From the IMG/VR virus record IMGVR_UViG_2778261527_000011: a stretch of DNA of 4,749 nucleotides; one strand, written 5' to 3'. The notes below the pieces were generated by a model, which was given only the letters and a program-made list of their open reading frames with translations, was not told the DNA's origin and ran no database searches. Both the position numbers and the translations under genes were made by a program. How positions within the stretch are numbered: the first letter of the stretch is position 1; every line of letters begins with the position of its first letter. This stretch comes from a virus (lineage: Duplodnaviria > Heunggongvirae > Uroviricota > Caudoviricetes). Positions 1 through 4,749 of this stretch are shown in pieces.

Positions 1-1164
1 TTACGCCTTCTTTATATCCTCCATAATTCCACAGTGGGACATATTTGGGACATTATCACCAAAAATGTCGTCTATTTTCCTTGCATGCTCTGTCAAATGA
101 TTAGGCGCAAGGTGAGCATACCTACGAACCATTTCTATGGACTCCCATCCGCCCATTTCCTGAAGCACAGATAATGGGACGCCTGACTGGATCAGCCAGC
201 TTGCCCAGGTGTGTCTGAGGTCATGGAAACGGAAATCTTCAATTCCTGCACGACGACAAGCTGATAGCCATGATGTCTTGCTGTCGATGCGCATCTTCCT
301 GACCGCAGGCGTTGATGTTCCATCTGCTCGCTTAGCCGCCTTGGTATGTACAAACACCCATTTGTGATGCTTGCCTATTTGATCACGCAACACTTTACAG
401 GCGGTATCGTTCAGCGCCACACCAATGGCGCGGTTTGATTTGCTCTCTTCTGGATTCACCCAGGCAACTCGTCGCTGCATGTCGATTTGTTGCCATTCCA
501 GATTTATGATGTTCGACTTTCTCAGACCAGTTGCCAGCGCAAACTTGACGACAGATTTCAGTGGTTCGGGGCACTCATCAATAAGGCGTTTTGCTTCCTC
601 CTTTTCCAGCCATCTGACTCGCTTGTTTCTGACCGCTGGTATCTTGATGACAGGCGCTTTTTCCAGCCACTTCCAGTCGCGTTCTGCAGCACGGAGAATG
701 GCCTTTATCATGGCAAGATGCTTTGCCTTTGTCTGAGTTGATACTGGCTTTGGTTCATAAACAGGCGGTTCTTTACCTTTCCTGATGGCGGCCTGAACTT
801 TCTGTTTCCATATTTCTTTCGTCTTTCTGTTATGCATTCTGCTTACAGCAGAGTAAATCTTTGCCTCCGAGATATCTTTAAGCCTTATACCCTCAAAATG
901 TTCAAGCCAGAACTCAATCCGGCTTTTATCTGAATCGAGAGATTTTTTATCAGCTTTTTCCTCAAGCCATCTTAGGCAGGCCTCTTCAAAAGTGACATCA
1001 GGTAAATCCCCTAGCTTTTCTACTCGCCAGAGTTCTGCTTTTCGCTTGTCGTGCAACTCCTGAGCTTGCCGCTTGTCCTTTGTGCCAAGAGATTCCTTAA
1101 TTCGTTTCCCGCCCGGGAGCGAATACGAGGCATACCATATTTCATTTCTGCGGAAGAGTGACAT
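1..1164 (-). CDS. int: Tyrosine site-specific integrase, lambda/P22 family (387 aa, complete; stop at window positions 1-3)
   Basis: Full ORF from the six-frame track. Translation carries the tyrosine recombinase catalytic signature in the C-terminal half (ATGLRKSN...[13 protein letters not shown]...MVRRYAHL, i.e. R / H-x-x-R / Y). From memory the N-terminus ([37 protein letters not shown]) closely resembles P22-type Int; not verified by search. SD-like GAGGAAA lies 4-5 nt upstream of the ATG at 1162-1164. Confidence 0.95.
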
Positions 1165-1403
1165 TTTCTTTCCTCTGTTATGCCATCACCCGCGCTCACC
1201 TGGACAGTATGCAGCGGAGACTGAAGCGCCGCAATGCAAGCTTGCCGTGTTGTGAGGTAAGGAGATTTTGGCTTGGTTGGATCTTTACGTGTTGCCTGTA
1301 GGCGGCCTGTGCGTATCCAGTTAATGGCAGTCGGTCTGGATATTTTGAGAAAATGACAGGCCTCATCGAGTGTGAGGCTGTAAGCACACTGACGGCACGC
1401 ATA
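1020..1403 (-). pseudogene. xis: Excisionase-like (winged-helix / HTH_17-type) reading frame with no in-frame start codon; overlaps the int 5' end by about 140 bp
   Basis: Manual translation of the minus strand in the frame offset from ORF 1196..1663 gives ...[54 protein letters not shown]..., matching the excisionase/AlpA-type HTH pattern (compare lambda Xis N-terminus MYLTLQEW...). The frame is open from a TAA at 1404-1406 to a TAG at 1020-1022, but contains no ATG/GTG/TTG before the HTH. The nearest ATG (1400-1402) is in the frame of the upstream ORF. Confidence 0.5.
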
Positions 1404-1663
1404 TTATCAGCATCGATAAAGCAGCGGGTGCCTTCATCTGCAAGATCTTTAGAATAACGGGTAAAGTCATCGATGCTGGCAGTGGAAAGCGCACCACGGA
1501 AACGGAAGCGATTTAAATTAAATTTTTCCAGATCATGAATGCAGAAATTCTCAGGCAATGCTACAGCATCGGCACCAATCTTACTGATAATTTCATTAAC
1601 ACCCTGAGCAGAAATAAGGGCATGGATTTGATTAATTGCGGTTGCGTCTAAGTTCTGAGACAT
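1196..1663 (-). CDS. Hypothetical prophage protein; only the N-terminal ~87 codons (about 1403..1663) look like genuine coding sequence, the rest of the ORF is the wrong-frame reading of the xis-like region
   Basis: Track ORF. ATG at 1661-1663 preceded by GAGGA with 6-nt spacing. The first ~87 aa ([88 protein letters not shown]) look like a folded protein; the remainder is low-plausibility sequence, while the alternative frame over the same DNA encodes a recognisable HTH. Family not assigned. Confidence 0.5.
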
Positions 1664-1728
1664 AATAAGTCCTCACTATATAAAGATATTCAGTGATGAG
1701 ATAAATAATCAGTTAATTAAAAACGATA

Positions 1729-2091
1729 TTAACGACCTGCTGCGCGGAGTTTTCCGTCAGGTTCACCGGCAAGAGTCAGCAACTGTCCCTGGTCTTCCTG
1801 CAGAATAGTCAGGCGACCACCGCGATTGACATACATCGGCGTTTCGGTGGTGTCTTCTTCGGAAATTTTCCCGCGGTTAGTCGGGCGAACATATGAGAGT
1901 TTGTGTTTGATTTTCACTCGGTTCTCATCAAACGGTTCGATTTCTAGGTTGAGAGAGACCTTACCTTTGGTTTTCGTGTTCATCACACCGGAAGCGACTT
2001 CACTGAGAACTGCGCCGATTTTGGTTTCAAATACGCCGCCGTCCAGCTCCCCGATAAATGCCTGCACATCAGTACTGCGTTCGCTAGCCAT
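1729..2091 (-). CDS. Hypothetical small prophage protein (120 aa)
   Basis: Track ORF 1729..2409, trimmed to the ATG at 2089-2091 (MASERSTDVQAFIGELDGG...), which is preceded by a strong SD GAGGAG (2099-2104) with 7-nt spacing. The upstream extension to 2409 translates to low-complexity R/P/G-rich sequence from GC-rich DNA. No family recognised from sequence alone. Confidence 0.7.
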   Translation of the reverse strand: MASERSTDVQAFIGELDGGVFETKIGAVLSEVASGVMNTKTKGKVSLNLEIEPFDENRVKIKHKLSYVRPTNRGKISEEDTTETPMYVNRGGRLTILQEDQGQLLTLAGEPDGKLRAAGR

Positions 2092-2135
2092 TTTGCTGCT
2101 CCTCATCATATCGACCCTGCAAGGTCGGTTAGTTT

Positions 2136-2330
2136 CTCCACAAAACAGAGAAGAACACCTGCGGTGACTGCCGCCCGGATGGATTGGGTTATGAGCCCGT
2201 CGTCCGGTGATGCTCTTCTCTGTTTTGTAAAAAGGACGGTACCAGCCGGAAGCAAGGGTACAAGCTGGTACCGCCAGGACTACACACAGCATAAAGTTGT
2301 GGTGCCGGGTGCCTCCCGGTGCCTGGCGAA
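2136..2330. other. GC-rich non-coding spacer dense in dyad symmetries; candidate structured RNA or regulatory DNA
   Basis: Perfect 15-bp inverted repeat ACAAAACAGAGAAGA (2140-2154) / TCTTCTCTGTTTTGT (2214-2228) enclosing 59 nt that contain further small stems (GCGG/CCGC 2161-2174; CCGGA/TCCGG 2175-2207). Perfect 10-bp hairpin CGGTACCAGC (2237-2246) / GCTGGTACCG (2264-2273) with a 17-nt loop. CCGGG-tgcct-CCCGG (2305-2319), extendable to 9 bp with G-U pairs in RNA. All six-frame ORFs here overlap each other in several frames and translate to junk. Confidence 0.3.
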
Positions 2331-2500
2331 GGTTGCACACCAGGCGGGTGGGTATCCACAGAAGGTCGACTGTCAGCCTCAACCTTAACCCGCGTGCGCT
2401 GAGCCGCATTCACCACAACGCTAAGGATTCTCTCTGGTTGAAAATACTTAGCTGTTATGTGCCTGCTTTTAGCCACATCAGGCGAGGTGGACCTAGTTAT

Positions 2501-2546
2501 TCCCCAACAACAAGGATTCGGTTAATCTGGATATCCCCAACAACAA
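2501..2546. repeat. 13-bp perfect direct repeat TCCCCAACAACAA, two copies 33 bp apart start-to-start
   Basis: Copies at 2501-2513 and 2534-2546, immediately upstream of the candidate start of the rightward ORF (2561). An inverted partial copy of the AACAACAA core lies at 3203-3210 on the other side of that ORF. Confidence 0.6.
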
Positions 2547-2560
2547 TAAGAGTATTCAAT

Positions 2561-3076
2561 GTGATCGCTGAATTAACGGCAGCAATGACGGCTATTCGTG
2601 AAACAGCCCAGATTGCAAAACTAATGAACGAGGCAAAAACTCAAGCTGAAGTAAATGCGGCTATTGGTGAGCTGAACTCAAAGCTTGCGTCTATTCAGCG
2701 CGAATGCGTGTCTCTCTTTGAACTGGTGGGCTCTTATCAAGAAATAAATGCTTCTCTCAAAGCTAAAATTGCAGAATTCGAAAACTTTGAGGCTCAGACG
2801 GAAGGCTATATCCTTAACCAACTTGAGTCGGGTACTTTTGTATACTCGAAGGAGGTAATCGTGAACGGTGGCAGCATAACCATGCATCTTTGCCCAAAAT
2901 GTTTTGGACAAAAGATAGTATCGATACTTCAACCATTCCCGGTTAGCGAAGATGAGCTTTTTCATAAAAGCAGGTGCCTCCACTGTGAAAATAAGTTTCT
3001 GATGAATAAAAATCCGGATTACGTATCGCCTCCATCCATTGAGGAGTTGTCCAGAAAACTTAACGGCAATCTGTAG
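2561..3076 (+). CDS. Hypothetical protein with N-terminal coiled-coil and C-terminal C4 zinc ribbon (CPKC-x24-CLHC); moron-like accessory gene, function unknown
   Basis: Long plus-strand ORF (track 2297..3076) whose 5' extension is GC-rich junk. Plausible starts are GTG 2561 (AAGAG 8 nt upstream) or ATG 2585 (no clear SD). The N-terminal ~70 aa are heptad-like (AQIAKLMNEAKTQAEVNAAIGELNSKLASIQRE...LKAKIAEFENFEAQ); the C-terminus carries two CxxC pairs. Visibly more A+T-rich than the flanking spacer. Followed by an intrinsic terminator. The antisense ORF 2678..2983 has artefact-like composition. Confidence 0.6.
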   Translation: MIAELTAAMTAIRETAQIAKLMNEAKTQAEVNAAIGELNSKLASIQRECVSLFELVGSYQEINASLKAKIAEFENFEAQTEGYILNQLESGTFVYSKEVIVNGGSITMHLCPKCFGQKIVSILQPFPVSEDELFHKSRCLHCENKFLMNKNPDYVSPPSIEELSRKLNGNL

Positions 3077-3115
3077 ATTACTACTGTTGTGGATATCCAG
3101 ATTGTTAAAGAGCTA

Positions 3116-3140
3116 AGCGTCCTGTAGGGCGCTTTTTTGT
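3116..3140 (+). terminator. Rho-independent terminator for the rightward zinc-ribbon ORF
   Basis: Stem AGCGTCC (3116-3122) / GGGCGCT (3127-3133), 7 bp including one G-U pair, loop TGTA, followed by T-run 3134-3138. Begins 40 nt after the TAG at 3074-3076. The reverse strand lacks a T-tract, so it is unidirectional. Confidence 0.6.
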
Positions 3141-3207
3141 TGCTAACGAATCATCCTGGACTTCATATGCCCCAGGCGGCTACTTCGTGGGCGTCCTGCC
3201 TGTTTGT

Positions 3208-3251
3208 TGTTTCTCTTGGGTACATTATGTATCTCATAGGTACATTGTCAA
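3208..3251 (-). promoter_or_regulatory. Candidate pL-like leftward promoter with overlapping operator-like sites (OL analogue)
   Basis: Minus strand reads TTGACA (plus 3246-3251, consensus -35), then a 16-bp spacer, then CATAAT (plus 3224-3229); alternatively a 17-bp spacer with ATAATG. Operator-like imperfect palindromes TGTATC-tcata-GGTACA (3228-3244) and TGTTTC-tcttg-GGTACA (3208-3224) overlap the spacer/-10/start region. Position (just past the repressor-gene terminator) matches lambda OL/pL topology. Confidence 0.45.
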
Positions 3252-3253
3252 GT

Positions 3254-3278
3254 ATAAAAAAACCTGCCGAAGCAGGTT
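3254..3278 (-). terminator. Rho-independent terminator of the repressor gene
   Basis: On the minus strand: stem AACCTGC / GCAGGTT (7 bp perfect) with a UUCG tetraloop, followed by a run of T (plus-strand A-run 3256-3262). Lies 13 nt downstream of the repressor stop at 3291-3293. Confidence 0.75.
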
Positions 3279-3290
3279 CATAAACATTGA

Positions 3291-3965
3291 TTAGGCTTTG
3301 ATTTTGTATCTTCTTGGTTTTCCTGAGAAAATCACAGTTCCAATTATAGAGCAATTACCGTTGATCTTAATGTAAGGCTCAGGCCAGTTTGGGTTTAACG
3401 CTTTGAGATAACGCTGTGTCCCATCTTCTATCAACCTTTTGAAGGTGGTTTCACCTGTATCGTGCATCAATGCAATAACGTCGTCACCGTGGCAGGCAGG
3501 TACTTCAGGATCGACAAAAATCATGTCTCCCGGGCGGTACTCATCAATCATTGAATCACCTATCACCCGCAAGATATAAGTCATTTCCCCACAGGGTACA
3601 GGGCAGGGATACGTTTCTGCTGTGCTCAAATCAACCTCAGAATATCCAACTTCTTTCCATGCTCCGGCCTGTACCCATGATATGACAGGGACTAATGTGA
3701 TTTGTTTATTAGTGATTGAAACATCAGGTTTTTTTGTGATGTTCGTTGTCTGGTGTTCTTGATCGAGCCATCCGACAGGCAGGTCGAAACATTTTTCGAT
3801 GTGTCGTGCCATGCTGTCACCGATATTTTTAGTAGCACCATCTCCCATAAACCTGCTGGTCTGGGTTGGCTCGCGATCAATCATAGTGGCAAAGGAAGAA
3901 TTCCCTCCAACACCATCTCTCAGTTTTCTGGCGTTAGACCGCCGGATGTCATGGATTGTTTTCAT
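3291..3965 (-). CDS. Phage CI-type repressor with C-terminal LexA-like S24 autopeptidase domain (224 aa)
   Basis: Track ORF. The C-terminal domain has the S24 serine-lysine dyad context (RVIGDSMIDEY ... TTFKRL) and an Ala-Gly candidate cleavage site (SWVQAGAWK). Sits divergent from a cro-like gene with palindromic operators between them. No SD upstream of the ATG; the predicted pRM start coincides with the ATG (leaderless, as for lambda cI). Confidence 0.9.
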   Translation of the reverse strand: MKTIHDIRRSNARKLRDGVGGNSSFATMIDREPTQTSRFMGDGATKNIGDSMARHIEKCFDLPVGWLDQEHQTTNITKKPDVSITNKQITLVPVISWVQAGAWKEVGYSEVDLSTAETYPCPVPCGEMTYILRVIGDSMIDEYRPGDMIFVDPEVPACHGDDVIALMHDTGETTFKRLIEDGTQRYLKALNPNWPEPYIKINGNCSIIGTVIFSGKPRRYKIKA

Positions 3966-4055
3966 AACGAAATTAAAACCCCTGTACCGTTAAGGTACAA
4001 GTATCTTGAAGGTTCATTTCAATCATGTAATATGTACACCGGAGGTACATATTGT
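3966..4055. promoter_or_regulatory. Immunity switch region: divergent pRM-like (leftward) and pR-like (rightward) promoters with 17-bp palindromic operators, consensus TGTACC-N5-GGTACA
   Basis: Operators: perfect palindrome TGTACCGTTAAGGTACA (3983-3999); TGTACAccggaGGTACA (4033-4049, 11/12); weaker AGTATCttgaaGGTTCA (4000-4016). pR-like: -35 TTGAAG (4006-4011), 16-bp spacer, -10 TAATAT (4028-4033), then SD GGAGG (4041-4045) and the cro ATG at 4056. pRM-like on the minus strand: -35 TTGTAC (plus 3995-4000), 17-bp spacer, -10 TTTAAT (plus 3972-3977), predicted start at or near the repressor ATG (3965). Confidence 0.55.
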
Positions 4056-4256
4056 ATGAAAGCGTATTGGGACTCTTTAACCAAAGAACAGCAGGGCGAG
4101 TTGGCCGGAAAAGTTGGCTCAACTCCTGGCTACTTACGGCTGGTTTTCAATGGCTATAAAAAAGCCAGTTTTGTGCTGGCTAAAAAACTTGAGCAATGCA
4201 CGTCAGGTGCAATTACGAAATCTGACTTAAGACCGGATATCTATCCGAAAGATTAG
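4056..4256 (+). CDS. Cro-like small DNA-binding regulator (66 aa), YdaS/Cro family
   Basis: ATG at 4056 preceded by GGAGG (4041-4045). Product MKAYWDSLTKEQQGELAGKVGSTPGYLRLVFNGYKKASFVLAKKLEQCTSGAITKSDLRPDIYPKD has the size, position and C-terminal LRPDI-type motif I associate with enterobacterial prophage Cro/YdaS proteins. The track ORF 3753..4256 is the same frame with a spurious N-terminal extension overlapping the repressor gene. Confidence 0.8.
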   Translation: MKAYWDSLTKEQQGELAGKVGSTPGYLRLVFNGYKKASFVLAKKLEQCTSGAITKSDLRPDIYPKD

Positions 4257-4299
4257 CAGAACACTTTCAATTTTTAACCACAGAACGATGAGGCTAATC

Positions 4300-4749
4300 G
4301 TGGGTAAGCATCACTGGAAAATAGAAAAACAGCCTGAGTGGTACGTGAAAGCTGTCAGAAAAACTATCGCGGCGTTGCCGGGTGGTTACGCTGAAGCGGC
4401 TGACTGGCTCGATGTAACAGAAAACGCTTTATTCAACCGCCTTCGTGCAGATGGCGATCAGATTTTCCCGCTGGGATGGGCAATGGTTTTACAGCGTGCT
4501 GGTGGCACTCACTTCATTGCTGATGCTGTGGCGCAGTCTGCAAATGGCGTCTTTGTGTCGCTTCCTGACGTCGAGGATGTGGACAACGCCGATATTAACC
4601 AGCGTCTGCTGGAAGTCATTGAACAGATCGGCAGTTATTCAAAACAGATTCGTTCAGCAATCGAAGACGGTGTAGTGGAACCGCATGAGAAGACAGCAAT
4701 TAACGACGAGCTGTATCTCTCAATTTCGAAGCTGCAGGAGCATGCAGCA
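4300..4749 (+). CDS. YdaT/CII-like early regulator, 3'-truncated by the window end (150 codons visible, no stop)
   Basis: Open frame from GTG 4300 (GAGG 6 nt upstream; alternative in-frame ATG at 4288) to the window end. Missing from the track because it has no stop in the window; track ORF 4445..4675 is a different frame. Product VGKHHWKIEKQPEWYVKAVRKTIAALPGGYAEAADWLDVTENALFNRLRADGDQIFPLGWAMVLQRAGGTHF... sits where lambdoid phages encode cII; family assignment from memory, not verified. Confidence 0.65.
   Translation, partial: MGKHHWKIEKQPEWYVKAVRKTIAALPGGYAEAADWLDVTENALFNRLRADGDQIFPLGWAMVLQRAGGTHFIADAVAQSANGVFVSLPDVEDVDNADINQRLLEVIEQIGSYSKQIRSAIEDGVVEPHEKTAINDELYLSISKLQEHAA

Follow-up and report, generated by a model that had tools for sequence, protein, structure and literature searches.

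A microhomology-associated deletion joins yfdQ to xis in a DLP12-family prophage remnant at argU of Escherichia coli

At the argU tRNA gene of Escherichia coli lies a lambdoid prophage remnant of the DLP12 family, in whose int-proximal end a deletion has very probably truncated both yfdQ and the excisionase gene xis, leaving the body of xis untranslatable and the remnant effectively locked. The stretch analyzed here, referred to as the window, comprises 4,749 nucleotides (IMG/VR record IMGVR_UViG_2778261527_000011). According to the explanation favored here, a single microhomology-mediated deletion joined codon 94 of yfdQ to codon 4 of xis; the xis body (codons 4-123) is complete and unmutated but devoid of a start codon, and ribosomes translating the truncated yfdQ (yfdQ') would pass through it in the wrong frame until they met the stop at 1198-1196. 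The deletion defines a new pseudogene allele of xis in a cryptic prophage of the DLP12 family, and its significance hardly extends beyond annotation. It does, however, represent a clean case in which a microhomology-mediated deletion inactivates the excisionase and spares the integrase, and loss of the former with retention of the latter is a common step in the ‘grounding’ of prophages.

The features of the window are compiled in Table 1. The product of intD matches the Pfam profile Phage_integrase over positions 1-171 of 172 (E = 5.5e-47) and the gene shows 100% DNA identity to its counterpart in E. coli O103:H2 12009 (WP_001298992.1), in line with an earlier statement that int is intact. Two E. 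coli draft assemblies (L004 and L005) contain the whole window with 100% identity, and in both of them int is followed by tRNA-Arg(tct), a Response_reg/GerE regulator at the position of fimZ, fimbrial genes and folD-type genes. Placement of intD directly beside tRNA-Arg(UCU) argU and next to fimZ/sfm, by which the DLP12 family was recognized, was thus found in both assemblies. Of the late region, L004 has kept quuD, the porin gene, essD-rrrD-rzpD, bor, ybcV and ybcW and has lost the morphogenesis genes; apart from deletions and a break inside nohD it is collinear with L012, an argU prophage of the intact type.

Table 1. Features of the analyzed window
Feature	Position	Strand	Basis or remark
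intD, P22/DLP12-type tyrosine integrase, 387 aa, intact	1..1164	minus	full-length ORF; Pfam Phage_integrase
xis remnant, codons 4-123 plus TAG stop (1022-1020), P22-type excisionase	1382..1020	minus	without start codon and Shine-Dalgarno sequence
Deletion junction, 2-bp microhomology TA	1381..1382	minus	BLAST segments overlap by 2 nt; side-by-side sequences
Lead-in to the xis body, out-of-frame yfdQ DNA	1383..1409	minus	TGA TAA stops (1409-1404), then YACRQCA
yfdQ', first 94 of 274 codons of the YfdQ/DUF2303 gene	1382..1663	minus	identity and DUF2303 profile
Chimeric 155-aa ORF	1663..1196	minus	YfdQ residues 1-94 plus 61 residues of xis in the wrong frame
yfdP	2091..1729	minus	ORF listing and family scans
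171-aa gene, phrog_1244	2561..3076	plus	ORF listing and family scans
cI-like S24 repressor gene	3965..3291	minus	ORF listing and family scans
cro/YdaS-like gene	4056..4256	plus	ORF listing and family scans
cII-like gene	from 4300	plus	ORF listing and family scans

Window positions 1750..1000 were compared by megablast with phage records and 5426 complete E. coli genomes, and the query was split into two segments overlapping by 2 nt: positions 1750-1381 match yfdP-yfdQ with an identity of up to 99.5%, and positions 1382-1000 match xis-intD with up to 100%. In the intact relatives (phage Kati, phage SfIV, E. coli O103:H2 12009 and E. coli O20:H12 Res13-Lact-PEB17-18) the order of genes is yfdP, yfdQ (274 aa), yfdR, one or two small genes, yfdT, xis and intD. 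Relative to them the window has lost the 3' two-thirds of yfdQ, yfdR, the one or two small genes, yfdT, and the Shine-Dalgarno sequence together with the first three codons of xis. The missing segment amounts to 1874 bp when an O103:H2 12009- or Kati-like reference is used (L003 1129..3002), and to 2426 bp when the comparison is made with L012, which possesses a PAPS-reductase gene in the interval; the ancestral segment may have had either length. At the breakpoint, marked here by a slash, intact yfdQ reads ...GCCGTCAGTGTGCTTA/ACCTGGG, intact xis reads AAGAGGTGAAATA ATG GAG CCA TA/C AGC CTC ACA, and the window reads ...GCCGTCAGTGTGCTTACAGCCTCACA. The dinucleotide TA, common to yfdQ (GTGCTTA/ACC) and xis (GCCATA/CAG), is the sole homology at this point, which argues for an illegitimate, microhomology-mediated deletion. 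Microhomology of 2 bp is typical of such events.

The allele is rare, since no record spanning the junction was present among the 5426 complete E. coli genomes or among 50,697 phage records. Exact-match scans for the junction returned nothing from genome contigs (50-mer), viral contigs (50-mer) or metagenome contigs (30-mer). An exact look-up of the chimeric protein retrieved the identical 155-aa sequence from eight contigs of at least four independent assemblies (including GCA_904810445.1, GCA_002456195.1, GCA_946061175.1 and SRR9914234), where it stands beside intD, tRNA-Arg(UCU) and fimZ. Recurrence of the same junction in these assemblies excludes an error of sequencing or assembly.

Recombination between two prophages, for example between a CPS-53/KpLE1-like yfdQ and a DLP12 xis, could also have created such a junction in place of an internal deletion. 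It would agree with the unequal identity to L003 (97.8% on the yfdQ side, 100% on the xis-int side), with mosaicism among the relatives and with the occurrence of yfdPQRST modules in several types of prophage. We nevertheless consider this origin very unlikely: both flanks are collinear in intact relatives at the same argU locus, L012 is about 99.3% identical on both sides, immunity region and 171-aa cassette included, the 2-bp microhomology fits illegitimate deletion, and the chromosomal flank (argU, fimZ, sfm, folD) is free of rearrangement.

An internal deletion had already been proposed in the preliminary description of this DNA, made from the letters without database searches, which assumed that the 5' part of an upstream gene had been joined to the body of xis with removal of the xis start. 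The alignment to intact int-xis regions that it recommended bears this out and locates the junction at window 1382-1381, at yfdQ codon 94 and xis codon 4. The end of plausible upstream sequence has to be shifted from about codon 87, as then estimated, since genuine YfdQ reaches codon 94 (window 1382). Discovery of the same arrangement, with demonstrated excisionase activity, in intact relatives was to have counted against the proposal; what these relatives possess is an ATG-led xis with a Shine-Dalgarno sequence.

On the upstream side of the junction, yfdQ' shows 98-99% DNA identity to its counterparts in SfIV, Kati and L003, and the match ends at window 1381. The DUF2303 profile is covered from position 2 to 95 of 269 (ORF residues 7-99), and the domain is therefore partial compared with that of the intact YfdQ of 274 aa. 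Because the frame of xis is -1 relative to that of yfdQ', the latter continues through 61 out-of-frame xis codons to the stop at 1198-1196, and the initial observation that the ORF beginning at 1663 runs into the xis region in a different frame was correct. In NCBI nr the resulting 155-aa product is labelled ‘CPS-53 (KpLE1) prophage protein’, although it would be better annotated as a yfdQ'-'xis chimeric pseudogene.

As an alternative to the deletion, it had been suggested that the ATG at 1402-1400 is the true start of xis, cut off from the body of the gene by a 1-nt frameshift or a sequencing error immediately behind it, and this ATG is indeed situated 20 nt upstream of the xis homology with a frame offset by one base. 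It is Met88 of YfdQ, however, and upstream of 1381 the window shares 98-99% identity with this gene and does not resemble the sequence that precedes xis; native xis begins MEPYSL behind a Shine-Dalgarno sequence of its own, and the identical junction occurs in the independent assemblies named above. A frameshift at this ATG is consequently ruled out. The intact relatives also lack ATGCGTGCCGTCAGTGTGCT upstream of xis.

On the downstream side, from codon 4 (TAC) onward, the xis remnant is 100% identical in DNA to intact xis of L003, and in an alignment with Xis of P22, SfI and Kati (alignment A1) the window differs only by replacement of the N-terminal MEP. An excisionase-type helix-turn-helix (HTH) was found in the xis frame of the window, where Pfam HTH_17 scored 34.5 bits (cut-off 27; E = 2.4e-8), whereas TIGR01764 ‘excise’ reached 25.8 bits, slightly below its cut-off of 28.8. 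The intact counterpart of 123 aa matches PHROG 2907 ‘excisionase’ (E = 5e-45) and is 77.6% identical to P22 Xis (NP_059585.1, 116 aa) over 116 aa, in accordance with the P22-like assignment of the preliminary description; when the PDB was searched with the intact sequence, only a marginal match appeared (Pukovnik Xis, 4j2n, E = 0.46). As in P22, xis is adjacent to int and overlaps it, by 145 nt in the window (1020-1164) compared with 124 nt in the phage, and both the overlap of about 140 bp and the end at 1020-1022 had been anticipated well. P22 Xis itself has been characterized by experiment as a recombination directionality factor that bends DNA (Mattis et al., 2008, as cited in PMC7498355).

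A second reading frame crosses the same region, and its ATG-led ORF of 56 aa (1366..1196) could be regarded as the real gene, with the HTH frame being fortuitous. In the record of phage Kati (PP925833.1) this ORF is an annotated CDS, and the frame concerned (+1 over the xis HTH region, window 1196-1381, minus strand) is open to the same stop, preceded by ILSR, in five of five relatives examined (P22, SfI, Kati, L003 and L012). Substitutions between P22 and E. coli were therefore counted over xis codons 1-75, which lie upstream of the overlap with int. They amount to 17 synonymous and six non-synonymous differences in the xis frame versus two and 22, respectively, in the alternative frame, a pattern indicating that the excisionase frame is under purifying selection and the tail frame is not selected. 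Pfam HTH_17 and PHROG 2907, moreover, match the excisionase frame, either in the window or in the intact counterpart, and xis of P22 is annotated and has been studied biochemically (PMC7498355). With two synonymous against 22 non-synonymous changes, the 56-aa ORF was rejected as a gene.

Annotation of P22-type xis was found to be inconsistent in general. The wrong-frame 56-aa ORF is given in the Kati record (L001 2517-2687), intact copies of xis are labelled ‘incomplete’ pseudogenes by PGAP (L003 2908-3087; L012 17786-17851), and SfIV (L002 5141-5584) carries a 147-aa ‘excisionase’ begun far upstream of the conserved ATG. At this locus, calls of pseudogenes are hence not to be trusted unless an alignment backs them.

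In the window the xis frame opens directly behind the stops TGA TAA (1409-1404), and the seven codons of the lead-in YACRQCA stand in place of the native AAGAGGTGAAATA-ATG-GAG-CCA. No ATG, GTG or TTG follows in this frame before the GTG at 1199-1197, which is located downstream of the HTH; the lack of a start in front of the HTH was among the first things noticed in this DNA. Both ATG GAG CCA and AAGAGGTG have been deleted, and the remnant has neither the start codon nor the ribosome-binding site of a translatable gene. Judged by its sequence, the window copy is a pseudogene of the P22-type excisionase family and no functional member of it, and Xis protein would not be made from this allele.

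Active Xis might still arise if translation began at a non-canonical codon (ATA/ATT) or if a -1 frameshift yielded a YfdQ(1-9x)-Xis fusion. The body of xis is free of mutations when compared with intact copies (100% identity), it sits in the -1 frame of yfdQ', and in-frame ATA/ATT codons occur at 1343, 1325 and 1316. These codons, however, lie inside the HTH and have no Shine-Dalgarno sequence, and the sole canonical start, GTG 1199, would give a fragment of 59 aa lacking the HTH. The only heptamer of the type X XXY YYZ, TTTAAAT (1517), lies upstream of the xis-frame stops TGA TAA (1409-1404), where a shift would end in termination, and no slippery heptamer was found downstream of these stops, as a programmed -1 frameshift would demand. 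A recent deletion, together with the constraint that the overlapping int imposes, accounts better for the complete identity of xis. Continued synthesis of active Xis appears extremely improbable, and the loss of translation through the deletion is preferred.

A close parallel is the annotated pseudogene xisD of E. coli K-12 MG1655 (b4633), which belongs to the same element family at the same argU locus, with an intD 99.4% identical in DNA, and which is likewise a 5'-truncated xis joined by deletion to a fragment of an upstream early gene beside an intact int. The K-12 truncation is independent and larger: its homology ends at window 1259, at about xis codon 45, the HTH is gone and the remainder is joined to exoD', whereas in the window xis is joined to yfdQ and only codons 1-3 and the Shine-Dalgarno sequence were lost. 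Furthermore, the window remnant has retained its cI/cro/cII immunity region, while none is annotated in the K-12 DLP12 stretch examined. A literature search on DLP12 xisD returned nothing. From P22, in which the HTH region is nearly identical and the gene also lies directly upstream of int and overlaps it, the E. coli version differs in its length (123 aa versus 116 aa) and its divergent C-terminal tail, and the window copy in addition by the missing start and Shine-Dalgarno sequence. The modules of SfIV, Kati, O103:H2 12009 and Res13-Lact-PEB17-18 are 98-100% identical to the window on both flanks of the junction, but have retained the interval of 1.9-2.4 kb and an ATG-led xis. Among complete E. 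coli genomes, 2670 matched xis plus 30 nt upstream, 2129 of them over at least 80% of the query and about 20% only partially. The K-12 copy (L011, MG1655 565858-566079) shows a pattern of 60% coverage, which was observed in many complete genomes, K-12 derivatives included.

Integrases of the P22 type require Xis for bending att DNA and for directing excision, and Int-mediated excision of the remnant should thus drop to a very low basal level. The remnant would then be effectively locked at argU, where ‘locked’ denotes strongly reduced excision and not its complete absence. DLP12 of K-12, whose xisD lacks the whole HTH, still excises detectably, in fewer than 1 per 100,000 cells (PMC3105296), and the term ‘excision-defective’ accordingly has to stand for a strong reduction. 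Xis could be supplied in trans by a further P22-type prophage of the same genome. In L004, a second copy of the argU 3' end (attR) was not found within 11.6 kb to the left of int, so that the remnant might fail to excise for other reasons as well.

The lesion in xis is one step of ordinary prophage decay, as replication and morphogenesis genes have also been lost through other deletions. Compared with L012, L004 exhibits at least two further ones: about 3.6 kb are missing between an O-like HTH gene and a DUF968 gene, which are fused with a 5-bp overlap at the junction (L004 6225-6229), and a break inside nohD (L004 1-380) has removed the packaging genes and all that lies past it, including the terminase gene and the nohD that L012 carries. 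Head or tail genes were not encountered in the L004 stretch examined, and in L007 the immunity region is additionally deleted (L007 6218-6280). With a size of about 12 kb, the remnant is incapable of phage production regardless of xis. A different role for the lesion, either as a selected ‘grounding’ mutation that keeps the porin, Bor, cI immunity and the phrog_1244 cassette together with Int, or through production of an HTH-less fragment of Xis, is in our estimation most improbable. In the case of the fragment, the TGA ending the chimeric ORF and the GTG at 1199-1197 overlap in the sequence GTGA, and by stop-start coupling the C-terminal 59 residues of Xis might be translated and might modulate Int. 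Ordinary decay is the reading retained here.

Several other features of the window deserve mention. Upstream of yfdP, positions 2226-2449 (minus strand) match the Rfam sRNA STnc100 over its full length (1-206 of 206), with a score below threshold (42.4 bits versus a gathering cut-off of 47; E = 5.8e-7), and the stretch folds somewhat better than shuffled sequences (z = -2.5). In relatives, PGAP calls a ‘frameshifted hypothetical protein’ over it. It is also crossed by an ORF of 226 aa (1729-2409), which is annotated as a CDS of 681 bp in SfIV (gp34) and Kati (CDS0006), while yfdP measures 363 bp in RefSeq.

The 171-aa gene (2561-3076; phrog_1244, E = 3e-59) encodes a protein with a coiled-coil-like N-terminal half and a C-terminal CxxC...CxxC arrangement. 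It had no significant match in Pfam, and PADLOC recorded none for this protein, YfdP or YfdQ. Its transcription converges with that of the early-left operon, and a terminator-like hairpin (3115-3134) marks its end. Since the cassette (2545-3081) has no match in phage SfIV, which contains different genes there, it occupies a swappable slot of the moron type between cI and yfdP.

Operator-like repeats with GGTACAT / TATGTA were seen on both sides of the cI-like gene (3206-3251 and 4023-4059), and the left set is overlapped by a strong sigma-70-like promoter on the minus strand (3251-3224; TTGACA-16-CATAAT, 11 of 12 matches). The left repeats and the promoter probably constitute PL/OL, and OR probably occupies the space (3966-4055) that separates the repressor gene from the cro-like gene.

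Follow-up and report, generated by a model that had tools for sequence, protein, structure and literature searches.

The GC-rich island in a 4,749-nucleotide stretch of Caudoviricetes DNA (hereafter the window) makes up the untranslated leader of the early operon that PL drives leftward in a lambdoid prophage of the SfV/ST64B/mEp460 type. The island transcript is a minus-strand RNA composed of two independent modules: module A, which is sRNA-like and carries a terminator, and module B, a three-way junction. The two modules recombine independently among relatives. Module B is a conserved 89-nt leader element that is apparently undescribed; no account of it was found in the literature searched, which covered the sequence itself, yfdP, and initiator-tRNA mimics or decoys in phages. 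One of its hairpins replicates the anticodon arm of initiator tRNA. We propose, with confidence somewhat short of even, that module B acts in cis from the leader, offering an anticodon arm like that of initiator tRNA to the machinery of translation initiation, with an RNase III-sized stem to hold the arm.

The element stands at the entry to the early-left operon, to which the genes for excision and integration belong, in lambdoid phages that do without an N protein; how these phages control their early genes is poorly understood. In existing annotation it appears as nothing at all or as a frameshifted pseudogene. Even on the most ordinary reading it is a strongly covarying RNA family, new and fit for Rfam, whose entry there would put thousands of mis-annotations right. 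With a range from enterobacterial phages to an Acidobacteriaceae MAG, a leader RNA modelled on the best-conserved part of the initiator tRNA also offers a concrete, testable way to ask how phages adjust or take over translation initiation, or escape tRNA-directed toxins.

Extent and composition of the leader

An earlier note on this DNA had described a single hairpin-dense island at positions 2136-2330. Its view of the island as structured non-coding RNA stands, but the single island is in fact two adjacent modules, and the interval was too short: the element spans 2449 to about 2092. The sharp change in composition is real, with a GC content of 0.62-0.66 between 2251 and 2400 versus 0.33-0.45 in the flanks. 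All of the hairpins reported earlier are present where they were placed and go far beyond chance. Further stem-loops lie at 2305-2319 (CCGGG-TGCCT-CCCGG), 2322-2344 (CCTGGCG...CACCAGG) and 2112-2127. The entire 381-nt leader folds with a z-score of -7.2. Comparative alignment of related prophages, which had been suggested as a check, was positive for both modules: compensatory changes keep the pairings, as expected of a structured RNA in the leftward transcript.

On the minus strand, the one strong promoter found ahead of the island is a PL-like promoter at 3224..3251, with a TTGACA -35 element, a 16-nt spacer and a CATAAT -10 element (11 of 12 consensus matches). It is overlapped by GGTACAT operator repeats. 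The first gene 3' of the leader is yfdP (120 aa, PF27127 YfdP family; within 1729..2104, minus strand), which has a Shine-Dalgarno sequence, GAGGAG, at 2104 to 2099 and an AUG at 2091 to 2089.

An Rfam 15 search of the whole window at E <= 1 returned STnc100 alone. The match lies over module A, where the resemblance is below threshold, and there is none over 2140-2228, so this second suggested check was positive for one part of the island and negative for the other. ARAGORN found no tRNA or tmRNA genes in the window.

Module A and its terminator

Module A extends from about 2449 to 2229 on the minus strand and was delineated from Rfam model RF02076 and a consensus fold. The match scores 42.4 bits (E 5.8e-7) over model positions 1-206 of 206, short of the gathering threshold of 47 bits. 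Equivalent sites in SfV, ST64B, 118970_sal3 and phiES15 give further sub-threshold matches of 35-41 bits. The consensus fold among homologues contains 52 pairs, 9 of them with compensatory change, and retains both the junction and the terminator. Judged by sequence, module A belongs, as a divergent member below the Rfam threshold, to the prophage small RNAs of the STnc100/PasD class.

On the minus strand, module A begins with a 5' hairpin (2452 to 2420), followed by a multi-helix junction closed by GUUGUGGUG (2419 to 2411) paired with CACCACAAC (2304 to 2296). The junction holds two inner hairpins, at 2344 to 2322 and 2319 to 2305, and leads into a conserved single-stranded linker (2295 to 2276). 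An intrinsic terminator at 2229..2275 corresponds to the 3' terminator of the STnc100 model. Its stem pairs CGGUACCAGC (2273 to 2264) with GCUGGUACCG (2246 to 2237) across a 17-nt loop, and its tail is UCC followed by five U residues (2233 to 2229). This is the perfect 10-bp hairpin recognised earlier, read on the other strand as CGGTACCAGC (2237-2246) and GCTGGTACCG (2264-2273). Our terminator scan missed it because the scan limited loops to 8 nt. Relatives have other GC-rich terminator stems at the same position, for example GUCGGCGUCC... and GGCGGCAUC..., each followed by T5-T7.

The likeness to STnc100 comprises the UGGUG/CACCA closing helix, the CCGGGAGGCACCCGG hairpin and the 3' intrinsic terminator, and both the family and module A are prophage-borne. 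Every PL-leader homologue nevertheless scores below threshold (35-42 bits against 47), whereas a canonical STnc100 copy scores 153.8 bits. That canonical copy sits after stx2B in the late region (PMC12370729) and has no long hairpin 3' of it; the resemblance is confined to module A, and module B is no part of STnc100. STnc100 copies are transcribed in EHEC EDL933, one of them confirmed by Northern blot (PMC5331693). HnrS and the Pas sRNAs were also considered and rejected, as they lie at different loci.

Module A probably arises where the PL transcript terminates, in the manner of lambda PreS (LPR1), an Hfq-type sRNA from the PL operon that ends at the internal terminator tL2a (bioRxiv 10.1101/2024.10.31.621285). 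The two would share the logic and position of an sRNA released from the early-left operon by an internal terminator. They differ in that PreS has no sequence relation to module A, lies between ral and ea10 rather than in the leader, and has no element like module B on its 3' side.

Structure and distribution of module B

Module B occupies 2228 to 2140 on the minus strand and was defined by its fold, by 55 distinct variants and by a covariance model (R1). The outer stem, P1, joins 2228-2209 to 2159-2140 in 20 contiguous base pairs that include one G.U and one U.G pair. It encloses P2 (2207-2201 with 2181-2175) and P3 (2174-2171 with 2164-2161, loop 2170-2165). The perfect 15-bp inverted repeat of the earlier note (2140-2154 and 2214-2228) is thus part of P1, with two hairpins inside it, and its suspicion that such a dyad is unlikely to arise by chance was well founded. 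A 97-nt minus-strand RNA folds at -49.3 kcal/mol compared with -23.3 +/- 3.6 for 200 dinucleotide shuffles (z = -7.3), none of which is as good. The plus strand folds nearly as well (-45.6 kcal/mol, z = -6.5), and folding alone therefore leaves the strand unchosen.

The pairing is preserved across the 55 variants. Altogether 93.2% of cells are paired, versus 41-53% with the partner slid, and double changes affect 10 pairs and 94 cells, a level reached by none of 500 shuffles. A U.G pair occurs in 48 of the 55, and A-U to G.U switches are also seen. We assigned module B to the minus strand because these would be A.C mismatches on the plus strand, and because model R1 gives the minus strand 105 bits and the plus strand 41.

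The first nucleotide of module B directly follows the U-run of the module A terminator, and module B is therefore transcribed only by polymerases that read through. The outer stem abuts a terminator U-run in most lineages; in lineage L087 the element comes directly after a promoter-like region. Equivalents of P1 are 18-26 bp long in most lineages, with a central mismatch in 31 of the 55 variants. In Serratia and Gibbsiella the outer stem encloses a wholly different interior, without the tRNA-like hairpin, and two further interior types, also unlike that of module B, occur within a long outer stem. The stem and the hairpin may therefore serve separate functions. A MAFFT alignment of the outer-stem arms across interior types lost register and was excluded from the counts.

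Directly 3' of P1 is a conserved GGAGA (2135..2139, minus strand; GUGGAGAAAC), which is retained in the E. coli, Salmonella, Citrobacter, Serratia and Gibbsiella versions even when the interior differs. A small leader hairpin, CGACC-UUGCAG-GGUCG, follows at 2112..2127 on the same strand. Its stems covary, with GGCGG/CCGCC and GCGCC/GGCGU versions in relatives, and its loop is conserved as (U/G)(U/G)GCAG. The UUGCAG loop recurs in P3 of some variants. P1 is separated from the AUG of yfdP by 48 nt here, and from the start codon by about 37 to more than 100 nt in relatives.

The most distinctive feature of module B is at the tip of P2. Positions 2186..2199 of the minus strand are identical over 14 nt (CGGGCUCAUAACCC) to E. 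coli tRNAfMet (metZ positions 29-42), and none of 300 shuffles of the window reaches 14. C28, three G-C pairs and the complete anticodon loop all fall within the identity, in matching stem-loop register, and it reads as C-GGG (2198-2196), the loop CUCAUAA (2195-2189) and CCC (2188-2186). An asymmetric internal loop, also conserved, lies beneath these G-C pairs; its 5' strand is AC (2200-2199) and its 3' strand AAUC (2185-2182). The resulting 33-nt hairpin module consists of a helix, AC, GGG-CUCAUAA-CCC, AAUC and the return strand of the helix. The helix covaries at six of its seven pairs across 37 versions.

A census of 179 copies found CAU retained in 178, with C32 and A38 also retained; within the 7-nt loop, variation falls at positions 33 and 37 alone. 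Position 33 is C in 22 of the 179, and position 37 may be U or C. To our knowledge U33 is universal among bacterial tRNAs, and these variants are therefore not as strict tRNA mimicry predicts. The hairpin also differs from the initiator tRNAs (metZ/W/V, metY) in having no acceptor, D or T arms, consistent with the ARAGORN result, and in having the internal loop where the tRNA continues as a 5-bp stem.

The element is present in 2,486 of 5,426 complete E. coli genomes (46%), as 3,318 copies, and also in SfV, SfII, SfIV, ST64B, mEp460 and Stx2- and cdt-converting phages. Stx2c- and Stx2-converting phages and phage cdtI share the block at 2093-2276 with 95-96% identity. Each phage has one copy: a search of the whole SfV genome with R1 gave a single match, with no second copy in the rightward operon. 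In K-12, R1 has no match upstream of the yfdP of CPS-53. The first genes behind the element encode YfdP, RdgC-like, YfdR-like and other proteins. In other phages the hairpin module comes straight after a terminator and ahead of holin/endolysin cassettes, and in an Acidobacteriaceae MAG, at what is probably a prophage region, it lies 13 nt before a Shine-Dalgarno sequence. The outer stem is just 5-12 bp in both of these settings. In all scanned copies but 12, an ORF with its own Shine-Dalgarno sequence follows on the same strand at a distance of 50-330 nt; several of the 12 lie at contig ends, and the environmental copies L377, L378 and L380 lack a clear gene behind them. The pattern used to scan genome contigs specified 16 bases, for which about 280 chance matches are expected. 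Because it was this loose, the raw scan is mostly noise, and matches were filtered by the model and by flank pairing.

Proposed function and alternative explanations

In the model that we favour, module B would exert cis-acting post-transcriptional control over the first cistron behind the terminator. The initiator-like arm would be offered to an initiation component that normally reads tRNAfMet, the likeliest partner being the P site of the 30S subunit, where the arm would pair with the AUG start codon. The rate of initiation-complex formation would then be set either by competition with fMet-tRNA or by pre-positioning of the subunit. The long outer stem would form a closed, RNase III-sized 5' structure on the read-through mRNA and would part that mRNA from the sRNA. 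It is by the GGG/CCC pairs together with CAU that initiator tRNA is accepted at the 30S P site and by IF3. The leader position of the element is independent of the identity of the downstream gene, which counts in favour of the model. An identical 21-nt core recurs within unrelated flanking helices, in contigs whose GC content varies from 0.40 to 0.61, and we therefore infer a host target that is common to distant bacteria.

The closest precedent in principle is the thrS type of operator, in which an mRNA-leader hairpin copies the anticodon arm of one tRNA and the factor that reads this tRNA binds the mRNA. The hairpin described here is likewise near-identical to the anticodon stem-loop of a single tRNA, and in most copies it lies in a 5' leader near the ribosome-binding site. 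It differs in copying the initiator, in lying ahead of unrelated phage genes rather than a synthetase gene, and in the mobility of the element between operons.

Several observations count against the initiation model. The internal loop that replaces the tRNA stem and the variants at C33 and position 37 depart from the tRNA. The distance to the start codon is variable, and the model has no role for the conserved GGAGA and UGCAG hairpin. The Serratia and Gibbsiella relatives do without the tRNA-like hairpin, and the match of module A falls short of the Rfam threshold. Codon/anticodon covariation was not seen, as the single variant with a CAC loop still precedes an ATG gene. A search from -400 to +300 for a partner RNA complementary to the CAU loop found no consistent site beyond the start codon itself.

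A wider reading, possible but doubtful in our estimation, is that the 33-nt module is an unrecognised cross-phylum phage RNA device that impersonates the initiator-tRNA anticodon arm, acting either as an occupant of the ribosomal P site on phage start codons or as a decoy for enzymes that attack tRNAfMet, VapC-type toxins among them. As a P-site occupant it would be a bacterial counterpart of the tRNA-mimicking domain of the dicistrovirus IRES. If this were true, phages would manipulate translation initiation by an RNA mimic instead of a protein.

An unlikely but serious alternative to the initiation model is that module B acts in processing or stability only. Its outer stem would be an RNase III site and/or a 5' protective hairpin that separates the sRNA from the early-left mRNA, and the interior would be lineage-specific cargo with no translational role, maybe released as a stable small RNA. 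RNase III processing stems are found in the lambda N leader and in T7 early mRNAs (the R sites). P1 resembles these in its length of about 20 bp, in the irregularity at its centre and in its place, with an RNA upstream and the first early cistron beyond, and at 20 bp it has the length associated with RNase III (about two turns, at least 20 bp of dsRNA). The 18-26-bp stem in most lineages, the interchangeable interiors of the Serratia/Gibbsiella and two further types, and the start of the stem at the first nucleotide past the terminator U-run all suit this explanation, as does the mid-stem mismatch, which recalls RNase III sites cleaved on a single strand. The lambda and T7 stems, however, enclose no conserved hairpin, and cleavage of P1 is hypothetical; RNase III cleavage is not predictable from sequence. 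A processing role also leaves unexplained why the 21-nt hairpin core is invariant amid changing helices, and why the core occurs on outer stems of 5-12 bp before lysis genes and in the Acidobacteriaceae MAG.

Alternatively, the arm might act in trans as a decoy, an explanation that we hold to be decidedly unlikely. Made in quantity from PL or a late promoter, it would titrate or divert a host factor that acts on tRNAfMet, such as a VapC/MvpT PIN toxin, and so work as an RNA that counters defences or toxins. In Shigella and Salmonella, PIN toxins of the VapC/MvpT type cleave the anticodon stem-loop of tRNAfMet, and Winther and Gerdes reportedly placed the VapC cut at A38-C39 in 2011. Such toxins are carried by Shigella, Salmonella, E. 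coli and Klebsiella hosts, and early-left regions of lambdoid phages are typical counter-defence sites. The replica contains A38-C39, this stretch is unchanged in the core of the window, and cross-phylum identity of the core suits a target that reads a universally conserved tRNA. We know of no evidence, however, that VapBC restricts these phages. A decoy has no need of a constant 5'-leader place near a ribosome-binding site, and there is a single copy per phage. tRNA-targeting VapCs, of which tRNAfMet-cleaving examples exist in Salmonella and Shigella, cut within the anticodon or 3' of it, before the stem, and recognise both sequence and structure (PMC7180214). The C33 and position-37 variants also weigh against a nuclease target.

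It is very improbable that module B is a put-like RNA, in which the junction would bind the transcribing RNA polymerase and confer resistance to pauses and terminators, as HK022 putL does, in place of the absent N. An N-like gene is indeed missing from the interval between PL and yfdP, both here and in ST64B, mEp460 and Stx2a_1447; the two adjacent hairpins have invariant unpaired bases, the L087 element directly follows its promoter-like region, and an invariant core would suit an invariant host enzyme. The put sites are structured RNAs that resemble module B in size (about 70-90 nt), in having two hairpins and conserved unpaired bases, and in their place in the early leader of a lambdoid phage without N (PMC9378689). 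HK022, however, has putL plus putR, whereas module B is present once and is missing from the rightward operon of SfV. Module B has no sequence similarity to putL, and R1 finds no match in the HK022 immunity region (L132). The put sites lie before the terminators, but the junction is downstream of the only strong terminator, and the early-left operon has no strong intrinsic terminators past it; the earlier suggestion of an anti-termination structure is accordingly unsupported for this terminator. The same hairpin module also lies directly after a terminator and ahead of lysis cassettes, where, by analogy with lambdoid late operons, a Q-type antiterminator would already provide read-through. A lambda-type nut site was rejected, with no boxA/boxB within 2092-2450 and no N-like ORF. 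A boxA/Nus connection was rejected as well: the boxA-like GCTCTTTAACAA, 900 nt upstream, is confined to 22 of 131 loci with the same inserted gene, and tracks that gene and not the element.

That the island is a degenerate coding sequence, a decayed tRNA gene or an attachment-site relic is improbable in the extreme. RefSeq automated annotation calls a frameshifted hypothetical protein pseudogene over the island, yfdP could be extended in frame to an ATG at 2409, and the island has its 14 nt in common with tRNAfMet. The overlapping ORFs are just this arginine-rich upstream extension of yfdP and short antisense frames, and the earlier verdict of no credible ORF is upheld. Homologous copies of module B measure 89, 90, 91, 92, 97, 108, 110, 113 and 114 nt, so that no frame persists across these lengths; the variants differ in length by 1, 2 or 3 nt, and substitutions are compensatory in helices without codon periodicity. 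ARAGORN is negative for a tRNA, and a relic would not hold a 21-nt core invariant amid flank turnover across phyla.

The remaining alternative, raised by the earlier note, is barely credible: that the GTAC-containing hairpin, with one GGTACA and two GGTACC within 2237-2273, is a distal operator through which the phage repressor forms a loop. The GGTACC motifs are the two arms of the terminator stem, which homologues replace with unrelated stems, and mEp460 keeps the hairpin despite TTGCGC-type operators and a repressor with an unrelated DNA-binding part (similarity only 15/39 identities, in the S24 domain); the 95-96% identity in the Stx2c- and Stx2-converting phages and cdtI also counts against an operator, their repressors being outside the comparison. 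GGTACA does occur 8 times in the window against 1.2 expected (0 of 200 shuffles), with seven of the eight copies in the OL/OR operators or the cI gene and one in the loop of the hairpin.

Two structured RNAs ahead of yfdP

The window comes from a lambdoid prophage (SfV / SfIV / ST64B / mEp460 type) and forms its left arm. On the minus strand it carries the integrase (1-1164), a yfdQ remnant (DUF2303, 1196-1663), yfdP (1729-2091) and an S24/LexA-type repressor (3291-3965); genes resembling cro and cII lie on the plus strand. A minus-strand PL-like promoter (3251-3224; -35 TTGACA, -10 CATAAT, 11 of 12 consensus positions) overlaps GGTACAT operator repeats and was the only strong promoter found on the minus strand upstream of the GC-rich island. 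Between yfdP and an inserted gene (2561-3076) lies a non-coding stretch in which an earlier note had picked out several structures. All are present: a perfect 15-bp inverted repeat (2140-2154 / 2214-2228), a perfect 10-bp hairpin (2237-2246 / 2264-2273), further stem-loops (2305-2319 and 2322-2344) and a GC content of up to 0.62-0.66. We distinguish two minus-strand modules here. Module A (2449->2229) is an STnc100-like RNA with its terminator, and module B (2228->2140) is an 89-nt three-way junction that starts at the first nucleotide past the terminator U-run.

The Rfam scan proposed in that note gave a single match in the window, to the full STnc100 model at 42.4 bits (threshold 47, E 5.8e-7). 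The same model scores 35-41 bits on the homologous leaders of SfV, ST64B, 118970_sal3 and phiES15, and 154 bits on the canonical copy after stx2B. EHEC transcribes STnc100 copies, one of them confirmed by Northern blot (PMC5331693), and lambda PreS, which arises at a terminator inside the early-left operon (bioRxiv 10.1101/2024.10.31.621285), offers a precedent for an sRNA that ends as module A would. In a consensus fold built from five diverged versions, GUUGUGGUG and CACCACAAC close a multi-helix junction; the other three parts are inner hairpins and a single-stranded linker (UGCUGUGUGUAGUC...), both conserved, and the terminator. Nine of the 52 pairs in this fold show compensatory changes. 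The predicted terminator is the GGTACC hairpin (2237-2273), followed by UCC and U5, and other phages have unrelated GC-rich stems and T5-T7 at this position.

The same hairpin had been suggested to be a distal operator. It is kept in mEp460 despite the TTGCGC-type operators of that phage, whose repressor matches that of the window only within the protease domain (15/39 identities). Stx2c- and Stx2-converting phages and phage cdtI also carry block 2093-2276, at 95-96% identity, the repressor comparison being that with mEp460 alone. We conclude that the hairpin is a terminator and not an operator. Besides the copies in OL and OR, two more GGTACA motifs lie within the repressor gene (3595-3600 and 3670-3675).

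The RNAs ahead of the terminator vary between phages, and all close with ...CCACCACAAC (window 2296-2419). In one variant a canonical tRNA T-arm (GTGGGTTCGAATCCCAC) occupies this position, and the STnc100-like junction looks like a cloverleaf whose anticodon arm is expanded. Such likenesses suggest that these sRNAs derive from tRNA genes.

A junction with an initiator tRNA-like hairpin

The outer stem of module B, P1, has 20 bp and includes the 15-bp dyad. P2 comprises a 7-bp helix, an asymmetric internal loop (AC 5', AAUC 3') and then GGG-CUCAUAA-CCC, and P3 is a short hairpin whose length varies, with the loop UCCUAAC in many versions that carry the tRNA-like hairpin. Within P2, CGGGCUCAUAACCC (2199-2186) matches E. 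coli metZ exactly at positions 29-42; the match takes in three G-C pairs and the complete anticodon loop, and the stem-loop register is the same. Three G-C pairs of the anticodon stem mark initiator tRNA. None of 300 window shuffles reached 14 nt in common with metZ, and ARAGORN found no tRNA in the window. Among 179 copies the loop reads CUCAUAA (147), CCCAUAA (17), CUCAUUA (9), CCCAUCA (4), CUCAUCA (1) or CCCACCA (1); positions 32, 34-36 (CAU) and 38 are therefore kept and variation falls only at 33 and 37, the one CCCACCA copy departing from CAU.

An invariant GGAGA lies 3' of the long stem. Between the junction and the ribosome-binding site is a small minus-strand hairpin (2127-2112; loop UUGCAG in the window) with covarying stems and a conserved (U/G)(U/G)GCAG loop. 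UUGCAG recurs in P3 of some variants (L103, L085 and L109), and the small hairpin is absent from Serratia and Gibbsiella versions that lack the tRNA-like hairpin. These loops could form a loop-loop contact, since UGCA is self-complementary, or a shared protein site. Each phage has one copy of the element, which in one lineage (L087) directly follows a promoter-like region, with neither sRNA nor terminator.

For the minus-strand RNA 2232-2136 the folding energy is -49.3 kcal/mol (shuffles -23.3 +/- 3.6; z = -7.3), and the whole leader gives z = -7.2. The plus strand folds nearly equally well, so the choice of strand required comparison with relatives. Scanning viral contigs with the element's core gave 120 loci with 55 distinct full-length versions (89-114 nt), all of which form the same three-way junction. 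Standard pairs occupy 93.2% of cells in the 55-version alignment, against 41-53% with partners slid, and 10 pairs change on both sides (94 cells); no shuffle of 500 reached these pairing and double-change values. The earlier reading as structured RNA is supported by pairing kept in relatives of both modules. Pair 19/98 is U.G in 48 of the 55 versions, and pairs 1, 3 and 16 alternate between A-U (or G-C) and G.U. We read module B as minus-strand RNA because these would be A.C mismatches on the plus strand; its covariance model reaches 105 bits on the former strand and 41 on the latter. RefSeq places a 'frameshifted hypothetical protein' at the island, although length variants that differ by one to three nucleotides exclude a conserved reading frame.

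Distribution and separable parts of the element

A 97-nt query matched 2,486 of 5,426 complete E. coli genomes at 3,318 places, annotated among the matches listed as nothing or 'hypothetical protein', never as RNA. True model matches in other genomes include Kosakonia, Enterobacter, Citrobacter, Buttiauxella, Mixta, Leclercia and Raoultella. Rfam 15 holds no family for module B, and full-text literature outside subscription journals, searched also with the element's own sequence, yielded no description. One full-scoring copy (90 bits) lies in an assembly labelled Chryseobacterium sp. 18061 (L183), which is probably contaminated or mislabelled, because every other strong match is from Enterobacterales.

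The long stem and the tRNA-like hairpin are separable. The model found no match in YfdP-carrying prophages of Serratia and Gibbsiella, where the layout is that of the window (sRNA-like RNA, terminator, U-run, long stem, GGAGA) and the stem starts with ACACA and ends with UGUGU around unrelated interiors. A pattern scan for this frame gave 104 loci with at least four interior types, the stem having 18-26 bp in every type. At least three types other than the tRNA-like one occur (L256, L259, L260, L263-L340), and types B and C have a common motif, ACAGUAUAA / AUAGUCUAA.

Conversely, the hairpin also occurs with outer stems of 5-12 bp. It stands just past a terminator upstream of holin/endolysin cassettes in a Raoultella genome and in viral and metagenome contigs, and several environmental contigs with a GC content of 0.51-0.61 have it too. 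In an Acidobacteriaceae MAG and peat-bog metagenomes it lies 13 nt before a Shine-Dalgarno sequence and adjoins a glucosaminidase-like gene (a possible endolysin) and a DNA adenine methylase-like gene, both from motifs read by eye, in what is probably a prophage region. Across 37 distinct hairpin versions the flanking helix is 88% paired, with six of seven pairs changing on both sides, and the hairpin's 21-nt core is fixed, an invariance that in scan hits is by construction because the scans were anchored on the core. The metagenome pattern fixed all 21 nt; position 37 of the loop and position 44 of the internal loop were unconstrained in earlier patterns. Every metagenome match has complementary flanks, which chance matches of a looser pattern lack.

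In enterobacterial phages the gene after the element variously encodes YfdP, a member of either of two RdgC-like families, a YfdR-like phosphatase or another product, and the element would be a leader module compatible with any downstream start site. We propose a conserved host partner because the element follows a terminator and its core is the same in distant hosts. The 30S P site and IF3 accept initiator tRNA by exactly GGG/CCC and CAU, and MetRS does not need the G-C pairs. For this reason we rank first, tentatively, control of initiation in cis: the hairpin would act on the adjacent start codon, and the long stem would be an RNase III-sized boundary or a 5' cap for read-through mRNA. This proposal leaves unexplained the C33 variants, the invariant GGAGA and the conserved (U/G)(U/G)GCAG loop. 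Next in the order we infer, a role in processing or stability only is rather unlikely. VapC-type toxins also tell initiator from elongator tRNAMet (PMC7180214); a decoy acting in trans is more doubtful still. A put-like polymerase modifier is very improbable, given a single copy placed after a terminator, no strong terminators downstream, and a hairpin found also before lysis cassettes.

The surrounding early-left region

Among 66 representative loci, an S24-type repressor is encoded on the same strand, about 1.6 kb upstream, in 63, a YfdR-like gene downstream in 61, and a divergent operon with a YmfL/CII-like gene in 56; no N-like gene is consistently present in the related phages compared. 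Compared with an intact relative (L001), the window lacks about 1.9 kb at ~1381-1382, comprising yfdT, yfdR, the gene for a phage protein and the 3' portion of yfdQ. The ORF left at 1196-1663 is a 155-aa chimera, and the prophage is partly decayed.

The inserted plus-strand gene (2561-3076, 171 aa) encodes a product with a weak coiled-coil match only and two CxxC pairs near the C-terminus, and has a strong terminator of its own at 3115-3134. It opposes PL, so PL transcripts must cross it antisense. The gene is flanked by the two arms of an inverted repeat (26 nt, 85% complementary; 2524-2549 / 3078-3103), which could pair in the PL transcript, looping out a 528-nt antisense stretch, or may instead mark the two ends of a mobile cassette. 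Copies of TCCCCAACAACAA also lie at 2499-2513 and 2531-2547. GCUCUUUAACAA (3103-3114, minus), which PL transcripts would reach after about 100 nt, fits the rrn boxA consensus UGCUCUUUAACAA and overlaps the inserted gene's terminator; it occurs in only 22 of 131 related loci, all with the same insert.

In lambda, cI mRNA is leaderless from PRM. Upstream of the repressor ATG (3963-4010, minus), a -35 TTGTAC, a 17-nt spacer and a -10 TTTAAT 6 nt from the A of the ATG, all read by eye, suggest that here too a PRM-like promoter gives leaderless cI mRNA. IsrK and C4 antisense RNA matches above threshold occur in the rightward operons of ST64B and Stx2a_1447 (L003 5232-5308; L363 7895-8083), adjoining antirepressor genes, and these phages also rely on a P1-type RNA immunity module.

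What the first reader, a model, noticed from the sequence alone, without database searches (positions are those of the whole stretch)
2561..3140. Convergently oriented coiled-coil + zinc-ribbon gene inserted between the pL-like promoter and the leftward early genes
In lambdoid phages the DNA left of the repressor is normally a continuous leftward operon. Here a plus-strand ORF with its own unidirectional terminator and lower G+C than its flanks sits in that slot, pointing the opposite way to every neighbour on its left. The product (about 160-170 aa) has a heptad-like N-terminal coiled coil and a C-terminal CPKC-x24-CLHC zinc ribbon, an architecture I cannot map to any core phage function. The resemblance to DksA/TraR-type proteins is only superficial, since the Cys-pair spacing and C-terminal tail are longer. 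Repressor-adjacent, lysogen-expressed morons are the classic location of superinfection-exclusion and anti-phage genes (rexAB and sieB in lambda, established knowledge), so this is a candidate uncharacterised defence or host-modulation gene.
Basis: partly seen in the sequence, partly recalled or inferred. Interest (0 to 1): 0.72.

Follow-up and report, generated by a model that had tools for sequence, protein, structure and literature searches.

The report
Rip1-family antiphage pore gene in prophage

Summary
A 171-aa plus-strand ORF (2561-3076) lies between a strong leftward pL-like promoter (3251-3224) and the leftward early genes. It has two long N-terminal helices, a C-terminal CPKC-x24-CLHC zinc ribbon and a plus-strand-only terminator (3115-3134).

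It is not an orphan. A 23-sequence profile matches PDB 9oox chain L, Rip1 of phage HK446 bound to the T6 small terminase, at E=7e-23 over nearly the full length. An AlphaFold model (pLDDT 89.6) finds only 9oox with Foldseek (E 5e-7). The four Cys are invariant across the family.

HK446 Rip1, HK620 HkaP and lambda SieB (not homologous) all sit convergently inside the pL operon, so the position is classical rather than anomalous. Homologues in Citrobacter and Klebsiella are also repressor-adjacent.

The best explanation is a single-gene abortive-infection sensor and effector working like Rip1. The trigger, promoter and phenotype are untested.

Side finding: the gene occupies a conserved slot closed by a split palindrome (AATCTGGAT...ATCCAGATT). 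The slot sits beside a boxA-like motif in the pL leader and holds at least four unrelated cargos in different strains.

Verdict: new member of a known kind, modest interest.

The parts
2461..2532 (+). Conserved non-coding leader of the cargo slot. It contains the GCCTG-N13-CAGGC hairpin, CCCCAACAACAAGGATTCGG, and the left half of the split palindrome (AATCTGGAT, 2524-2532).
   Evidence: It is nearly invariant at the DNA level across E. coli, Citrobacter, Klebsiella, Kosakonia, Buttiauxella and others, while sequence further upstream is unrelated. No sigma-70 promoter was detected in it.
2524..2549 (.). Left arm of a 26-nt inverted repeat that brackets the ORF.
   Evidence: the repeat finder pair I1, 85% complementary to 3078-3103. 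The predicted duplex is -26 to -31 kcal/mol on either strand.
2548..2552 (+). Shine-Dalgarno AAGAG, 8 nt before the GTG start.
   Evidence: Read directly from the sequence. AGAG or GGAG is present at the same position in related loci.
2561..3076 (+). Rip1-family gene, 171 aa.
   Evidence: phmmer to PDB 9oox_L gives E 2.2e-7 and the profile gives E 7.1e-23. Foldseek to 9oox_L/M gives E 5e-7, probability 1.0. It matches PHROG 1244 at E 3e-59. dN/dS is 0.16.
2564..2797 (+). N-terminal helical region (residues 2-24 and 28-79). It is the counterpart of the amphipathic, pore-forming N-terminal part of Rip1.
   Evidence: AlphaFold secondary structure. The hydrophobic moment reaches 0.44 and there is no transmembrane segment (max KD19 0.85).
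2810..3010 (+). C-terminal beta-rich zinc-ribbon domain (residues 84-150). Cys codons are at 2891-2893, 2900-2902, 2975-2977 and 2984-2986. It is the counterpart of the Rip1 half that contacts the phage ring protein.
   Evidence: C111, C114, C139 and C142 are invariant in 23 close and 14 distant family members, including HK446 Rip1. pLDDT is 92-95.
3078..3103 (.). Right arm of the inverted repeat. The right half of the split palindrome is ATCCAGATT, 3095-3103.
   Evidence: Homology with strains carrying other cargos resumes exactly at 3095.
3102..3113 (-). boxA-like motif GCTCTTTAACAA on the leftward (pL) transcript, about 105 nt after the predicted start.
   Evidence: Single occurrence in the window and conserved in the right flank of the related loci. 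The match to the rrn boxA consensus TGCTCTTTAACAA is from my own knowledge and was not tested functionally.
3115..3140 (+). Intrinsic terminator active on the + strand only. It is part of the conserved slot frame.
   Evidence: The same sequence follows different cargos.
3224..3251 (-). pL-like early leftward promoter, TTGACA-16-CATAAT, with GGTACAT operator-like repeats at 3219 and 3239.
3291..3965 (-). cI-type repressor (ymfK, LexA/S24 family) with its own terminator at 3279-3260. This is context that defines the slot.
   Evidence: Pfam Peptidase_S24 at E 1.5e-26, RefSeq annotation, terminator.

Best explanation
The ORF encodes a divergent member of the Rip1 (ring interacting pore 1) family of prophage-borne, single-protein abortive-infection defences.

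By homology, the C-terminal zinc-ribbon/beta domain would recognise an oligomeric ring-shaped late protein of a superinfecting phage, either the small terminase or the portal. Rip1 protomers would then assemble as a ring around it, and the long N-terminal amphipathic helices would form a membrane pore. That pore kills or prematurely permeabilises the infected cell before progeny mature.

Shown here: family membership by sequence, predicted fold, invariant residues and prophage moron context.

Inferred from the characterised relatives: the trigger class, ring assembly, pore formation and abortive outcome.

Inferred from anatomy only: in the lysogen, cI represses pL, so the gene is free to be expressed from an unidentified plus-strand promoter. 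On induction, convergent pL transcription runs antisense through the gene and would damp it. That could spare the phage's own terminase or portal from triggering it.
For: - **Sequence:** phmmer gives E=2.2e-7 and BLASTP 27% identity over 148 residues to HK446 Rip1. A profile of 23 homologues gives E=7.1e-23, 84 bits, covering positions 6-156 of 172 against residues 16-160 of 164.
- **Conserved residues:** the four Cys plus L66 and V94 are invariant, and Q46, Y83, Y95 and L123 nearly so, across E. coli, Pseudomonas (JBD30_030), HK620 HkaP and HK446 Rip1.
- **Context:** HK446 rip1 is itself a convergent gene inside the pL operon next to N. Close homologues are repressor-adjacent in Citrobacter and Klebsiella. 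Others sit in the pL operon next to an N-type gene in Edwardsiella and beside terminase genes on the opposite strand in Arsenophonus and Pseudomonas Casadabanvirus.
- **Carriage:** the gene is carried at 98.8% identity by the sequenced E. coli phages PhiR49_1 and PhiR29.
- **Selection:** purifying, dN/dS 0.16.
- **Rip1 mechanism:** taken from the summary of Patel et al. 2026 in PMC13434031 section 5, and from PMC12908700 and PMC13601566.
Against: - Identity to the characterised Rip1 proteins is only 27-29%, and the C-terminal (sensor) half is the more divergent. Both the trigger and the activity could therefore differ.
- No plus-strand promoter was found by consensus scan, so expression in the lysogen is unproven.
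- The strong convergent pL, and the fact that this copy sits in a decayed prophage, leave open that this allele is silent. The prophage has a 1.87-kb deletion of yfdT-yfdQ and is a DLP12-site remnant.
- I could not read the primary Rip1 paper. The mechanism is cited from secondary sources and the PDB title.
- Oligomer formation and pore formation were not modelled.
Confidence: 0.8

Rival explanations
1. It has a Rip1-like fold but serves the phage itself. It would bind the prophage's own terminase or portal ring to time lysis or control packaging, not to defend against other phages.
For: In Pseudomonas Casadabanvirus and Arsenophonus the homologue sits right beside the terminase genes. The family's ligands are packaging proteins.
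Against: The gene is on the opposite strand from its neighbours everywhere and is absent from many otherwise identical prophages, where unrelated cargos replace it. That is moron behaviour, not core-gene behaviour. It is retained intact in a cryptic prophage with no annotated terminase, portal or capsid genes. The characterised members act against other phages.
Confidence: 0.08
2. It is a SieB-type superinfection exclusion protein, as the HK620 annotators guessed for hkaP from its position.
For: It has the same position and orientation as lambda sieB, which is a plus-strand gene at 34482-35036 abutting N. HK620 hkaP is annotated 'putative superinfection exclusion protein'.
Against: There is no detectable homology to lambda SieB (hhalign probability 0.1%). 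No transmembrane segment is predicted. There is clear homology to Rip1 instead.
Confidence: 0.03
3. It is a coiled-coil plus zinc-ribbon regulator of the CT398/HP0958 or DksA/TraR kind, acting on RNA polymerase, sigma factors or mRNA.
Confidence: 0.04

Closest known systems
Rip1 of Escherichia phage HK446 (HK446_037; PDB 9oox, complex with T6 small terminase)
   Same: It has the same length class (164 vs 171 aa) and the same architecture of N-terminal helices plus a CxxC-x23/24-CxxC domain. Homology and fold match cover the full length. It is also a convergent plus-strand gene inside the leftward early operon of a lambdoid E. coli phage.
   Different: Identity is only 27%. HK446 rip1 lies after N, between N and cIII. 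The window gene lies directly after pL, in a phage type with no N gene, inside a palindrome-closed slot. The trigger specificity of the window protein is unknown.
Pseudomonas aeruginosa prophage Rip1 (Patel et al., Nature 2026) and its Casadabanvirus homologues (JBD30_030, DMS3, MP38 ORF25, D3112 orf25)
   Same: It belongs to the same family (tblastn E 7e-12, 29% identity over 89% of the query). It is a single gene on the opposite strand to its neighbours in a temperate phage.
   Different: It is located between the terminase subunit genes in Mu-like phages rather than next to the repressor. Escapers there map to the portal protein, according to the review.
HK620 HkaP / HK630 HkaP
   Same: It is a family member (E 4e-13, 28% identity). 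It is a convergent gene in the pL operon and was long annotated as a putative superinfection exclusion protein.
   Different: It lies downstream of N and hkaQ, and a pL-strand terminator tL1 is annotated inside its coding region. No minus-strand terminator was found inside the window ORF.
Lambda SieB
   Same: It is a positional and orientational analogue: a lysogen-expressed exclusion gene pointing against pL transcription.
   Different: It is not homologous.
CT398 / HP0958 coiled-coil zinc-ribbon proteins and DksA/TraR
   Same: They share a gross architecture of a helical hairpin plus a four-Cys zinc ribbon.
   Different: There is no sequence relationship, the structural superposition is poor, and the biology differs.

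Membership tests
Rip1 (ring interacting pore 1) antiphage family | Full-length sequence homology to an experimentally characterised Rip1 | tested here: met
   phmmer gives E 2.2e-7. A profile of 23 homologues gives E 7.1e-23 and covers 6-156/172 against 16-160/164 of HK446 Rip1. BLASTP gives 27% identity, E 3e-11.
Rip1 (ring interacting pore 1) antiphage family | Same fold as the solved Rip1 protomer (9oox) | tested here: met
Rip1 (ring interacting pore 1) antiphage family | Long N-terminal amphipathic helical region and no classical transmembrane segment | tested here: met
   Helices are predicted at 2-24 and 28-79. The hydrophobic moment is 0.34-0.44 for windows within residues 4-57, and the maximum 19-residue hydropathy is 0.85. 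This is prediction only.
Rip1 (ring interacting pore 1) antiphage family | C-terminal domain with two conserved CxxC pairs | tested here: met
   C111, C114, C139 and C142 are invariant in alignments A1 and A2, which include HK446 Rip1, HkaP and JBD30_030.
Rip1 (ring interacting pore 1) antiphage family | Stand-alone gene in a prophage or temperate phage, oriented against its neighbours | tested here: met
Rip1 (ring interacting pore 1) antiphage family | Assembles as a ring (12-mer) around an oligomeric phage ring protein (small terminase 11-mer or portal) | not testable with these tools
   Only single-chain structure prediction is available. This needs a multimer prediction or biochemistry.
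Rip1 (ring interacting pore 1) antiphage family | Protects against phage by membrane permeabilisation, and is not toxic without the trigger | not testable with these tools
   Requires experiments.
SieB superinfection exclusion | Homology to lambda/P22 SieB | tested here: not met
   hhalign of the family alignment against lambda SieB gives probability 0.1%, E 0.51.
DksA/TraR C4 zinc finger (PF01258) | Match to the Pfam model | tested here: not met
   There is no hit at E<=0.1, only weak coiled-coil noise.
PADLOC-DB v2 defence families | Match to any catalogued defence protein model | tested here: inconclusive
   There is no hit. The library dates from 2023, and HK446 Rip1 itself gets no significant hit in it (only PDC-M53B at E 0.025), so the negative result says nothing.

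The most novel reading that the evidence does not exclude
The gene is one interchangeable cargo of a previously undescribed, conserved moron slot built into the pL leader of an N-less lambdoid prophage family.

The anatomy of the slot is as follows. A boxA-like motif is followed by a split palindrome (AATCTGGAT...ATCCAGATT, extended by cargo-specific complementary bases). That palindrome closes a long-range stem around whichever gene is inserted. The insert can be Rip1-like, ECs1072-family plus a small antisense gene, an LprI-like secreted protein, or a membrane protein.

The stem and the convergent pL transcript would couple cargo expression to the lysis-lysogeny state, with the cargo on in the lysogen and silenced or processed on induction. 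That would explain how a phage can carry a sensor of terminase or portal rings without killing itself.
Probability: 0.25. Interest if true: 0.5.

Novelty: new member of a known kind. Interest (0 to 1): 0.3.

Why it matters
It gives a function to a gene that RefSeq still calls 'hypothetical protein'. About 686 of 5426 complete E. coli genomes carry this sequence over at least 80% of its length, including O157:H7 strains.

It extends the Rip1 defence family to a well-separated Enterobacterales clade, and that clade's sensor domain may recognise different terminase or portal rings.

It also points to a defined, easily recognisable repressor-adjacent slot. The slot is bounded by a 29-nt invariant leader motif and a shared terminator, and other uncharacterised cargos in it are good candidates for new defence or exclusion genes.

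For phage therapy and phage-host prediction in E. coli, Klebsiella and Citrobacter, this is one more resistance determinant to look for.

Tried and rejected
- **Library searches on the ORF.** Pfam and NCBIfam gave only sub-threshold coiled-coil or zinc-ribbon noise. PADLOC gave no hit, but it predates Rip1 and HK446 Rip1 gets no significant hit in it either.
- **SieB homology.** Rejected.
- **Plus-strand promoter.** I looked in 2050-2560, and upstream of the Klebsiella and HK446 homologues, using the consensus scan. Nothing convincing turned up. Reading the conserved leader by eye gave no hexamer pair with A2/T6 in the -10. The promoter remains unidentified.
- **Rfam on the leader.** Nothing was found in the window or in ten related loci.
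- **Cognate versus non-cognate pairing of the inner repeat arms.** This was decisive only for the HH97 cassette, and to a lesser extent the CREC-591 cassette. The Rip1-type cassettes all share similar inner arms, so the test has little power there.
- **Literature.** The search for 'hkaP' returned only unrelated acronyms. The primary Rip1 paper (doi 10.1038/s41586-025-10075-1) is not held.

Full report
**Where the window comes from.** The window is 100% identical to a stretch of the E. coli strain H2 chromosome. It starts right after tRNA-Arg, with the integrase annotated intD. The prophage there is a decayed lambdoid element. Downstream RefSeq annotates quuD, essD, rrrD, rzpD and bor but no terminase, portal or capsid gene.

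The window is also 98.9-99.4% identical to the left end of the sequenced phage PhiR49_1, apart from a 1,872-bp deletion. That deletion removes yfdT, eaE, yfdR and the C-terminal part of yfdQ.

Gene order in the window is:
- int, 1-1164 (-)
- yfdQ/DUF2303 fragment, 1382-1663 (-)
- yfdP, 1729-2091 (-)
- a structured non-coding region, 2100-2560
- the flagged ORF, 2561-3076 (+)
- a cI-type S24 repressor, ymfK, 3291-3965 (-)
- cro-like ymfT, 4056-4256 (+)
- cII-like ymfL, from 4300 (+)

These assignments rest.

**Checking the observation.**
- The ORF has a GTG start preceded by AAGAG, and encodes 171 aa.
- The N-terminus MIAEL is conserved in every homologue, and the Klebsiella gene has an ATG at the same place. 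The annotated start is therefore right.
- The longer 243-259-aa reading used in the PhiR49_1 record is an over-extension.
- The CPKC-x24-CLHC motif is exact.
- The terminator at 3115-3134 works only on the plus strand.
- The leftward promoter TTGACA-16-CATAAT at 3251-3224 matches 11 of 12 consensus positions. It is embedded in GGTACAT repeats that recur between cI and cro, as expected for OL and OR of one repressor.
- The G+C claim is only half right. The ORF (42.6%) is lower than its left flank (about 52%) but not lower than cI or cro (44-45%).
- The gene is under purifying selection, with dN/dS 0.16 against the O157:H7 allele.

**What the protein is.** Pfam, NCBIfam and PADLOC give nothing useful. 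PHROGs places it in phrog_1244, of unknown function.

The search against PDB sequences was decisive. The single protein hits 9oox chain L, 'ring interacting pore 1 (Rip1)', at E=2.2e-7. A profile of 23 homologues raises this to E=7.1e-23 over practically the whole length of both proteins.

An AlphaFold model built on that alignment has mean pLDDT 89.6. It shows helices at 2-24 and 28-79, then a beta-rich domain carrying the two CxxC pairs.

With Foldseek against the PDB, the only hits below E 0.1 are 9oox_L and 9oox_M, at E 5-6e-7 and probability 1.00. That entry is titled 'Cryo-EM structure of the Escherichia phage HK446 Rip1 in complex with the Enterobacteria phage T6 small terminase'.

Across an alignment that includes HK446 Rip1, HK620 HkaP, Pseudomonas JBD30_030 and distant metagenomic members, the four Cys, L66 and V94 are invariant. 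Q46, Y83, Y95 and L123 are nearly so.

The family is large. There are 3261 representatives of 50%-identity clusters at E<=1e-3 and 1721 at E<=1e-10. Among the 150 best hits listed, most are 145-175 aa long and match end to end.

**What Rip1 does (from the literature).** I could not obtain the primary paper: Patel et al., Nature 651:1060, 2026, doi 10.1038/s41586-025-10075-1. A 2026 review summarises it (PMC13434031) as follows.
- Rip1 is a prophage-encoded single protein from P. aeruginosa, located between the terminase genes, that protects against other phages.
- It is not toxic alone.
- Cryo-EM shows twelve Rip1 protomers around an 11-mer small-terminase ring.
- The N-terminal part is an amphipathic helix and the C-terminal half contacts the ring.
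- The complex forms a pore that releases dye from liposomes and makes holes in cells.
- Related genes are widespread in Proteobacteria, mostly in prophages.

Two other papers agree on the essentials (PMC12908700; PMC13601566).

**Context of relatives.** HK446 rip1 (HK446_037) is a plus-strand gene wedged between N and cIII in the leftward operon. Its relative hkaP occupies the same place in HK620 and HK630, where it was annotated long ago as a 'putative superinfection exclusion protein'.

Lambda's sieB is also a plus-strand gene abutting N, but it is not homologous to this family. The premise that the region left of the repressor is normally an uninterrupted leftward operon is therefore too strong. 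A rightward exclusion gene in that operon is a classical arrangement.

Closer relatives of the window protein lie immediately next to the repressor in Citrobacter (62% identity; xis, gene, cI) and Klebsiella (49%). In E. coli O157:H7 the gene sits between a truncated exonuclease gene and DUF1391-racR. In Edwardsiella it is in the pL operon near an N-type gene, together with two other plus-strand genes. In Arsenophonus, as in the Pseudomonas Mu-like phages, it is beside the terminase genes on the opposite strand.

Among complete E. coli genomes, 686 of 5426 carry this sequence over at least 80% of the 641-nt query.

**How it most likely works here.** Membership in the Rip1 family is shown by sequence, predicted fold, invariant residues and context. 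The mechanism is inferred by homology: recognition of a terminase or portal ring by the C-terminal domain, ring assembly, pore formation by the N-terminal helices, and abortive infection.

The trigger of this clade is unknown. The protein is only 27-29% identical to the studied members, and the C-terminal half is the more variable part (dN/dS 0.43 vs 0.17 in the Klebsiella comparison).

Expression is the weakest link. No consensus sigma-70 promoter is detectable on the plus strand upstream. The conserved plus-strand terminator implies that plus-strand transcription occurs.

The anatomy suggests the following logic, which is inference only. With cI bound at OL, pL is silent and the gene can be expressed. 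After induction, the strong pL transcribes antisense through it.

**The slot (outside the original finding).** The ORF is bracketed by a 26-nt inverted repeat, 2524-2549 and 3078-3103.

Comparison with other strains shows that homology breaks exactly at the centre of a split palindrome, AATCTGGAT | cargo | ATCCAGATT. Window 1381-2532 and 3095-4749 are 98-99% identical to strain HH97, while the 560 bp in between are unrelated.

The same leader, repeat and terminator enclose at least four different cargos:
- Rip1-like genes, 30-99% identical, in E. coli, Citrobacter, Klebsiella, Scandinavium, Enterobacter, Buttiauxella, Kluyvera, Kosakonia and Izhakiella.
- An ECs1072-family gene plus a small antisense gene, in E. 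coli CREC-591, ET791 and Shigella.
- A signal-peptide protein with a weak LprI match, in HH97.
- A small ORF plus a 151-159-aa two-helix membrane protein, in Atlantibacter and Pseudescherichia.

The roughly 70-nt leader (GCCTG-N13-CAGGC...TTATTCCCCAACAACAAGGATTCGGTTAATCTGGAT) is far better conserved than the proteins it precedes, and sequence upstream of it is unrelated between genera.

Each cargo type carries its own extra complementary bases next to the constant arms. In HH97 these are GACT/AGTC. In all 12 loci examined a duplex of 13-23 bp, at -18 to -30 kcal/mol, is predicted.

On the leftward transcript the right arm directly follows GCTCTTTAACAA. That sequence equals the rrn-type boxA consensus in 12 of 13 positions. 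The consensus is from my own knowledge and the motif was not tested functionally.

Whether the stem acts in RNA or marks a recombination site is open. In RNA it could join boxA to the downstream leader across the cargo, create an RNase III site, or pair the mRNA ends.

**Verdict.** This is a new, divergent member of a known kind, in a position that is classical for such genes. The slot architecture is the part that may be new.

Noticed in passing
window 2524-2532 and 3095-3103 (extended arms 2524-2549 / 3078-3103); L006 3025-3044 / 3701-3720; L031 about 2525-2537 / 3078-3090; L008, L013, L019-L029: A split palindrome, AATCTGGAT...ATCCAGATT, plus cargo-specific complementary bases, closes the slot. 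The slot holds at least four unrelated cargos in different strains and genera: Rip1-like, ECs1072-family plus an antisense small gene, an LprI-like secreted protein, and a membrane protein with small ORFs. Homology between strains breaks exactly at the palindrome centre.
   Followed up: partly
window 2461-2532 (+): A roughly 70-nt non-coding leader is nearly invariant across Enterobacterales genera and much better conserved than the ORFs it precedes. It includes a GCCTG-N13-CAGGC hairpin, the direct repeat TCCCCAACAACAA (2501, 2534) and AAC/AAG triplet runs just before the start codon. There is no Rfam match and no recognisable sigma-70 promoter. Its function is unknown.
   Followed up: partly
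window 3102-3113 (-): GCTCTTTAACAA lies on the leftward transcript about 105 nt after the pL start. It matches the rrn-type boxA consensus in 12 of 13 positions (consensus from my own knowledge). The hairpin that acts as the plus-strand terminator precedes it, and the motif is conserved in related loci. This phage type has no N gene between pL and the early genes, which suggests a Nus-factor-dependent, N-independent leader.
   Followed up: partly
window 2226-2449 (-): A match to Rfam STnc100 (RF02076) scores 42.4 bits, E 5.8e-7, just under the gathering score of 47. It covers the full model length and ends in a terminator hairpin (2237-2273) plus a U-run. STnc100 and PasD are described as related prophage sRNAs (bioRxiv 10.64898/2026.05.13.724894). 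RefSeq annotates a 'frameshifted hypothetical protein' pseudogene over this stretch (window 2106-2416), which is probably a miscall of the RNA region.
   Followed up: partly
window 2140-2164 / 2204-2228: A 25-nt inverted repeat, 84% complementary with a 39-nt loop, lies between the STnc100-like terminator and the yfdP start. It would form a large hairpin in the leftward leader, and a similar sequence is present in the Citrobacter locus L008 and in E. coli L006.
   Followed up: no
window about 1381/1382: This is the junction of a 1,872-bp deletion relative to phage PhiR49_1 (its 1397-3268). The deletion removes yfdT, eaE, the HD hydrolase yfdR and the C-terminal part of yfdQ, leaving a DUF2303 fragment at 1382-1663. 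Most other E. coli genomes with this region lack the deletion.
   Followed up: yes
window 3219-3245 and 3983-4050: GGTACA(T) motifs are repeated at the pL-like promoter (3219, 3239) and in the cI-cro intergenic region (3994, 4044, inverted at 3983 and 4032). They are likely the OL and OR operators of the ymfK repressor.
   Followed up: partly
L005 (PhiR49_1) 4237-4965: The phage record annotates a 243-aa CDS that extends the Rip1-like ORF upstream across the conserved leader and the STnc100-like region. Conservation of the MIAEL N-terminus shows that the 171-aa form is the real product.
   Followed up: yes
L011/L012 (Edwardsiella) 4001-6279: The Rip1-like gene is followed by two further plus-strand genes of 228 and 175 aa with no Pfam hits. 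All three are convergent with the N-containing leftward operon, so this may be a small cluster of morons or defence genes.
   Followed up: no

What the first reader, a model, noticed from the sequence alone, without database searches (positions are those of the whole stretch)
2561..3251. Predicted pL transcription would run antisense through the moron gene
The predicted pL-like promoter (-35 TTGACA at 3246-3251 on the minus strand) fires leftward, directly into the 3' end of the plus-strand ORF. The plus-strand terminator has no T-tract on the minus strand, so it should not stop leftward transcription. This sets up a switch: the moron would be expressed while pL is repressed (lysogeny) and be subject to antisense transcription or collision after SOS induction. 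The integrase region downstream would then depend on read-through across about 2 kb.
Basis: inference. Interest (0 to 1): 0.45.

Follow-up and report, generated by a model that had tools for sequence, protein, structure and literature searches.

The report
Defence gene facing prophage early promoter
A repressor-controlled early promoter of an E. coli prophage points straight into the tail end of a backwards-facing anti-phage defence gene (a Rip1 relative), an arrangement that recurs across this gene family, and the gene cassette carries on its opposite strand a perfect loading site for host anti-termination factors that may let the phage transcribe through it.

Summary
A near-consensus leftward promoter (TTGACA-16-CATAAT, 3251-3224) sits just after the repressor gene's terminator. 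It is overlapped by two operators that match the two perfect operators at the cI/cro junction. It faces the 3' end of a real plus-strand gene (2561-3076), whose terminator works on the plus strand only.

The "moron" is a homologue of Rip1, a prophage pore-forming anti-phage defence protein. Being reversed inside a lytic operon is typical of this family: HK446 Rip1 and HK620/HK630 HkaP lie backwards in pL operons, and JBD30 gp30 lies backwards among late genes.

New here is a perfect rrn-type boxA (GCTCTTTAACAA, 3113-3102) on the pL-transcribed strand, at the point where pL transcription enters the cassette. It is kept in homologous cassettes whose coding DNA is only about 66% identical. I infer that it loads Nus factors, so that pL transcription survives about 1.1 kb of untranslated RNA.

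I rate this a new variant of a known kind, of moderate interest.

The parts
3291..3965 (-). cI-type repressor gene (224 aa, C-terminal S24 self-cleaving peptidase domain)
   Evidence: ORF. Pfam Peptidase_S24 E 1.5e-26. Annotated as cI or ymfK in relatives.
3253..3279 (-). Intrinsic terminator of the cI transcript (tIMM-like), ending 1 nt before the -35 of pL. It keeps repressor-gene transcription out of the region to the left.
   Evidence: 8-bp stem plus TTTTTTT. Annotated as a terminator in SfV and Ayreon. HK620 has an annotated tIMM in the same position.
3224..3251 (-). pL: -35 TTGACA (3251-3246), 16-nt spacer, -10 CATAAT (3229-3224). The expected start is near 3217.
   Evidence: 11/12 match; such a site occurs in 4.9% of random windows. 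The homologous site is annotated as a promoter in phage Ayreon. Strong promoters sit at the same position in loci of other immunity types.
3208..3244 (.). Two operator dyads, OL1 (3228-3244, TGTATCTCATAGGTACA) between the hexamers and OL2 (3208-3224) over the -10 and start site
   Evidence: They match TGTAC-N7-GTACA with 1 and 2 mismatches. Perfect copies lie at 3983-3999 and 4033-4049 between cI and cro. There are 5 matches against 1.27 expected. The two copies also appear as 19-nt direct repeat D3.
3145..3217 (-). Conserved untranslated pL leader RNA with a covarying hairpin (stem 3176-3172 / 3159-3155, loop GGCAUAUGAAGU)
   Evidence: Three stem pairs show compensatory changes across 7 loci. 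Alignment. The leader is found in 51 phage records, unannotated. No similarity to HK022 putL. No Rfam hit.
3115..3140 (+). Intrinsic terminator of the defence gene, effective on the plus strand only
   Evidence: 8-bp stem plus TTTTTT. Fold energy -11.7 kcal/mol on plus against -7.5 on minus, where a conserved U.G pair becomes C-A and no U-tract follows. Conserved in most homologous cassettes.
3102..3113 (-). Perfect rrn-type boxA (GCTCTTTAACAA) on the strand transcribed from pL, about 105 nt after the pL start and at the entry to the antisense cassette
   Evidence: The only exact match in the window. In each fetched homologous locus it is the only match with at most 1 mismatch, always on the antisense strand 11-60 nt past the stop codon: 9 exact and 4 with one mismatch among 16 genome loci, and 43 of 48 distinct flank pairs within 1 mismatch (37 exact, 6 with one mismatch). 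The surrounding 23-nt block is 95.7% identical where the CDS is 65.6%. Positive control: the annotated nutL and nutR boxA of HK620/HK630 differ from it by 1 nt.
3078..3103 (.). Right arm of a 26-nt inverted repeat that brackets the gene. It abuts boxA.
   Evidence: Repeat I1, 85% complementary. The core GGATATCCAGATT is conserved. No compensatory changes were seen, so RNA pairing is unproven.
2561..3076 (+). Rip1-family gene (171 aa): N-terminal long helices plus a C-terminal beta domain with CxxC...CxxC.
2524..2549 (.). Left arm of the inverted repeat, just upstream of the ribosome-binding site AAGAG (2548-2552)
   Evidence: Conserved block AATCTGGATATCCCCAAC.
2461..2560 (+). Conserved 5' flank of the cassette. 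It includes the 30-nt element GCCTG..CCAC..CAGGC..GTGG (2461-2490) and a twice-repeated TCCCCAACAACAA.
   Evidence: 85.2% identical across loci where the CDS is 65.6%. The 30-31-nt element lies 70-100 nt upstream of all but two of the enterobacterial rip1 homologues examined (absent from L018 and L019), including HK446, HK620 and HK630, and upstream of a different plus-strand ORF in SfV. No covariation. No promoter of 9/12 or better.
2226..2449 (-). STnc100/PasD-like structured RNA downstream in the pL path, ending in an intrinsic terminator (stem 2275-2263 / 2247-2235, then C-UUUUU at 2234-2229)
   Evidence: Rfam RF02076, 42.4 bits, E 5.8e-7, below the gathering score of 47. Terminator hairpin -23 kcal/mol, z -3.7. 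A terminator is annotated nearby, upstream of this region on the leftward strand, in SfV. Shared with SfV up to 2490.
1729..2094 (-). yfdP-like gene, the first ORF co-oriented with pL, 1.1 kb from the pL start. It is preceded by a long hairpin of -51 kcal/mol (2135-2233).
   Evidence: ORF. PHROG 204. Annotated yfdP. Hairpin z -7.4.

Best explanation
The region is the left boundary of the immunity region of an SfV/PhiR29-like lambdoid prophage.

**Shown or directly read from sequence**
- cI ends in its own terminator.
- Immediately after that terminator lies pL, overlapped by two cI operators.
- pL faces a roughly 650-bp exchangeable cassette (2491-3144). The cassette carries a Rip1-family anti-phage defence gene on the opposite strand, with its own one-directional terminator.

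**Inferred mechanism**
- In the lysogen, the cI terminator and repressed pL keep the antisense strand of the cassette silent. The defence gene can then be expressed, and its terminator stops its transcript before it reaches pL and cI.
- After repressor cleavage, pL fires and RNA polymerase crosses the leader, passes the weakened mirror image of the terminator hairpin, and transcribes boxA (3113-3102). BoxA recruits NusB/NusE and the other Nus factors. This makes the elongation complex resistant to Rho across about 1.1 kb of untranslated RNA: the antisense cassette, then the STnc100-like RNA, then the yfdP leader.
- The left-arm genes, and eventually xis/int, therefore do not suffer polarity from the inserted gene.
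- The same antisense transcription would oppose expression of the defence gene through collision and sense-antisense RNA. That would suit a protein triggered by terminase or portal rings, which the induced prophage itself is about to make.
For: **Anatomy**
- Promoter, operators and terminators.
- Cassette boundaries from mosaic comparison with SfV and Ayreon.

**Gene identity**
-.
- Rip1 function, as summarised in PMC13434031.

**Same position in other genomes**
- The cassette sits just downstream of pL and next to a repressor gene in at least 15 contexts, which carry S24-type or short repressors of other immunity types.

**Reverse orientation inside lytic operons in distant homologues**
- HK446 Rip1 lies directly after N.
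- HK620 and HK630 HkaP lie between N/hkaQ and cIII.
- JBD30 gp30 lies backwards among late genes.

**boxA**
- It matches the 12-nt rrn consensus exactly, and in each homologous locus where it is found it is the only match with at most 1 mismatch and lies on the antisense strand at the pL-proximal end.
- It is kept even where the sequence just beyond it has been replaced, as in L013, L072 and L096.
- Its block is 95.7% identical where the CDS is 65.6%.
- The N-dependent phages HK446, HK620 and HK630 have a nutL boxA upstream and none next to the gene, which fits boxA being needed only where no N system is present.
- No N-like gene is present in the window.

**Published knowledge**
- BoxA recruits NusB/E, and rrn and lambda-N complexes shield RNA polymerase from Rho (PMC12360218).
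Against: - No expression data of any kind were available.
- No convincing sigma-70 promoter was found for the defence gene, so 'on in the lysogen' rests on what is reported for Rip1 in other prophages.
- SfV and Ayreon share the same pL and leader but lack boxA, so boxA is not indispensable for this phage group's left operon.
- The antisense RNA is not markedly C-rich and G-poor; C/G is 0.9-1.4, so it is not an obvious strong Rho target.
- From my own recollection of the rrn literature, not checked here, rrn-type complexes read through intrinsic terminators poorly. BoxA alone would then not explain passage of the terminator at 2229-2275.
- Flank conservation could partly reflect recombination at module boundaries together with fast evolution of a defence gene.
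- BoxA can also enhance Rho termination in some contexts.
Confidence: 0.55

Rival explanations
1. Insulation rather than read-through. Leftward transcription from pL mostly stops inside or just beyond the cassette, by Rho on the untranslated antisense RNA, possibly enhanced by boxA, and by the intrinsic terminator at 2229-2275. The main pL product is then a short non-coding RNA (leader, antisense segment and STnc100-like RNA). The left-arm genes and int would depend on other promoters or on rare read-through.
For: - A strong terminator lies on the minus strand (-23 kcal/mol plus U-run).
- 1.1 kb of untranslated RNA precedes yfdP.
- BoxA-bound NusB/E enhances Rho-dependent termination at hisG and suhB (PMC12360218).
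- No N gene is present.
Against: - yfdP through int are co-oriented with pL and have no other consensus-like promoter.
- A cassette that abolished left-operon expression would be selected against, yet it sits at this position in many prophages, including inducible isolated phages such as PhiR29_1 and PhiR49_1.
- The boxA is a perfect rrn-type site far from any ribosome-binding site, unlike the suhB case.
Confidence: 0.2
2. The conserved flanks, including the boxA match, are module-boundary sequences kept similar by frequent homologous exchange between lambdoid phages. They would have no role in transcription elongation. The antisense arrangement would simply be tolerated.
For: - The flanks are more conserved than the CDS.
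- Mosaic breakpoints fall at or next to these blocks: 2490 and 3145 against SfV; L012 breaks inside GGATATC; L013, L072 and L096 break right after the boxA block.
- No covariation was found in the 5' flank or the inverted repeat.
Against: - A linker need not match the 12-nt NusB/E consensus exactly, nor always lie on the strand and at the end where the lytic promoter enters.
- The chance expectation of an exact 12-mer in this window is about 6e-4 (my arithmetic: 2 x 4749 / 4^12).
- The annotated nut boxA sites of HK620/HK630 are the same motif.
Confidence: 0.15
3. The conserved structured pL leader (3145-3217) is the real processive antiterminator, acting in cis like HK022 put RNA or through an unidentified protein. 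BoxA would be at most an accessory.
For: - The leader sits directly after pL in many N-less phages, with and without the cassette.
- Its hairpin shows three compensatory pairs.
- SfV and Ayreon lack boxA, and SfV keeps the leader.
Against: - There is no sequence similarity to HK022 putL.
- Only one short hairpin is supported; the predicted fold of the leader is no more stable than shuffled sequence (z -0.2).
- Ayreon lacks most of the leader as well.
- This rival does not explain why boxA is conserved with the cassette.
Confidence: 0.1

Closest known systems
Rip1 (ring interacting pore 1) of phage HK446 and Pseudomonas JBD-type prophages (Patel et al. 2026, Nature 651:1060, read only through review PMC13434031; PDB 9oox)
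   Same: - Homologous protein of the same length and architecture, with long N-terminal helices and a C-terminal domain carrying CxxC...CxxC.
- Encoded by a prophage.
- Placed backwards inside a lytic operon.
   Different: - Only 27-29% identical.
- No activity, trigger or pore formation was tested for this subfamily.
- Here the gene is the first thing downstream of pL in a phage without N, and the cassette has its own boxA, terminator and conserved flanks, which the HK446 locus lacks apart from the 31-nt upstream element.
hkaP of HK620 and HK630 (annotated 'putative superinfection exclusion protein')
   Same: - A distant homologue (28% identity) on the opposite strand inside an annotated pL operon, so pL transcription runs antisense through it.
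- It has the same 31-nt upstream element.
   Different: - HK620 has N and nutL upstream, and its annotators placed a terminator, tL1, inside hkaP on the pL strand.
- There is no boxA adjacent to the gene.
rrn leader boxA and lambdoid nut boxA (NusB/NusE loading sites)
   Same: - Exact 12-nt rrn consensus on a nascent untranslated transcript about 105 nt after a strong promoter, preceded by hairpins as in rrn leaders (order boxB then boxA).
- Same motif as the annotated nutL and nutR boxA of HK620/HK630.
   Different: - No N protein and no recognisable boxB/N pair.
- The site belongs to an inserted, reverse-oriented gene cassette rather than to the operon leader.
- Binding and function were not tested.
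Reverse-oriented lysogen-expressed genes and convergent-promoter switches in temperate phages (lambda bor against the late operon; coliphage 186 pR/pL interference; lambda pRE and paQ antisense control). These examples are from my own knowledge.
   Same: A gene useful to the lysogen lies opposite to a lytic transcription unit, so induction brings antisense transcription across it.
   Different: In those cases no Nus-loading site is built into the reversed gene's cassette. Here interference is inferred, not measured.
HK022 put RNA (a cis-acting antiterminator RNA in an N-less lambdoid phage)
   Same: A conserved structured RNA lies immediately downstream of pL in phages that lack N.
   Different: There is no sequence similarity and only one supported hairpin instead of two long stems. 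Function is unknown.

Membership tests
Lambdoid pL/OL early-left promoter | Sigma-70 promoter directed away from the repressor gene, immediately after its 3' end | tested here: met
   11/12 match at 3251-3224, 1 nt after the cI terminator's T-run. Such a match occurs in 4.9% of random windows.
Lambdoid pL/OL early-left promoter | Overlapped by operators of the same sequence family as those at the cI/cro junction | tested here: met
   TGTAC-N7-GTACA at 3228-3244 and 3208-3224, against perfect copies at 3983-3999 and 4033-4049.
Lambdoid pL/OL early-left promoter | Heads an operon of co-oriented early-left genes ending with xis/int | tested here: met
   yfdP, the yfdQ remnant and int are all on the minus strand. 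Relatives have the full set.
Lambdoid pL/OL early-left promoter | Repressible promoter activity in vivo | not testable with these tools
   Needs reporter fusions with and without repressor.
Lambdoid pL/OL early-left promoter | N gene and nutL (boxA plus boxB) as first elements of the operon | tested here: not met
   No N-like ORF was found. BoxA is present, but inside the reversed cassette and without an N partner.
Rip1 anti-phage defence proteins | Sequence homology to a solved or characterised Rip1 | tested here: met
   Family profile against 9oox_L: E 6.7e-19 over residues 5-156. Pairwise E 3e-11 to HK446 Rip1 and 3e-20 to JBD30 gp30.
Rip1 anti-phage defence proteins | N-terminal helical part plus C-terminal ring-binding domain | tested here: met
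Rip1 anti-phage defence proteins | Prophage-encoded | tested here: met
Rip1 anti-phage defence proteins | Protects against superinfecting phage; forms pores on binding terminase or portal rings | not testable with these tools
   Known for Rip1 only through review PMC13434031. Nothing is known for this subfamily. PADLOC 2023 has no model for it.
Moron (autonomous extra gene in a phage genome) | Present in some closely related genomes and absent from others at the same site | tested here: met
   2491-3144 is replaced by other DNA in SfV, and 2277-3193 in Ayreon.
Moron (autonomous extra gene in a phage genome) | Own terminator | tested here: met
   3115-3140 on the plus strand.
Moron (autonomous extra gene in a phage genome) | Own promoter, active in the lysogen | tested here: inconclusive
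   No plus-strand site of 9/12 or better. The only conserved candidate is weak: TTCCCC-15-GTTAAT at 2500-2526, which reads GATAAT in L006 and L013. The characterised HK446 locus has none either.
boxA / Nus-factor antitermination site | Match to the NusB/E-binding consensus GCUCUUUAACAA on the transcribed strand downstream of a promoter | tested here: met
   12/12 at 3113-3102 on the minus strand, about 105 nt after the pL start.
boxA / Nus-factor antitermination site | Evolutionary conservation beyond its surroundings | tested here: met
   43 of 48 distinct flank pairs match within one mismatch. The block is 95.7% identical where the CDS is 65.6%. It is retained where the sequence beyond it has been replaced.
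boxA / Nus-factor antitermination site | Binds NusB/NusE and changes termination downstream | not testable with these tools
   Needs binding assays and reporter assays in nus mutants.
HK022-type put RNA | Sequence and two-stem structure like putL or putR | tested here: not met
   No similarity between the window's leader and the HK022 pL region. Only one 5-bp covarying stem is supported.
STnc100 / PasD sRNA (RF02076) | Covariance-model score at or above the Rfam gathering threshold | tested here: inconclusive
   42.4 bits against a threshold of 47, E 5.8e-7, with the full-length model matched.

The most novel reading that the evidence does not exclude
The Rip1-type cassette may be a self-contained insert-anywhere defence module that brings its own polarity suppressor. 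It carries a Nus-factor loading site on its antisense strand, so a lytic operon can be transcribed through it without an N protein. That same induced, termination-resistant antisense transcription would shut the defence gene off when the prophage starts making its own terminase and portal rings, preventing self-triggered abortive lysis. The 26-nt inverted repeat that abuts boxA and brackets the gene could let the antisense segment be looped out and processed, as Nus complexes do for the stems flanking 16S rRNA.
Probability: 0.25. Interest if true: 0.75.

Novelty: new variant of a known kind. Interest (0 to 1): 0.5.

Why it matters
Prophage defence genes must be on in the lysogen but must not cripple the prophage's own lytic programme. 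How that conflict is solved is largely unstudied.

This locus suggests a simple architectural answer that can be tested with a few mutants. The gene is placed backwards at the mouth of the repressor-controlled early promoter, insulated on both sides by one-directional terminators, and given a Nus-loading boxA on the other strand so that it is not polar on the operon.

If boxA works this way, it would extend host rrn-type antitermination to phages that lack N. It would also show that a mobile defence cassette can carry its own licence to be transcribed through. In addition, the analysis assigns a likely function, as a Rip1-like pore-forming defence, to a hypothetical protein present in about 100 complete E. 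coli genomes and many other Enterobacterales.

Tried and rejected
1. **HK022 put homology of the pL leader.** I reconstructed putL from the HK022 record and checked it against the residue numbering in the put structure paper's supplement. No similarity was found.
2. **An uninterrupted 'empty site'.** I searched viral contigs for AATCTGGATATCCAGATT, the palindrome expected if the gene had inserted into a boxA-hairpin site. The 4 hits are all unrelated sequences, so the idea has no support.
3. **RNA pairing of the 26-nt inverted repeat and structure in the 5' flank.** There are no compensatory changes; the variants seen are mismatches, or wobbles that favour neither strand consistently. Both remain unproven.
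4. **A promoter for the defence gene.** Nothing reaches 9/12 here or in HK446.
5. **Rho-site composition of the antisense RNA.** There is no clear C-rich, G-poor stretch.
6. **PADLOC, Pfam and PHROG annotation.** None names a function.
7. **Literature.** A search for hkaP returned only unrelated papers, and the primary Rip1 paper is not in the held library.
8. **Caveat.** I assembled that tblastn query from the aligned part of 9oox_L printed and added placeholder residues at the N-terminus. Only residues 30-160 matched, and only that match was used, to locate the HK446 gene.
9. **Chance as an explanation for the promoter.** An 11/12 site is expected in about 5% of windows, but its position and operators argue against chance.
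Full report
**What the window is.** The 4,749 bases are the left arm and immunity region of an SfV/PhiR29-like lambdoid prophage of E. coli.
- They are 99% identical to phages PhiR29_1/2 and PhiR49_1 and to prophages beside a tRNA-Arg gene in about 100 complete E. coli genomes.
- Gene order: int (1-1164, minus); a remnant that fuses the N-terminus of YfdQ to xis-region DNA (1196-1663, minus); yfdP (1729-2094, minus); a non-coding stretch; a plus-strand ORF (2561-3076); cI with an S24 peptidase domain (3291-3965, minus); cro (4056-4256, plus); a cII-like gene (from 4300, plus).
- Compared with every relative found, the window lacks 1,872 bp between positions 1381 and 1382 (yfdT, an EaE-like gene, yfdR and most of yfdQ). 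The junction occurs in none of the fetched loci.

**Checking the observation.**
- A site this good turns up in 4.9% of random windows of this size, so the hexamers alone do not settle it. The context does.
- The -35 lies 1 nt after the U-run of the cI terminator (3279-3260).
- Two copies of the dyad TGTAC-N7-GTACA overlap the promoter, at 3228-3244 (one mismatch, between the hexamers) and 3208-3224 (two mismatches, over the -10 and start). Two perfect copies lie between cI and cro (3983-3999, 4033-4049). That is five matches against 1.27 expected, and only 2 of 200 shuffles reached five.
- Ayreon's annotators marked the homologous site as a promoter.
- In loci whose repressors are only 32-41% identical and whose operators differ, an equally strong promoter sits at the same distance upstream of the same conserved leader.
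- The plus-strand terminator (3115-3134 plus TTTTTT) is real and strand-specific. A conserved U.G pair in its stem becomes a C-A mismatch on the other strand, where the stem is followed by AGCUCUUUAAC rather than a U-run; fold energy is -11.7 against -7.5 kcal/mol.
- No minus-strand terminator-like site lies between the pL start and 2561.

**What the 'moron' is.** The ORF is a genuine gene.
- It has 115 homologues across Enterobacterales at 40-99% identity, all about 170 aa and all starting M/V-IAEL. That fixes the start at GTG 2561. Four cysteines are invariant, and RefSeq calls the same CDS.
- Pfam, PHROGs and PADLOC give no function.
- A profile of the family matches PDB 9oox chain L, 'ring interacting pore 1 (Rip1)' of phage HK446, at E 6.7e-19 over almost the full length, including both CxxC pairs.
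- According to review PMC13434031, which summarises Patel et al. 2026, Rip1 is a prophage-encoded single-protein defence. It is harmless alone, assembles around the small-terminase or portal ring of an infecting phage, and forms a membrane pore. I could not read the primary paper.
- Membership by sequence and fold is therefore met. Activity is untested for this subfamily.

**The arrangement is typical of the family.**
- Comparison with SfV and Ayreon shows that 2491-3144 is an exchangeable module in a slot just downstream of pL.
- In at least 15 other genomic contexts the homologue lies in the same slot, next to a minus-strand repressor gene (S24-type, or a short repressor of another immunity type) and opposite to it.
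- The distant homologues behave the same way. HK446 Rip1 lies backwards directly after N in the pL operon. HkaP of HK620 and HK630 lies backwards between N/hkaQ and cIII, and HK620's annotators called it a putative superinfection exclusion protein and placed tL1 inside it on the pL strand. JBD30 gp30 lies backwards among late genes.

**The new element: a boxA on the antisense strand.**
- Reading the strand that pL transcribes, the mirror image of the terminator hairpin is followed after one base by GCUCUUUAACAA (3113-3102). This is an exact match to the rrn boxA, the NusB/NusE binding site, and the only exact match in the window.
- In 16 genome loci whose proteins are 46-62% identical to this one, the same 12-mer occurs on the antisense strand 11-60 nt past the stop codon: exactly in 9 and with one mismatch in 4. 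In each roughly 7-kb locus where it occurs it is the only match with at most one mismatch.
- Over 48 distinct flank pairs, 37 match exactly and 6 with one mismatch. It is missing only where the 3' flank is recombined away or the gene is truncated or frameshifted.
- It is kept in lineages where the sequence immediately beyond it, including the terminator, has been replaced (L013, L072, L096).
- Against 13 divergent loci, the window is 65.6% identical in the CDS, 85.2% in the 100-nt 5' flank and 95.7% in the 23-nt block that holds boxA.
- As a control, the annotated nutL and nutR boxA of HK620 and HK630 are the same motif with one change.
- Those N-dependent phages have no boxA beside their Rip1 homologue. 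The N-less phages carry it in the cassette.

**How it most likely works.**
- Shown: the anatomy, the homology and the conservation.
- Inferred for the lysogen: the cI terminator and repressed pL keep the antisense strand silent. The defence gene's own terminator keeps its transcript out of pL and cI.
- Inferred after induction: pL transcribes the leader, boxA and then about 1.1 kb of untranslated RNA before the first co-oriented ORF, yfdP at 2094.
- Untranslated antisense RNA of that length is the normal prey of Rho. BoxA-bound Nus factors shield RNA polymerase from Rho in rrn and lambda-N complexes (PMC12360218). On this reading the cassette carries its own polarity suppressor.
- The same transcription would oppose expression of a gene whose product is triggered by terminase or portal rings, which the induced prophage is about to make. 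That step is my speculation.

**Weak points.**
- No promoter for the gene was found here or in HK446.
- SfV and Ayreon manage without boxA.
- The antisense RNA is not strikingly C-rich.
- BoxA can also promote Rho termination in some contexts.
It is the 3' end of an RNA that matches Rfam STnc100 at E 5.8e-7, just below the curated threshold. From memory, rrn-type complexes pass intrinsic terminators poorly. Read-through to yfdP and int may therefore be partial, or may need another factor.

**Another candidate factor.**
- The 70 nt after the pL start are conserved in 51 phage records (SfV, SfII, SfIV, ST64B, ZF40, mEp237 and others), annotated in none of them as an RNA or regulatory feature.
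- They contain a hairpin with three compensatory base-pair changes.
- The leader does not resemble HK022 putL, which I reconstructed from the HK022 record and checked against the residue numbering in the put structure paper's supplement. Rfam has nothing there. Its role is open.

**Other features of the cassette.**
- A 26-nt inverted repeat brackets the gene (2524-2549 and 3078-3103), and its right arm abuts boxA.
- A 30-31-nt element, GCCTG..CCAC..CAGGC..GTGG, lies 70-100 nt upstream of all but two of the enterobacterial homologues examined (it is absent from L018 and L019). This includes HK446, HK620 and HK630, where the rest of the 5' region is unrelated, and it also lies upstream of a different plus-strand ORF in SfV.
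- Neither feature shows covariation, so I cannot say whether they act as RNA, as protein-binding DNA or as recombination linkers.
- A search for an uninterrupted palindrome that would mark an empty insertion site found only unrelated sequences.

**Verdict.**
- Antisense transcription from pL across the gene is very likely, and the comparative evidence suggests the cassette is adapted to it.
- The lysogeny/induction switch and the fate of the transcript remain untested.
- The read-through distance and the obstacles on the path were mis-stated.
- The gene is a new member of the Rip1 family, and the reversed placement is known from HK620 and HK446. The cassette-borne boxA in N-less phages appears to be undescribed in the literature I could search.
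- Overall this is a new variant of a known kind, of moderate interest.

Noticed in passing
window 1381/1382 (ORF 1196-1663, minus strand): The window lacks 1,872 bp that are present in the closest relatives compared across it (PhiR29_1 directly; the best-matching phage records and complete E. coli genomes align in two pieces): yfdT, an EaE-like gene, yfdR and most of yfdQ. The deletion fuses the first ~94 codons of yfdQ to xis-region DNA. The junction GAGGCTGT|AAGCACAC has at most 1-2 nt of microhomology and is found in none of the fetched loci.
   Followed up: partly
window 3145-3217 (minus strand); also L003 5485-5574, L005, L006, L014-L017: An unannotated, conserved leader RNA lies immediately downstream of pL in many temperate phages without N (51 phage records, including SfV, SfII, SfIV, ST64B, ZF40, YeP1 and mEp237). 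It has a hairpin with three compensatory pairs and a conserved loop GGCRUAYGAA. It does not resemble HK022 put and is not in Rfam.
   Followed up: partly
window 2461-2490 (plus strand); L106 2814-2844; L022 2398-2428; L023 2898-2928; L003 4940-4970: A 30-31-nt element, GCCTG(N7-10)CCAC(N2)CAGGC(N3-4)GTGG, lies 70-100 nt upstream of Rip1-family genes that share only 27-28% protein identity. It also lies upstream of an unrelated plus-strand ORF in SfV. The invariant blocks could form a pseudoknot or two alternative hairpins. There is no covariation and the function is unknown.
   Followed up: partly
window 2226-2449 (minus strand): An STnc100/PasD-like prophage sRNA (Rfam RF02076, E 5.8e-7, 42.4 bits, below the gathering score of 47) with a canonical terminator. 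No promoter of its own is recognisable, so it may be cut out of the pL transcript. Ayreon carries a divergent version of the same RNA.
   Followed up: partly
window 2135-2233 (minus strand): A very stable long hairpin (25-bp outer stem, -51 kcal/mol, z -7.4) lies between the sRNA terminator and the yfdP ribosome-binding site. Its 5' arm contains the terminator's U-run. It is conserved in SfV and Ayreon.
   Followed up: no
window 4072-4083 (plus strand, inside cro); L003 6421-6432; L002 5159-5170: A boxA-like ACTCTTTAACCA (2 mismatches) lies on the pR-transcribed strand 16 nt into cro and is also present in SfV and Ayreon. It could be a weak nutR-type boxA or simply part of a conserved coding sequence; 25 of 200 shuffles gave as many matches.
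   Followed up: no
L003 (SfV U82619.2) 5008-5253 plus strand and 5171-5467 minus strand: In SfV the slot downstream of pL holds a plus-strand 81-aa ORF (PHROG 3311) with a good ribosome-binding site. The original record does not annotate it, and its 3' end overlaps the annotated minus-strand orf33. The slot therefore seems to collect reverse-oriented cargo in general.
   Followed up: partly
L001 (PhiR29_1 PV340556.1) 4262-4990: The phage record annotates the Rip1 homologue with a 71-codon N-terminal extension that overlaps the sRNA region. The alignment of 25 homologues and the RefSeq annotation support the shorter 171-aa product starting at GTG (window 2561).
   Followed up: yes

Follow-up and report, generated by a model that had tools for sequence, protein, structure and literature searches.

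Candidate operators in an e14/SfV-type prophage

Divergent repressor and cro genes flank several copies of one 17-bp dyad in the viral DNA analyzed here (the window, that is, the whole stretch of 4,749 nucleotides), which raises the question of which protein would read these palindromes and by what logic they would govern the early promoters. An e14/SfV-type prophage was recognized in the window, which makes up its int-to-cII arm, cI being ymfK and cro being ymfT. Its DNA is 98-99% identical to that of SfV and SfIV, its cI is 100% identical to SfIV cI, and in K-12 e14 the OR and OL regions hold all five sites with unchanged half-sites, together with the same pRM hexamers and spacing. Its repressor, Cro, and control regions hardly differ from their counterparts in SfV, SfIV, and K-12 e14, which places the prophage in the e14/SfV (YmfK/YmfT) immunity group. 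Compared with these three elements, its left arm differs and an extra rightward ORF is present (2561-3076), while comparison with phage PhiR29_1 revealed a 1,872-bp deletion. PADLOC assigned no defence family to the two unknown ORFs of the window. The OR region itself is already known, as the SfV GenBank record labels exactly this stretch (26377-26445, corresponding to window 3982-4050) "putative operator region"; the OL sites are not annotated in that record. An analysis of e14 by Mehta, Casjens and Krishnaswamy (2004) is also said to have predicted, from the analogy with SfV, where the repressor and Cro would bind.

We scanned the window for TGTACCNNNNNGGTACA, allowing up to three mismatches, and compared the outcome with 200 shuffles. 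Six matches were obtained against 1.12 expected, a number reached or exceeded in a single shuffle, and the hexamer GGTACA was present in eight copies against 1.21 expected, a count attained by none of the 200 shuffles. Five of the six 17-mers are confined to two non-coding control stretches with a combined length of ~150 bp, or 3% of the window (Table 1), a clustering whose chance we estimate at ~2e-7 with a binomial calculation of our own. Three of these occupy the 90-bp gap between the divergent cI and cro genes. The preliminary description of this DNA had reported a perfect and a near-perfect palindrome in this gap; the scan returned both, and every coordinate given there proved exact. The remaining match (3584-3600, two mismatches) lies inside cI and was taken as a chance occurrence; it keeps as few as two mismatches only in near-identical E. 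coli copies and falls in the codons of a conserved PCPVPCG motif.

Table 1. Candidate operators, promoters, and genes of the two control regions (window coordinates)
Feature	Position	Strand	Sequence	Details
OL2, weak candidate operator	3208..3224	.	TGTTTCtcttgGGTACA	2 mismatches; covers last base of pL -10 and predicted pL start
pL, leftward early promoter	3224..3251	-		TTGACA (3251-3246), 16-nt spacer, CATAAT (3229-3224); 11/12 match in promoter scan
OL1, strong candidate operator	3228..3244	.	TGTATCtcataGGTACA	1 mismatch; fills gap between pL -35 and -10
cI intrinsic terminator	3260..3279	-		Terminator scan; between cI and pL; homologous terminator annotated in SfV GenBank record
cI repressor, YmfK type, 224 aa	3291..3965	-		ORF; SfIV cI identity; Peptidase_S24
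pRM	3972..4000	-		TTGTAC (4000-3995), 17-nt spacer, TTTAAT (3977-3972); +1 at A of cI ATG (3965)
OR-P, perfect candidate operator	3983..3999	.	TGTACCgttaaGGTACA	0 mismatches; centred at -26 of pRM
OR-M, weak candidate operator	4000..4016	.	AGTATCttgaaGGTTCA	3 mismatches; adjoins OR-P; centred at -43 of pRM; contains pR -35
pR, predicted rightward early promoter	4006..4033	+		TTGAAG (4006-4011), 16-nt spacer, TAATAT (4028-4033); read from sequence
OR-D, strong candidate operator	4033..4049	.	TGTACAccggaGGTACA	1 mismatch; spans pR -10 end, predicted pR start, and cro Shine-Dalgarno sequence (GGAGG, 4041-4045)
cro, YmfT/CroE type, 66 aa	4056..4256	+		ORF; helix-turn-helix; divergent from cI

Position of the sites relative to pL, pRM, and pR

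The same dyad recurs at the leftward promoter, which was found by promoter scan and which carries two imperfect copies, as had been proposed, one in its spacer and the other on its predicted start. The -35 core of pL (TTGAC) is invariant in every anchorable locus, its CATAAT -10 element is near-invariant, and the two-site arrangement is conserved in relatives. OL1 is a perfect palindrome in most of them, with a variable 5-bp spacer (0.1-0.7 bits), and OL2 conserves its promoter-side half TGTACC, its distal half (GAAACA-like) being weak or lost in several relatives. No third OL site was seen in the site scan, leaving two sites at a distance of 20 bp. At about 3208-3211 there is a mosaic junction with heteroimmune phages. 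Homology of the pL leader block to HK022 putL was considered and not supported, its single-sequence fold being not significant (z = -0.28) and its alignment with HK022 having only CAGGAUGA in common.

On the repressor side, the K-12 ymfK transcription start mapped by published dRNA-seq is the A of the ATG (leader length 0), giving a leaderless mRNA, and pRM is active in K-12 lysogens. Since this start lies on the ATG, OR-P covers the pRM -35 element and spacer (-18 to -34), so that the operator nearest cI overlaps a leaderless pRM and, by its position, makes an OR3 analogue that would serve in autorepression. A -10-like element 6-8 nt before the repressor ATG, without a Shine-Dalgarno sequence, is likewise conserved among relatives. 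A terminator scan of the same stretch returned a minus-strand stem-loop (4001-3981) followed by GGTTTTAATT, and OR-P could accordingly be read as an RNA hairpin or intrinsic terminator before cI rather than a protein site. We regard this as highly improbable, given that the arms keep their sequence among relatives with no compensatory change, that the T-rich tail is not conserved, that the same half-sites occur at four other places without such a tail, and that the cI transcript begins downstream of the palindrome.

Toward cro, the predicted pR scores 8/12, under the threshold of the promoter scanner. Its -35 CTTG is invariant among relatives, and a -10-like hexamer is kept, spelled TAATAT or CATAAT. 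OR-D, which had been proposed to overlap pR, indeed lies over its predicted start; it shows 0-2 mismatches in 33 of 33 relatives, and its spacer is conserved because the cro Shine-Dalgarno sequence lies there.

Conservation of the sites and specificity classes

We then considered 31 genomic loci and three phages, which yielded 33 non-redundant OR regions from hosts ranging from Escherichia to Halomonas and Pseudomonas. Protein homologues had been searched with full-length cI as the query, the N-terminal domain alone giving fragments only. In most of the 33 relatives, the OR sites are located at -34, -51, and -84 from the repressor ATG, and in all of them within 4 bp of these offsets, OR-M being separated from OR-P by 16-17 bp and from OR-D by 33-35 bp. 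The half-sites are nearly invariant, and the 5-bp spacer of the promoter-proximal OR site drifts freely. OR-P has no mismatch in 20 of the 33 relatives (half-sites 1.4-2.0 bits, spacer 0.2-0.5 bits). Across 30 distinct loci, 117 site matches were counted in 6.6 kb of control regions versus seven in 88 kb elsewhere, a 224-fold enrichment. The motif scan of related immunity regions thus found the same sites, in the same order and at the same offsets, in about 30 distinct prophages of many genera, in agreement with the earlier proposal that one operator family serves OR and OL in a lambda-type switch.

The sites also follow the DNA-binding part of the repressor. In Pseudomonas phage BR133a, the N-terminal domain is 58-59% identical to that of the window's cI and the C-terminal part is different; the same three-site layout with TGTACC half-sites is present. 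Where the recognition helix is different, so are the half-sites: such relatives have 6-N5-6 or 6-N4-6 palindromes built from ATTACC (loci L050 and L006), TTAACC (L007), or TTATC (L048 and L049). In L050, palindromic sites are found at -86 and -35, with a half-matching stretch at about -52.

The middle OR site

The preliminary description had suggested that the third OR site might be weaker or non-functional, and these two suggestions fared differently. OR-M is indeed weak, with three mismatches in the window and two to five in relatives, and its half adjoining OR-P is poorly conserved. Moreover, the four columns at its centre that never vary (CAAG) correspond to the pR -35 CTTG read on the other strand, and the promoter therefore accounts for part of its conservation. 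It could be argued from these features that OR holds only two repressor sites and that the intervening stretch is kept for the pR -35 element and promoter spacing, a reading that we consider unlikely without dismissing it. The cro-side half of OR-M lies in the pR spacer, which is normally free to vary, yet it is conserved as TGAACC or TGTACC at 1.1-2.0 bits, and it is a perfect TGTACC in the equivalent site of the Pseudomonas and Halomonas branch. Its offset from OR-P is fixed in 33 of 33 relatives. Furthermore, the OR-M position in L050, an ATTACC-class relative, reads ATTACCgcattGGTGCA, indicating that the half-site of the middle site follows the specificity class. Because its position and cro-side half are conserved and its half-site switches in L050, OR-M is probably a real low-affinity operator and not a dead site.

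Which protein would read the sites

The window's cI combines a helix-turn-helix domain with an S24 self-cleavage domain. Its N-terminal DNA-binding domain is modeled by AlphaFold as four helices, the recognition helix lying near residues 33-40 (PTQTSRFM); a Pfam search matched no family to this domain. Residues 93-212 correspond to Pfam Peptidase_S24, and PDB searches matched the C-terminal domain to lambda cI, LexA, and UmuD. The autoprotease residues (Ala100-Gly101, Ser138, and Lys176) are conserved in 43 homologues (A100 in at least 90%). We also considered an antirepressor-controlled repressor of the Salmonella phage SPC32H/Gifsy type, whose Rep (PDB 5D50) shows weak N-terminal similarity to cI (phmmer E = 0.0018 over residues 1-76; Foldseek E = 2.5e-4). 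However, SPC32H Rep lacks an S24 domain and owes its inactivation to an antirepressor (PDB title "Rep-Ant complex"), whereas the window's cI carries a complete LexA-like cleavage module in its C-terminal domain, and the likeness to 5D50, besides being weak, is limited to the N-terminal part; this type was therefore rejected.

The comparative data leave a second phage protein to be weighed. In nearly all relatives, those of Pseudomonas and Halomonas among them, the repressor has a Cro homologue as its companion, and a YmfT homologue stands beside every TGTACC-type locus with a callable divergent ORF, so that conservation of the sites cannot be assigned to one of the two proteins. In addition, lambda Cro binds best at the site over pRM, which is where the perfect palindrome of the window is found. 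We nevertheless give very little credence to the reading in which the palindromes are mainly Cro sites and the repressor recognizes something else. The two control regions hold no other repeated element, the OL sites within the pL spacer are placed as a maintenance repressor would need them, and the half-sites change with the recognition helix of the repressor (L006, L007, and L047 to L050, in a comparison confined to the repressors). To our knowledge, repressor and Cro share operators in all lambdoid switches studied.

Binding by a host protein, for instance LexA or CRP, would be compatible with the SOS responsiveness of the element, and the outer bases TGTA...TACA loosely resemble the boxes of both proteins. 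The LexA box reads CTGT-N8-ACAG (16-bp core) and the CRP box TGTGA-N6-TCACA, and TGTACC-N5-GGTACA fits neither in spacing or bases; identity with the LexA (SOS) box was thus rejected. Moreover, the motif follows the phage-encoded N-terminal domain across hosts as distant as Pseudomonas and Halomonas, and we attach almost no weight to a host factor. The literature open to searching yielded no binding study of the SfV or e14 operators, and in particular no footprinting, EMSA, or ChIP data on YmfK or SfV cI. Taken together, these comparisons lead us to estimate at roughly 85% the probability that the e14/SfV-type prophage repressor (YmfK family) uses the five 17-bp sites as its operators, with Cro (YmfT) probably using them too.

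Comparison with the lambda switch

The locus is almost certainly an ordinary lambda-type prophage switch of the e14/SfV immunity type. As in lambda, cI and cro are divergent, 17-bp dyads are reused at OR and OL, the repressor joins a helix-turn-helix to an S24 domain, and the pRM cI mRNA is leaderless. One operator lies over pRM, one or two lie over pR, and one is found near -42 of pRM (-43 here; -42 for lambda OR2), as judged from OR coordinates taken from the lambda record. In contrast with lambda, the half-site sequence is different, the N-terminal domain of cI has no Pfam match, only two OL sites are seen, and the N gene is absent. The lambdoid pattern, in which OR and OL each comprise three operators whose centres lie 22-24 bp apart across short AT-rich spacers, a spacing that permits pairwise cooperativity, is not found. 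The two sites nearest cI adjoin with no spacer, as previously noted, at 17 bp centre to centre instead of 23 bp in lambda, and the third OR site is 33 bp away instead of 24 bp. With 17 bp between them (~1.6 helical turns), OR-P and OR-M do not share one face of the helix as the cooperative pairs of lambda do. It is the site over pRM, and not the pR-nearest site, that matches the consensus best; if match reflects affinity for the repressor, cI would silence itself before pR, unlike in lambda, yet pRM is active in K-12 lysogens.

A model of the switch and its significance

In our preferred reading, in which the repressor recognizes all five sites, a repressor dimer would contact both TGTACC half-sites, each through the helix-turn-helix of one N-terminal domain, and leave the five bases between them unread. 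At OL, one dimer would sit between the pL -35 and -10 elements, and a second, weaker one would occupy the pL start, 20 bp away. At OR, occupancy of OR-D over the pR start and of the weak OR-M over the pR -35 would turn off cro and the early right operon. Being placed at -43 of the leaderless pRM, much as OR2 is in lambda, OR-M could also stimulate cI transcription, and OR-P on the pRM -35 and spacer would limit cI synthesis by OR3-like autorepression. Following DNA damage, activated RecA would promote self-cleavage at Ala100-Gly101 by the Ser138/Lys176 dyad and thereby release both promoters. The left and right early genes of e14 have been reported as one co-regulated unit, the "YmfT iModulon", together with the SOS genes sulA and recN, a co-induction of both arms already established in the literature.

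A more specific interpretation, which we hold only tentatively and consider less likely to be right than wrong, is that the locus represents a lambda OR in compressed form. Autorepression would then fall to the operator with the strongest consensus, and the adjoining, deliberately weak site would double as the pR -35 element and as a place (-43) from which pRM might be activated. The YmfK-like N-terminal family would, in addition, have a simple and readable 6-N5-6 code. If so, the switch logic would be unlike that of lambda, with tight negative autoregulation coming first, and the YmfK-like code would consist of a constant ACC/GGT (or ATC/GAT) core with variable outer bases (TGT, ATT, or TTA), which would allow many orthogonal immunity specificities.

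These operators leave the general understanding of such switches unchanged. Of 5426 complete E. coli genomes, 1323 (about a quarter) were found to hold the e14/SfV module, and its carriers include the K-12 prophage e14, the Shigella serotype-converting phages, and the Stx2c- and Cdt-converting phages. Given this wide distribution, which extends to toxin phages, a defined operator consensus is useful. It could serve to predict superinfection immunity groups and to explain how the induction of toxin phages, and that of the e14 division inhibitor YmfM, is linked to the SOS response, and it would provide a concrete predicted regulon for YmfK, an unstudied K-12 transcription factor.

Identity and gene content of the module

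The control region of the window is the e14/SfV immunity module. Phages PhiR29, SfIV and SfV are 98-99.8% identical to the window over the immunity region, and Stx2c-converting phages, cdtI and Ayreon are ~95% identical; the 861-bp control module was found in 1323 of 5426 complete E. coli genomes, where ymfK and ymfT are the NCBI names for these repressor and Cro genes. The K-12 cryptic prophage e14 carries the same five sites, with half-sites identical to those of the window. Sites in e14 for both the repressor and Cro were reportedly predicted in 2004 by analogy with SfV. The SfV GenBank record labels 26377-26445 (window 3982-4050) as 'putative operator region', and our literature search found no binding experiment on these sites.

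Features of the window, with positions, strand and basis
Feature	Position	Strand	Basis
Integrase	1-1164	minus	ORF list, family scans
ORF, N-terminal part matching a DUF2303/YfdQ fragment	1196-1663	minus	ORF list, family scans
YfdP-like ORF	1729-2091	minus	ORF list, family scans
ORF of unknown function	2561-3076	plus (rightward)	ORF list, family scans
OL2 (weak)	3208-3224		motif scan
OL1	3228-3244		motif scan
pL, TTGACA-16-CATAAT	3251-3224		promoter scan
Repressor (cI), 224 aa, Peptidase_S24 domain	3291-3965	minus	ORF list, family scans
cI-internal near-match	3584-3600		motif scan
OR-P (perfect, promoter-proximal)	3983-3999		motif scan
OR-M (weak, middle)	4000-4016		motif scan
OR-D (third)	4033-4049		motif scan
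Cro, YdaS/HTH_3-like, 66 aa	4056-4256	plus	ORF list, family scans
CII-like (Phage_CP76) gene	start 4288		ORF list, family scans

Predicted operator sites and promoters

The preliminary description had proposed TGTACC-N5-GGTACA operators at both control regions. A scan of the window with TGTACCNNNNNGGTACA gave six matches (1.1 expected by chance), recovering exactly the five proposed sites plus one inside cI, and the hexamer GGTACA was counted 8 times where 1.2 were expected. The match inside cI, TTTCCCCACAGGGTACA, has 2 mismatches, a level reached only in near-identical E. coli copies, coincides with codons for the conserved PCPVPCG motif and is probably due to chance. Two sites indeed overlap the predicted pL: OL1 fills its spacer, and OL2 shares one base with the -10, its last, and overlies the expected start.

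In published differential RNA-seq of K-12, ymfK is one of five E. coli mRNAs that are leaderless: its transcription starts on the start codon's first base, which gives a leader length of 0. Because promoter hexamers, operator sites and spacing are the same in K-12, we place the window pRM start at 3965. The pRM -10 is TTTAAT (3977-3972), and its -35, TTGTAC (4000-3995), is formed where the two abutting sites join. OR-P covers -18 to -34 of pRM, where a putative operator must, by analogy with lambda OR3, exclude RNA polymerase. OR-M spans -35 to -51 (centre -43) and contains the predicted pR -35 (TTGAAG, 4006-4011), and OR-D starts at the final base of the predicted pR -10 (TAATAT, 4028-4033) and extends over the start and the cro Shine-Dalgarno. 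The 20-bp and 33-bp site pairs lie near integral helical turns, whereas the 17-bp pair does not. The best consensus match sits over pRM, a promoter that nevertheless fires in lysogens; consensus match is therefore not directly readable as repressor affinity. We infer repressor binding, an affinity order, cooperativity, activation from -43 and a role for Cro.

The module works like that of lambda but does not reproduce its layout in detail. Lambda OR2 lies at -34 to -50 (centre -42) relative to the cI start at 37940, close to the -43 of OR-M. In contrast to lambda, the sites are spaced differently, there are only two of them at OL, and the repressor has a different N-terminal domain, to which SPC32H Rep bears only a weak resemblance.

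Conservation across relatives

The phages Hafnia yong2 and Edwardsiella EPP-1, whose repressors are 74-79% identical, keep all five sites in unchanged order, with unchanged half-sites and different 5-bp spacers (gttaa, gcgtt and aaatt in the perfect site). Pseudomonas phage BR133a, with a repressor 58-59% identical in the N-terminal domain and different in the C-terminal part, has TGTACCtcctgGGTACA, TGTACCgtcaaGGTTCT and TGTACAtttctGGTACA in its divergent intergenic region, in the same three-site layout, abutting pair included. The abutting arrangement of OR-M is thus shared, and the suggestion that this site may be non-functional is disfavoured by its conservation.

In a wider survey, one genome per species was scanned with an N-terminal-domain alignment, yielding 31 loci from Escherichia, Atlantibacter, Leclercia, Pantoea, Klebsiella, Serratia, Rahnella, Proteus, Morganella, Edwardsiella, Rosenbergiella, Salinicola, Halomonas, Pseudomonas and others. 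Relative to the repressor ATG, OR sites start at -34, -51 and -84 in most of 33 non-redundant regions and within 4 bp in all, with spacings of 16-17 and 33-35 bp. The promoter-proximal site carries 1.4-2.0 bits per position in its half-sites, 0.2-0.5 bits in the spacer and little in the flanks, a profile characteristic of dimeric DNA-binding proteins rather than RNA hairpins. Downstream (3') of the repressor gene, Enterobacterales share the order terminator, TTGACA, A, TGTACC-N5-GGTACA, TAA, TGTACC-N5-gaAACA. Across 30 distinct loci, 117 matches (at most 2 mismatches) fall in 6.6 kb of control regions against 7 in the other 88 kb, a 224-fold enrichment.

Repressor structure, specificity and induction

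The AlphaFold model of the repressor (43 homologues, mean pLDDT 81) has four N-terminal helices (residues 4-19, 22-28, 33-40 and 50-59), a linker and a lambda-cI/LexA/UmuD-like C-terminal domain; A100 (≥90%), G101, S138 and K176 are conserved among homologues. Wherever the helix-3 motif PTQxSR is kept, including in Salinivibrio (L052) and a metagenomic relative (L051), GTACC-type half-sites are kept. Homologues with other helices have different palindromes in a similar dyad layout (6-N5-6 or 6-N4-6): ASLVSR with ATTACC-N5-GGTAAT at -86 and -35 and ATTACCgcattGGTGCA at about -52 (L050), PSYVSR with ATTACCcacaGGTAAT (L006), AQVSS with TTAACCataaaGGTTAA (L007), and SYLSQVR with (A/T/G)TTATC-N5-GATAA(T/C) (L048, imperfect, and L049). 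Because half-sites co-vary with the recognition helix, the proposal that they define immunity specificity is supported. In nearly all TGTACC-type loci the repressor is accompanied by a Cro homologue, so comparative data cannot tell what each of the two proteins contributes.

In the 'YmfT iModulon', both arms of e14 (left intE, xisE, ymfH and ymfJ; right ymfT, ymfL, ymfM and ymfN) are co-induced with sulA and recN, a pattern consistent with a single SOS-cleavable repressor that controls pL and pR. For YmfK, the listed description is 'SOS-sensitive repressor'.

The left arm and the pL leader

A mosaic junction lies at about 3208-3211: phage Kati and others are 99% identical over window 1-3208 and then carry a different immunity region, and the block that the window has in common with heteroimmune phages ends at 3211. 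These ends locate the exchange boundary of the module in OL2, within its weak distal half; the degeneracy of that half-site may be explained by this.

Compared with inducible phage PhiR29_1, the window has a 1,872-bp deletion at 1381/1382 (window 1-1382 matches PhiR29_1 locus positions 1-1382; window 1381-4749 matches 3255-6623). With it go genes of the yfdT-like, EaE and HD-hydrolase types, and yfdQ/DUF2303 loses its 3' part, hence the chimeric ORF at 1196-1663; the early left operon of this prophage may be defective. An Rfam match to the gammaproteobacterial sRNA STnc100 (2226-2449 minus, full model length; 42.4 bits against a gathering score of 47, thus below it; E = 5.8e-07) falls in a gap with few ORFs (2100-2560) in the downstream part of the pL transcription unit. 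The rightward 171-aa ORF is convergent with pL and is followed by its own terminator (3115-3134); it belongs to phrog_1244 (no known function) and had no PADLOC match, and its product has two CxxC pairs and an N-terminal part that is coiled-coil-like. The ORF's position is like that of a lysogeny-expressed moron, and transcription from pL would run antisense through it.

Directly downstream of pL, a ~70-nt block (3143-3211 minus, RNA read leftward) is 80-97% identical in phages whose immunity regions are unrelated (SfII, ST64B, mEp237, mEp460, SPN3UB, ZF40, YeP1-3 and Klebsiella phages) and also lies between ymfK and ymfJ in K-12 e14. A near-invariant 22-nt core, AGGCAGGACGCCCACGAAGUAG, precedes a hairpin with compensatory changes (CCUGG/CCAGG, CCCGG/CCGGG, CUACC/GGUAG, CCGGU/ACCGG). 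All cells of the helix (100%) are paired, and both sides have changed in 5 of 7 pairs; the covariation score of 0.368 (0.125 in shuffles) was reached by 0 of 500 shuffles, and controls with slid partners scored at most 0.105. The block had no Rfam match at E up to 1 and no second copy in the stretches searched. It resembles the HK022 putL antitermination RNA in position, size and the absence of an N gene, but sequence similarity is minimal; we regard it as a candidate cis-acting leader or antitermination RNA.

The operator feature is real and ordinary, and the preliminary description read it correctly. To existing annotation, our analysis adds the two OL sites, a consensus for the whole family, the finding that the weak middle site is conserved, site placement relative to the mapped pRM, and the half-site variants of heteroimmune relatives. 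The most interesting observation here, outside the operator finding, is the conserved, co-varying pL-leader RNA.
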